DNA of 62,993 nucleotides, filler included, from Cladosporium halotolerans (GCF_011745625.1; 22 parts of 22 records of this genome joined end to end with filler, not necessarily neighbours in it); one strand, 5' to 3'; positions 1 to 62,993 are shown, numbered from the whole stretch's first letter. Numbers and translations: made by a program. The notes: generated by a model not told the origin, from the letters alone.

Positions 1-59
1 CCACAAGGTGAGGATGCCTCGTGTGCCTCGGTGCCGTAGCCCCTCAAGAGGTAACTCAT

Positions 60-1202
60 CTACAACACAAAGCGTGAGCGAGGCCGTGAAGCAGACCCAA
101 TCGGTCTCCGTGCGCACAAAGTCTGCACTTTGTACCAGCCTTTTCGAAGACCACCGAGCTTCGGTTCGTCTTTGTCAGAGTCGCAATCGATCATCTCGTC
201 AGCTTCCACAGAGTAAGCCGGACTCGTCGAACGTGTCCCACACCGCAGTCTCCAATCCGTTTCGGGATCGACTTGAACAATGTCGGGCATGAAGGCCGGC
301 CGAAGCACCGCGGAAGACGCTGCGGTAGACAGGGCACCTTTCGATGCGTTCCCGTGAGCACCTGCCATTGAGAACGTCGGTCGAGGTCCCTCAAGAACAG
401 TTCCAGACGCCTCCAAGGTACTGTAGAAGTTGGTGGTCAGGTCTTGAGGTTTGGGCAGGTCGACGGCCCCACCGGAGCTGCGGCCCTCTGCGCATGTGAG
501 AGGACATCGAAGGGTACCGTGCCGATCAGCGTCGTCTTCGTGCTTGCGGGTGTTGAGATTTAGATCAAATGCGAAGCGCTTCTTCCACTTGGCCGAGAAT
601 GCTTGGTCGAAAAGCGTGCGAGAGAATGAGCTCCACGGTGCGGGCACACCAACTGGTTGTCGTCGTTTGCGGCATCTCCGGCAGCTATGGGCGTTGATGT
701 TCGACCGTGCCGATGTCGAAGCGCCATCGAAGTTCACTATCCCCTCTGCGGTCTCACGCCTTGTCCCATACCGGGGCACGTCTGGAGCTGCATCCACGTT
801 GCTGCACGGGCTTCGAAGCCGAACGCAGTACGCACACCTGTAAGCACGCCCAAGGACATCACAGCGACTGTCTCGGCGGTCGTCTCCGCACGTCATTTCC
901 GAATCGTGCTCGCAATGGGTGCAGTCTGCTCTTGCGTCTCGGCTCGCGGCGGTGTCGAGCCAGTGCATGCAGTTCGGACGGGCTTCTTCGGTCTCAGGAG
1001 AATCTCCTGCGCTTGGTTGCATTCGATGTAGGTCTACAGACCAACATCCTCCGCTCACGCGATCGAGGCTGCTTGGTGTGTCGTAGATAAGCGCATCAGG
1101 CGGGAGTAAAGCTGGACAAATTGCATGAATTGTTTTGGGCCTCGGGCGGCCGACCACGGATGCGCCGAACGTACCAAGTGTCATCGACAGTCCTGAATGC
1201 AT
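60..1202 (-). CDS. Hypothetical protein with a Cys cluster resembling a Zn(II)2Cys6 finger
   Basis: 380-aa ORF containing CTHC-x7-C ... CAYC-x6-C. The exon structure is not resolved. Confidence 0.25.
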   Translation of the reverse strand: MHSGLSMTLGTFGASVVGRPRPKTIHAICPALLPPDALIYDTPSSLDRVSGGCWSVDLHRMQPSAGDSPETEEARPNCMHWLDTAASRDARADCTHCEHDSEMTCGDDRRDSRCDVLGRAYRCAYCVRLRSPCSNVDAAPDVPRYGTRRETAEGIVNFDGASTSARSNINAHSCRRCRKRRQPVGVPAPWSSFSRTLFDQAFSAKWKKRFAFDLNLNTRKHEDDADRHGTLRCPLTCAEGRSSGGAVDLPKPQDLTTNFYSTLEASGTVLEGPRPTFSMAGAHGNASKGALSTAASSAVLRPAFMPDIVQVDPETDWRLRCGTRSTSPAYSVEADEMIDCDSDKDEPKLGGLRKGWYKVQTLCARRPIGSASRPRSRFVL

Positions 1203-1594
1203 GAAGAAGCGACGCGTCGAAAGAAGGTCCGCTGGAGACAGGTACCGAAGGGGTGGGGGGTGTTAAAGGAACCCCAAGATGACAGCTGAGGCGCGACCCC
1301 GTCCGACGAGGCATGCTGGAAGCCGGACGCGGTGGCAACGGCTCTCTTCAAAGACCCCATCACCCCACCACGGTGCCCCCATCATCGGCACTTCGACGTC
1401 ATTGTTCGGGCAGGCTCTCTCTCAATCCTTCTTTAGTACAACAACGTACGGACCAGCAGGAGTGGAATGCAGCTGGAGCAATCTTTCGCGATCAACACTG
1501 AACGTGACGGCCGGCGACCTTGCACTTCATCAAAGAAAGCGTCTCCGGCGAGCAGACTCGAAGACCCGCCGTCAAAGACCGCACCTTCAGAAGG

Positions 1595-2272
1595 ATGGCC
1601 GCCGTTCTCACCGCAGCAGTCGCAGTTTGGCGTGGGTACACCAACATGCCCGACTCGTCCGAACAGTCCCATCCAGGCCGGACTGATGTGTATGCTTCTA
1701 CGCATCACGCGATCCCACGAGCTGTTCCTCCGGGCCTTGCCGAGAGATTGTCTCCTACGAGCAAGGTCAAGACAGCACCGGAGCAACAGCCCTTGACTGA
1801 TCGTGAGCAGGTGCCGCGAACGGTCGCGGACCAACTCAGCAATGAAAACAGGCGCACTCGCGGTCCCTCCGTGACGACCATTCGCGCAAGGCTCGAGAGC
1901 CTAGAAACTCGATGCGATCTACTTGAGCAAGCGCTACAGCGGACGCGCCAGGAAGCCGCATGGGGCAACGTGGAAGTCGCAGCCTCCAGTCACAATGACG
2001 ACTCTCCAGACACGGACACGAGCGACATTGCCATCGACACGAACCATTGCCAGGCGGCAAATCCCAAAGGACGTCAGAGGCGCAAGTCTGCAAGATCTGC
2101 AAGATCAGGAAGCCCTTCGGCAGAGCAACTGCCTCACAAACCAGTGTCAAAAAACACGAGGAGGCAACGCCGCGTCACGGACCTCAATATCGACGGCAAC
2201 GAAAAATTGAGCTTACAAAGCGGAGGAAACACTCGTCGAAGGTTGCGGAGGTCGGTCAGTTGGCTGGGTTGA
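1595..2272 (+). CDS. Hypothetical protein with a short coiled coil and basic tail
   Basis: Open frame with the heptad-like segment IRARLESLETRCDLLEQALQRTRQE. No family recognised. Confidence 0.25.
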   Translation: MAAVLTAAVAVWRGYTNMPDSSEQSHPGRTDVYASTHHAIPRAVPPGLAERLSPTSKVKTAPEQQPLTDREQVPRTVADQLSNENRRTRGPSVTTIRARLESLETRCDLLEQALQRTRQEAAWGNVEVAASSHNDDSPDTDTSDIAIDTNHCQAANPKGRQRRKSARSARSGSPSAEQLPHKPVSKNTRRQRRVTDLNIDGNEKLSLQSGGNTRRRLRRSVSWLG

Positions 2273-2468
2273 CGCCGTCAGCGGCAAGGACGCCGTGCAC
2301 CTTCCCCGAGCATCAGGGAGACGGACTGACCTTCGATCGTAGCCATTCCGTGAAGATGGGAACGGCGTGTTTGTACTGGAGGACGGCCAGCAGTATCTTG
2401 CCTCACCACTCCATCTCGCGTGCGTCGGGCTTCGGGTTTTTTAGAGTAAATTACTGTAACACATTACA

Positions 2469-2811
2469 CAGTGCCTTGCAATATCGGCTTCACCCCCACA
2501 CTCTTCGCGCAACTTAGACGTCAGGGTCTCTTGGCCGGAAATAGATCGGAAGCGGGTCTCTCCGTACGCTTAACCCCTAAGTCTAGGCTAAAGACAGCTG
2601 TTCGAAGCGCTAAAACCCACGTGGGCATGACAAGTCTCCAGACTTTTGACAAGTCATTAGCGCGCAACGTATGACAACCAATGAATGGGCTTGTACGCAG
2701 AACGACCTACAGTAACAGACTTCCGGGCGCTGGCGTGCGGCTAACGTTATAACCGCGGACGAAGTTCGCAACAGAGAGAGTGTGGGGTGAAGGCGATATT
2801 GCAAGGCACTG
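2469..2811. mobile_element. MITE, Tc1/mariner type (343 bp)
   Basis: ~35-bp inverted termini: CAGTGCCTTGCAATATCGGCTTCACCCCCACACTCT and the reverse complement of 2777-2811, CAGTGCCTTGCAATATCGCCTTCACCCCACACTCT. Ends are CAGT; the right flank is TA and the left flank is CA. No coding capacity. Confidence 0.8.
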
Positions 2812-2943
2812 TATCAGCTTTCGTGTTGTACCACGCCATGACACTACCGCCTTCGAAAGCATCTTTTGCTCTTCTGTAGCCACCCGCCTCCATGGCACGC
2901 CGCGCGTGATCCCCATCGTCCCACAGGACGACAGGTTACAGGG

Positions 2944-3043
2944 NNNNNNNNNNNNNNNNNNNNNNNNNNNNNNNNNNNNNNNNNNNNTTAATTAATTAAN
3001 NNNNNNNNNNNNNNNNNNNNNNNNNNNNNNNNNNNNNNNNNNN
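2944..3043. other. Artificial contig linker N44-TTAATTAATTAA-N44 (first of 21)
   Basis: Identical 100-nt spacers with stops in all six frames start at 2944, 5978, 8987, 11976, 14955, 17919, 20824, 23725, 26592, 29450, 32304, 35153, 37999, 40841, 43669, 46458, 49232, 51996, 54758, 57515 and 60266. The contigs between them shrink steadily (2934, 2909, 2889 ... 2651 nt). Confidence 0.99.
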
Positions 3044-3142
3044 TCGGTCTAATCAAGCAAGCAAGCAAGCACAGGACCCCATATCAAGCAAGCAAGCGGA
3101 TGGACCTCAAGCATGGCGCTTGCTTGCTTGTGGACACCACTG
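3044..3142 (-). mobile_element. hAT-like transposon terminus
   Basis: The minus strand starts CAGTGGTGTCCACAAGCAAGCAAGC. CAAG/CTTG subterminal repeats occur in both orientations, and the contig breaks inside the element. Confidence 0.65.
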
Positions 3143-4986
3143 AACGCGAGGACCTGCATCAGAACCCAATTTCTGGAGGGCTAGATAGGCCTCTGGAAAG
3201 GAGGGAACGGATGGGGAGACCAACAGCGGATAGCTTCAAGCTTAACAGTCGATACCTAAAACGTGAGCACGTCTTCAGCAGGCTGGGAAGCACTGGAAAT
3301 GAACGGTATCCCAGTACTTTCTTGTTTTGGAGGGACATTGCTCAGTGCTGCTGGCGAACAGAGGCCAGATGGGTGCTTGCTCCGGCTCATCAGGAATACA
3401 ACAATGCGTCCAACTATAATGACCGAAGAGCACGGGCTCAAGATGAAGATCAACGTAAGCGCCAAAGACGTCGCCGCATACGAGAGGATGGCATCGGAGC
3501 AGAACTGACAAAACAACGAGCTATGGCTCGCAATGCACAGCATCGCGGGTCAGAACCAAGGGCAAGGAGATTGGCCGAAGGTGTAGGCACGTCAGTCTTG
3601 ACACCGCGCACCCAAGAAACCTGCGAAGGGAGCGTTTCAGTTCTGGAGGACTCTATTCAAAAGTTTCTCAGAGATGTTCCAGAAACATCTTCACAAAACT
3701 CGCAGCTCAGCGGCAGCGACGACGAAAAGATGGAAGATAAACAATCAGACCATGCTGCAGAGGATCATCTCGGCCCATCGTCAAGCTCCGTAGAGAATTT
3801 GGGGCGGAAAGATGGGGAGGAACTGTTCCGAAGGCGATCAGAAGGCCCATGTACTGGAAGATATCACCTACTAAACCTCGAAGGTGATAGGGACGAGATG
3901 AGATTTTCTGTCGAACCTCTGAAACCGAAAGCCAGACATTCTACTGACAGCTTGGAACGGTCTTTGTGTTCTCAACGCGACGCTGTTGGGGCGGGTGATG
4001 CAGCACAAGACCAAGTCCATAGCGAACAAGAGATATTCGAGGATGATGACAATAAGACAGGAGATGTCATCGCTGATTATCTACACTCGGGCGCCAACGA
4101 CGAATGTGCCCCAATCTCCCGGACATCGTCGGTATACTCCTTCGAAGAAGACTCAATCAACGAAGCCAGACGGGTAGAGTCTCATACCCTGAACGATTTT
4201 GCAGCGCTCAAAGAGTATGGACTGAACAGTGAGACGCCAAAAGATGAGAGTGCTACTGGTGATGAAAATCAGAATCTGGAACTGCGTAAGCGCGATAAAG
4301 ACAAAGCCGCCACGGAAGACAGTGTGAGGATCCCACAGCGTCCACCGCAGGTCTTTAGACAAGAAGATATTGCAGATCGTACAGTTGAAACTCCGATGAT
4401 CCTTATAAGGCCTGCTAGCTTCGATAGTGCTACAGCACAGGATCCAGGGACATTCACGAAGCAGAGTGATAGAGGATTGCCCGAGCCAGAGAGGCCTGAA
4501 GCGAGCGGAAGCACGCTCTTGGGGCCCGACCCTAACAGGCCGATAACTCAGATATTCCTGAGCTCAGAATTTGACCCGATAGGTAACAGAGGTAAACAGA
4601 AAGGGGCCATCGTCAGTGAAACACAGACACCAGCCAGGGATCGCGTTCCTTCTGCGGCCCTTGAAGTCGACAAGAGTAGCAAAGAGCAATCCGAAAGTGC
4701 AGAGTCAAAGCAGAAGGATTACGTTCCATTGACAAGATCCGAGATGAATCTATCATCGGTGGAGCATGGGTCTCAAAGTGGGTCTCAAAGTGGACACAAT
4801 TTGCTGCATCAACATCTCAATAGCCCGAACGCAGATGGAGCATCGAGCTCGGGGCCTCAAAGCAACCGATTGACTCAGATTGCCTTGAGGGAGGGCATTA
4901 CTCCCCTGGGCCTGACAGATATGGCTGGTAAGAAGCGAAAGCGTAAAGAAAACGAAGGCTTCAAGTTCAAGCCTCGACGTCAGTAG
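3143..4986 (+). CDS. Hypothetical disordered protein with a C-terminal NLS-like motif; the 5' end abuts the hAT terminus
   Basis: >600 open codons rich in S/E/D/Q, ending GKKRKRKENEGFKFKPRRQ. No domain recognised. Confidence 0.35.
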
Positions 4987-5420
4987 TAAAAGGTTAGCTA
5001 AATGCGTGTGATACCATCATGCGTCGGTATTTCCAACTCGAATCTTTCGATGGTGCATCAGACCTCATGGTCCTTGAAAAGAGCGTTGCTGTCGCTTACG
5101 AATGTGAGAGCGCAATGCAGTCGACCACGGCACTATGTGCAGCACACAGTATGTATCAGATCAGATAACGTTACTGTAACTGACGTTAGCTCGATAATTT
5201 AACAATTGTGCAGCTGGAGAGTTCCACGTGTTGAAAGCTGAGGATGCTCAGACCCCTAGCTTCACCTACCTCCTCCTCATGAGCACTGAAGGCTGGGATG
5301 CAGGGACACCCAGCCTCTCCAGCCTCTCAGCCTTGAGAGAATGCTGGTATATGTACTCACCTCCTGTCTGCTCAGATAGCTAAAACAATCCAATTTCATC
5401 TATTATTGTTAATACCACGG

Positions 5421-5977
5421 TTTTTTTTTGGTTTTTTTGTAATCATATTGTATACAAGCTGTTCAGCTTATGACAAGCCCGGGCTAATCTCTAGACGAAT
5501 CTCTTGGTCTTCTATCTGTGCTCCTGCGTTGGTGTCATTCCTTCGATCCTGCTCGCCATCCCGACTTAGTCAAGTCGCCACGGGTTTTGGGCTCAGCGCC
5601 CTCATACTAGCTTGTCTTTGGTTTTGCCACATCCTCTCTCGCCGTCTGCACTCATCTCGCCTCCTCCCTGCTAAAGTTTTCTCTCATCGTCCGTGTCCCC
5701 CCGGTCGAGCAGACCAATGTCCCACTCGTCGATCTCTTGTGTGTTGTTCGCCTCTGTCTTTTCGCCGACTGCTGTGCACTCGATGAAACGCAATACTGCC
5801 TCGACCGCTGTCTCCCCGAACAGGGCCAGTAGGTCTTGCTCATTCCTTCTAGCCGATATCTTGATCTTCTTCGCTTCGAGGGCACGCAGCATCTGCTCTC
5901 GCTCTCTTCTCCATTTGCGACACTTGAGCATCAGATGTGCCACGCTCTGTCTGCTGTCATCACACCACCAGCATCGG
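5421..5977 (-). mobile_element. Tad1-like LINE 3' end (ORF2 C-terminus 5977-5671, 3' UTR, poly(A))
   Basis: RCWWCDDSRQSVAHLMLKCRKWRREREQML is a CCHC finger close to the end of the RT ORF at 29550-29650. An A-rich tail lies at 5421-5438. Confidence 0.9.
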
Positions 5978-6077
5978 NNNNNNNNNNNNNNNNNNNNNNN
6001 NNNNNNNNNNNNNNNNNNNNNTTAATTAATTAANNNNNNNNNNNNNNNNNNNNNNNNNNNNNNNNNNNNNNNNNNNN

Positions 6078-6176
6078 GCTTGCTACTCTCAAGCTCAAGC
6101 AATCAAGCAAGCCCAGTCAGTCAATCAATCAAGCATATAGTTCCCGCTTGAGCTTGATTGATTGTGCAGAAGTCTG
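6078..6176 (-). mobile_element. hAT-like transposon terminus
   Basis: The minus strand starts CAGACTTCTGCACAATCAATCAAGC, with CAAT/CAAG subterminal repeats in both orientations. Confidence 0.6.
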
Positions 6177-7239
6177 GCTAGACGAGAGTCTGTTTGACCG
6201 CCTGTCATCCATCGTTATCAGCTGATTGTGATGAAGGCGCTGGAGTATAGAATCTCCAGCACTGTTAAACTACCTGCCTGGCAAAGTGTGCCTTCATTTA
6301 AGCTCCATGTGAAAGTGACGTGAAATGACAAACAAGCCTTGCAAAACAAAGCTGACTGGTCCCTCGCTTTGACAAGGAAAAGGGACCTCTGATTACGTGA
6401 GGAAATAAACAAAGCATTTCGTTTGCTTTGCGCGCTTTGTCTGTGGACCAGTCTGACTCAACTTCGACAGCAAGTCCGATCGTCAGCCCATACCATGACA
6501 ACACCCTCTCCTGTCCTCGGAGAAACCGTGCCACAGTCCCACCACAATGACCGGACAACTAAGTTAACCAACTTTCGGTCGCGCCTCGCAACCAGCTACA
6601 TCGAACGCATGTGTCCCGACTTCGCCAACGGCCGCACCTCACCCTCAGCCACCACCTGTGTAAAGTTAACCAAACACCACGACCAAACCTCCCGATCCTC
6701 ACCACCAAGGTAGCTCCGGCAGCCCTGACTACTTCTCCTAACCTATAACGTACTTCACGGGGTACTTGGTCGGTCGGTGAAGTTGGCCAGAATTCAGCCA
6801 AGATTTGACATAACTGTTCGCATTTGTACACAGCCGTTTCACAACGCCCGACGCTGCGGCCTCCCTTGGAGCTCGGGAGACATCAGCTTGATGATTCCTG
6901 CGGCCCTCGCTCGGCTCCTCATACCCCTCCTGAAACCAGCGCCACCGACTGATACGCGTTGACCGTACACTAGAACTATTGTTTCGACCGTGCATGGGCC
7001 GTGGGGGCCAATTCAGTGTGGTCCAGTTGTTGAAGGCTGTGTCCGCACGAGCACTTTACATGACGCCTCCCGCGAGCGCAAGAGTCAGGACGATCCTGAC
7101 TTGGAATTTCGACCGTCTGTTGCCGGAATAAGTTATACTGCAGGAAATAGCGTGAAGAAACGCTAATTTGGAAAATGTAATAGTGGTAACGTCACTGATG
7201 GGGAAGCGGGACACAAATTTAGGTTCTCTCTACGTAAAT

Positions 7240-7520
7240 TTATCTACGCGCCGCTACAACGATACCGTCGTCTTCAGAATCTGTAGCAATATTCTCGATT
7301 ACGTCCTCTTCCTCGTATTCGATTTCGAGATAGTACGGTTAGTACGGCGGCTCTTATTCGACTTTGATTTTGACGCTTCAGCTTCAGCTCTTTTGACTGC
7401 CTCGAGGATTTCCTTTGTATTAAAGATGAATTTACCCTTTAAGGCAAGGCGCTTCCCTTTTTTACGTTCCTTACGTACCCGTAAAAGCTCCCCTTGCTCG
7501 GTATTCTCCTAACGTAGAAG
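7240..7520 (-). pseudogene. Degenerate Fot1/pogo transposase C-terminal fragment
   Basis: LLR*ENTEQGELLRVRKERKKGKRLALKGKFIFNTKEILE...DGIVVAARR* parallels the C-terminus of 10241-10850 (RKKRKTGERVMLQNKFVFSTPEEIL...VIVVARP). It has an in-frame stop and a frameshift, and looks TpA-rich. Confidence 0.75.
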
Positions 7521-8789
7521 GATTTGATTTGATTGATTTGATTATGTCCTACTCGGTTTCAGCCGTCTTTCCCAGCAGCTATGCCCGGTGGAGGAGGGCG
7601 CGGCAGACAGCCGACGCGTCCGTGCGCGGCCTCCGCCGTATTGGCCAAGGTGGCGCAGTTCAGCAAGACCTGTCATTGTGAAGGTCGGCATCGAGCCGCA
7701 GAGCGCGCGGCATCCGTCGTCCCGGCCACAGTGACGACGGTAGGCCATGCTAGCTCCTACGGGGGGCAGCACCCAGCCACGGGGCGCGTAGCCTCCATTG
7801 TATTGGCCGAGATGGCGGTCCTCAGTCAGGCCTGCCATCGTGAATGGTGGCATCGAGCGTCGGCAAGCGCAGTTCCCGGCACCTCGGCCAGTTTACAGTA
7901 CTGTGGCGCCAGGAACTAAGGCCTGTGAGGTAGAGTCCCGCCATTGACCTCGCTGCCTGCTATTTCCTAGCCAAAGTGACGCTCCAGGCCCAGGTCTGCC
8001 GTTTCCGAGAGTCACGCCGCATGCTCGGGTTCGTCCGACGTCAAGTTGCAAACCGGAGGTAACCTTGCCAGGTCTTTTGCAGATGCCCTTGACGAGTCGG
8101 CCTCAGACCATCCTATTGGGACCGGTGGTCTGGTGCGGCCCGTGACGCACGTCCAAGTCCTCGATGCCCGCTTGGAGTTCCGAATGTTGATCACATCGCT
8201 GACCTTTAGACTGGCTGGCGCGCATCCTGTCGTCAATTTCAGCAGGAGTACCAGTCACGCTCCAGCGGGGTAGACGGCCCGAAAGCTTCGTGACTAGTAC
8301 TGCTACATGTTCCTTTTGAACCTGCCTCATGCGTGGCATCTTGTGCGAGTCCACTCACCAGCGTGTAGAGGTCGTCCTGACTCAAGCGCTGGGATTGAAA
8401 GGGACTCTTGTAGCACCACGTTGGGTTGGCCTTCAGTCCAAAGTTCTGGCGCGACAGTAAGCAGGTCTGGACCCCAATCACTTACACAGTACTCCACTAC
8501 GCTTCACATTCTTGACTAAAGCTTCAGTAAGATTGCTTCCCCGCCACGTTCGACCAGACCCGCTGAGGCAGCAAGCAGGTCCAGGCCCCCCGCATCCAGC
8601 CCTGACCCACCAGACGGCTTGGCTTATGTTCCAGCACTATCGATTGTGGAATCACTGTCCAGGATTGCATCGTCTTTCTGATTAATCCCTACGCGGCAGA
8701 TGCCGTCACCAAGTCCTAAGCCAAATCGAGTCCGAGCTTAATTGCATGCGGCTTGAAGCCAAGGTGCGGAAGCTGCCGCGCGCGGAGTT
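7521..8789 (-). mobile_element. Non-coding ~1.27-kb retroposon-like element with an (AAATC)n tail and a candidate 6-bp TSD
   Basis: 7926-8790 aligns with the reverse complement of 51058-51995. The minus strand ends in AATCAAATCAATCAAATCAAATC. TAGAAG flanks both ends (7515-7520, 8790-8795). An imperfect internal duplication has a 162-bp period (7629/7791). Confidence 0.6.
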
Positions 8790-8880
8790 TAGAAGTCTTC
8801 CCCACTTCAAGCACGGACACACTTCAAGCACGCTCGACGCGACCCCGACGCGCTCTCTTGCTCGCGCGATAATTCGACAA

Positions 8881-8986
8881 TTTTTTTTTTTTTTTTTTTT
8901 AAATCATACTGCATTCAAGCTAAATAGCTTATGGCACGTCGACTATCTTCGCGACGATCTCTATGGCTTCTATGTTTGCTCTCGCC
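8881..8986 (-). mobile_element. LINE 3' UTR end with poly(A)20
   Basis: T20 at 8881-8900. The pre-tail motif CATAAGCT-N4-AGCTTG..TATGATT is shared with the LINE end at 5441-5472. Confidence 0.75.
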
Positions 8987-9086
8987 NNNNNNNNNNNNNN
9001 NNNNNNNNNNNNNNNNNNNNNNNNNNNNNNTTAATTAATTAANNNNNNNNNNNNNNNNNNNNNNNNNNNNNNNNNNNNNNNNNNNN

Positions 9087-10006
9087 GAACAGCCCTAGCG
9101 TCTTGATAGAAGATAGCGATCATGGGTATGGATTCGTCAGGCACAATCCACGCCCAGCAAAGCCGCGCAGCAACGGCCTCACCGAAATACGTGGACCTTA
9201 CTATTCCGCCATGGGAAAAAATTACCTTTCCGACGTTCTCGAGACGATGGGTCACCATGTAGATGGGCTCAAATTTGCCGGAGGTAGTTTCAGTCTGTTC
9301 CCGGAGGTCAAGCTTAGGGAGCTCATCGACATGGCTCACGAGCATGGGGTGTATGTGTCCACAGGTGGATGGCTGGAACACGTGCTCACTCAAGGGAGGA
9401 ACAACGCTGTCGACAGGTACTTGGAAAAGTGCAAAGACCTTGGGTAGGGACACCTATGCCCACGCCTTGCGGTCGATAATGAGATGCCCCGCTAACACAC
9501 ACTGCTCTAGCTTCGATGTACTAGAGGTCTCATCCGGATTCCTTTCTCTGCCTCAAGATGACTGGCTCCGCCTCGTCGATCGCGTGCACAAAGTTGGTCT
9601 CAAAGCCAAGCCTGAGCTTGGCATTCAGTTTGGCGCTGGTGGCGATACCGCAGCTACCGATCTCGAATCGATCGGCACGGCTGATCCGAGTCGTGTCACA
9701 GCCATGGCGAAACGGTTCATCGATGCTGGCGTCGAGCTAATGATGATCGAGTCTGAAGGAATTACGGAGAACGTGAAATCGTGGCGGACAGATGCGATCC
9801 AAAGCATCTTATGCGACGTACCGATGGAAAGGGTAATGTTCGAAGCAGCTGATCCGGCAGTGTTCAATTGGTATGTAAGGGAGTTCGGCGTTGATGTTAA
9901 TCTGTTTGTGGATCACTCGCAGATTGTCCAGTTGAGTTGTTTGAGAGCAGGAATCTGGGGCATGGCAGACACGTTCGGCAAGATCGCGACGTTTAGGCCC
10001 GCGTGA
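9087..10006 (+). CDS. Phosphosulfolactate synthase-like protein (ComA/HSA32 family), 5'-truncated; intron 9444-9510
   Basis: Motifs KPRSNGLTEIRGPYY, DGLKFAGGSF, GVYVSTGGW, GFDVLEVSSGF, KPELG, MIESEGITE, MFEAADP and VNLFVDHSQIVQL. The intron GTAGGG...GCTAAC...CTAG restores the frame. Confidence 0.92.
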
Positions 10007-10178
10007 ATCAGCTATGGCCGCATGTAGGGCAGCTCAAGATATGTAATCCGTGTTCAGCTCCACCGGCTAGTTACGTCAAAAAATGTCTTGCGTGATAGCT
10101 CAAGATGATTGCAGGAAGGGACTAAGCCCGTATCAAGTGATTGGACTAAGGTCATTGAACAAGACTACGGCTAGTATA

Positions 10179-10850
10179 ACGTAAATTACCCGAAGTTTGC
10201 GCAGACCCAAAGTATGCGCACAAAATCCGACTTGTGAACTTCAAGGTCGTCGCATTGGACGAGCTACAACGATCACACTACCTTCGGACTCCATCTCCGA
10301 GTCTTCTATATACACATCGTCATCTGACAGAATTTCGGTGGCCTGTACAGTATCTTTGACCTTTGCACGTCGCTTCTTCTTCCCAGATGTACTTTCAGCT
10401 TCCATCGTGATCTTCAAGATTTCTTCTGGTGTCGAGAACACGAATTTGTTCTGTAACATAACCCTTTCGCCCGTTTTTCGTTTCTTACGCGCCTCTAGCC
10501 ATTGCCTCTGGGCATTCCGCTCTTGTACAATGGTTACCATCTCCGTGTGACGCCGTTCAAATCCCCGGACCGTGCGGCTCGTGTAACGCTTCGTCCGCGG
10601 CGTGAGGTCACTGGCGCCGTTGATGTTACGCATGAGCAGCGCATTTGCTTGTCGTAGTTCGGTGCCATCTGGTGGAGAACTGTCAAGTACTGAGGCGTCG
10701 AGATTGACTTCTGCAGACGAGCCATTGTTCGATTCGGTTACGGATGTCGACTCACAGGAATGTCCCACTTTTTCGAGAATCATATCAGGATACAGTGGAT
10801 ACAGACCAGTTGCGCGCCATCCATTACAGATGTTAGATGCCGATCGTGTT
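10179..10850 (-). mobile_element. Fot1/pogo element 3' end: TIR plus truncated transposase C-terminus (stop at 10241)
   Basis: TA|ACGTAAATTACCCGAAGTTTGCGCAGACCCAAAGTATGCGCACAAAATCCGACT TIR, matching 26801-26854. The protein SNICNGWRATGLYP...RKKRKTG is typical of fungal pogo transposases. The DDE core is missing. Confidence 0.85.
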
Positions 10851-12083
10851 TTCGTGCCCAGGCCATGCACTTTTGGCCCTTTCCCAAATCCGACAATCTA
10901 ATCTCCGTACACGTGCTGAATGCGATGACGTTGGTGTCGTCTACGAAGTCGTCGCAGAGGCGGCTTGTCCCTCGATTGGGCACAAAGCTTGCATCTTTGA
11001 CGGATCCGGCGAGTGGCGGTCTGCCTCATCCAACAATGAGTTTTGTCGTCGCAATAATTCCTGCGCTAGCGGACTACCCCTCAGCCGTCGCGTGCGGCCT
11101 CTGCACCGCAACGAAGCGTAAGTCGGCGACCCTCGCCGGCACGCCAGCGAGCTGCACATACGGCGCTGGTCGTAGAGTACGTATGAGTCGACAGTGTCCT
11201 GTCTCTTGCCTAGCTCGCTTGCACATCCACTGGGCTTCTTGTCTTCCAAGTGTCCCTATCTCCGTCCATCTTTTTCAATCAACCAAGCGGCGGGCGCTAG
11301 GGGCAATAAGCGCTGGGCCGACCTCGGGCCCAAGACGACGGTTTTTAGTAGGCAACAGTCAGATAATATCCTGACGGCCATAGTACCTAGTCCGTGGAAT
11401 TTCTTGACCTTGTTCGACAATGTTCGTTCTGTCTCTCCAGGTCAGCTTGCTTCCCAGATATGACTCTTACCTCTACCAGGGTGCGCCACCCAGTAAGAGA
11501 GGCAAACCCACCGACAGGCGAGACTTTCCGAGCTTCCGCGTAGTACCCCAGTGCTAAAGAGATAGATGTATGTGGTAGATGGCACTTGTGGCTGAAGTCG
11601 TCACCATTCACGCTGCGCTCCGCCGCCTTCACCCAAAAGGCGCGCTGCCGTGGCTGGAGCTTTTGGCACGTTCGCACCTTCGTCCAAGACGAGAAGTATC
11701 ACGTGTCTTCGTCTGCGAAGGACTAGAAGAAAGAGTGGGCTTGTCTGCGTCCCTCGCTACCCTACGCACTATACTGTATTTGGCTCCTGGGAGGAAGCGG
11801 GGGCTGGGAGGGCGAATTCTCCCTCCCGTTGCTGCTGACTGTGCCGAAAGACTCAAAAGGAGTGCCCTCCGAGACTTAGAAGTCTTCCCTGACTCGTGCA
11901 CATCCCTGGCTCGTGCACACTGCTTTCGCGTCGTGACCATCACCTTCGCACTATTACATCTTGACGTAAACACATNNNNNNNNNNNNNNNNNNNNNNNNN
12001 NNNNNNNNNNNNNNNNNNNTTAATTAATTAANNNNNNNNNNNNNNNNNNNNNNNNNNNNNNNNNNNNNNNNNNNNTCGAAGCG

Positions 12084-12200
12084 GAGCGTTACAATTCGAG
12101 GCCGGAATAGGAAATCCCCGCCAAGAGCGTTACAATTCCCGCTGAAAAGGGGAGTCGCTTTGGGGTAGAACTATAACAGTATTATAGGCAACTATAATAC
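12084..12200. repeat. Two 14-bp direct repeats and a perfect 9-bp hairpin upstream of a large ORF
   Basis: GAGCGTTACAATTC at 12084-12097 and 12125-12138; GTATTATAG-GCAA-CTATAATAC at 12179-12200. Confidence 0.85.
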
Positions 12201-12245
12201 ATTCCGTCCAAACCTTATTCTGAAGTGCCTATCACAGCAACAAAA

Positions 12246-14954
12246 ATGGCATCCAAACGTGGCCGGCCAGTCCTTGACGACAGCGGAGATGCTGCTGTTG
12301 AGCGCCGGCGCATGCAAACACGGGAGCGCGTACGTCAGCTCCGTCAAAGGCAACGAGAAGAACATAATAGAACGACGGCAAGATCCGCCGAGCAACTCGA
12401 ACAAGGCGAACAGATAATAAATCTTACAACCTCCGCCGAAGAAAATGCTGCAGCAACATTATTGCAACTTGGGCTCCGTGTCCACGGAATGAGCCTTCCA
12501 CAAAATTCCGCCGAAGTAGACTGCAACAGAACGCGACAGATGTCGACGAACAACACGATATGTACCAAGAAGAAGAAAGAGCCCGGGACGATATACCGCG
12601 TCAGATAAATTTACCGGAGGGATTCTTCAAGCGATTTGCTGCAGGGCCGAGTCGAGCGCCAAAGGACGCTTCTCGGAATCGATCCTTACTCACAGGACAT
12701 TTCCAGTCGCTCCCAGCAAGGGCCGCCACAGACAACGGAAGGACACGACGTGTGAGTAGTAGTAACCTTAACGGGCCTTTACTACCTTCTCCCATTGCTG
12801 GACCAAGTAGAGCACATTCACAGCCTGAGTCGTACGATGATGTACATTCCGCAGAGAACCAAGAGGGGCCTACAGATACCCAGCAAGAGCAAGCGGGCAG
12901 AGACGAAGGCTTCGTGGACAATGCCATGAGCGACATAGAACATGACTGGAATATCAACCCTCCGGTAGAAGAATTGAGTGATCGCCCGGGCGGAAGCGAG
13001 GATCTCCTAGGCCAAGAGCAGCTTCGTAGCCCAGAGCACAACCGCAGTGACAGTGAATCCCACGTCAGTTTCCAATCGGAGCATTCGCCCTTGCATGGTG
13101 AAGATAGTGAGGATGATGAAGCCACACCCCTTGAGTTCGTGGTCCAGAAGCTTTACGAGGAACTAGTGCACGGTTTCCACGGCTGCACAGAGGAAGAGCA
13201 CGATGAACACCGCAGGCGACATTTGATCGACGTAGGCGATAACCACCACAGCCTTGCAGAGATGTTCAACGACGATACCTTCCCATCTGTGCTGGGTTTG
13301 CAGGAAATGATCACACCCGAGCGTCTCGCTCGGGAGAGGAGGCCGTCAGCTGACCAGTGGAAGTCCATATTCTGTGGCATACCGACCCACGGCCGACAGC
13401 GCTATCCCATCAACTTATGCTTACACGAAGAGCAGAGTCGCGCGACCGACGCCGATGTAGCATTCGACATCGACAGTTTCCTTGGTTTCGCGACGTCGCT
13501 TGCGTTCGCGAAGAAAGGCCTGTGGTCCCAGATCGCGCCGCAAACCAGGCAGAACATCAATGCAGATGTACACATCCGCGACCGCATGTTTACCCCAAAT
13601 GTAGACCCCGAGAGAGCCGACCACTCCAGGCTTGCGATGCTACAGCGCATCCCACACTTCATGCTCGGCCGCATCGAAGGTGCCCACGACATCACCGTCT
13701 ACGTCTTATTCCCACACATTCCGGTACTCGGGGAGAAGTTCAAGTCTCTCAACAAGGAACAGCTCTCCCGATGGGCGGACCGAATATATCTTCCGGCCCT
13801 GCACAAGTTCTACAAGGCTCACTACACGCAGCACATTCCAGCAAGCTTTCAGACGGCCTCCGACAACTCACGAGCGCACAACGTCGAGACCCGACAAGTC
13901 GGAGGGCAGAGCTACAAAGCCAAGCGTGCTGTAGGGTACCACCTTCAACCGGAGTACTTGGATCACGTCTGGGATGATGTATTGACAACGATCGCAACCG
14001 TCCCAGGCCTGGCAGATTTCAGAGACCCCCAGATATTTTTTTCGTCAAAGGGCACGAAGTTGCGGTTCAAGACCAGCGATACTCGACCAAGTCTCGGCGA
14101 CGTAATGCAATACTTTGAAACATTCCTCGAGGACTGTCTCGACCTCGACTTTGTTGAGCTGGACAGGCTCTATGTCGACATCGGGAAAGAGATCTGTCCT
14201 CAAAGTAGTCTGATCATGGGACAGCAGCGACACCTGGATGATGAACCTCAAGTGTATGCTTGGAAGCGATGTTGCCAGGAAAAGTACATGAAATGGATGT
14301 ACGATGATCGTCCTCCGATCCAAGGCGAAGGACAGCGGTACTACACGCAAAACATGCTCTACGACACAGGTTCCCTGACGAGCGTCACCCCAAAGAAGTC
14401 GAGGCACAGAGAGGGAGGCCTCATATACAGCCAGTTCTACAACTCCGTCAAGGAGATCTACGACGCCAACAAGTGCTTCCCGTTCGCGAACGACGCTATG
14501 GAAGAGCTCGCCCTAGACCCCAACATCCGGAACGCAACAAGGAACATACTTGGAGGGGGCCGTCGAGACGCGAAAACCGTCGAGGTGGGGTACTTGGCAA
14601 GTAAGCAACGGACCCATCGTGCACTACGAGACGCACGACAGAAGTCGTACGGCATCCGCGAGGAGCACCGCGTCACGTGGGCTGTGTTTCAGGGAATACG
14701 GGATCGCTTCCGTATCGAGGGCACAAGACAGCCAGTGATGCTTCTGGACGAATGCCCTTCTTACTCATGGGCAATCAGAACTGAAGTGTACGTCGACTTC
14801 TTGTGGCGCAGTGTGGACAAATTCGCCGCCGGATTCGAGATTGTCAAAGCCCGCAGCCGTAAGGACTTCACCACCTGGGAGCAAACGAAAATGATGGCGA
14901 TGTTTTTGCGCTGTCTCAGATACGTGTGTGGAGGCCACTTGCTTGAACAGGAGG
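12246..14954 (+). CDS. Large uncharacterised protein (>900 aa, 3'-truncated, one apparent frameshift near 12515); possibly from a mobile element
   Basis: ATG at 12246 (MASKRGRP, then a charged helix) shifts into the >800-codon frame. The globular region contains FDIDSF, IPHFMLG, RLYVDIGKE, YSQFYNSVKE, FPFAN..EELALDP and SYGIREEHR. No introns seen. Confidence 0.75.
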
Positions 14955-15056
14955 NNNNNNNNNNNNNNNNNNNNNNNNNNNNNNNNNNNNNNNNNNNNTT
15001 AATTAATTAANNNNNNNNNNNNNNNNNNNNNNNNNNNNNNNNNNNNNNNNNNNNGA

Positions 15057-17018
15057 GGGAGGCCGGCAAAGTATGCCACCCCAGAAGATAAAGCACGTGC
15101 GGACGTTGAGCGTAGGCGAGAGCTTCGTCGAAAGGAAGCCCACGAGCGACGCGAACGGTTGCACGCGCAGTTCTATGGGGTCGAGTACACGCCACCTGCG
15201 GATAGTAAAAAGGGGTCGCGACTCGAGATAATCATAGAAAATCCTGGGGGATTGAAGAAGACGGAGCGCTTTGACGAAGACTCTCCCGCAGACGCGCCCA
15301 AAACATTGAAACACAACGGTATCGACGGCCATGACAACGAACATAAGCCACAAGCGAGACGCAGTGCCGCTCCGCCAGAGCCAAAGCTATGTGGGGAACA
15401 GCTACGGGTAGCCGATCTGGTGGCCTGGGGCGACAACGTTTTCTACACAGGCGGGGCAGGGACGGGCAAGTCAACGGTCCTACGAGCAATCGTGAAGGAG
15501 CTGCGCGAACAGGGTCGAGGAGTTCAAGTCGTGACGCCCACGGGTATCTCTGCGCTCAACGTCGGTGGTAGCACATACTTCACATGGGCTGGCTGGAACC
15601 CCAGTGTCGCGAAGAAATCCATCAAGGAGATCAGGGCTCTAGCCATGTCTAAAGAGCGCCGGCAGAGAATCGTGGACACGGACGTGCTCATCATTGACGA
15701 GATCAGTATGGTCGAATCCAACCAGTTCCGACGCTTGGATCAGGTCTGTCGCGAAGCACGCCAAAGACACGATCGGCCGTTCGGCGGAATGCAAGTGGTG
15801 GTCACAGGCGACTTCTACCAACTGCCACCAGTCAAGCCGTTTCAAACTTGCTTCGACTGTGGGGTTGAGCTGATGACAAGAGCGCTCTGCCACGAGTGTC
15901 AGATGTCGATCGGAGAGGGAGAAGAAATGCATCAGTCATCAATGTCCAGACCGCGCAAGGACTGCCGGCGGTGCGGCGCGGAGCTCAAGAAGCAGATGGA
16001 CTGTCCAAGTTGCAAGGGCGCTTTCGAGGACGACGATCAATGGCCGTTCCGTAGCAACGCGTGGCGAGATTGTGGCTTTCAAGCCGTCTCACTGACGGAG
16101 GTACACCGACAGAGCGATCCGACTTTCGTCGGCATACTGAACACTCTTCGAGTCGGTAGCAAGCTAAACAGATACCAGCTGTCGCTTTTGGACGACCGAG
16201 AAAGCGACGTTGGCGAGGCGGTCGAGCTTTCTCCCGTGCGCAGAGAAGTCGACCAAAAAAACCGGAAAGGCTTCGACGCGATCAGAGGCCCGGTCCGCAC
16301 GTACAAATGCCAGGACTACGTCCACATTCAGGCGAAGCACCCTCATCTCGAAAGTAAAAAGCAGCGGGACGGCGACGGCAACTTGGTAGGCTGCCAGGAT
16401 CATCGCTTCCCGCCGCTGCTGGAGACCAAGCTCGGCATGCCGGTCATTCTTCTGGCAAACATCAATCCAGAAGCCGGGCTGGTGAACGGTAGCCAAGGTC
16501 GTATTGTGGGGTACTCGCCACACGAGCCGCTCATGCAGGCAAGACAACGAAGGTTGCAAGCATCTGGTGAGTTTGGACATTTGGAAGAGCACCAGATCGT
16601 CTGTTGGATGGAGCAGCAGACACCCGATTTTCCATTGCCCATAGTCGAGTTCGAGAACGGGGAACAGTGCCCGGTGTATCCAGTCTGTCAAGATACCGAG
16701 CTGGGCGACCCACCACCGTTCAGCGTGGTAGCGCGGACGCAGATTCCATTGCTTCCGGCTTGGGCGATAACAATCCACAAGTCGCAAGGCATGACGTTGG
16801 AGAAAGTAGTGGTGAATCTCGATCACATATTCGAGCCGCAGATGGCGTATGTGGCATTGTCTCGAGCCCGCAGTCTGAAAGGGCTCAAAGTAGTGAGCCG
16901 CGTCGGCTTGCAGGCGCTACAGGAGCGAGGCATTTTGGGCGGTGGCAGTCTCGTGGTGAGGACATTCATGGAGGAGACATTCGGTCGATCGGAACCGGCT
17001 AGGCGATCTATAAGATGA
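15057..17018 (+). CDS. PIF1-family SF1B DNA helicase, 5'-truncated, intronless
   Basis: Walker A GGAGTGKS, Walker B IIDEISM, PFGGMQVVVTGDFYQLPPV, VHRQ, GLVNGSQG, RTQIPLLPAWAITIHKSQGMTL and YVALSRA. The frame is open from the contig start (GRPAKYATPEDK...). Confidence 0.95.
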   Translation, partial: GRPAKYATPEDKARADVERRRELRRKEAHERRERLHAQFYGVEYTPPADSKKGSRLEIIIENPGGLKKTERFDEDSPADAPKTLKHNGIDGHDNEHKPQARRSAAPPEPKLCGEQLRVADLVAWGDNVFYTGGAGTGKSTVLRAIVKELREQGRGVQVVTPTGISALNVGGSTYFTWAGWNPSVAKKSIKEIRALAMSKERRQRIVDTDVLIIDEISMVESNQFRRLDQVCREARQRHDRPFGGMQVVVTGDFYQLPPVKPFQTCFDCGVELMTRALCHECQMSIGEGEEMHQSSMSRPRKDCRRCGAELKKQMDCPSCKGAFEDDDQWPFRSNAWRDCGFQAVSLTEVHRQSDPTFVGILNTLRVGSKLNRYQLSLLDDRESDVGEAVELSPVRREVDQKNRKGFDAIRGPVRTYKCQDYVHIQAKHPHLESKKQRDGDGNLVGCQDHRFPPLLETKLGMPVILLANINPEAGLVNGSQGRIVGYSPHEPLMQARQRRLQASGEFGHLEEHQIVCWMEQQTPDFPLPIVEFENGEQCPVYPVCQDTELGDPPPFSVVARTQIPLLPAWAITIHKSQGMTLEKVVVNLDHIFEPQMAYVALSRARSLKGLKVVSRVGLQALQERGILGGGSLVVRTFMEETFGRSEPARRSIR

Positions 17019-17402
17019 AATCAACAGGCGTGCAACGAGCGTCGCGAGGGCGACCCGTAGTATTCCAACCATTCTGCAGTAACGTGAAGTAATATGAGGG
17101 CCAGCAGCCCAGCTCGACAGCCCAGCACAACCCCTCCGCATGTTGCATAAGTAAGAGCATACGAGGACCAGCAGGCGGACGCCCGTCCACGATCCGGGAA
17201 GACCCCACCACGCAATGCATGTCGAGAGGCGCGTGCGCGAGCGTGCACACGACGATATGACGCAGAAGTGCGCCGGGTTCGACCGCCGCATAAACAAGGG
17301 ACTGATATAGGGTGAAAAGCGGCCGAGGCGGCGGAAGAGAGCTCAAGCAGGAGGCCAGCTTGCACTTGGTACCGACGGCTGATCGCAGGCAGACGCTCGA
17401 AA

Positions 17403-17918
17403 ATGGCCGGATCTGTCAAACCACAACTCGTGAGGGAAGCCGACATCAAGGTCACGATCGAGGCCGAGATCGAAAGATTATGGGAGAAGAGGGGCAAGCT
17501 GGCGGCGAAGATCGCGCGGAAGGAGGAGATGTTGCACAACGTGCAGGAACTTCTGAGCAGCGACAGGCTCATAGCTTCCACAGCATGGATGCTCGAGGGC
17601 GAGAGGAAAGAGATGAAGGAAGGGGTTGAGAGGATTCGGATGCAAGTCTCGAGTATCGACCGAACGATTCTGTCACTGGAAAGCGAAGCAGACTGCGCAG
17701 AAGACCCAGCTGGATACCGAGAGTCCGAGTGCACCGCATCGCAACGAGTGGAGCGAATCGAACTAGAGGAAGCCAAGGATGGACAAGACGAAACGATGGA
17801 GGCGTCCGACGAGACGACGGATTCAAGGCCGAAGGAGAACGAAGATGTCATCTTCGATGTTCTACTATGCCACAAACAAAGAATTTTGGACGAGTGGGAC
17901 GAGCCATCAGACAGATGG
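17403..17918 (+). CDS. Hypothetical coiled-coil/acidic protein, 3'-truncated
   Basis: E/K/R-rich helical-looking ORF that runs off the contig end. Confidence 0.3.
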
Positions 17919-18018
17919 NNNNNNNNNNNNNNNNNNNNNNNNNNNNNNNNNNNNNNNNNNNNTTAATTAATTAANNNNNNNNNNNNNNNNNNNNNNNNNN
18001 NNNNNNNNNNNNNNNNNN

Positions 18019-18115
18019 CATTCCCAGACATCCATGTTCATATCATGTCGGAATGATGAACATGACATGACGTAATGAACATAATGAACATAATGGACTG
18101 TCGGTGTACTCTCTG
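18019..18115 (-). mobile_element. hAT-like terminus (same TIR as 60170)
   Basis: The reverse complement of 18096-18115 is CAGAGAGTACACCGACAGTC, identical to 60170-60189. CATG/ATGAAC subterminal repeats. Confidence 0.8.
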
Positions 18116-18300
18116 GGATGTTGATACTCAGTTCCATTGATTGATCATCATATTGATTTGGCGAGCTCCATCAAACACTTGAGTGATATCATAGGGTGAT
18201 AATTGAACATAGTCATCATTGCTGACATAGGAAGCAATGTAACACTCGAAAGTGTAGTCTCGACTCGCTACTGAAGTCATCCCACACGCCTGTCAACTCA

Positions 18301-19005
18301 TCAAGCGTCTTGTCGTGATTGCTGCTTATTGAACAGAAGCGTGAAGGTAACCAGAAGCTTCACCGCCGCTGACAATATTAAGGTGTTGGCCGAGCCAACT
18401 GTCTTGTACATGAATGCACCAGCGAAACTCCCCCCTATCAAGGTGGTAAGAAATAGTGCTCGGCGGTTCCTTGGCCGGTTATTCGATGATAACAACATTG
18501 GGTCAATGACGAAGTCAACCCAGGCTGCGGTGGCCATTGCAGTAGTGATCTCCTGAATTCGCATTGGTCGCATTGATGCCACCTGTGCGCCTGAAGAAAA
18601 TGCTAGCAGTGCAATAGATCCCATGGCGAAAGGGCCAGTCCCCTGGCCACCACTTACACCCTGGACGGCGGCCGCGCCGAAGACCATAAGAGTTTGCGCG
18701 AGGTGTGTAGCGAGTAGCCAGTCCCTACGACTTGGGCCGATGACATTGGCAATCTGGCCTGTTATTGTGGCACCCGCGACGAACGTGGCTAGACTGATGC
18801 CAATGTTGGGCAGGCTGAATTGGTCGCCACCGAGTCCGGCTGCCCCCACGGCCAGGACGACTGTGTTTCCTGTCTGGTTTGAAGCAAAGCACTTGAAATC
18901 CGGAAAGGCGATTGCGTCTTGGACGCCAATGCTGAACGTCAACAAGAGAAGTTGAAGCTCGATGAACAAGTCGACACGAAGCGTTGCCGCAAGATACGTC
19001 CTCAT
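18301..19005 (-). CDS. DUF1275 (YoaK-like) membrane protein
   Basis: LTFSIGVQDAIAF...FASNQTGNTV, LAFSSGAQV, ITTAMAT, RNRR..F...GG..GA; several hydrophobic helices. Confidence 0.88.
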   Translation of the reverse strand: MRTYLAATLRVDLFIELQLLLLTFSIGVQDAIAFPDFKCFASNQTGNTVVLAVGAAGLGGDQFSLPNIGISLATFVAGATITGQIANVIGPSRRDWLLATHLAQTLMVFGAAAVQGVSGGQGTGPFAMGSIALLAFSSGAQVASMRPMRIQEITTAMATAAWVDFVIDPMLLSSNNRPRNRRALFLTTLIGGSFAGAFMYKTVGSANTLILSAAVKLLVTFTLLFNKQQSRQDA

Positions 19006-19566
19006 CTTTGAACGTAGAGATCCTTGCGTGTTATATGCTGCGACATGTTAATGCTTGGTCCATCTCATCATTGGAAGCGTACACATACCTCCTGTGAGTT
19101 ACTTTCTACTCGCCTTGGGAGCGGCTTTTGCTGCCTTCAGAATAGCCACAAGTCGCACGACGCTACCCTCACTCTCAGAGAAATCCACTTTGTAGGCGTC
19201 AATCTTATCTGAAACAAGGGGGTGACACGGACACCTCGAAATTGATCCCCGTGCGGTGAGGTCGGAGAAGTGGGGACCCCGGTGACCTCGGCGACCTCGA
19301 GCTGATGCGCAGGTCTCGGGAGACTAGCAGTCTCAGCTCCCCTAATACTGACCGCCAATGTTTTGGGGACGAAGACGGCGTTCACAACGCTTGATAGGGT
19401 CAAGCATTTACGGGCTCACGGGAATGGCGATCCTCCGCTTCGGCGGCTTCAACGGCGTCACGCAAGAATGACGTCTGTGTGTCAGCGTATCTGTGTCGGG
19501 GCCATCTGCACAAAGCCCCCCGATCGCTCGTCTCGCTGTCAACCAGTCCCAGTGCCGTTCGCGAAC

Positions 19567-20531
19567 ATGTTGCTTTTCCTGCTACCAACTCTGGCGTGCG
19601 GGCTCACGTTGTCGCACGCTGATCGTCGTGCATACGACCGCCACTTTGCGCCAAACTATATCTTTCGGGCGACATCTCAGAACATCACCGTTGGTTGTCA
19701 GTCTCGCACTTCCGTTGTGATCAATGGGAGTGGCCCTGGTCCAACAATTTGGCTGCGAGAAGGCGAAATGCACTGGATTCGGGGGTACAACAATATCCTC
19801 GATCAAAACTTTACGATCCACTGGCATGGGCTCTACCAGCGTTCAACCCCGTTCTCGGACGGCACGCCCCAAGTTTTCCAATGGCCCATTACAACCGGAC
19901 AATTTTTCGACTATGAAGCTGGGTAGGGTTGGAGAAACGAGAACGCCGTCAAGATTGGTTTGTATATGCATTGCTGCAGTACGATAATTCAGATGTAGGC
20001 GGCCCGCAAGAAATCCCCTATACATCACCTATACCTCTACCAACGACAGTGTGTGACTCGAATATGCCTTCCAGCCGTTGGCATCATCGTTGGTTAACGA
20101 TTTCCCTCGCTTTTCAACAAGGACCTTGAGGATCCAAGTGACTCAGCAGGGTCTTTGAATGGCAGCGATTTTTCGATCACGGCGAAGTGGGAGCTGAACA
20201 ACAACTCTTGGACTGAAGACGTTCCTCAAACCCCATACCTTGTCGATCTCTATAAGCATGGCGACGCCGCCATGTCAAATTACGAAGCTGCCTTGGCCAA
20301 CGGAGGATGGGACCAGCGAACCGAATATTTCCTGCCAGGGTTGGAGAGGTCATTGACATCATCTGGGAGAACAGCAACATTCCGACGCCTCAGTATCACA
20401 CCCATCCCTTACATGTTCACGGCAGCCACGTATGGGACATTGGCAGCGGGAATGGAACTTATGACGCGACGAGCAATATAAAGAAGTCGGAGGGATATAC
20501 ACTAATGAAGAGGGATACGACCTTATTATAA
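19567..20531 (+). pseudogene. Multicopper oxidase (ascorbate oxidase/laccase-like) pseudogene
   Basis: Signal peptide, INGSGPGP, TIHWHG and DGTP...QWPI, then a stop at 19926. The middle domain is missing, and a frameshifted HPLHVHG...KRDT segment follows. The final HCH copper motif is absent. Confidence 0.88.
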
Positions 20532-20596
20532 CGTACCTATAGGGGAAGTGGACTAGTAGGGAAAGTGGACCACTTCTAAGGGGTGCGGAGTGGCAA

Positions 20597-20823
20597 ATGG
20601 TGACGAGAGGGAAGGCGAAGGCGGGAGGGGCGAAGAGAACGACGATGAGGGTCATACCGAGTGTGATGAAGGGTGGAGGGGCCTCGCAGCAGGCCATGCC
20701 CGGCTTTGAGGCCGCATCGACTGAGGCGCGTAAGAGAAAGGCTGAGGATAGCGTCAACGACAAGCTCGCAGTGATGGCAGAGACCATCGCCCAGCTGGTG
20801 GCAGCTCAGAAGCAAGCGGCAGA
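20597..20823 (+). mobile_element. Probable LINE ORF1 (gag) N-terminus
   Basis: A basic start MVTRGKAK...RKRKAE leads into a coiled coil. It follows an abrupt break in the oxidase gene and runs off the contig. Confidence 0.45.
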
Positions 20824-20923
20824 NNNNNNNNNNNNNNNNNNNNNNNNNNNNNNNNNNNNNNNNNNNNTTAATTAATTAANNNNNNNNNNNNNNNNNNNNN
20901 NNNNNNNNNNNNNNNNNNNNNNN

Positions 20924-21065
20924 CAGGCCCCGCAACAGCCAACTATTGGTTGGTTGATAACATTCTCATGGTTGGTTGATGTGATACAGTCTGATCAACC
21001 CAAATGGTTGGTCGATGAGGTATCCATCAACCAACCATCAGGGGTTGATGAAGGGTTGATGAGGA
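20924..21065. mobile_element. 3' terminus and subterminal repeats of the hAT element
   Basis: The contig starts CAGGCCCCGCAACAGCC. Many GGTTGAT/ATCAACC motifs occur in both orientations just downstream of the transposase stop. Confidence 0.8.
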
Positions 21066-21095
21066 ATCGTCTGAACGAGGCGGTTTGGAAATGTG

Positions 21096-23594
21096 TTATG
21101 CGCATTGAAAGATACACATACTCTCATCCTTGGCTATTAAGTCTACTGCCGCGATTGTAGCGAACGCTGCTTGACCATCCGCAATGCCATGTCTGAACCA
21201 GCTCTTCACGCACTGATCGGCCTCGATGATGTCGCTCTTGAGGCTATACCGTTGGTCCGTGATGAGCCGCTTCGTAGAGCTGAAAGCCCGCTCGCACTCA
21301 CTGCTCATAGCTGGTATCGCAAATAGGTCGTACGCCATCACTGCGAGCGTTGGATAGAGGTGCTCACCTCTTTCACGCCACCACCGGAGCGGCTCGTTGA
21401 TGAGACTGTGTTTGACGATCTGACCGTTCATGATCGTTGTGATCGACGTGTCGAGGGAGTCTTTCATGAAGCGATCGAGCTCGGTCTCTTGTAAATGACG
21501 CTGCTGTAGACGGTCGTACTCAACGCTCGCAGTCTGATCGCCAAATGTAGCTGTCCATTCCTCATCATCGGCATCTACGTCTGAGCTCACGAATAACGTT
21601 GTAGATGCCTCGTCCAGCGGTGGCAGAGCTGGCGCTAACCGCGTGAGATAATCTTCGAACAGCTCACGAGTCCACCGTCGTGCATTCGTGATAGCTCGGC
21701 GGCCGCCATCCTTGTCGGCCCATGCGCTCTCGAAATACGTGAATCTCCTGCAAGGATTGAGAGCGACTGCGGCACTGTAGAGCCGGCTATCATCGATTTT
21801 GGTGTAATAATACTGGAGTTTGACGAAGCCGTGGTTAAGACAGTGCTGGTAATGGTCTGTGAACAGGTTCGGTCTCGCGGTGACCTCATCGGCATGTTTT
21901 TTAAGCTTTGCGAACAGGTAGTCCATTGTTGGGATGACCTCCCAAAGGGCGCCGTGGCTACCTGTAGTAGCATTGCCTTCCGCGCGCTTAGTTGCCTTGT
22001 CGAAGGGCTTCAGTAGCTCCTCAAAGTGTCGTAGCTCTTCCCAGGCTTTGGCATCGAGGAAGTCTTTGGTGAGGTCGTAGCTCTCGTCGTCTGTAGGCGT
22101 CCACTGAAGGCAGTAGCGGTGTATCGCAGGCTGAAGGCGTAGAGCGCGCTGGATCATCGAATAAGTACTATTCCATCGGACACCCAGATCCTTGACGAGC
22201 TGCAATGTAAAATCGCTTGCATCAACCTTCTGAGCGGCCTCGAACGCACGCCGGCGTCGGTCTGACCGTGCGATGTAAGTGACTATGTTGTGAAGGTGGC
22301 CGATCGCGCCTTGCTCGCGCCAGATCTTGAAAGCGTGCTCGTCGCCAGCATCATCGAGCTGCCTCTGTAGCGAGGCAGATCCAGACCCAAACAGGAGTGC
22401 CTTCACTACTAGATTGATGATGTGACCGAAGCATCGTAAGCGTGACTGCTTTACGTCTATCGACGTCGGAAGGGCGGCATTGAGGGCTTCGAGAGCTGCG
22501 TCGTTGTTGGTGGCGTTGTCCATCTGGAAGGCACCGAGTTTGTCTTCGATATTGAATGTCTTGATGACGGGTAGGAGCACTGCTGTCAAATCATTGCCGC
22601 GGTGACCCTCGAGAGGTCGTAAAGCTAGAAGACCGGTCTTGAGGTTGTGCTGTCCGTCAATCCAGTGCCCCACGATGCCAAGCATTGAGAGATGATTCGG
22701 CGAGGACCATACATCGAAAGACAGGTTGATCTTGCTTCGACTACACGCCAGTGAGCTTTTGACGTCGGCAATGCGCTCATTGTAGGTCTTCATAAGCCAC
22801 GATCGCACTGTTCGAGAGCATGGCAGGAGGTGCTGTACCGCAGGACCTCCGCTTAGAATGATCTTGTGCAGTCGCGGGCTAGCTGCTTGTTCGAATGTGA
22901 TGTCGTCATGAGCGATCCAGTTGATAAAATCCTGGCGCCATCGCTCCGCGTGTAAAGGATGGGCTCCCTCGGGACATGAGCGCGTTGCTAGCTTACTATC
23001 GCTGGCGGCGGGCGGATGAGTTCCCGGCGCATAAATGCCATGAGCCCCGATCAGATGCTTGCCGCAGCTAGCTGTCGACTCAGCTGCCATGACCTTGCAG
23101 CTGCCAGCGTCATAGCAGGGTCTACAGATCCAGTATTTGGTCCACTCATTGCGCTTTGGGTCCTTTTTCTCAAGCTCTATGCCATGCAAGTAGATCCACG
23201 ATATGCGACTGTGATTTATGGACCTCTTCGTACGTTTCCGAAGGCGAAAATCTGTGCCAACGAAGTCGAAGTCTACTTCGAAGAATATGCGTTTCGCCGC
23301 GGAGATCGTGATCGACTTCTGGTGGGCTGGCCGACGTGGTGGAGAAGGCAGTTCGGATGGTGTTGGTGACAGGGTAGGCTCTCGTGTGAATGGTGCTGGT
23401 GGTGCTGGTAGTGGCGGCGAGGGTAACCTTCGAGCAGTAAGCACTTGGCTGAGCTGTGATGGCGCAAATGCGAGTGTGCCCTGTAGCAATTTTGAAGTTG
23501 GTCTTCGCTTTCGTTGCGAGCTCCTGGCTGGTAAACCATCATCAGAATTGGTTGCGCTATATGTGCGCTTGGTTTTGCGGGACTGTGAGCTCAT
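21096..23594 (-). CDS. hAT (Restless-like) transposase, intact ORF
   Basis: BED finger (WICRPC...HLIGAH), catalytic LSFDVWSS and MDNATNND, RCFGHIINL (CxxH), VRWNS, and the dimerisation domain IPAMSSECERAFS. An alternative ATG lies at 23624. Confidence 0.95.
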   Translation of the reverse strand: MSSQSRKTKRTYSATNSDDGLPARSSQRKRRPTSKLLQGTLAFAPSQLSQVLTARRLPSPPLPAPPAPFTREPTLSPTPSELPSPPRRPAHQKSITISAAKRIFFEVDFDFVGTDFRLRKRTKRSINHSRISWIYLHGIELEKKDPKRNEWTKYWICRPCYDAGSCKVMAAESTASCGKHLIGAHGIYAPGTHPPAASDSKLATRSCPEGAHPLHAERWRQDFINWIAHDDITFEQAASPRLHKIILSGGPAVQHLLPCSRTVRSWLMKTYNERIADVKSSLACSRSKINLSFDVWSSPNHLSMLGIVGHWIDGQHNLKTGLLALRPLEGHRGNDLTAVLLPVIKTFNIEDKLGAFQMDNATNNDAALEALNAALPTSIDVKQSRLRCFGHIINLVVKALLFGSGSASLQRQLDDAGDEHAFKIWREQGAIGHLHNIVTYIARSDRRRRAFEAAQKVDASDFTLQLVKDLGVRWNSTYSMIQRALRLQPAIHRYCLQWTPTDDESYDLTKDFLDAKAWEELRHFEELLKPFDKATKRAEGNATTGSHGALWEVIPTMDYLFAKLKKHADEVTARPNLFTDHYQHCLNHGFVKLQYYYTKIDDSRLYSAAVALNPCRRFTYFESAWADKDGGRRAITNARRWTRELFEDYLTRLAPALPPLDEASTTLFVSSDVDADDEEWTATFGDQTASVEYDRLQQRHLQETELDRFMKDSLDTSITTIMNGQIVKHSLINEPLRWWRERGEHLYPTLAVMAYDLFAIPAMSSECERAFSSTKRLITDQRYSLKSDIIEADQCVKSWFRHGIADGQAAFATIAAVDLIAKDESMCIFQCA

Positions 23595-24020
23595 GACGAT
23601 GAGGTGGTAGTGTTGTACTTGCATCCGGCGCCTAGTGCGGACGTGTAGAACGCGTAGGCACGCGCTCTCGAAGTGATTGTGGGGGTGATCAGCTCCGCGT
23701 CAGACGCGTCAGACTTTCATTGCCNNNNNNNNNNNNNNNNNNNNNNNNNNNNNNNNNNNNNNNNNNNNTTAATTAATTAANNNNNNNNNNNNNNNNNNNN
23801 NNNNNNNNNNNNNNNNNNNNNNNNCGCGCGGCCTGGTAGACCGGGCCTTTCTATCTAGTGTCTTGGCAAGCTTGTCCTGCGATCTGCGACTTGGATTCCC
23901 AAAGTGCCTCGGCCTGCGACATGTAATAACTTGTGACATAATGAACGATCTGAGGTTTCCGATAGACAGCTGAACGACATGTGCACGTTGAAGTTGCAAA
24001 ACGTTGTAGCCCATCGTTCA

Positions 24021-25591
24021 CTACGAGTCTGGATGGATGTATACGTCATCTTTGAAGTGGTTGCTTCCCCCTACCATCTTACATCTTTTGGCCAGTTCTA
24101 CGTACACTGCTCTGCAAACCTTGCCTCGCACCGTATCGTCGAAATTTTTGCTCTGCCAGGTATACATCGAAAGGTCTTTTGCCCTTTGTACGGTGGCCGC
24201 TTTCGCATCTTTGACTTCGTAAATGAAACCTGCGAGCTTCCTTTCATGCTCGCCTTGGAGGCCCTCTATCGGTGCCAGGTCTGGTGAATTACCGGGATGG
24301 TTCACAAACACGATGCCTTGCTGCTGAATCTCAGGCTGCAATAGCTGTCGGGCTTTTAGGTGAGGACCGTGGTTGTCTTCCTGTATCACCACTCTTCTGC
24401 CTGAGTAACGCCGACATACCTCACGGTAGTAAGGAAAGGGCAGCTTCCTGTACACCTCGAAGGCGTACCATACAAAGTTGAGCTTCTTGGTCCCATCTTT
24501 GGGGTCGTGACGCTGGTTGGGAAACAAACGCTCCGGAGTCCAGTCTTTAGGACCACCACTATTGTCGGCGTTGGCGCGCAGCCAAAGACGTTTGATCTTG
24601 ACTTGAGTGTTCGTCCAAGTGAGGTATTGGTGTTCGGGGGTGCCGTGGATCCTGGCGTTAGCGCGCTGTTCTTCGGTGATCTTCTTAGCCTGTGCATTGC
24701 ATTCATCCAACTGCTTCTGCAGCTCCTCGGATGTCTGATCTCGAAGTTCCCAGACAGTCCAGGGTCGTTTCATGCTACAGTCGTCGCCGCATGCCGCAGC
24801 CCATTGTTCGAGCTTGAAACGTGTTGGAGCACAACTTCGATATGAACTTGTGTTGATTGGCAAGGTTATATGCTGATTGGGTGTGCCGCCAAATTGATAG
24901 GCCTTCTCGTCACAGCATATGATAAGTGCTTCTGCCTGGTCCAGCTGCTCGACTTCAAACAGATATACCTGACGCTTTGAGATATTGGCAGCGCTGAGCT
25001 CATTGCGTCTATACACACGGTGCCGTGTATATACTCTTTGGTCGTCTGGGTCGGCAGCACATTGCGCGGAGTCTTGCAAGATGTTATACACCTGCTGCGT
25101 CCCCAATGGTCGAACGTTGTGGTCGATCTCGCCGAGTATCTGGCGTTCCCTGAGATAGCTGTTGGCTGCGTCATCCATAGCATGATACGGGTGTTCCCGA
25201 ACACCCCTTCGGACAGTGAGAGATACCTCATCACCAGGAGTGGCCCTCTTTGGCCTGCCACTGCGTGGTTGGACAGCGACTGCTGCCTGTAAATCGGCCA
25301 ATTCCTAGGTCGGACTGCGTGCTCTAGCGGCTTGAATGAGCGTGTTCACAGTCGGTCTAGTCAAGTCTAATCTTCGTGCAATCTCGGTCTGTGGCATTCC
25401 TAGATCAAAAGCGTATGCAATTGCACAGTGACGCTTCCAGGGTGGTGTCTCGGGGCCTCTTCCCATCGTGGGTACTGTGTAACGATGCAATGACTTAATT
25501 TTTTAGTGCTCTCAATACACTTGAGAGCCAACTTGCAGAGAGGGCCAGCCCGTGGCTTGGCAAAATTCGAAAACTTTCGGAGAAGCGGAGG
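24021..25591 (-). mobile_element. Tc1/IS630-like element: 5' TIR (25566-25591) and DD36E transposase 25466-24021 with one premature stop (25305-25307)
   Basis: N-terminal HTH (QTEIARRLDL.R.TV), PRSGRP, CCDEK, QEDN...H and HPGNSPDLAPIE. The 26-bp terminus is identical to 33861-33886. Confidence 0.88.
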
Positions 25592-26128
25592 TTGGACAGT
25601 CCAACCGTATTGCTTGGCACTTTGCTGAGCTTTCCGGCTGCTAAGGAGCGTGAACAGAGCATGTGGCTGGGAAGCAGGTTGGGATTCTTCCGCTTCCGGG
25701 ATTGGCCTTCGGATAAGTCAACAGGCTTGCACGAAGCGACTGCCCACCTACTCCAGTCTGATTGCCCACTTTCGATTTGATGGCTCGCGACGACATTGCA
25801 TTGCAAGTGCGCGGGTTGGTTAAAGCCTTGAGAAACGTACCAGACAGGCAGGCCGCACTGCATTTGCTTGAGAAGAGTAGAGAGCAACGGAAGGACAGCA
25901 AGAAGAGGACCATCGACCCAAAGAATTGGGTTGTAGCCGACGTTCGAACACTGGTGGATTCCTTGCCTGATCAGGGTAGCGCTTTGAAGTCGAAGTCCCG
26001 CCAACGATGCATAGAGACAGGAAATCACAAGGCAGCAACACCTTGCCAGTGACCATCAATGCGGGAAAGGGTGACTGTACTATGCCGAGCCAAATCACAG
26101 GCTATTTAGCTTGAGTTCAGCTTGACTA

Positions 26129-26591
26129 ACGTGTTTCATCAGTACCCCCGCGCATACCGGTACCCCGCGCACTTTCCCGAAGCGACACCATGCCGCAACT
26201 TCAGCACGCAATAGCATCACATTGAACGATGCGAGAACAAAACAACGAAGCACGGGTTGTCTTGACTATTGATGCTATTCGAAAATCAGACGGATTGAGC
26301 CGCCGTGAAGCTCCGAAGCTCTATAATGTGCCCGAAACCACTCTCCGCGATAGAATGAGTGGCGCGATTCCGATCGCGAATCGTCGGCCTGTTGCTCAGG
26401 TTCTGACCGCCCTCGAAGAGGAGGCAGTAGTCCAGTATATACTGGACTTAGATGCGAGAGGATTCCCGCCTTCGCTCGAAGATGTGAGGGTGATGGCGGA
26501 CCGCATCCTCGCGTCGCGAGGTACACGTCGTGTTGGGAAACAGTGGCCCTACCGCTTCATCCAGCGAAGAGAGGAACTCCGCACACGCTGT
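26129..26591 (+). mobile_element. Fot1/pogo element 5' end with transposase N-terminus (ATG 26229)
   Basis: TA|ACGT terminus with an internal repeat GTACCCC(C)GCGCA. HTH-psq (YNVPETTLRDR) and CENP-B HTH (EEEAVVQYILDLDARGFPP...VGKQWPYRF). Confidence 0.92.
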
Positions 26592-26691
26592 NNNNNNNNN
26601 NNNNNNNNNNNNNNNNNNNNNNNNNNNNNNNNNNNTTAATTAATTAANNNNNNNNNNNNNNNNNNNNNNNNNNNNNNNNNNNNNNNNNNNN

Positions 26692-26854
26692 GCTCCAGCA
26701 CCTCCCCCACATCCACCGCCACCTCCCTCAACATCGATAACATCGTTTTGAATGGTTTCAGTCATATCAGATTCCTTCAACGTGCCTGGTATCATCAACG
26801 AGTCGGATTTTGTGCGCAAACTTTGGGTCTGCGCAAACTTCGGGTAAATTACGT
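26692..26854 (-). mobile_element. Fot1/pogo terminus of the same family as 10179
   Basis: The reverse complement of 26801-26854 matches 10179-10232 with 2 mismatches, and is followed by TA. Confidence 0.85.
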
Positions 26855-26984
26855 TACGTGCCCAGTCGAGCAAGTGGGAACGAATGCAATTCGCAACTGC
26901 GACGTCATGCCAATATGCCATCTCACGGTCCGTCACCCCAGAGCAAGACGTCTTTCTACAGCTAGCGACTAAGAAACAGCGAAT

Positions 26985-27503
26985 ATGCCTTGGACTGACG
27001 ACGAAATCGAACAATGGATCGTTACCGCTCTTAAAAATGCGCGTTTTCAGCTTGATCACTCACGAATGCTTCTATCACTCGTCCACTGTCGAACTATGCT
27101 TGTGGCCATGTGCCCAATCTGCTCAGACGCCGCATTCTTCGCTGACATGGATATGGATCCTGCATTCTACGGAATTCACAACGAAGAGATCTTTGGAAAT
27201 TCGACAGAAGCATACGTTGTGCGCTCGCCATGCGATGCCCATAAGGACTCTCGAGGCATACTATCGGCAGCAGAGCGTTGTGCTTTCGACGAACTCTGTC
27301 GAAGCCTTACAAGGTTCGCATCGAAGGTCTTCGTTTTGGCGAACTCAACTAGGGATATCCATCTTAGTAAGGTCACGAGACGCCAGCTTTTATCAAGTCA
27401 CGAAAAGCTTCCCGTCTATCATGAGACAGTCGCAAGCGGTCGCACGCGTTCCGGGCCTCAGGGAGACAGTGCGAGAAGCAGCCTGATGAGAACGTTGGAC
27501 TGA
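26985..27503 (+). CDS. Hypothetical protein
   Basis: 172-aa ATG-initiated ORF with globular-looking composition. No family recognised. Confidence 0.3.
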   Translation: MPWTDDEIEQWIVTALKNARFQLDHSRMLLSLVHCRTMLVAMCPICSDAAFFADMDMDPAFYGIHNEEIFGNSTEAYVVRSPCDAHKDSRGILSAAERCAFDELCRSLTRFASKVFVLANSTRDIHLSKVTRRQLLSSHEKLPVYHETVASGRTRSGPQGDSARSSLMRTLD

Positions 27504-29549
27504 AGTAAGCGGATTTTTGAAAGCGTTCCATGCGGCGGCAAAATGTATGAACAAATGATCAGACGAGCATCTTTCGATCGCAGACAGTCCGCCACATCCG
27601 TCGGCCAAGCGAATTCGTTCATGCAGGCGGCATATCTGCCCACCATTTGCGTGTGAAGGCCTTGCCCATCTTTGTCTTCGCAGGTGTCAAGGCTTACGAA
27701 ACACCATATTCGGCGGCAAATTGTCGAAACCGCAGTGTCTAGCAGGACCTTGCGCATACGGCATCAGCGGACGACAGGCTCGTGGCACCGGTTCGCCGAT
27801 AGGTAACAGCAGCACAGCGGCAGCATCGCCAGCAAGCAAGCCAACAACATCAGGCAGAATTAAAATGCCCGACTAAGGTTGAGCCAGCGTCTTGCGAGAA
27901 AACAGGCGAGGGAAGTAAGTATGGCCGGATTCGATGAGGGGTATTTCATGCGGGCGCGACTCTAATATCGGGAGCTTAGGCCCCGATAAAATCAGAATAT
28001 CTGTATAGGCACGAGGAGGCAGAATAGAGTTGATACCTGGTATCGAAAGAAACGATGCTCGAGCTCTGCGGCACGCTTACCGATCCACGCGTACCGTCAT
28101 TGAGCAATGCTGCGGGCAAATTCGGTTAGACTGAACCATATGGTTCGCATGTTCCGAAAGATGACCCTCGGAGATTTTACACGCCTCGTGCTCCTACTTA
28201 GCCTTGACCGTGTTGGCAATGCCTTCAGCTCAAGGCACAACTACACCTTCGCCCAACCCACACAGCCCCACTACTGGCGGCGCTTCGAGCGGCAGATGGA
28301 CAATTGTGGAGTGGCGCAATAGCGAGGATGCAACCTTGAGTGGAGAGGGGGATAAAGCATGCTTAGAAACTCCTCGAGCAAGCGTTATATATCGACGCCG
28401 ACTACTTTGCACTCGATAGTAAGATGGTTGGTGAGTTGCCGCGAACCGGTGCGCAAAATGGAAGGGCCCGCTTTCGAATCAAAGCGCAAGTCAAGCAAGG
28501 AGTAAATAAGATCTGGTCACGAAACGAAAACCCGACCGATTCGAGAGACAACCGGGAGAAAACAGCCACCGAGTGGAGAGAACCGCTCATTAGGAGAAAA
28601 GTGCTCAGAAAGCACCCTGTTCATGGGCAGCGGATGCTTTCCTTGGGCAAGGTGCGGCACGGCAGAGCGACTCGAGAGGCATCATGAATATGAAAAGAGT
28701 CGCTCCCTAGGAACTGAGCTAGGAATTAGACGCGGCAAGACGATTGGTGTGGAAATACTCATGCGAAGCTCAACTTTCAGTGCTGAATGATCACGCATGC
28801 GCTAGCGGATGACCTGCGCGACCATGCCGAGATTAATGGCAGCCACTCTTAAACTGGGCCCAGTGGTACTACAGGTGAGAAGACTGAGCGGTTGGCGTAA
28901 GCTGCAGGCGCCAGCGTCTCATTTCACCGGGTTTGACCTCGTCATTGATGGCGGGACCTACTGCTTGGTAGAACGTGCAATGCTCATGATCAATGAAAAC
29001 TTCGTAGTACATGATCACCTTGGTCGCACACGCTTCCAGCGCGTTGATACTGATTCACGCCGCGCATAAGGAAGTGATCAGGTAGTAATGGACAACCAAT
29101 TTGTGTTGAATTACATCTTCATCGCCTATATAACAACGAAGGAGCTCCAGACTCGCAATCAATCATCTCGTCAGCTTCCACAGAGGGCCTTGGGATGGCC
29201 GTAAAAGCAGCCTGTCCTAGACAGAGACACGTAAACGGTCTCGTCCTGGACGAAGACGCGAAAAGGTCCCGCCTGCCGCGGCGCGCCCGGTCGCGAAGCC
29301 GGCGGTGCGCGACGCGACGGCGACGACCTCAGCTGTCACGACCGTCTAGTACATCCATCTACCTCACTCGCACTGGGGCACCGGGCGAAAGCTCGGGAGG
29401 TGTCGCCTGTCGATGGATTCGCATCTCTTGCTAGATGGCGCACTCCGGCNNNNNNNNNNNNNNNNNNNNNNNNNNNNNNNNNNNNNNNNNNNNTTAATTA
29501 ATTAANNNNNNNNNNNNNNNNNNNNNNNNNNNNNNNNNNNNNNNNNNNN

Positions 29550-32209
29550 CGTAGCATCTTGTCTCTTTGTCTTCGCCACTTCCGACACTCTAGCATGAGG
29601 TGTGCGACTGTCTGCCTGCTACTGCCGCACCACCAGCAACGTGCGTCTTTGACTTTGCCGATTCTCAGCAGGTAAGCGCCTGTGATGGCGTGGCCTGACT
29701 TGAGCTGTAGGTATCGCGCGGCGATTGATTTTCTCGACTCTTCGATGTACTTATTGTGTTTAGTCCGTAGCTTCCACCTCCCCTTCACTGCTTGCTTCAC
29801 GTACGACAGCGACGCTGACCGTACTACTTTAGGCTGCTGCTTCGCTGCTCGTTGCGCCGCGGCGTCGGCAAACTTATAGCCTTCGTAATGGTCGCGATTT
29901 GGGAGCCATGTCAAAGTGACCCGGCCCCCAGCGTCTTCAACTTTCGACGTGTGTTCTCTAATGTCTGTGACGACTGGCAGGGTCCAGTCTCCAGTTTTCT
30001 CAAAAGCGGCCAGCGCCAGCCGTGACTCCGTCACAATTTCAGCGGAGTAGTGATCCGCTCTCAAGAGAATTTGGACTAGGCTTTCCATGACCATGTCGAT
30101 GGCGAACAGCGTGGCATCGGCTGCAGTGATGTATTTGCCCAGCGAAGACGTCTTGGTCTTCCACGCCCGTCGCTCTCTCCATGCGACCCCCACACCGAAA
30201 CTGAAATCATTGACCGTGCTCACAAACAGTGTTAGCTGCTGTGGACTGTCAGGTAGCATTCTCGTTGGCAGTTGCGAGTAGTTCAGTGTCCGAGTCACAG
30301 GGTTCGTTCCTCGCGAGGTTGCCTTACAAGGCAGGTTGAATCCATACTCGGTGTCGTAGCTGACGTGCCTGACGATCTGCTGGGCAAGTCTGCTTCCGAA
30401 AGATCGATGTGTCTTCTCAGGCGTCGACCACCCGGTACTGGATGGTTGGCCTGTCGCGCCTTCATGTCGGTAGATCTCACCGAAGCGGAAGTTGGCAGGT
30501 AGCAGTTGGTGTGTTGCGTGGTCCCCGTTCGCCTTTAGCGCGCGTGTGGCGTACCTGGTCTGACGGTAGTCAAGCAGTTCCCTAGCACAAGGTAAACGAG
30601 CGTCTTGCTGGAGTAAGGGCAGAGGCGTCGACTTCAGCAAGCCGGTGATGGCTCTAGCTTGTTTGTTCAACAAGAGTTGCAGCTTCTCCGCTCGATCTCG
30701 TTGGCCCCTCCACCAGATCTCCGCTCCGTATAGTGCCACAGAGGTCACTGCAGCCACCACTATCCTCCGCATCAGCCTAATGGGCAAGCCGCCGTTGCTT
30801 CTGCTAAGGCTCGACATCCGCTGCAGGGCTCCTTTCGCGCTTGCCAGTCTGTTCTCGAAATGCGTCCTGAATGAAAGCTTCGGATCGAGCCAGAAGCCGA
30901 GCCACTTAGTCGCTCCCTGCTTGATGGCGAAAGTTCGATCTCCGATATCAACGGTCACATTTTTGGCTGCGTTCAGCACTTTCCGACGTCTGCTAAACAG
31001 CAGAACCTCGGTCTTACTGACTTCGAACTCGACGTTGTTCTCTGATCCCCACCGGAGCGCATCTCTGGCAATGCGTTCGAGATTACTCGTTCCCTCCACC
31101 AGTTTGTCGCATTCAATCACCAATCCTACATCGTCAACAAACGGGAGGGCTTGGGCTGTCGGGTGTCTGTCTTCGAGCCACTGGAACATGGCGCTGATGG
31201 AAAAGATGAACAACACCGGCGACACTGGTGAGCCTTGCGGCAGACCAGCCTTGGTGCTTCGAGTTTGACCCGTCCGTCCATCGATTACCAGCATTGCTTG
31301 CCGATCCGACAGGAATGAGTCGACCCAGCGCACAAGGTTGCCGACGATGCCGGCTTGTATCATCCGCTTCAGCAACTGCGGTTTGCTAACTCGATCGAAA
31401 GCCCCCTTCACGTCCAGTAACAGAGCCAGAGCTGTATGTTTAGTGCTCCATGCAGTTTCGACTTTTGTGACCAGCTGTGCCACGGCGTCTGATGCACATT
31501 TTCCTCGCCGACACCCGAATTGCCCCCGGTGAAAGACTTCGTTCTTCTCACAAAAGGAGGCGATCCATGTCGCGACTGCCTTTTCCACCACCTTACCAAG
31601 ACAGCTCAGTAGACTGATAACCCGGTATGCTTTCGCAACTGTGTACGTCGGCTTTCCAGGCTTGCGTAACAAAATGCCTTTTGCGGTCTTCCAAGTGCAA
31701 GGGTGGAATCCCGTCTCGACGCATCCTCGGACGAGAGCTACGATACGGCCTTCTGCCCACCGCCACAGCAGCCTGAGTGCTTTGAAGCCAATGCCGTCCA
31801 CGCCGGGAGCTTTCTTGACAGACTGAGCGAACAGCGCTTCGCGGACCTCACGCGCACTCAAACCTGCCCTGGAGTCTGGAAACTCGATATCTTCCTCAAT
31901 TTCCGCCTGAGATGGAAAGGCCTGCGCCATGAAGACCTCCTCTTTCTCCTCAGCAGTCGCTGCTATCTGGTCAGGCTGGCCGTGCGAACCACTGATCTTG
32001 ATCGCCGGTGTGTGTGATGGCACTTGAGATTTAGTGTATCTGAGTGCTCTCCAGCATCGCTCAGGGTCAGGTGCGAGTTGGGACTCTTCGTCGGTTGGGA
32101 AGACGCCCTCAAGAAAGCGCTCCCAAGCCAGTCGCTTGGCTCTTCGAATATATCGATAGTATTCGTTTCTTACTTGACGGTATTCGTCAAGGCTGACCCG
32201 GCCAGGCAC
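29550..32209 (-). mobile_element. Tad1-like LINE ORF2 (RT, degenerate RNase H-like region, CCHC), 5'-truncated
   Basis: KAPGVDGI, YRVISLLSCLGK, QFGCR, LLDVKGAFD, GLPQGSPVSP, FVDD, KWLGFWLD and RCWWC..AHLMLEC. The frame is open for ~885 codons. Confidence 0.96.
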
Positions 32210-32403
32210 TGCAGTTTTTCCCTACGACATATGGTTCGAGATCTTCGCACTATAGCACACACTTTTTTCGCCACGGTGATGGTGGTATTGGCAGCCACTC
32301 ATANNNNNNNNNNNNNNNNNNNNNNNNNNNNNNNNNNNNNNNNNNNNTTAATTAATTAANNNNNNNNNNNNNNNNNNNNNNNNNNNNNNNNNNNNNNNNN
32401 NNN

Positions 32404-33886
32404 CGAGAGCGCGCAGTCTATCCTCAGAGCTGGCGGATTTGCAAGCGGCGGTCAGTGTACAACCACGCAGCGGAAGGCCGAAGAGAGCTGCTCCTGGTGA
32501 CGGGGTCTCCCTTACCGTCCGCAGAGGTGCCCGAGAGCACCCATTTCATGCTATGGATGACGCAGCCAATCGCTATCTTAGGAAACGCCAGGTACTCGGG
32601 GAGATCGATCCCAACATCCGACCACTAGGGGTGCAGCAGGTGTATAATGTCTTGCAACATCCTGAGCAGTGCGCTGGTGACCCAGACGACCATAGAGCGT
32701 ACACACGGCACCGTGCGTACAAACGTAATGAGCTCAGCGCTGCCAACATCGCGAAACGTCAAGCTTATCTGTTTGAGGTTGAACAGCTGGAACAGGAAGA
32801 GGCAATTATCATATGTTGCGAGAGAAGGACTACCACTTTGGCGGCACACCAGATGAACACGTAACCCTGCCAATCAACACGAGCTCTTACCAAAGTTGTG
32901 CGCCAACATGTTTTAAACTCGAGCAATAGGCTGCTGCTTGTGGTGACGACTGCACTGTGAGGAGACCTTGGACTGTCTGGGAGCTTCGAGATCAGAGTTC
33001 CGAGGACCTACAGAAGCAGTTGAATGAGTGTAACAAACAGGCGAGGAAGATCACCGAAGAACAGCAGGCTAATGCCGACATACACGGCACGCCAGAACAT
33101 CAATACCTCGTATGGATGAACACGCAAGTCAAGATTAAACGTCTTTGGATGCGTGCCAATGCCGATGACAGTGGAGGCCCCAAGAACTGGACTCCAGAGC
33201 GCCTTTTCCCTTACCAACGCCATGATCCGAAGGAAGGGACAAAGAAGCTAAACTTTGTGTGGTATGCTTTTGAGGTGTACAGGAAGCTTCTTTTTCCGTA
33301 CTATCGCGAAATCTGTAGGCACAATCCGGGTAGGCGAGTGGTGATCCAAGAAGATAATCACGGACCGCATATAAAGGCTCGCCAGTTATTGCAGCCCGAG
33401 ATCCAACAGCAAGACATTATATTCGTGAACCACCCTGGCAACTCACCAGACCTAGCACAATCGAAGGTCTACAAGGTGAGCACGAAAGAAAGCTTGCTAA
33501 TTTCATCCACGAAGTCAGAGACGCACAAGCTTCCACCGTGCAGAGGGCAAAAGACATTCTCAAGCAAACCTGGCAGAGTAAAGACTTTGACGAGACAGTG
33601 AGGGGCAAGGCATGTAGAGCTGCCTATACAGAGCTTGCAAAGAGGTGCAAGATGGTTGGAGGGCGCAACCACTTCAAAGACGATGTGTATATCCATCCAG
33701 ATTGAAAGTACAGCAAAGCAATGTAGGTCCGCTGCGGCTTGATTCCTTATGCAGTATGATCGAGTGTCTGAGCAGAGATTGTGTAACTTATCACTCGCGT
33801 TGGCGTTTCTGATTCCCAATTCGGTCTCAAAACATGTGAGAGCCAAGGCAGTTTCGGAAGTTCGAAAACTTTCGGAGAAGCGGAGG
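32404..33886 (+). mobile_element. Second Tc1-like DD36E copy: frameshifted transposase (stop 33705) and 3' TIR 33861-33886
   Basis: Collinear with 24021-25330 (QPRSGRPKRA, QEDNHGPH, HPGNSPDL, FKDDVYIHPD). Frameshifts near 32822 and 33458, and a stop near 32928. Confidence 0.9.
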
Positions 33887-34204
33887 AGACGCAGCCTGGC
33901 TTGTTTCAGGGCAAAGCCTCAACCTTCGAGCTTCTGTTCCTCTTCTCCCACTATCTCTCCATCTCTCCACCATTGCACCCTTTCTGACGCTCTTTTGCGT
34001 CTTTCTTCTTCAGTTCCCTCGCTGGCAGGCCTCACTTGCCTTGGGCTTTGCACCACGTCTACTTTCGAACCATTCCACCGTTGTCACGATTCACGTCAAT
34101 CCGCGGACGGCGGCGTGCGACCGCCTCCGACATATCGCTTGCCTCAGCGTTCGTCGAGATTGACTGAGCTGCCTCAGGGCAATGGTCTGCGATCGGGCGC
34201 TGCT

Positions 34205-34460
34205 GCGCACGTATACCGATCCGTTTTCTCCAGAGAACGGATGGGCATCCGTGCGCGACGCTATCGCAGCGGCTAGGATAGCCCGGCATGCGCTTCGAAG
34301 CCAGCCTCTGCAGTCTCCAGCCTCCGCAGTCCCCAGCCTACACAGTCTCAAGCCACAACGTCTGTTCTCCACCATCCCACTGCCGCGCACGGACGCCGAT
34401 TCGTTCTCTTCAGAGAACGGATGGGCGTCCATGCGCGACGCTACCGCTGCGGCTCGGACA
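34205..34460. repeat. Imperfect ~75-bp direct duplication, 180-bp period
   Basis: GCGCACG...CAGAGAACGGATGGGC.TCC.TGCGCGACGCTA.CGC.GCGGCT.GGA.AG at 34205 and 34385. Confidence 0.85.
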
Positions 34461-35252
34461 GTAAGTCAAGCAAGCCATGTGAGCGCACCCTTGAGTGTCG
34501 CTGGCCACATCTCTCTTTTCTCTCATCCCACTTTCTGTTTCTTCCTTTTCCCTGTTGAACTTCGACTTCAACATGGAACGACTCGGGCGGCACACCCTTC
34601 GGTGTCGCTGGCAACATTATGTTTCTTCTCATATCACTTCCTGTCTCTCTCGTCTTCCATGTTGACCTTCGCGTCCAAAGTCGAGCGGCTCACACGGCTG
34701 AACGTCCCAGATGCTAATCTCACTGGCCACGATCATGATTGTCCAGACCAAGGCCTGCAGCGCATGCCGTCGTCGACGCGTCTGTCGGGTAGCAACACAA
34801 CCACGCAGGGGCTTCTTGGCCTTTGGCTGACAGGGTCGCTCAAGCATGGAGCCGGTCGGGCTTGATACTGGAACGGCACTCCAACGCCTACCGAGTCTAC
34901 CGATGCGCCGGCGATGGGGCGAACGAGCGCCAAGAGACGGAGCGTCAGTTTCGGGCGGATTCACTTTCAGCGCCGGTGCCACGAACAGGGCATGTGAAGG
35001 AAGATTAGTATGTCCACACCGAGGGTGCCTCAGCCTGCCGCACACGCGGCCCTTCTGTCCCGTCCAAACCATCACCTTGATGACTGTGGCCGCCTGGCGC
35101 TAGGAAAAGGTCTTCGGTCTTTGGGAAGAGCAGCTTTTGATCTTTTCGAAGGNNNNNNNNNNNNNNNNNNNNNNNNNNNNNNNNNNNNNNNNNNNNTTAA
35201 TTAATTAANNNNNNNNNNNNNNNNNNNNNNNNNNNNNNNNNNNNNNNNNNNN

Positions 35253-35351
35253 GGACGGTTCTCAATACAGCTGAGGATCAGTTCCGCCAGCTTGTAGGTG
35301 CGGATAGCCCCGTAGCTTGGCAAGGTCCCAAAACTTTCGGAGAATCGGAGG
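35253..35351 (-). mobile_element. 5' terminus of a third Tc1-like DD36E relative
   Basis: CTCAATACA...CCCGT.GCTTGGCAA.....AAAACTTTCGGAGAA.CGGAGG aligns with 25510-25591. Confidence 0.75.
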
Positions 35352-35621
35352 AACTGAAATGCTTGGCATCACGTGGAATGGGTAGTCGTCACTGGCAAGG
35401 TAGATGTTGACATGCTGCTAGGATCTCTCCATCTATGGTTGTTGCATGACGTGGCATACCGCGCTCAGAGCATACCATCACTCGAAGGGGCAGCTAAAAG
35501 GAAACGCGAGAGACCAACTGCGGCGATGCTACTCAAGCAATGGTCAAATACGTAGGAAGGAACCATTCAAATCTCCTGGCTTAGACAGCTAGCGAAATCG
35601 AGACCATTCAACAGCGCATCT

Positions 35622-36353
35622 TTAATGTCCTCTGACGTTTCCTTCTCTGCAAGTTCCTCCAATGTCTACAGTGCCTTCTCCTCTACTTGTGGCGCTAGCG
35701 GCATGGGGAGTTTCAGAGATCATCGTTTCTCCGTCGTCCTTTTTCTCTGCCCGGACAGTTGCGACTCTGCCTTCGCTATGGTTGCTATCGCAGTGAGATA
35801 CAGACCAGCTAGTGAGCCTTTGCGACATCCCGACCGGCGCTGCGTCATTTTCAGTTCCAAGCATCTCAAGCGTGAGACGATTTTCAGGAAGGGGCTGCTT
35901 TGTGAGTGACACTCGACCCAGAGCGTTGAGAGTTCGCCGCGCATGTGCGTCCAGCGCTCTCCATGCCTCGTCAAGAAGGTGGAGCCAGGAATCAAAAGCT
36001 TTCGCTGACATTTTCAGAATATGCCTGTCGGGAACGCGGCTCGGCAGTAGAGCAAGGAAAGCGCCATCGCCACCGGAAAGATCTCGCAGTTCAAGCCAAC
36101 GCTTCCCTTGTCTCAACCGATCTTGCAGTCTGGCCATATCAGCGTATGCTGCCGAATTCGATGCTTCCTTTTCCGGCTCCTCGATCGTGCCGTGCTTGGG
36201 GTAAATCGCGCGGAGGTCGGCGACGAGAAACACCTGTACGTGGTGCCGGCTACGAACCTGAGATGTCTTCATCTCAGAGCCAAGTTTTCTCACGGTGGAG
36301 CTGGGTTGGGCGGCGTGGTTCGCACAAAGGGATTGTAACTGGAAGGCAGCCAC
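35622..36353 (-). CDS. Hypothetical protein, possibly a degenerate fragment
   Basis: Globular-looking segment RLRQGKRWLELRDLSGGDGAFLALLP. The start is not resolved. Confidence 0.35.
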   Translation of the reverse strand: MAAFQLQSLCANHAAQPSSTVRKLGSEMKTSQVRSRHHVQVFLVADLRAIYPKHGTIEEPEKEASNSAAYADMARLQDRLRQGKRWLELRDLSGGDGAFLALLPSRVPDRHILKMSAKAFDSWLHLLDEAWRALDAHARRTLNALGRVSLTKQPLPENRLTLEMLGTENDAAPVGMSQRLTSWSVSHCDSNHSEGRVATVRAEKKDDGETMISETPHAASATSRGEGTVDIGGTCREGNVRGH

Positions 36354-37365
36354 GGCGAGTCGCCAGCCCAGAACAGAGGACTACCACCACAACGCTTTTG
36401 AAAACCATCCGATAACTGCTGATCTGTGTCGGAAGCAGATCCCCTTCGTTTTGTACGAAACGAAGGCAAGAAGAACCGTGGCTTCAGCAGTTAAGAGGAC
36501 ACCTCTGGGATTTTGCAGAGTTTTCACGCCGAAGCTCTTGTTAACCATCTCAAACGAAGCTCCTGTTAACCGGGCATTTCGAAGCTCCTATTAACTGAAT
36601 TCACTACTCTTAACACTGTCGGCTTCGAAGCTCTCGTTAAGTCCCTAATCGCCTAGGATGAGCGTTCGCCGTCAGGTACAGAGCCCGCACGCAATGAAGA
36701 GTCACCGGGTCTGAGGACCATCCGAATGGGTGCGAAGAATTACCACGTACTCCCGCCTCGAGCGCCTCGTACGACAGTTCAATCGAAAGCGAAGCCGGAC
36801 ACGGGCAAAGCAGGAGAAAACAGGGAAGAGAATGGAGATGAAAGATAGGCATAGCAGGAAGAGATGGACAGGCACAGCAGGGAGAGATGGACAGGCACAG
36901 CAGGCTGGAGATGATGAGAATTTTGGTTAGTGGTCAATGGCAGGGAGTGTCGCCGCATGGCAATGGGTGGCATTCTGAAGCAGGGCTGCGAGGCATGGTC
37001 GGCCTTAATGAGAGGGGAGACCCGGTAAGGTATCGCGAAGGAAGGTCACTTCTGAGGCGAGGCATTCAATGACAGCGACTGGGACACTGTTTGGATGGCC
37101 CGAGAGGACAGGAAGCGCATGCCGGTCAGAACGAGAGCCTGACTTGTTGCTTATTCAGAACGAGGGTGGGACACCTCTGGCTCAAGGAGTGAACTGTAGG
37201 TAGGATATGGGAATGGGTTTGGCCCTGGCCCTGAACCCGAACCATCACAAAAGCCGTCACTGGCACAAAGACACAGATGGGGGGAAGGTATTATGGTGGG
37301 TGCGTGCACACCCTGTCGAAGCCATTGTAAAGTAGAGACCTAGGTATCTACTGTGCACTATCTAC

Positions 37366-37998
37366 CGGTCGGTATAGCGGGCAACATTGTGCGTTGGGTG
37401 GACTCGTTTTTGTCAGACCGTCGGGCCATGTTGGTGATCGATGGGAGGACGGGCGAGACCCGCAGCATCCAAGCAGGCCTGCCGCAAGGATCACCGATAT
37501 CGCCGATACTGTTCATCCTGTCTGTCAGCGAAATGTTCCAGTGGCTAGAGAACAGACACCCTTGGCTTCAAGCCATATCGTTCGTGGACGATGTAGGGCT
37601 AGTGACGGAATGTCACAACCTGGGCGATGGCACAATGCAGCTTGAAGCAATTGCCAGAGATGCAATACAATGGGGCTCGGACAACAAAGTCGAGTTCGAA
37701 GTCAGCAAGACCGAGATACTCGTCTTCAGCAGACGCCGCAAGGTTCTGCAAGACGCAAAATCCGTAGCAGTCCGCATCGGAGAGCAGACCTTCACCATCA
37801 AACAGGAGGCGACCAGATGGCTTGGCTTCTGGCTAGATTCGAAGCTGTTGTTCAAGACACACTTCGAAAATAGGATGGCCAGCGCAAGAGGGGCTCTACA
37901 GCGGGTATCCAGCCTCAGCAGGAGTAATGGCGGCTTGTCCGTCAACTTGACGCGGAGGGTAGTAGTGGCCGCAGTGACCTCCGTGGCCATGTACGGAT
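37366..37998 (+). mobile_element. 5'-truncated Tad1-like LINE RT fragment
   Basis: GIAGNIVRWVDSFLSDR...GLPQGSPISP...FVDD...WLGFWLD; a close paralogue of the RT core within 29550-32209. Confidence 0.93.
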
Positions 37999-40940
37999 NN
38001 NNNNNNNNNNNNNNNNNNNNNNNNNNNNNNNNNNNNNNNNNNTTAATTAATTAANNNNNNNNNNNNNNNNNNNNNNNNNNNNNNNNNNNNNNNNNNNNGT
38101 CAACTCTGACACAACGCTTGTCAACCCCAATTTTCCGGTTCTTTTGGGGGTCATGACAAAAGCAGTGCCTGCGACTTGTGGCGTTGCGACGCACCGGTAT
38201 TCCCAATCCAAACTGCATCAGCGTATGCTTGGCTGGAAACGGACGAAGTCTGATTGCAGCTGCCGAGCATACAACCTTCATCATCAAATTCGTGACCGGC
38301 AAGGTATTTGACCACGGATCTCCCCTCATCCATGAGTCCAGCCTTCTTCCCCAAAAGGTGCGCTTCGACAAAGCCGCAGCTGGCTCGCATGGGCTTCGTC
38401 ACGGTGTGAGTCGCTAGCCACGAACATGTGGCTCTGCTGAAGTCGTGCATCATGCGCATGGCACATTCGTTCTGGCCTAAGTGATTGAATAGTCAGGTAG
38501 GTACCGGTGCGCCCTGTACATGTTGCACAGATTGGTCCAAGACTTGCAAACAGTTGCCATGGTCTAGAGGAGGATAGCGACGCTCCATCCAGGAGAACAA
38601 CAATTCCTTGAAGTGTTCGACCTTGTGCGTGCGCGCGTCACTGGCGATCGCAAGCAGAGAGGTTGTGCTGGGCGGTGTTAACGCTATATCGATCGCTAGA
38701 ACGATGCAGTCAGTAATCTCATCAGTCATGGTGACATTTTCCACATTCACGACATGTCCGACTGACATATCTGTCGACGCCGGGGCGCTAGCAATACCTA
38801 CAGGACCCTTAGACAAATCTTTCGAGAGCCAGGGAGACAGTACTTGTAAGACTTTGTCGAAGCTTGTCAATAGCGCGTCGACATGAGGATCTACCTTGCC
38901 TTGTCCAAGCGAGCCGTAGGGTTGTCCGCGATCCCTAAGCTTGCTGTACAAAGTCGACCCTGGAGAAGGTGTAGAAGCAATGCCGTGGGTCTTGAGCACG
39001 GAACGAGTGATGACGGTGACAATGAACGAAATCAAGAAGAGGAAGAATTGCAGTCGAAAGAGACATGCCGGAGAGGGGACGTTCGTGTCAAATATCGTTT
39101 GGTCTTCACCGAGAGGGAACCCGACCGCGCTCGAACGGCCAAATCGGGCAGCCGAGGCAGTGCATCGCTTGTGAGGGCAAGTGACTTGCTGGACGATTGG
39201 CGGAAGGCTGTCCTATTGGGCGCGGGCATTTCGAACTGTCGACCCCCTGTCCGCTAGTGCATGGACATGTTTAGACACTTGCCCTTCCAAAACAAAGGTG
39301 ACTTCATAGTCGGTACATTGGACAAGGATGTGCACTCATGATGGATCATTGCACCCAAGGCTACCCTTGCCGCACATTACGCGACATTAAAGCTTGACCA
39401 TCTAAAAGAACACTACCAATTGTGTAAGAGCACATCTAAATTCATCATGAGACCCACTGATTATAATAAACATCAAACGGCCTATGCTGACGAGAATCAT
39501 TAGCGGAAGTTCAAGTCGCAATTCCAGACTGACCAGTGAAGGTCAGAGATCCGGGCATATCTGTCGAGGCGCCACCCGGCTAATTGAACCAAAATTGTGT
39601 CAACACATCCACACGAGAAAACATCATCGACCCCGATATAGAAATGCGAGCGACCCGTTAACGGGCAAAATTACTGGTTGAGATATCAGAAAAAACAAAT
39701 TCATTTACGAGGGGATATACAAAAGAAAAGATTGCACGGGCATCAGTCAGCGCAGCACTAAAGAGCACACCTGCCGCGCAACAGCGGCACATCATTGGCT
39801 AGACGTTGCCTCTGAACCCGACTTTCGAATTCGAAATTGCGCAAGTGGCCATTGCAAGGTGCAACGTGCATTCAATAATATGACTACGCACACATAGCTA
39901 GATGTCAAACTGTCGTGCGACACATTAAGGATTTACGTCATCAATACTCGGCACAAGCGTGGTTTGCAAAGGTTGATCTATCATACGTGTGACCTTGCAC
40001 AGCGCGCCTTACCTTCCGAAATCAGCTGACGATACACGGCGCGTTTGAACGGCGCCTTTTTCAAACGCGCATCACGAAAGACGTCGCAAGGTTGCTGAAG
40101 GTGCGCGATGCTCGAAGCTATATCTCTGGGCATCGCCTGCGGAGTAGCTTAGCACGTCACGCTTATGATGGCTTGGTCATGTTATTCGTCGCGTTGGTTT
40201 TGTACCTGTGATGTACGACTGTTCACCTGGATCGCATGTGTCATTGGCAATCGTTCTTTCGGTTCTGTCTTATCTTTCGTCTTGCTGGAACCTGCAGAAA
40301 TCTGGTAGTGGAGCTGAACGTGACTGCAGCATTGACGAAAGCCTCATTCCCATGTTTGTGCAACCGTCAACCGTCAACCATACAAGACCAGGTTGCATGA
40401 TCAACTTTACAGGCGATGATCTCTACAGCAATTGACTCAAGCTTGCAATTGTCTCAGGATTGAAGCGTTTGCTCGCGATGGTCTGCCAACATCGCAAACC
40501 AGACATGTACGGTATCATGAATCCTGCTTTTCCACGTCAATTTCCTGCCGGCCGACAGCATGGCTTTCCGCGCAATGTATGCAATCTGATGGAGTTGAAC
40601 CAGTACAGCCACTGTCAACTTCGTAAGGTCATGTTCTCGGTCTACACAAATGGAACACCATCATCCTCATTGTGGAAGTAGATGTACAAACGTGTCATGT
40701 CATCCAAAGATACGCTGGACAACAACAATTCGCACAAAACCTGAGTCTTCAACAACAGATGCAGAATCACTAGGTGAATGATTTGACAACGGCCACGTCA
40801 GCAATTCTCCTCACTAGACATCATGTTCTTCGCTACTTTTNNNNNNNNNNNNNNNNNNNNNNNNNNNNNNNNNNNNNNNNNNNNTTAATTAATTAANNNN
40901 NNNNNNNNNNNNNNNNNNNNNNNNNNNNNNNNNNNNNNNN

Positions 40941-42600
40941 TGTGTTTGTTTCAACCTCTTCGAGCCAGATGTAAACTTTTGGACGTAAATAGTGTGTTGC
41001 CCTTTAGGTGCTTAGCGCCGGGCGGAATAAAGTTCATCACTGTTTACGTCTCAAAGTTTACGTCCTATCTTGGTGGGGTTGGAACAAAGCACCCAAACTC
41101 ATTGTCCTTCACCATTGAAGTCAGGCCAACGACATGTAACTCTCTCAGTTTGGAAGGCTCGTGATTACTGGTCGGCGAGTGTTCTTGAAGATGTGTTTCC
41201 AAGTGTTCATCGTCCTATCCTCGGCAGATGGAGCGGGGGCCTGCCGTGTGCACGAGTGTGCTTGGGGTGGGGTGGTGTTCGTGGTAAGTAGGGTATGGGT
41301 TTCCCAGTCGCCGTCGTCATTCAGTATCTACCTCTTCGTCTGCCTTCTCGTGCTGGTGTCTCGTTCGAAACGTTTGGTAGCCAGGGCGAAGCAGATCACA
41401 GCTCGCACTGCATCCATGTCCGGGCTCCAATCGTCGGAATCTGTGAGGGCTTTGCCTCCAAGCAGACGGAAGAGGTCGTCTTCGCCTGCCCGTACGCCCA
41501 AGATCTCCCGCTGCTTGCTCCACCTAGCACAACGAAAGATGAAGTGCTCTCTCGACTCGACTGTTTCGCCACATTCACAGAGATTCGTTTCCACTGCTTT
41601 GATGTTGTGCAAGTACCCATTCAGTGGTGTCATGCCTGTGCGAAGCTGCGCGAGAACACTCGCCTGTCTCTTGCTGAGCTCGTCGTACATGCGCCGGGTG
41701 TGGCTGCCGGGCCACGCAATGTCGCTCTGCGCACGACTTCCCCAAACGTCATCGGTATCTGCGCAGTCGCTTGCGCCAGGCGTTCTTGGGAGTTTTGGAC
41801 CATTCTCTTGGTCAGGCTGGGTCGGTCTCTGGTCACGCGTCCCTCATCTGTGGACCGCTGGGAACGTCGATGGTGTCGTCTGGTTGGAGAGCATCCTCAA
41901 GTTACTCGGGTGGCTGCCCGGCGGAGTACGTGCGACGTCGGCATACGAAGGATTTTGGCTCGATGGTTGAGTGCTCGATGGATGACTACTAGATAGCCTT
42001 TTCGACGATGACTGTGACCTGCTCTTGAACGATAGATGTAACCTGCTGTCAGACTATGGTAGTAGCCTGCTGTTGAATGATCGCAGTGACCTTCTCTGTA
42101 ACAATGTTCATGACCTCTCGCTGCACTACCTCCTTGATCTCCCAACGAACTACCTCACTCACCTGCTGTTGCACGGCGCTCTTGACCTCGTTCCTAATTG
42201 CCTCTACATATCTCGCGTTGTACAGTGACCTTCAGTTGCTCTTGCAAAATCTCCCTTACCTCTTCCGATACGGTCTCCTTCACTTGGCTGATGTCCGGTA
42301 CTTGTTCGATGGCCTCATGAACCAGGGCGAAGCGCTCGTCTACAGACTCCCGCACGCCGGCGATACCCTTCAAAACATTGTCCAGCCGAGACTCCGAAGT
42401 TTTGCTGCTCTTTCCTGATGTTTTAGACAGAGCTGTCTCCTTTGCCAATATTCCTTGGTGCAATTTCCGATAGTCGACCTCGGTGCGTGAGACGCGTTGT
42501 CTGCTGCGACGCGCCCCGTCCGGCTGCGACGGCGGGCGCACAACGGCAGTCATTGACGAGTATGCCTAGAGGGCACAGTATCTACGCGATGAATAGCTTT
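40941..42600 (-). mobile_element. Internally deleted Tad1-like LINE (ORF1 N-terminus joined to ORF2 C-terminus and 3' UTR)
   Basis: ORF1 starts at 42553 with VQEQVT repeats up to NQTTPSTF (matching 43769-43960). It then jumps at ~41860 to AWPGSHTRRMYD...LAQLRTGMTPLNGYL..CECG..EHFIFRC (stop 41328). The end is GAAACAAACACA. Confidence 0.88.
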
Positions 42601-43224
42601 TTCTTTAATAAATCGAACAAGTTTCAAAATTTCACCAGCCGATAGACCGATGCAGCAGCCGCACCAGATCGCTGATTGGACTTGCACGCTTTGCGCCCGC
42701 GTCCAACTGCGGGGGAGACTTTCGCCACCTCGAAAAGCAGCCCAGCAGCGACCTCACGCCTGCGCAATCGCGTCGGCAACATCGTGTATCGCCTTCGAGC
42801 TCCGTTCCAGATTTTTGAACATGCTTCCAATACCTCACGGTATCAGCCTTTCGTCTCAAAAGCCGTGCACTCATCCAGCAGTGACGCCATCAGTGCAAAA
42901 CGCTTCGGAGAAGCGACCGATGCCCTTCACCAGTATCACAACCGCACCTCCAGCGTTTTGCATGTTGAAGCTACAAGCCATCAGCCATCATCCAGATCAC
43001 GGGTCGAAAATGGACGACCGCTTTTCGCCGCGCAGCGCACACTCTGACGAAGTTTTCGCGCAACGCCGTCGGTAAGCAAACGCCGTCAGTGGGTGGCCGC
43101 GCTTTCGTCCTCGGTTCCCTCATTCTCTCGCAATCCCGGCAGCACAGGCTTCCAAATACACCTGCACTAGACCAGCCAGCTGTACCACGCCATCGTGCCT
43201 TGCTTGGTGTGGCACATCCAATCC

Positions 43225-43269
43225 TCCTAGCAACAATCCTAACAACAATCCTAACAACAATCCTTCAAC
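43225..43269. repeat. 12-bp tandem repeat (TCCTAACAACAA, ~3.7 copies)
   Basis: Read directly. GGGGCAGATTCCATGATA also occurs twice nearby (43276, 43330). Confidence 0.85.
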
Positions 43270-43768
43270 GATTCCGGGGCAGATTCCATGATAATGTATA
43301 GGAGGCACGGGCCACCAAATCTGGCAGAAGGGGCAGATTCCATGATACATTGACTGCAGAAGTAATGAAAAGTTACCGGTCGCTTTTCGCTCAAATCTGA
43401 GTCAACTCTCTTCGAGGTACAATTTACTCGACAGATTTTCCATATCAGAAGGTCATGGTGCAACGCTACCGGAAGTTGGAAATTTGGGCATTCTGGCTTG
43501 AAGTTCCAACCCGGAAGCTTAGGCTTAGGGTCAGCGGGCATAATTGCAGTCCGGCTAGATAGAAGGGTACGTCGCAAGCGGCAGTGGCTGGACGCTCGGG
43601 AAAGAGATGACAAATAAGAACATACTGATAAAGATGCGACAAAGCTGTATCTCGCTTCCCAAACATCTNNNNNNNNNNNNNNNNNNNNNNNNNNNNNNNN
43701 NNNNNNNNNNNNTTAATTAATTAANNNNNNNNNNNNNNNNNNNNNNNNNNNNNNNNNNNNNNNNNNNN

Positions 43769-44697
43769 GCATTATTGTACAGGAGAAGGTCACCAGCATT
43801 GTGCAGGAGCAGGTAACGGCGATCGTCGAGAAGAAGCTCTCCAGCATCCAACAGTCGAGTCCGAACCCATCGTATGCCGATATCGCGCGGACACCACCCG
43901 GAAGCCGTCCTAGCAACTTGAGAACAATCTCCAACCAGACAACCCCATCGACTTTCACTGACACGTTGTACTGCACCGTGGACGTGGCCAACGTGGAGGA
44001 AGCGGATAGGGACAATGCGAGCGCGAGCAAGATCAGGCAGGAGATCGAGAAAGAGATGCGCGGAGGAGAGGAAGGAAACAGTTGGCGGTGCGTGGCGGTC
44101 ACAAGGGACCCTCGCAATATCGCTCGCGTCCGCATCACATGTCGAGACGAGAGCGAGCTCGCGCGGGTGAAGGAGGCAGCTGAAAAGACCAAAACGGCGG
44201 GATCGCGCGTGCTGCGGGACCAGTGGTACCCGGTCAAGGTAGATAATGCATGCCGGACGGCGGTGTTGGACGAGTGCGGCGAGCTTCGAACGGGAATCGT
44301 GGAGATGCTGGAAAAGGAGAACGAGGTTAAGATTGCGAGAATTTCATGGCTCAGCCGGAAGGATTTGCCGAAGGCATACGGGTCTATGGTCGTGTACGTG
44401 ACCAAGCGCGCAGACGCAGCAAAGCTGCTGGAGGGCCAATACTTCATTGTAGACGGAGAGTCGGCCTTCACACGGGTCTTCGAGCCCAAACTGGGCCCGA
44501 TGCAGTGCTTCAGGTGCCTGGGTCTCGGGCACAAGGCCTCCTCGTGCACGAAAGCACAGCTTTGTAGCAGGTGCGCTCAGCCGGGTCACCGCCACAGTGA
44601 ATGTCAGGCAGAGAACCCAAGATGTGCTTTATGCGACGGGGCGCACAAGTCGCCCAGCCGCCAATGTCGTACTCTCTACCCAGCGAGCGATGTGTAA
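43769..44697 (+). CDS. Tad1-like LINE ORF1 (gag-like, three Cys/His knuckles), 5'-truncated
   Basis: SYADIART, VLRDQWYPVKVDN, YGSMVVY, CFRCLGLGHKASSC, CSRCAQPGHRHSEC and CALCDGAH...C. Confidence 0.95.
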
Positions 44698-46457
44698 GTC
44701 GATGCAAGTCCTACAACTGAACATGCAAAAGCGGCGAGAGGTTCAGCACAGCGTGATGAACGACGAGCGTCTGGGGGGCTATGCGGCCCTCGTCGTAAGC
44801 GAACCCTACGTTTTCGAAATGGAAGGCAGGGTGAGAACGAGTCCGATGGGACATCACTGCTGGACGGCCATCCTGCCGAGCGAGAGGCACAGCGGACGTT
44901 GGCCGGTGCGAAGCATGCTATGGGTGCGCAAAGACATCGAGTGCGAGCAGGTGAGTGTGCCATCGGCAGATCTCACAGTGGTCCTGCTGCGACTGCCGGA
45001 CAGGTCAGTACTACTGGCGTCAGTTTACGTTGAAGGAGGAAGCGTTGCAGCTTTGGACGAAACGATGAGGCTGCTCGACGACGCTATAAGCGAGGCGCAA
45101 CACAATGGTGGACCGCGCCTCGATATTGTGGTCGCTGGCGATTTCAATCGACACGATCAATTGTGGGGAGGAGACGAGGTCCTGCCGAGCCGACAAGGGG
45201 AGGCGGACCTTATCATTGACTTCATGAATAGATGGAGCCTCGAGAGCCTACTGCCTCGCGGCACCAAGACGTGGCAGAATGCAACGCGGGCTACCACGAT
45301 CGACCTCATGTTGGCATCGCAGGAAATGGCGTCGAACATTCTCAGGTGCAAGATCCACGACACAGAGCACGGGTCGGATCACCGCGCGATCGAGACGTCT
45401 TTTGACGTAGACGTCCCAGATCATGCTACCCAACCGCGGTTATTGTTCAAAAATGCTCCCTGGAAAGCGATCCGAGAGCGCATTGCTCAAGCGCTACAGG
45501 ATCGGCCAGCGTGTGGCGACGTCCAGACACAGGCCGACCGTCTGATGCAGGCTGTGCTGGACGCGGTCAGCACGCTGACGCCCAGAGCCGAGCCGTCACC
45601 GTATGCCAAGCGGTGGTGGACGAAGGATCTCACGAAGCTCCGCCGTGTATACACATACTGGAGGAACAGGGCGCGTGCGCAGAGACGAGGTGGAGGGGCA
45701 CTCCCGGAGCTGGAGCGACAGGCGCGAGCGGCAGCGAAGGAGTACCACGATGCAATACGCAAGCAACAGAGACTGCACTGGGACGAGTTCCTGGCGGAAG
45801 ACACCAACATCTGGAAGGCCACCCGTTACCTCAAGCCAGACGAAGAGGCGGGGTGGTCCAAGATCCCTCCATTACGGAAGGCGGGCGGATCCACGACGAC
45901 TAATAATTCCGAGCAAGCCGAACAGTTGCTCGCTACTTTCTTCCCACCACTACCCGATACTATAGAAGACGAGGGGGATCGACCACAAAGGCAGCCGGTT
46001 CCCACGCCGGCGCTGACCGTGGAAGAGATCGAGTCCTGCCTTACGAAGACTAAGCCCTGGAAGGCCGCAGGCGAAGACGGCCTCCCAGCAGGGGTGTGGA
46101 GGCAGGTATGGCCGGCTGTGAGTGAAAGTGTCCGCCATCTGTTTCAGACGTCCCTCGACACGGGATCGATACCTCAGCAATGGAAAGTCGCAAAGATAAT
46201 CCCGCTCAAGAAGCCGAACAAGGGTGACTATACCCTGGCGAAGGCGTGGAGACCCATCTCACTGCTGTCAACGCTGGGAAAGTTGCTGGAGGCGGTCGTC
46301 GCAGAACGGATCTCGTTCGCGGTAGAGACTTACGGGCTGCTGCCAACCAACCACTTCGGCGCTAGGAAGCAGAGATCGGCGGAGCAGGCACTGCTGCTCC
46401 TCCAGGAACACATTTACACAGCTTGGAGGAACAAGAAAGTGGTTAGCTTGGTCAGTT
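44690..46457 (+). CDS. Tad1-like LINE ORF2 (APE endonuclease and start of RT), 3'-truncated
   Basis: QLN, SEP, GDFNRHD, TIDL and GSDH; then KAAGEDG, WRPISLLSTLGKLLE and HFGAR. The ATG at 44690 overlaps the end of ORF1 by 8 nt. Confidence 0.96.
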
Positions 46458-47699
46458 NNNNNNNNNNNNNNNNNNNNNNNNNNNNNNNNNNNNNNNNNNN
46501 NTTAATTAATTAANNNNNNNNNNNNNNNNNNNNNNNNNNNNNNNNNNNNNNNNNNNNCTCGCATTCAACGGTTCCTTCCACTTTGCCCGCTCGCATGGAT
46601 TCGCCACCCTTGAGCTTCCGAGTCCGATTCACCGTAATCCGGCCTCCCTACCAAGGCGGTGTTGAGGAGGCTTTCTCACCGTGGATCATTGCTTCGTCAA
46701 GTCTTGGCCAGTCGCCGGCACGAGACTCTCCCTGATGGACAATGGACCGACGGGTCTGCTCACCGATCACGCCTACACTCTCTAGCAGCATCTAAAAGTC
46801 CAGCACTCACCCTCTTCTTGCACTGGTGGTGCGCCAGCCGCCGCTCACTTCCATCTGGGCAAATTGTCTGACCAAGCTGTGCGGAGGGAATTGTGCGCCG
46901 CCTTCGACGAGGGGGGGGAGTCGCTCGGCTTGTTGCCCGCAGCGCCCGTCGACGCTACCACTCTAGATCGCCGTCTGATCGCTCTGATTCAATCGATCTG
47001 TCGGAGGTGCCTGGGTCAGAGAAGATCTTCCGTGGGGCCTACAGTACGGGGAGCAGGAAGGACGTTCATGCCAGTCAACAAGACCCCCAAGTCAGCATCT
47101 TGCTTCGCAAGTCCGCCGCGGCCGAGTCCCGAGATGATGGCGACATCTTGACCTTGGAGCGCGGACATTCAAAGGGGCTTTCGGCGTTGCAGAAGATAGC
47201 TGGCTCGCTGGCAGATCAGTGGACAACGCAAAGATCTGTCCTTGGGCACAGCGCAGAGATCTGGCATTTGGGACGAAGAAAAAGTCTTGTTCCTGGGGAC
47301 AGAGCTGGACAGCAGCAGTAAAAGAGCTTGAAGCCCGTACAGTAACGTTATCTGGTTTCACGAGAGCTACAGTTGACGTGCGGGAGGGTGCCGACTTCGC
47401 AGCATTAGCCAGGTGTATCGCTGGCGCATGTCAAGACCAGTTGCTACTGTAATATCCATGCGACACGCCTGCGCTCCGCAGGTTATGCGCACATGGCCGC
47501 CAAGCACCGCGCTTGCACCACTTGCTCAATCAAGTGCATGTGGCGGTTGCCGTGAGCGTAACATGCGTATCACATGCGCTCGAAGTGCGAGGAGCATATA
47601 GGTGAAAGCAGCTCTTTCCTCAACCTGCGCTCTTGCTCGTCAACTTCGACCTTCGCCCAACACACATACATCGCTGCCTCAGCCGCGGTCACCACCTAT

Positions 47700-48250
47700 C
47701 GTCACCATCATCTTTCCACCTGCGACTCGCCTGCGAGATCCTCGCGCTACCGTTCCTATCTGCAACCGCTGCATCCCGCGCCTGAACGACGACCTCCCCG
47801 ATACGCGATATCAACGCTCGGCGTTTTCGCGATGCAAGCGTCCCGACTGCGGCTTATTTGCTGACTGCTGCCGCAGCCAACCCTTGCGATGGCGTCTTCG
47901 GTCTCACGGCCAAGAAGTGCTCCCGCTGCGCCCAGCAGCGCCACCCTTGCGTCGCCGTCGAGCCGCCGCTCTTCGGCCACCTTGCCGCGGCCGTCGAAGC
48001 CCGCGAGACATACGCGTAGAGCGTGCGGGACGGCGGTGAAGATGAGAGGAGAGGCTCAAGGAGGCCGCCCTTGAAGCCGGTGACGCCCTCACCATCCCGC
48101 AACCGCAACAAGATCGCCAGTGACTGTCCGACGCCGCGCAAAAGCACACGCCGCCGACGCGCCTACGGCAAGCAACGTTACCCTCCTTTTGGAAGTGCAG
48201 AATTTGCGCCGCGGCGTGCTGGCGCTTGTCGAAATCGGCAAGGCCGTGTG
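47700..48250 (+). pseudogene. Degenerate small gene with a Cys-cluster zinc finger
   Basis: ICNRC, then after an intron-like acceptor (GCTGAC...GCAG, 47876) NPCDGVFGLTAKKCSRCAQQRHPC. Stops and frameshifts follow. Confidence 0.3.
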
Positions 48251-49089
48251 TACAATTTGTCCAATCCGCAGACCGCAGCGCATGCTAACATCAAGCGTAG
48301 CTCATCCGCGACAAGTTCTCCGGCAACGATGCCATCGACGCCATCAACGAGGCCTTGGGGCCGGACGCCCCGGTGGGTGCCTTCCGCTACTCCAACGCCT
48401 CGTCGCCATGAGTCTCTGGTTCCCGAGGAGGAACAGGAGGTGGAGGACAGCGATGCCGTGGGTAATAAGAATATGGAGGTGGAGGGATGATATCCTTTCT
48501 CGCCTGCGCAGCTCCTGTGCGCTATTTGCTTGCTTGCTGCGAACTTCGCGCTGGGCGTCGGCCCACCAGAATCGAATAGATTTGCTACTGCAAATGTCTT
48601 TAAGGCTTCGCTGCGTCGACCGTTCGTAGATTGCGACTACGCTGCGAGTATGAATTTAGATGCCTGCGAAGTTCACGATGTAAATTTACCCCAGGAACTC
48701 CGCTCCCTTCGTAAAACAGTCGAACATCGTCTGATTCGCATACAGTATCAGGGGTACTTCCGTAGTCTCCCCGACACCGCGCAAAGGTCTCGCCTGGGCT
48801 GCACCTACGGATATTGTACCGGGCTGTCGTCTGGGTAGACTGCGCAGCGGACGTTACGGTAAAAAGCCTGCCAAAGTCCTGTCAATGCAGGCTTGAAATG
48901 TCGCTGGGGCGATATTTAAACCGAACAGCATGGCCGTTTACTCAGCATGCCCGCATCGCGCGCGAAACGCAGTTTTCCACCAGTTCTGAACTAGTCGCCG
49001 CGGTTTATAAGAATGCAGTAAATTAGAAGGAGACTTTAAGGTTCAATACCGAAAAGCAGGTGGCGCGCCCGAGCGTATTTGAACTGCGC

Positions 49090-49231
49090 CACAGTCGATG
49101 GCTGAACCGGTGTCCAGAGTTGCTAATTTACTTCTTTCTGGCTGATCCTCACGCGGCAGATGCCGCTCGCCGAGCCCTAAGCCAGATCGAGTTTGAGCTT
49201 ATCTGCATGCGGCTTAGAGCCAATGTGCGGA
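49090..49231 (-). repeat. Diverged copy of the 5' region of the 7521-8789 element
   Basis: ACGCGGCAGATGCCG...CCTAAGCCA.ATCGAGT..GAGCTT...TGCATGCGGCTT..AGCCAA.GTGCGGA aligns with 8691-8770. Confidence 0.8.
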
Positions 49232-51057
49232 NNNNNNNNNNNNNNNNNNNNNNNNNNNNNNNNNNNNNNNNNNNNTTAATTAATTAANNNNNNNNNNNNN
49301 NNNNNNNNNNNNNNNNNNNNNNNNNNNNNNNCTCCAACTCGATCCATCTCTTTGTCTCGACCTGAAGCCTACAAACAAGTCAATAGCCTGAGAACTCCGC
49401 AATGCCTGCGTCCCATGAACCGGTGCGGATGCAGCACGACAAGTCTGTCCGCTTGAAGATGTCGTGCCAGTGGCAGGATATTATCAATTGGTGGTGACAA
49501 CAGAGAATTTGTAGCGTTACCTGTGGTCGTAAACATACCGCTATGCTTGCTGAGCGATTGAGATGTCTCGAGGTTGGAACATCATTCTTAAAGTTTTGGT
49601 CCCCGGACAAAGCTGCTAAATGAGTTGATTCTCTTCTCAGACCATACTTACTGTATCGGTTGGCTGCTCATGGTATCCTCTCAATATTCGTTGCCGTCGC
49701 TGGACCGAGGTTCCGCAATCGGTATGTGGAAATCCAAAGTACAGTCGAACAGGGTTTCAGTGGTTAAATGCTACTAAACATCCTGCGTTGCGTTAGGTGG
49801 TCAGCGTCCAGGTTGCAGGCGCAGCAAGACGAGAAACCGCCCACATCGACAGTGCCCTTGGACTGTTGGTGTGTACTCAACCACGGTCGCCGTCAGAGAG
49901 GCGAAGGTAAATTTGCAAAACCAATCACGTGAAATGGATCAGTCTCGCCAAAGTGCAGCAAATCCGCCAGACAGAGGCGGAGTTGCCTGCCCTGAAGCTT
50001 CTGGGCCGTCTGCCCCGACACAGCTCGACGCCGGAGTGTAATTTAGGGAAGTCACGCCCGCCTACCTGGAAAGACTTGTGTGGTGGAGAAACCCCGGTAG
50101 AGCAATGGAGCGTGGACGCGCGGCACCTGCATGTGATTGTTGGCCCTCGTCGGCATGACCAGGGCAGCCACCAAAAGACGGCGATCTGGAGCGTTGGCCA
50201 TCCTCGTCTTGCCCCGTCAAAGCTCCACGGCGCAGTGTTCCACCATTGACAAGGAGGCAGGCCGAAGCTCGTAAAGACGGCGGGGACGATCCTTTGATGG
50301 GAGGGCTGGCAGCAGTCGCGTGGCGCTGAAGCCTTTCCCTGGATCGGCAGCCAACAGGTAGTGCCAGGCTTCGCCCACCAGCCGAGTGCTGTTTAACCTT
50401 AGCAGGCACCACATGGCGCTGGCCCCTGGCTCCAATCAAAAATATTAAGGTGTCCAAGTTTTGGTGATAGCGTTACCTTCCGCAATGGCAGGGCTGGCCC
50501 TGAGGCGGCACTTACCGAATACATGGGGTGCAACGCGATCTGCGGCTTGACCTGACTTCTGATCCTGCCCATTTTGGCAACCCGCCGGTATTTTGGCAAA
50601 GGCGACAGATGCCACGCGTTCCATGGCTCGATGCCACCATCCATCACGGCCGCCATGGCTTCCGATTGCATCGAGCTCGTCTGGATGTTGCAGAACGAGC
50701 GCCCACCTGCAGAGCTAAATCAACCATGCCACGGGGATCTTCTCGTAGGTCGTCGGCAGTGTCGTCGTGCTCACATTAAGATATGCTCTGTGATGGCAAG
50801 CCAGCAGTACTGTCAACGAGCCAGTGAATATGGTCACCAGGACTTTTGCCGAAGTGCGACAGGACTTCCGCGGCGGCAAGGGGTGGAGCGTTTTCGACAA
50901 TCGCCGGGCCCAAGGCAACTTTGGGGAGGACTTCCGGTGAATCAGCAGCGAGGGACAGACCTTTTCGCTCGGCCACCGCATCTCGCCCATCACCAATGGA
51001 GAGCAGTCCTACAGCCGACTGCGAAACCATTGTCCAGAATTGCGATGTTATTGATAT

Positions 51058-51995
51058 AAGCTCCGCGCGCGGCAGCTTCCGCACCTTGGCTTCAAGCCGC
51101 ATGCAATCAAGCTCGAACTCGATTTGGCTTAGGGCTTTGTGACGGCATCTGCCGCGTAGGGATCAACCAGAAAGACGATGCAATTCCGAAAACCGGTTCC
51201 GCAAACGATGATGCTGGAGCCTAAGCCAAGCCGTCTGGTGGGTCAGGGCTGGAGGCGGGGGGCCTGGGCCTGCTTGCTGCCTCAGCGCGTCTGGTTGAAC
51301 GTGGCGGGGAAGCAGTCCCACTGAAGCTTTAGTCAAGAATGTGAAGCGCGATGGAGCAAGTGGTTGGGGTCCAGGTCTGCTTACTGTCTTGCCAGGCTTG
51401 TCTGCGCGTTGGAAAAGAGTGGTTTCTCCAGAACTTTGGACTGAAGGCCAACGCATCGTGGTGCTAGTCTCTTTCAATCCAGGGGCTTGAGTCAGGACGA
51501 CCTCCCGCAAAATTGGCAGCCTGCCACAACGGCATTGCCGACCGCTGGTGACTGGACTCGCACAAGATGCCACGCATGAGGCGGGTTCAAAAGTAACATG
51601 TAGCTGTACTAGTCACGAAGCTTTCGGGCCGCCTGACCCGCTGGAACGTTACTGATACTCCCGCTGGAATTGATGACAGGATGCGCGCCAGCCAGTCTAA
51701 TGGTCAGCGATGTGATCACATTCGGAAATCCAAGCGGGCATCGAGGGCTTAGACGTGCGTCACGGGCCGCACCAGACCACCGGTTCCAATAGGAGGGTCT
51801 GAAGCCGACTCGTCAAGGGCATCTGCAAAAGACCTGGCAAGGTTGACTCGGTTTGCAACTTGACGTCGGGCGAACCCGGGCATTTGGATTGATCATGGCT
51901 GCGGCGCGACCCTCGGGAACGGCAGACCTGGGCCTGGAGCGTCACTTTGGCTAGGAAACAGCAGGCCGCGAGGTCAATGGCTTGACCCTACCTCA
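51058..51995 (+). mobile_element. Second copy of the non-coding retroposon-like element, 3'-truncated
   Basis: Collinear with the reverse complement of 7926-8790, with small indels. Confidence 0.8.
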
Positions 51996-52095
51996 NNNNN
52001 NNNNNNNNNNNNNNNNNNNNNNNNNNNNNNNNNNNNNNNTTAATTAATTAANNNNNNNNNNNNNNNNNNNNNNNNNNNNNNNNNNNNNNNNNNNN

Positions 52096-53504
52096 GGACA
52101 GCGTAGAGGAAGATCAAGCTCGTGCTTACGGAAAGACCGATGCTGACTCGGATCCAGCGCTGCCGCCAGCTCAAAGCCAGGTTGTCCCAGATCACGTCCG
52201 TCGGGTCCACCTCCAGGATACGAGGCGTCATACGATGCGGCTTGCCATGCAGAACGGATTGGCAGGCCATGTGAGCTGCCACTTGACGGTTGAATTGGAC
52301 GAATGCATTGTTCAGAGGCGTACAACTTCCGGAACGCGCGCGAGCCGACGCGATCTCCTCATTCAGCGTCTGTAGTGTCTCTTGCAGCTGATGGATCAGG
52401 TCGACCTTCCTGCCGAAGAAAGGCACCGGGGGAAGCCACGCCCGGATGACAAGAGGCAGACGAGTGGTCTCGCGGTTTGTCTTTGGCATAGTCTGCGGCC
52501 CGGCACATGATTTGCGACCCTGGTCTTTCCCACAGACCGCGCCGAGCGCGTGTCCACTGCGTTGAGACAATTTGCCAGACCCTTGGCTGCCTCGCGTAGC
52601 TGCGACATCGGAAACGCGTGCGGCGATCAGTTTTGTCTGCGCCGTTTCCAACGCAGTGACGAGCTTTTCGCGCGCCGCCAATTTTGCAGTCAAGTTGCTG
52701 TCATTCCTGTTGATGTAGACGTCCCTAACGCCACCAGGGAAGACGTCAAACGCGTCTCTCAGCTTGTCCTCCGTAAGGAAAGCCTCAGGAATATTGCCAA
52801 CCAGTATGGTGGTGGCCCGCGATTGCGATCGATAGTGCTGACTCCTTGCGTACTCTTGTTTCGCTTCGACGAAGGCGAGGGCTTCGCAATGCACTACATA
52901 GCACACCCACACCACGACAAGGGCACCCAAAGCCCAATGCGTCCAGAGCTTGCTGGCGACCTGTTCCGGCGCGATGTTCGAGATGGCGAAGACGTCCAGA
53001 ACGGACGTCCGTGCATGTTTCCCCGAGAGACGGTTGACCGGCGCCAACCCTGGAGTGACGACTAAGGTGATGGGAAGGAAGATCCAGATCATCATGCGAA
53101 GGTAGCGAACGAAGAAGAGGGCGTCGAGGCCGCATTTCTGGAGGATCGTGTCGTCGGGTGTCGACCACACAGGCAAGACCCAGGCAATCACCCCTTCCGG
53201 TGACCGGGAAGTGCACTGCTCTTCAGGCAACAAATACGTTCGTGGTCGACTATAGTGCCAAGAGAAGCTCAGCGATGAATAATATTCAAACTCAATTTAC
53301 ACTGACCTACTAGATTCTAGCGATTCGCGGACGGATGGTGAGGAAAATCAGAGTCTGCGTAAGGTGCAGGATCAGTGCATACGCCACACCAGCAAGCAAA
53401 GCTTTCCAGGTAAGGCCCTCGCTCTGCAGGGCGGTGCCGGAATTCGTTCTAAAAACCTCGTCTGCAGAGGGAGCATCGAGCGCTCGAGCAAAAGGCGCGT
53501 TCAT
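52096..53504 (-). CDS. CSC1/OSCA (TMEM63; PHM7/RSN1-like) cation channel, 3'-truncated; intron 53310-53250
   Basis: RIYRPRTYL, CGLDALFFVRYLRM, ISNI, LWTH, TILVGNIP and AFVQFNRQVAAHMACQ...PTDVIWDNL. The intron is GTAGGT...TAG. Confidence 0.92.
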
Positions 53505-56125
53505 TGCGTTGCGGGTCAAAGGGCTCGCCTATGGCACGGAAGAATGGTTGTGGAGAAAGTGTGCAACGAGAAGATCGGTGATGGAAGCGAGCAAGCGAGC
53601 AATCGAGCAAGCAATCGAGCATGCAATCAAAGAAGGCATGGGCGAGCAGAGAGATGAAGTACGTTGAGAGCGCAAGCGACACAGCACCTGGGGCGGGCAG
53701 ATATAGGGTATCTAGGTTGCATGAGTAATTCAAACCGAGGCCACCATTTAGCGCAGTGTTGCAGCAGGACGTCTGGCCGGCTTCGCTCACTTCCCATCGC
53801 CTGCTGAACCTGCTGCCATGGGTTTTGCGGCCCCTTCCTCGGCCGCCGGGGCACCATGTGCCGGTGACAAAGCTGTTTGGTGATACTGTACCGTTCGTAC
53901 CAAAATACCGTAGCACTGTACCGTGCGTCAGAAGATGGCCACCGTGCTGGTCACAGAAGTGCCTGACCCCCTTCCGCAAGAGCAGGGGGAAAGCTCAACC
54001 GAAAGCTGCACACGTTTCGTCTTCGACGCGTTCACGAGGAAGGGGGCCGATGCTCTTGCTGAGGGCCGTCTTCGCCACACCTCAGTGAAACGGCCAGAGA
54101 CCGCTCAAACGATGTTGGCCGAATAAATAGACTTGCACATCCTCAAGAAAGCTACCTCCTCTTCCACCAAGGTAAGGGATAGCCATCGAATCAGCGGGAG
54201 GATCTTCAAAGGCATCTCTTTAGAACTTGTCCAATACCAGCATGGAACCACCACCAATAAGATCGACGCAACCTGGGCTCTTCCAATCGGCCGACTGCGA
54301 AGAAGGGTGTCCCGGACAAACTTGCCCTGAGCCCCGGGCTGCGGAGGGATCTCCTGAGGAAAGCAAACTTCTTCAGAAGAGTAGGTGTACAGCGCCCGCG
54401 ACATGGTATCTGAAGTTGCGTTTGTTGACCTTACAAAAGGACATCGGCAGCTCCAAAACATCGACACCGAACGAGCCGTCAAGCGTCCTAGAGCCAACAG
54501 TCGAGCGTTACCCCGGCTGCCCACGCCGTTCCCTTGGGAAGCTAGATGCCAGACGTCACCTTCTGCCACGAGCAGCGCGTGTGACGGCACAGCTTTAGCA
54601 GCGGCAGCGCTGGTGGCAGCGACAACGGCGACAACAACGACGTCGTCGACGACGACGTCGACGACGACAACTGCAAGCGTGCAAAGCAGCTGTGTATCAT
54701 CGGCGTCGGACTCGGACTGCTCTTCCATCCAAAGTCTGCCGCCGTTCCAACTGTCCCNNNNNNNNNNNNNNNNNNNNNNNNNNNNNNNNNNNNNNNNNNN
54801 NTTAATTAATTAANNNNNNNNNNNNNNNNNNNNNNNNNNNNNNNNNNNNNNNNNNNNACCACTACCAACCACTTACAGATCAAGTCGAACCAGCACCAGC
54901 CAGCACCAACCAAACCAGCACCGCACCAATAAGAACCGACCCAACAACATCACTGGTCCTCGTCCTGACTGTGGAAGCTTTCGCTGCCGGCCAAGGTCAT
55001 TCAGACTCTGGAAATCACGATACAAAACACGCCATCGTCAGACACCACTATCACGCTTCGAAATGGCCAGACAAACATCCACGTTTCAAACACCCTATCT
55101 TCGGCGAGGTGGAAGAATGCAATTGGAAATCTGATTGTGTGAAAAAGTGGGACGAAGACACTGCGGCTTTTGCCAAGCTTAGCCCGGAGGAGCAGACAAA
55201 GCAAGTTGCGATACACGAGGCGGCCAAAGCAGCGCAACAGCCGCCACAACCACCGCCTTAGGTAGAAACGCTACTCTACTGACTTTCATGAAATAAGCAT
55301 TGTGCTCTTTCCCGCTGTCAGACCAGTGAAATTGATGGAGAGTCAAGGATTTTCCCAAGTTGTTGATGAAAAGTAGATCCAATCAAGACATGCATCAAAT
55401 TCTACACTACTCACGCTCTCACTCGATCATTCTCATGACCCAGCACTCTGGATCTCTAAGTGCAGCGTTAGTGATCGACCACGTTCTTTGTCACGATACC
55501 GTCTAGTCACGGCCTCAATCTGAGGACAGAATATGTCTTTGATCGCAGCCACGGAACGCTTAAAAGCGATCACTTCACCCTGTAGTCCAAGGCTATTGCT
55601 CAACTAGGGCACGACGGAGAAGTGTCCCAGAATGGATAGAAATTCGGTGTTATTCAAGGTTCGCAACCGCCGAGCTAGCCGTGATACGAAAGCAACCCTC
55701 GCTCTGAAGTATGAAGATCGCTCGGCTTGAGGCTGCTTTCAATCGCTAGTCCATCATGTGATCGAGGGTCGTATGTGGCACACTGTAAGATCCCCGAAAG
55801 CCCTTGGGTCCTCGCCTCCATCGTCCAAGCGATTTTCACATGTCAAGGACCGCTGCCTCGGCAAACTTTAATGCAGCGGCGTCAATCGGCTTGTTCATTC
55901 GCGTCTCCGAGCGTCAATCTCGGGTGTTTTGGTCATGTCGATGCTCCATGGGGACTACTCCACGGGGATGGGACTGGCCGTGTCCCGTGCCACATCCTAG
56001 CAAGCGAGTCCTTGGCGACTATAGTCTCTCGTTCAATCTGCCCACCACGGAGTATCCTTATATTGTCGCAAAGTATCCTCATACATTCCAATTTTACCTT
56101 GTATCTTCCCTCTATCATTGGCACG

Positions 56126-57274
56126 ATGGACAAGAATCAGGACACAACGCGACAAGAGTTCGCTGACGGCGCCGATGTGCCGAAACAATCCTTTCCTGCT
56201 AGACTCCGACGCTCTTGTGTGCGTTTCTGGTGGCTCTACTTCTTCAGTTTCGTGGCACTCGTGCTGGTTATCGTTCTTCCAATGTATGATTCGGCAAGTG
56301 TATTGATGAAATTGGACACAAAGGCGGCTGACACTATGGACAGTGTCTACGTTGGGTACCCCACTTTAGCTCAAAAAACGATCAATAGATCAGCAATTAC
56401 TCTCAATTCCTATGCAATCAGACACCCAACGCCGAGCTCCTTCGATCTTGGCATCGACTACACCATTTTATCCAATTCAAGCAACCACGCCAACCTCGAT
56501 AGCTACAATGCGTCTCTCTATTTGCCTGCGAGCGAGAACTCATTTGTGACCTTCGAAGTCCCAGCAGTCAAGTCGGGAAAAGCGACCGACGTCAGCATTG
56601 ATCAGAACGTTACCATCGATCTACCGGAGGAGCTTGTGAAATTCTGCATGATCGCTCTTGAAAGCGATACTTACGACCTCAACGTCCGCGGCAGAGGTGG
56701 ACTGAAACTCGGCAGCCTTCCGCGCACGTCAGTCAAGTACAACAAAACCGTACAATCAAAAGGTACGTCGGATCTGCTCACCAATGTTCTGGAAGCGCAA
56801 GAGCAAGCTGACATATCATCAGGCTTGAATAAACTGAAGGGGTTCAACATTACGCGATTCTCTCTTCTTCAAGACACTGGACCCTTTAATGCCAATGCTG
56901 AAGGCCAAGTCATGATCCCCAACCCATCAGAAATCACTCTGGATGCTGGCAATGTAACGGCAACAATGCGCGTGGCCGACACCCTGATCGGGAACGTCAC
57001 GTTGCCTGACTTGACGCTGAAGCCCGGAAATGAGACGTACACGATGTACGCGACGACCAACCAGACCGCGGTTGGAGGACTGCTGCAGCAGAGCGCGTAC
57101 CGTTGCGGTGTTCTGCCGCTGGATGTGACGCCTGATCAAAGCGTGTACGATGGGCAGATGATCCCGTACTTGACTACCGCGCTGCGAGCGGCGACGCTGA
57201 GGGTGGATCTAGACGTCGGTCCGGCACTGGCAGAAGCTGGGTTTGGAGCGTTGATTCCTGATGACTGTAGATAA
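56126..57274 (+). CDS. DUF3712-family single-pass membrane protein; introns 56284-56343 and 56763-56822
   Basis: RFWW plus a TM helix, YP..AQ, GLNKLKGF, IPNPS.IT...GNVT and LTLKPGN. Both introns are GTA...GCTGAC...CAG. Confidence 0.82.
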   Translation: MDKNQDTTRQEFADGADVPKQSFPARLRRSCVRFWWLYFFSFVALVLVIVLPMYDSASVLMKLDTKAADTMDSVYVGYPTLAQKTINRSAITLNSYAIRHPTPSSFDLGIDYTILSNSSNHANLDSYNASLYLPASENSFVTFEVPAVKSGKATDVSIDQNVTIDLPEELVKFCMIALESDTYDLNVRGRGGLKLGSLPRTSVKYNKTVQSKGTSDLLTNVLEAQEQADISSGLNKLKGFNITRFSLLQDTGPFNANAEGQVMIPNPSEITLDAGNVTATMRVADTLIGNVTLPDLTLKPGNETYTMYATTNQTAVGGLLQQSAYRCGVLPLDVTPDQSVYDGQMIPYLTTALRAATLRVDLDVGPALAEAGFGALIPDDCR

Positions 57275-57415
57275 GCTGATAACTGAAATTTGTCAACATA
57301 TCAGCAGGTCAGATGCTACAAGGCCAAGTTCGCGCACATGATCCAGCCGAGGGTCGTTATTGAGGCAGAATGAGGAGATGCTGTAAGCTTCACCTCTTCT
57401 GCGCACTCTTCTGTG

Positions 57416-57514
57416 CAGGGTGTTCATCAGACAGACACAGACAGACTGTCTGTCTGTCTGATCACGTAATCAGACAAACAGACATTGGCAAAGTCATTAT
57501 ATAAGCAGACCAGA
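57416..57514 (+). mobile_element. hAT-like terminus
   Basis: CAGGGTGTTCATCAGACAGAC start, CAGA/TCTG subterminal repeats in both orientations; the contig breaks inside. Confidence 0.65.
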
Positions 57515-57614
57515 NNNNNNNNNNNNNNNNNNNNNNNNNNNNNNNNNNNNNNNNNNNNTTAATTAATTAANNNNNNNNNNNNNNNNNNNNNNNNNNNNNN
57601 NNNNNNNNNNNNNN

Positions 57615-57710
57615 CTGAATCTGATTATTCAGGTCCGAGCTCAATCAGGGACCTGATTGATTGATTACCTGATTGATTATCTGATTGAGAAAATCAAGAT
57701 TCAAGATCTA
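57615..57710 (-). mobile_element. Probable hAT-like terminus and subterminal array
   Basis: Clustered CTGATTGA/TCAATCAG motifs at the contig edge. The minus strand could start TAGATCTTG. Confidence 0.5.
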
Positions 57711-58489
57711 TGGACGCAACCGAACCCGTACACGCAACAATCTTTGAACCAGAGATCATCAGCTCTTGATCACATTGAGTTGGTAATGCCCAAGTGGTGC
57801 GGAGCTGTCCAAAAACAAGAAGACGATCCCGCGCAGTCGCTCGCACATGGAGCCGCCCGCACTGCCGTGCCGATTTTGTCATTTACATTTGAAGCCAAGA
57901 GACTTCGATTTGTCCAAAGACCCTCACCGCCAGCGGAAATCACAAGACCAACACCTCACCCGTCGCAGAACGACGTGAGCGGCGACTTCCAAGTCTTCTC
58001 CGCGGTTACACCGTCGAACATCGACACCTGCGCACGAAAATCTCTGAACCACGACAAACAAGCATTCGCGCCGCTCTTCTGAGCATGTCTTCAAATAGTC
58101 AAAGCGACAGGCCCGAAACACTACATCACCTAGATACTACATCCGACCGCAGCCTTCTACCGAAGCTAAACCGCGTCCCACCGCGGTCTTGCTCTGGGGC
58201 GCAAGGCTCGTCAGCGAGAGCATGGGAGGATGATATTTTCTGGCGAGGGTGGAAATGATGTATTGAAGAATATGGATGCAGAAGCAGGGGTCAGAATGGA
58301 GGGACCGCTTCCATGTACGTCAGTAGTTCAGGTGAAGTCTAGAGAGATGAGCGAGAAATCATGTGTCAGCTCTAGATCTCGCATTAATTGCACACAAGCC
58401 CTGCTTCATCCACAAATAGCTTTCATTCGGTACTCCACAGTCCCTTACGCTCCGCTTATCGAAAACTTCTTCCCACACTGCATATGCGT

Positions 58490-60169
58490 TTACTCGTCAT
58501 CGTTGACATCTATGACCGTCTTCTTCCATTGGCGAGCCGGAAGACGGCGGCGGAACATAATGTCAATCTCACGGTAAGAGCGACCCTTCATCTCAGGAAG
58601 ACCCCACCAGGCCACGACGAGACAGAAAAGGGCAGTGCCGCCCCAGACGTAGCCACACTTGCCGCCGACTGGAAGATGTTAGCAGGAGAAAGAAGGCAAG
58701 GAAAGCAGCCAAGGGGAAACTCACGATTGCCACCTGTGGGGTTAAGCATGTAAGAGGCGACTAGCAGACATTAGCTTTGCTCCTTCGCATAATGTGCCAC
58801 CAGAGAGCTTACGGAAGATACACGGGATTTCGACGATGTAGTAAGTAGCACGACCCATGCCGGTGGTAAGAGGCCTGAGACGAATAGCTGAGGTCTCGCC
58901 GATGACGACCCACGAGGCGGGAGCAGGGCCAAGAGTGAAGAGGACAGAGACGATCAAACCAAGAGATGCCTGCGCCATAGAAGCTGCGTAAGCCTTGGGA
59001 TCACCGACCGAAGCTGCGATGCCGAGAGCGAAGAGAAGTGCGCAGTTGGCTGCCGAACCCCAGAGATAGATGGAACGGCGACCAAAGTATGTAGTGAGGA
59101 TCCATGACAGCATAACAAAGATCATCTGGAGGGCGGAGGTGATAAGGCCGAGAGCGAAAGCAAGATTGTCGCCAACACCGGCCTCTGCGCATGGTTAGCA
59201 CTTGCGATGCCGGTCAGAGTATTGGAATGATTACTCACGCTGGAAGAAGTAGACAGCCTGATTAGCGATTAGGTTGCCAGTCAGGTTCTGCGCCGCATAG
59301 ACACCGCAAACGATCAAAGTACGGCGAAGGTCGGTGCCCTTGAACAGCTCGATGTGGTTAGGCTTTTTCTCAGTCTTCTCAAGCTCGATGACACGACGCA
59401 TCATGGCAACGCTCTCTGGTGCGTTCATCCTCGACTTGCGTCCAAGGCGCTCGACAGAGTTGGCAGCTTGCTCGAGTTTACCCTTGCGGACAAGCCACCA
59501 AGGACTCTCCGGGGCGAAGAAGATCAAGATGGCGAGCGGTGTCGGGAACATCCACTGGAGGGCAATGGGGATTCTAGTAGTGTCAGTCAGGTGCATGAGA
59601 GTGATCTCAAAAGATGCTCACCTGTAAGCACTGGCTGACTCGACGGGGTTGTAAACATATGTCACAGCGCCAACGATGATACTTCCAATGGCCCAGAACA
59701 TCTGCAGCATCTGTGTCGCAGGGGCACGAAGTTGGATAGGCACGATCTCACTGCAGTAGGCCGGAGCGTTGGCAATGAAAATACCCCACGGAAGACCCTC
59801 GAGAAGCTGCGCGACGAAGATAACAGGGAGGGAGTTGCCGAAGTAGAAAACGAAGATGAAGACGTTGAGGAGCATCAAGCCGGTGATTGTGGCCCACCGA
59901 TATCCAATGCGGCTGGTCAAAGGACCTGCAAGGAAGACGCCGATGAGAGCTCCGAGTTGACCAGACACCTGGAGGGCAGATTGCCAGCCGGTGACAATGA
60001 CCTTGTCTACTTCTCCTTCGACTGCCACGCCAAACTCGTTCTTGAATGCCTTCAGCGCGACAAAGTTACCGATGAGGAAGACGTCGTAGGATTCCATGAT
60101 CTTGTATCGTCAGCAGCAGCTCATCGATGTTGCTTTGGTCCGGGAAAATGGAGCTTACGATGGTGCAAG
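58490..60169 (-). CDS. MFS alpha-glucoside/maltose permease, interrupted by a transposon end at 60170
   Basis: Exons 60169-60159, 60100-59622, 59573-59239, 59184-58813, 58760-58725 and 58668-58490, all with GT-AG introns. Motifs IMESYD, PAYCSEIVP, ALQWMFP, APESPWWLVRKG, FGRR and LPEMKGRSYREID. Confidence 0.93.
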
Positions 60170-60265
60170 CAGAGAGTACACCGACAGTCATGTCCAATAA
60201 TTTTGCCATGTTCATGTCATGTGCAGTGGGAAAAATCTATGTTCATATTCATGTCGCGTCATGTG
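60170..60265 (+). mobile_element. hAT-like terminus inserted in a permease exon
   Basis: CAGAGAGTACACCGACAGTC TIR (same as 18115-18096), with CATG subterminal repeats. Confidence 0.8.
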
Positions 60266-60365
60266 NNNNNNNNNNNNNNNNNNNNNNNNNNNNNNNNNNN
60301 NNNNNNNNNTTAATTAATTAANNNNNNNNNNNNNNNNNNNNNNNNNNNNNNNNNNNNNNNNNNNN

Positions 60366-61298
60366 GCGCAAGATCACGCCGATCTGCTCGGGGTAGGATG
60401 GGGGTACGGGTCGGTGCGCCCTTGAAGCGGATATAAAACTGAACTTCTGAGTGGGATTGCTCCCAACGTGCAAGGTTGCTTGGGAAAAGAATTCGGCCAG
60501 ATGGCAGGCGCTGAACGAGACTCGATGCCTCTCCTTGACGGATTTGGAAGTTGTCAGCTCGCCGAGCAGCAAGAGACGAAAGTCCTCGTGAAACTCTTCG
60601 AGGCTGTCTGTATCAAAGCGGAGGGTCTGTACATTCGAAAAGTGATTGCGGAATTCGATCTTCTCCAGCCGTGAGCGCGCTGCTTCCTCTTGGATCTGGG
60701 CATCGGCATCCAAGGGCCCAGAGTTAATGAGGCAGACTCTGGGGAGTGCCCGACGGGCGAAGTCAGCAAGGTCGGTTGCGGGCGGAGCGAGGGACCAGGC
60801 TTCGAGCTTGTCCAGTGCAGCATCGAACCCACCGAGGTCTTCCACGAACATGCACACGAGATCTGAGAAGGGGAAGAGCAGCTTCGTCAGGACAGCGTCA
60901 TGGACCCCTTGCTGCGACGCGGGCCACACGTTACGTGCAGACCTTGTCTCGTGACAGAGGTGCTCCCTGCTGGCCGAGATCGCACCTTCGACCCGGCCAT
61001 GGGCGAAAAAGATCGGGTGGTCAACGTTGGACTGCGATTTGTCCGAAACGATGGTCGGATTCCCCCCAAAACAGGATTTTTTGGTCGACGAGGACCTGGT
61101 GACTCGTTGACCGAGCAGAATCTGGCTGATCAACTTTCGTTTCTCTTCTTTGCCAAGACAAAGCACGATCTGGGGGTATTGTTTGGCAGCCCTTTCCAAC
61201 TGTCCAACGAGGCGATGCAGACGGGCGGGATCAGAAAGACGCAGATGACGCGTTGTGGCGGACAACTCCACCCAATCGGTGTGACGGCAGCCTGCCAT
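60366..61298 (-). CDS. N-terminal region of a probable Starship-type patatin-like phospholipase, 3'-truncated
   Basis: The order of motifs C.H..W, PIFFA.G, CHET, LLFPFSDLVCMFVEDLGG, LPRV, FSA.HL and F.FI.ASR matches my recollection of the N-terminal half of large fungal patatin-like proteins. The patatin domain itself is not in the window. Confidence 0.65.
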
Positions 61299-61867
61299 GA
61301 TTCTTGCAGGTCAGTCTGGGGCGGACAGTGTTCACCGGTTGGACTCCTCGGTCGACCGCCGCTTGATGTGTTGCGGCGCGCCCGAATGGACTGTGCTTCT
61401 CTATGTTGGAAGCAGCCACGACTGTGGCTACTGTATTGATACGGATACCTCGGACTGCACCGTACCATTCCATATATACAGTGGAAGCTATCAAGTAAGG
61501 GGGGAACCCGAAGCTGTAATCTGAAGCCATGGCATGCTTTTTGAGCCCCGGGTCTACCCCATCAGCTTCACCCTCGCTCCGACCTCGTCCCGTGTGAATC
61601 TCGACTTCCTCACGGCCCAATTGAATCACTTGATCGAATGTGAAACGCTTGCGAAACAAAGGTGAGACTTGCGAGGCCAGATCACTCGTTTACGCTGCTA
61701 TTATAATCCTCTTCCAAAGGCATGGCTCTTGTTCTAATTTAGAAAAAGGGGTAGCGGTATGAAGAAGGCAACAAGTTCATATACAGACAAGAGGGAAGGA
61801 AGGTAGCAAAGAGCCACACGTGTCTGTAAAGCGTCCTCACAGTCAGCAGCTCCTTTCTACGAAAGTC

Positions 61868-62531
61868 ATGGACTTACCGTCTTCCGCGTATCAGTCAGCC
61901 GAGCAAGACTTTGGATTGTGGTCGCAGGATCTATTTCCACCCTTACAGACGATTCCGAACGCAGACCAACAAAGCGCCGGAGACGCCCTGTCTTTTGCGG
62001 GAGGCTTTGACTTCAGTGCCTACCATGAGGCTCCAGGTGCATCCAGTTTTGTCGACCTCGAGCCAACTTGGGAAGGCTGTACGATACCATCTGTACATGA
62101 CGTAAATAAGAGCACACTCGCGCAAGAGGAGATGTGTCGGTACGTCCTTTAGACCTCACTGGGAGCTCAAGTCCCGCAAAGCCAGAGCTCACACATTGCA
62201 AGGCTCCGTGAAGAGAACCGGCACTTGAAGTCACAGATGGACGACTCGAAAAGGTCGGTCTCACGTGCCGACACCTGCTGGCGTTGCTGACCTCCCTTGT
62301 TATGCATGTAGACAGATCAGCGAGCTGGAGGATCAGTTCGACGCATTTCAGCAGTGGACGGTGAAAGTGTCTTGTATTTTGAACGAGATCCAAATGAAGC
62401 AAGAAGGACTTTCGCCGCTACCAAACCAGCTCAGCCATTTCTCGGGTCCAACCACGAAAAGGAAAAGAGTCAAGGGTCGGGCAAGCAAGGTTGAGGTCGT
62501 CAAGGACGAGAGACAGGGATCTACGAAGTGA
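61868..62531 (+). CDS. Small hypothetical intron-containing coiled-coil protein
   Basis: The first exon ends at the donor GTACGT (~62139). An acceptor GCTGAC...TAG (~62311) precedes QISELEDQFDAFQQWTVKV and a basic KRKRVK tail. Confidence 0.4.
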
Positions 62532-62993
62532 GCGTCCAGATACGTCTTGGCCAGGCGGAACGATTGCTGTAAAATCATAAGAGGAACTGCACGGCATCGT
62601 AGCGCAGAATGAGTATCTCGTGATCCGAGATCTTGACCGCTTCCGTTCCGCTTCCATCCATTACCAAGATTGCTTGACTGCGGTGTAATTGCCGAACGAA
62701 AGGCAATGCAAAAGTGACGTTAATGTACAGTACGAGGCACCCGTGGGTACTTGTCATGTCCGGCTCAAAGGAGTCTCGCCACTTGCTGGGCCTTTGCAGT
62801 CATCCGGCCCGCCAAGTGGCTCGCGTCGAACCTACATGCTGTCATCGGAGGGCGAGAGAGACGACTGAGCTATAAAGTCCGAATGGATCCAGGAAGGACA
62901 CAGGTCGCGATCCCGTCTACGCCTGCATTGCAAACCATGTTCCATCCGTACAAGGGTACACAGGCCATGCCTGCCGAACGTCGAACGAGTTAC

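Follow-up and report, generated by a model that had tools for sequence, protein, structure and literature searches.

The contig examined here carries part of a gene from a conserved protein family of Pezizomycotina fungi. In our judgement there is about an even chance that the family is a new, non-helicase group of telomere-linked genes that has an architecture like that of the TLH genes and Y' elements and encodes a putative enzyme.

The window, i.e. the whole stretch of 62,993 nt that was analysed, consists of 22 small contigs with N linkers between them. Positions 12076-14954 are one entire contig of 2,879 bp, and the sequence neighbouring it in the window belongs to other contigs and is not its flank. 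Among the other small contigs are ones carrying a hAT element, two RT elements and a PIF1 helicase. The gene on the contig is a frameshifted family member that was cut off by the assembly; it probably comes from Hortaea werneckii or a species close to it. Its features are as follows, long members being the 125 family proteins of at least 1,100 aa.

12076..14954, plus strand: complete small contig (N...TTAATTAATTAA...N, linkers at both ends), comprising the promoter region and three quarters of the gene from its start
12085..12138, plus strand: upstream motif, two direct copies of AGCGTTACAATTC at 12085-12097 and 12126-12138 (2 matches against 0.12 expected)
12172..12199, plus strand: AT-rich and TATA-like stretch, ACTATAACAGTATTATAGGCAACTATAATA, 3' of the motifs and 5' of the ATG (sequence reading; putative role)
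12246..12521, plus strand: start of the gene, residues 1-92, Met-Ala-Ser-KRGRP and then an Arg-rich, helix-like stretch (ORF reading, tblastn)
12255-12269, plus strand: KRGRP, AT-hook-like (sequence reading)
12521..12522, plus strand: 1-nt deletion, a T missing and the frame shifted (the read-through ...AEVDLQQNATDV... agrees with relatives)
12522..13130, plus strand: acidic, Ser/Pro-rich, poorly conserved linker, about residues 93-300 (conservation profile)
13131..14954, plus strand: first two thirds of the conserved core, about residues 300-903 of 1,204 (alignment, conservation profile)
13463..13477, plus strand: FDIDS with an invariant D-x-D pair (alignments; 109 of 125 long members)
14165..14191, plus strand: RLYVDIGKE, D invariant and E kept in at least 90% of members (alignments; 100 of 125 long members)
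14270..14275, plus strand: invariant Cys-Cys pair in the context WKRCC (80/80 and 28/28 aligned; 123 of 125 long members)
14426..14455, plus strand: YSQFYNSVKE, Q and second Y invariant (alignments; Y.Q.Y in 122 of 125 long members)
14651..14671, plus strand: GIREEHR with invariant R-x-E-x-R (alignments; 103 of 125 long members)

An earlier note on this DNA had located the KRGRP, FDIDS, RLYVDIGKE, YSQFYNSVKE and GIREEHR motifs correctly. The single intronless ORF of more than 900 aa that it described is split by the deletion at 12521 and cut by the contig end. The frame opened by the ATG (12246-12608, 120 aa) is not the main frame (12560 onward), and the break between them was identified as a 1-nt deletion by tblastn with P0001, a relative 98% identical. 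The deletion is present in the contigs of run X1, the probable source run (depth 61, no alternative), and the extra T is present in X21 (2 of 2 reads) and in one X17 contig, with the qualification that the depth of X21 is not interpretable and that read mapping gave no copy number. The contig ORF has no stop codon, as the contig ends at residue 903 of 1,204; hence, the last ~300 conserved residues are missing.

The gene had also been taken for an orphan, a description that does not survive the finding of 117 relatives, the best of them 98% identical and 1,204 aa long, and of 942 clusters at 50% identity; one cluster at 90% identity has 137 members. Named members come from Pezizomycotina only, namely Hortaea, Verruconis, Cladophialophora, Elasticomyces, Cladosporium, Tuber, Orbilia, Fusarium, Clonostachys and Emmonsiellopsis. 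Metagenomes contributed 79 related loci, 64 of them independent after contigs at least 99% identical were merged; these loci (L001 etc.) are contigs of unknown organisms. Many contigs of relatives are only 4-8 kb long, and many relatives are truncated forms. A profile search with the divergent alignment gained just two further proteins. No relative was found in the viral contig scan, and no fused form longer than 2,107 aa was found, which is weak evidence. Two matches in 'bacterial' MAGs, from the genome contig scan, were not counted as prokaryotic relatives, as both look fungal: one has a GC content of 49% and carries a split catalase gene, and the other, 10.6 kb long, has sparse ORFs. Purifying selection acts on the family, the Ka/Ks ratio being 0.11 for L001/L002 and 0.05 for L010/L017. 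No such family is described in the literature searched.

As judged by the conservation profile, the conserved core comprises 900 aa (residues 300-1200). Alignment of homologues, which had been proposed as a check on the D, Tyr and E residues of the motifs, found them invariant: D385, D387, D622, E626, Y705, Q707, Y709, R782, E784 and R786 (P0002 numbering) are shared by all 80 aligned relatives, and the D-x-D pair, a K, the D of D(IGKE), the CC pair, Q-x-Y and R-x-E-x-R are still invariant in 28 members that are only 19-26% identical to one another. On these alignments, the conservation of the motifs is far beyond chance. At the N-terminus, the pattern [KR]RG[RK]P occurs in 67 of the 125 long members and starts at residue 4 in 50 of the 67; the Pfam AT_hook model gave a weak match in 2 of 28 members.

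Searches against established families gave no name to the core. No Pfam domains were found in family members, and the absence of DDE, HUH, tyrosine-recombinase and RT domains reported earlier was borne out by the Pfam scans. There was no sequence similarity to PDB entries, the profiles A1 and A2 giving low-complexity or chance matches only (E at least 0.5); PHROGs and NCBIfam gave nothing usable, and the ESM Atlas, queried with the whole core and with residues 390-840, gave no usable match. A crude Chou-Fasman-style estimate of a mixed alpha/beta core was given no weight. Invariant acidic, basic and Tyr residues in a 900-aa core without a named family make the protein look like an enzyme. To this extent the earlier proposal of a nickase or transposase is supported in part, while the kinship to Rep_trans on which it was modelled is not. 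Full-length members are intronless, of ~1,200 aa and built of three parts: an N-terminal AT-hook and basic stretch, which is likely the DNA-binding part, a variable acidic linker in the middle, and the core, where the invariant residues (D-x-D, K, D..E, CC, Q-x-Y and R-x-E-x-R) would suit a metal-dependent enzyme acting on DNA.

Upstream of the gene, the first copy of the motif in the window lies 161 nt 5' of the ATG, and the second (12126-12138) is present in the extended form CGCCAAGAGCGTTACAATTC. In relatives, the same motif occurs upstream in 2-6 direct copies, the first of them 145-176 nt 5' of the ATG in 10 of 12 loci, such that a 21-nt tandem motif forms an array at a fixed distance from the start codon. 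The pair at 12085..12138 is likely a promoter element, and the 21-nt array may serve as the promoter control element of the family gene. The upstream 170 nt are no more prone to folding than shuffled sequence is (z = -1.67), and the 3' end of the unit does not lie within the window.

Linkage to telomeres was observed in the relatives. (TTAGGG)n stands at the end of 7 of the 79 loci (7 of the 64 independent ones), and in all seven the telomere lies downstream of the gene on the sense strand, upstream in none, at distances of 5 to 9,505 nt. These seven loci are 28-76% identical to the query and therefore span the family. In the close relatives L001-L003, the contigs are ~5.3-5.5 kb, with 1.3 kb between the ORF end and the telomere; in L034, the telomere follows directly on ...GGLLYSQFYS, within the ORF. 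Tandem repeats are found between gene and telomere in relatives. With an assumed background of telomere-ending contigs of 1%, the probability of at least 7 of 64 is 4e-6. In the remaining independent loci no telomere is visible, and ordinary genes are neighbours in several loci, encoding F-box/LRR (L005), MFS (L022), histone (L043) and catalase (L087) proteins. No telomere repeat was found in the window contig 12076-14954; by extension from the relatives, its copy would be subtelomeric.

This arrangement resembles that of two known kinds of subtelomeric genes. The Y' element of S. cerevisiae (Y'-Help1), which has spread by recombination, is a repeat of the distal subtelomere, ~5-7 kb in length, and its single long ORF is read toward the telomere, and the contigs of L001-L003, with their ORF end at 1.3 kb from the telomere, are like it. 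However, the product of Y' is a helicase and the element occurs only in budding yeast, and the likeness is one of layout, with no sequence relation expected. The likeness to the TLH genes extends further. In M. oryzae (PMC1635262), TLH has its 3' end toward the telomere, with distances from +5.5 to -2.2 kb; at one chromosome end the truncation falls within the TLH ORF, and a tandem array ends 181 bp 5' of the TLH ATG. On comparison with this account and with a second (10.1101/2024.02.27.582403), the family shares with TLH a repeated gene near the telomere with its 3' end telomere-facing, variable truncation, including inside the ORF, exposure to RIP (repeat-induced point mutation), a tandem array ending ~150-180 nt before the ATG, and tandem repeats between gene and telomere. 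Unlike TLH, the family has no helicase, OrsD or 'TLH' domain in Pfam, and most of its loci here are not visibly telomeric. The two kinds of genes also occur side by side: a gene for an OrsD zinc finger and a RecQ-like helicase adjoins the family gene in five independent loci (L049/50, L019/21, L043, L059 and L074-79), and these TLH-type neighbours match RecQ5, RecQ, BLM and WRN. The idea that the family is a 'TLH domain' without its helicase was rejected, as hhalign gave probabilities of 3.7% and 0.1% against two TLH-type neighbours.

The gene also behaves as repeated DNA. RIP signatures were detected in four loci (L036, L037, L038 and L047), which implies duplication; L047 has a second copy in tandem, and L036 and L038, two telomeric ends from one metagenome, have a 9-kb block in common at 95% identity. 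In run X1 the contigs branch, and there are at least two variants ~9% apart (18 differences in 195 nt). H. werneckii is a hybrid diploid, and the two X1 variants may correspond to the homeologues of such a genome. The earlier suggestion of a multicopy element is supported as far as repetition goes, by the RIP-marked copies, the block at two ends, the 137-member cluster and the branching contigs, but the transposon ends and target-site duplications of a mobile element were not found.

A reading we consider unlikely is that the gene encodes the transposase of a new superfamily of autonomous DNA transposons, one that would insert preferentially near chromosome ends and use a DDE-like D/D/E set with long spacers (candidates include D385/D387, D622 and E784). 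The intronless long ORF with its N-terminal AT-hook is in keeping with it, as are the many near-identical copies (137 sequences in one 90% cluster), the many contigs of only 4-8 kb, the truncated and RIP-mutated copies and the hAT, RT and PIF1 contigs elsewhere in the window. Integrase-type DDE cores carry an h-h-D-x-G-x-E-F motif with the second Asp, of which YVDxGKE is reminiscent, and this region of L043 gave one weak match to Pfam rva_4 (E = 0.0087, 16 bits against a cut-off of 26). However, this match came from 1 of 84 pieces, with ~0.7 such matches expected by chance, and was repeated by no other member; hhalign against the hAT transposase of the window gave nothing. A DD35E-like triad, D568/D622/E656 (54/34 spacing), was tried and rejected, as D568 and E656 are each present in 11 of 28 divergent members. 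The family is like DDE/integrase-core enzymes in its invariant carboxylates, its D-x-G-K-E motif and its predicted N-terminal DNA-binding hook, and unlike them in having no significant Pfam match, no conservation of the integrase-spaced residues and no terminal repeats in the contigs examined.

The DNA around the gene weighs further against transposition. Neither terminal inverted nor long direct repeats were found in the whole contigs of six loci (L001, L003, L004, L010, L012 and L016) or in the window contig, most loci being limited by their contigs, so that element ends could lie outside. Transposon ends and target-site duplications, which the earlier note had suggested looking for in the flanks of copies, were not found in the loci examined, nor was an origin-like hairpin, and the unit boundaries of L072/L058 are not clean ends. 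In diverged pairs (L001/L016, L070/L074 and L058/L067), similarity does not extend beyond the coding sequence, and distant members share no conserved non-coding DNA downstream. The sole conserved non-coding element is found at just one end, in a single orientation and with constant spacing to the ATG, as expected of a promoter element.

Rather improbable is an ordinary host gene, for example for a chromatin or transcription factor, that is single-copy per haploid genome, its apparent repeats resulting from broken assembly of heterozygous or hybrid genomes and its telomeres being incidental. Strong purifying selection, the conserved promoter element, the several loci among normal genes and the presence of only about two variants in run X1 would all fit such a gene. 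Against this, RIP-mutated copies imply duplication, a block is common to two telomeric ends of one metagenome, and L047 has its second tandem copy; the linkage to telomeres (7 of 64 loci, always in the same orientation), the repeated linkage to TLH-type genes and the many truncated forms also do not agree with it.

That the core is a eukaryotic relative of Rep_trans (pT181 RepC/RepD), with a Tyr nickase driving a rolling-circle mobile element, is scarcely credible, and at the level of sequence evidence the idea is removed as a false lead. The Rep_trans motifs had been stated correctly, R-x-D-x3-D, Y-N-K-K-x-E and R-x-E being invariant in alignment A3 (R110/D112/D116, Y161/K163/E166 and R182/E184), and three motif types, acidic, Tyr and R-x-E, do follow loosely in this order in the family, with Y709 and R-x-E invariant. 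The element, like those of the rolling-circle kind, has unlike ends without inverted repeats, and the upstream direct repeats are readable as iterons. However, neither the 28 whole members nor the 84 pieces of 300 aa matched Pfam Rep_trans (PF02486), even with E values of up to 10 allowed, and the family profile reached hhalign probabilities of only 0.18% against pT181 RepC and 0.07% against the Rep_trans alignment A3, which has 5 rows and 4 distinct sequences. The motif text differs, the family counterparts being R618-x3-D622-x3-E626 (R-x3-D-x3-E, not R-x-D-x3-D), Y705-x3-Y709-x3-K and R782-x-E784, as does the motif spacing (~85 and 75 aa against ~50 and 20). The core is three times larger (900 aa against ~300), there is no significant upstream hairpin (z = -1.67), the upstream repeats are spaced from the ATG as in a promoter, and the family belongs to a eukaryotic host and a chromosomal, telomere-linked setting.

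On the favoured reading, the gene behaves like the genes of the distal subtelomere, such as TLH RecQ helicases and yeast Y'. It is repeated, often 0-10 kb from the telomere, with its 3' end telomere-facing and open to truncation by telomere healing, with a short tandem-repeat array directly 5' of the start codon, and often beside TLH-type helicase genes. Its spread among chromosome ends would probably proceed by recombination or break-induced copying and not by transposition with defined ends. More tentatively, the family may be a second, non-helicase component of the distal subtelomere: a 1,200-aa DNA enzyme of an uncatalogued fold, kept close to telomeres and adjacent to TLH genes, switched on by the 21-nt array and acting on chromosome ends. 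If so, it would take part in maintaining the ends by recombination or would copy itself between them, and would represent a novel type of selfish or mutualist gene linked to telomeres.

Fungal chromosome ends carry families of RecQ-type helicases whose role is still unclear. The family described here would be a second widespread telomere-linked family, strongly conserved but with no Pfam domain and no detectable PDB sequence similarity. It would put a name to a large set of 'hypothetical proteins' encoded in Pezizomycotina genomes, and would offer a new way to study how subtelomeres are built and copied and how they may serve upon telomere failure.

The window consists of 22 concatenated contigs (2,628-2,943 bp) in descending order of size, separated by linkers of 100 nt each (runs of N around TTAATTAATTAA), and apparent neighbours on opposite sides of a linker are artificial. 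Positions 12076-14954 correspond to exactly one contig (2,879 bp), so that what precedes and follows it comes from other contigs and is uninformative on the flanks of the gene. The five motifs that the earlier note had picked out here are all present, as read from the sequence in the main frame, and all are conserved in the protein family:

12255-12269, KRGRP
13463-13477, FDIDS
14165-14191, RLYVDIGKE
14426-14455, YSQFYNSVKE
14651-14671, GIREEHR

The intact single ORF claimed for this contig was not found. The frame that begins with the ATG (12246-12608, 120 aa) differs from the long frame, which runs from 12560 to the contig end. In the alignment with P0001, the closest full-length relative (1,204 aa, 98% identical), residues 1-92 correspond to 12246-12521 and residues 93-903 to 12521-14953. 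The switch of frame at 12521 indicates a 1-nt deletion that splits the frames, and as the alignment stops at residue 903, the 3' part is cut off by the contig end, 300 residues short of the stop. In sequencing run X1, which contains 98% of the sampled 31-letter words of the stretch and is probably its source, contigs carry the deletion at a depth of 61 with no alternative; an extra T at 12521, restoring the frame, is present in both of two reads of another run and in one contig of a third. Run X1 includes at least two sequence variants, represented, for instance, at 14173-14367 by two contigs, one matching the window exactly (depth 59.5) and the other carrying 18 differences (depth 41).

The description of the protein as an orphan is contradicted by 117 relatives at E ≤ 1e-3, mostly of 1,150-1,260 aa, in a word-indexed search, and by 942 at E ≤ 1e-3 (602 at 1e-10, 259 at 1e-30) in an exhaustive search of 1.84 billion cluster representatives. 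Of the original observation, the motifs thus stand as real and conserved, and the unbroken frame and orphan status do not. All relatives with a named source are from Pezizomycotina, and carriers include Hortaea werneckii, Verruconis gallopava, Cladophialophora immunda, Elasticomyces elasticus, Cladosporium fusiforme, Tuber indicum, Orbilia oligospora, Fusarium mundagurra, Clonostachys rosea and Emmonsiellopsis sp. The cluster of P0001 includes a Hortaea werneckii protein, which makes this species or a near relative the most likely origin of the window, and one 90% cluster of the family holds 137 sequences. No fused forms of >2,107 aa were found in the search, and no relatives in the viral contig collection scanned. 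A prokaryote scan (one genome per species) gave only two matches, L086 and L087, each encoding a family member and filed under bacterial MAGs of Acidobacteriaceae and Solirubrobacterales. Contig L087 has a GC content of 49% and a catalase gene split as though by an intron, and both contigs have the look of fungal sequence wrongly binned with bacterial genomes.

As judged by the conservation profile, conservation is low up to residue ~300, and a single long conserved core occupies residues 300-1200. The protein begins with M-x-x-KRGRP and continues with an Arg-rich stretch; among 125 proteins no shorter than 1,100 aa, 67 have [KR]RG[RK]P, which begins at residue 4 in 50 of these 67. Columns invariant in 80 relatives include H296, H303, C369, H371, D385, D387, H420, H448, E525, K582, D622, E626, C653, C654, Y705, Q707, Y709, R782, E784 and R786 (P0002 numbering). 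The D-x-D, one Lys, the Asp of DIGKE, the Cys pair, Q-x-Y and R-x-E-x-R are still invariant among 28 members sharing 19-26% identity. Together with Ka/Ks values of 0.11 (L001/L002) and 0.05 (L010/L017) between loci encoding relatives, this sequence conservation is as expected for a putative enzyme that is under selection. At locus L004 (909-1184), the variable linker contains a 12-nt coding tandem repeat, GAAAGAGAAGTC-like, in ~16 or more copies, which lengthens its acidic/basic stretch; the linker region evolves through repeat expansion, as in this case.

Pfam gave no match on the window ORF or on 7 + 30 + 5 full-length members, none naming the family in the 28 divergent members at E up to 10, and none above the cut-off on 84 overlapping 300-aa pieces of 14 loci. 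Searches of PHROGs, NCBIfam, PDB sequence profiles and the ESM Atlas also gave no match to the family. The sole lead was a sub-threshold match between one piece, L043:4940-5839, and the integrase-core family rva_4 (E = 0.0087, 16 bits, cut-off 26) over the YVDxGKE...CC region, for which the chance expectation over 84 queries is ~0.7 and which was unrepeated in any other member. An integrase-like triad, D568/D622/E656 (spacing 54/34), was rejected, as D568 and E656 are kept in only 11 of the 28 divergent members.

A scan of JGI metagenome contigs gave 79 loci from the best 80 of 140 stretches encoding a relative, or 64 independent loci after contigs at least 99% identical were merged. Seven of the 79 (L003, L007, L029, L034, L036, L038 and L072) end in (TTAGGG)n, in every case downstream of the gene on the sense strand, at distances of 5, 603, 1,346, 1,993, 2,536, 7,234 and 9,505 nt; no CCCTAA repeats lie upstream of the gene in any of these 79 loci from the best 80 stretches. 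If 1% of fungal genes, an assumed figure, lay that near an assembled telomere, the probability of at least 7 of 64 would be 4e-6. As the seven loci are only 28-76% identical to the query, the telomere habit is family-wide. In L034, telomere repeats are joined straight after ...LREGGLLYSQFYS, and this is a chromosome end broken within the gene and then healed. G/T-rich arrays just inside the telomere repeats, (GATGTG)x6 at L003 5376-5412 and (GGTATGT)x31 at L007 5294-5505, are degenerate telomere-like repeats at the junction. The reading preferred here, at about an even chance, is that of a new family of telomere-linked genes in filamentous ascomycetes, not helicases, that spreads by subtelomeric recombination.

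The copies behave as repeats. Strong RIP signatures were found in L036, L037, L038 and L047 (TpA/ApT 1.5-2.0 and (CpA+TpG)/(ApC+GpT) 0.01-0.67, against 0.69 and 1.08 for the window copy), L047 has a second gene copy in tandem, and two telomeric ends of a single metagenome, L036 and L038, have a 9-kb block in common (95%). A new DNA transposon that prefers subtelomeres would also fit such behaviour and is the nearest rival, if an unlikely one: six whole-contig loci and the window contig have no terminal inverted or long direct repeats, similarity between diverged copies ends where the coding sequence ends, and downstream DNA shows no conservation between distant members. Other small contigs of the window encode the following:

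15055-17918, plus strand, ORF to 17018, PIF1-like helicase (Pfam PIF1 E = 2e-30 and Pif1 2B domain), 5' end cut by the contig start, perhaps of Helitron type, perhaps telomere-related
21099-23699, minus strand, hAT transposase (dimerisation domain E = 1.5e-17)
29552-32221, minus strand, reverse transcriptase
43771-46456, plus strand, non-LTR element (zinc knuckle, endonuclease and RT)

As these include transposon proteins, the small unplaced contigs are rich in repeats.

An ordinary host gene is a still less probable explanation. It would agree with the F-box/LRR, MFS transporter, histone and catalase genes that adjoin other loci, which count against the telomere reading; the repeats at seven chromosome ends do not favour it. 

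In five independent loci from the best 80 of 140 stretches, a large OrsD zinc-finger gene lies within a few kb of the family gene, and that of L049 additionally has DEAD and Helicase_C domains. The best PDB relatives of this neighbour are RecQ5, RecQ, RecQ1, BLM and WRN, and it matches the make-up of fungal telomere-linked RecQ helicases (TLH) described in a preprint (10.1101/2024.02.27.582403). The family protein and the neighbour protein are unrelated. INO80/Rad8-like SNF2 genes lie downstream in two further loci. A reverse-transcriptase gene (RVT_1 E = 1e-32) a few kb beyond the family and OrsD genes in L075 (11298-14237, minus strand) and L078 (11378-13783, minus strand) is a further sign of a repeat-rich neighbourhood. 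In L012 (3-211 and 4505-4791), as in L013, arrays of a 15-nt unit, GCACCTCACAGGCGT-like, flank the gene on both sides in the same orientation, each abutting a 20-nt palindrome, TCATCAACAATTATTGATGA-like. Downstream of the distant member in L046 (33% identity), an ORF on the other strand (4184-5281, minus) has a weak Tet_JBP dioxygenase match that may be chance (E = 6e-5, under the Pfam cut-off). Basidiomycete Tet_JBP-type genes travel with KDZ transposons.

Upstream of the gene, the window contains two exact copies of the 13-nt core AGCGTTACAATTC, at 12085 and 12126 (0.12 expected), embedded in a 21-nt unit, (A/G)TGCCAAGAGCGT(G/T)ACAATTC. The exact core was found in 14 of the 79 loci from the best 80 of 140 stretches, 13 times on the strand of the gene, and if up to two mismatches are allowed, all loci and the window contig together give 72 matches in sense and 19 in antisense orientation. 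Upstream clusters of the unit are all sense, with 2-6 copies each. Among 12 loci with a placeable M-x-x-KRGRP start, the distance from the first copy to the ATG is 145-176 nt in 10 and 665 and 1,450 nt in the other two, and L019 and L029 have diverged 22-nt arrays at the usual 145-176 nt. The 58 nt of 5' non-coding sequence in the window match L005 at 83%, the proteins being only ~55-57% identical. The fixed distance, the single orientation and the location ahead of an AT-rich, TATA-like stretch indicate a candidate promoter element rather than a recombination site; that the protein's own AT-hook/basic head binds the array is speculation.

The Rep_trans motifs given in the earlier note are correct, R110-x-D112-x3-D116, Y161-N-K-K-x-E166 and R182-x-E184 being invariant in the aligned products of pT181 and four other plasmid Rep_trans genes. 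No sequence test supports the proposed homology, since hhalign with the fungal family profile gave probabilities of 0.18% against RepC and 0.07% against the Rep_trans alignment, the 'metal motif' of the fungal family is R-x3-D-x3-E rather than R-x-D-x3-D, its motif spacings are ~85 and 75 aa rather than ~50 and 20, and its core has three times the length. Shuffled sequence folds as well as the 170 nt that precede the gene (z = -1.67), and the window contig has no RNA family, tRNA or terminal repeat. A Rep_trans-like initiator is thus highly improbable; the broader proposal, that of a repeated element encoding an unknown enzyme, is partly upheld.

No description of the family was found in the literature searched. 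At subtelomeres, passages of a Zymoseptoria repeat survey (PMC4522978) name RecQ genes, Penelope-like elements and a methyltransferase repeat and nothing else, and a Trichoderma reesei chromosome study reports that it found no telomere-linked helicase genes (PMC4812632). In Magnaporthe oryzae, according to passages of PMC1635262, TLH genes have the 3' end toward the telomere (+5.5 to -2.2 kb), truncation within the TLH ORF is seen at one chromosome end, tandem repeat blocks lie between gene and telomere, and the subtelomere boundary is marked by a compound tandem array that stops 181 bp ahead of the start codon. Each feature of that layout, as far as these passages give it, is also found in the studied family, whereas the encoded protein is different. 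By analogy, the family would work like a distal subtelomere gene of the TLH/Y' type, without being a member of TLH.
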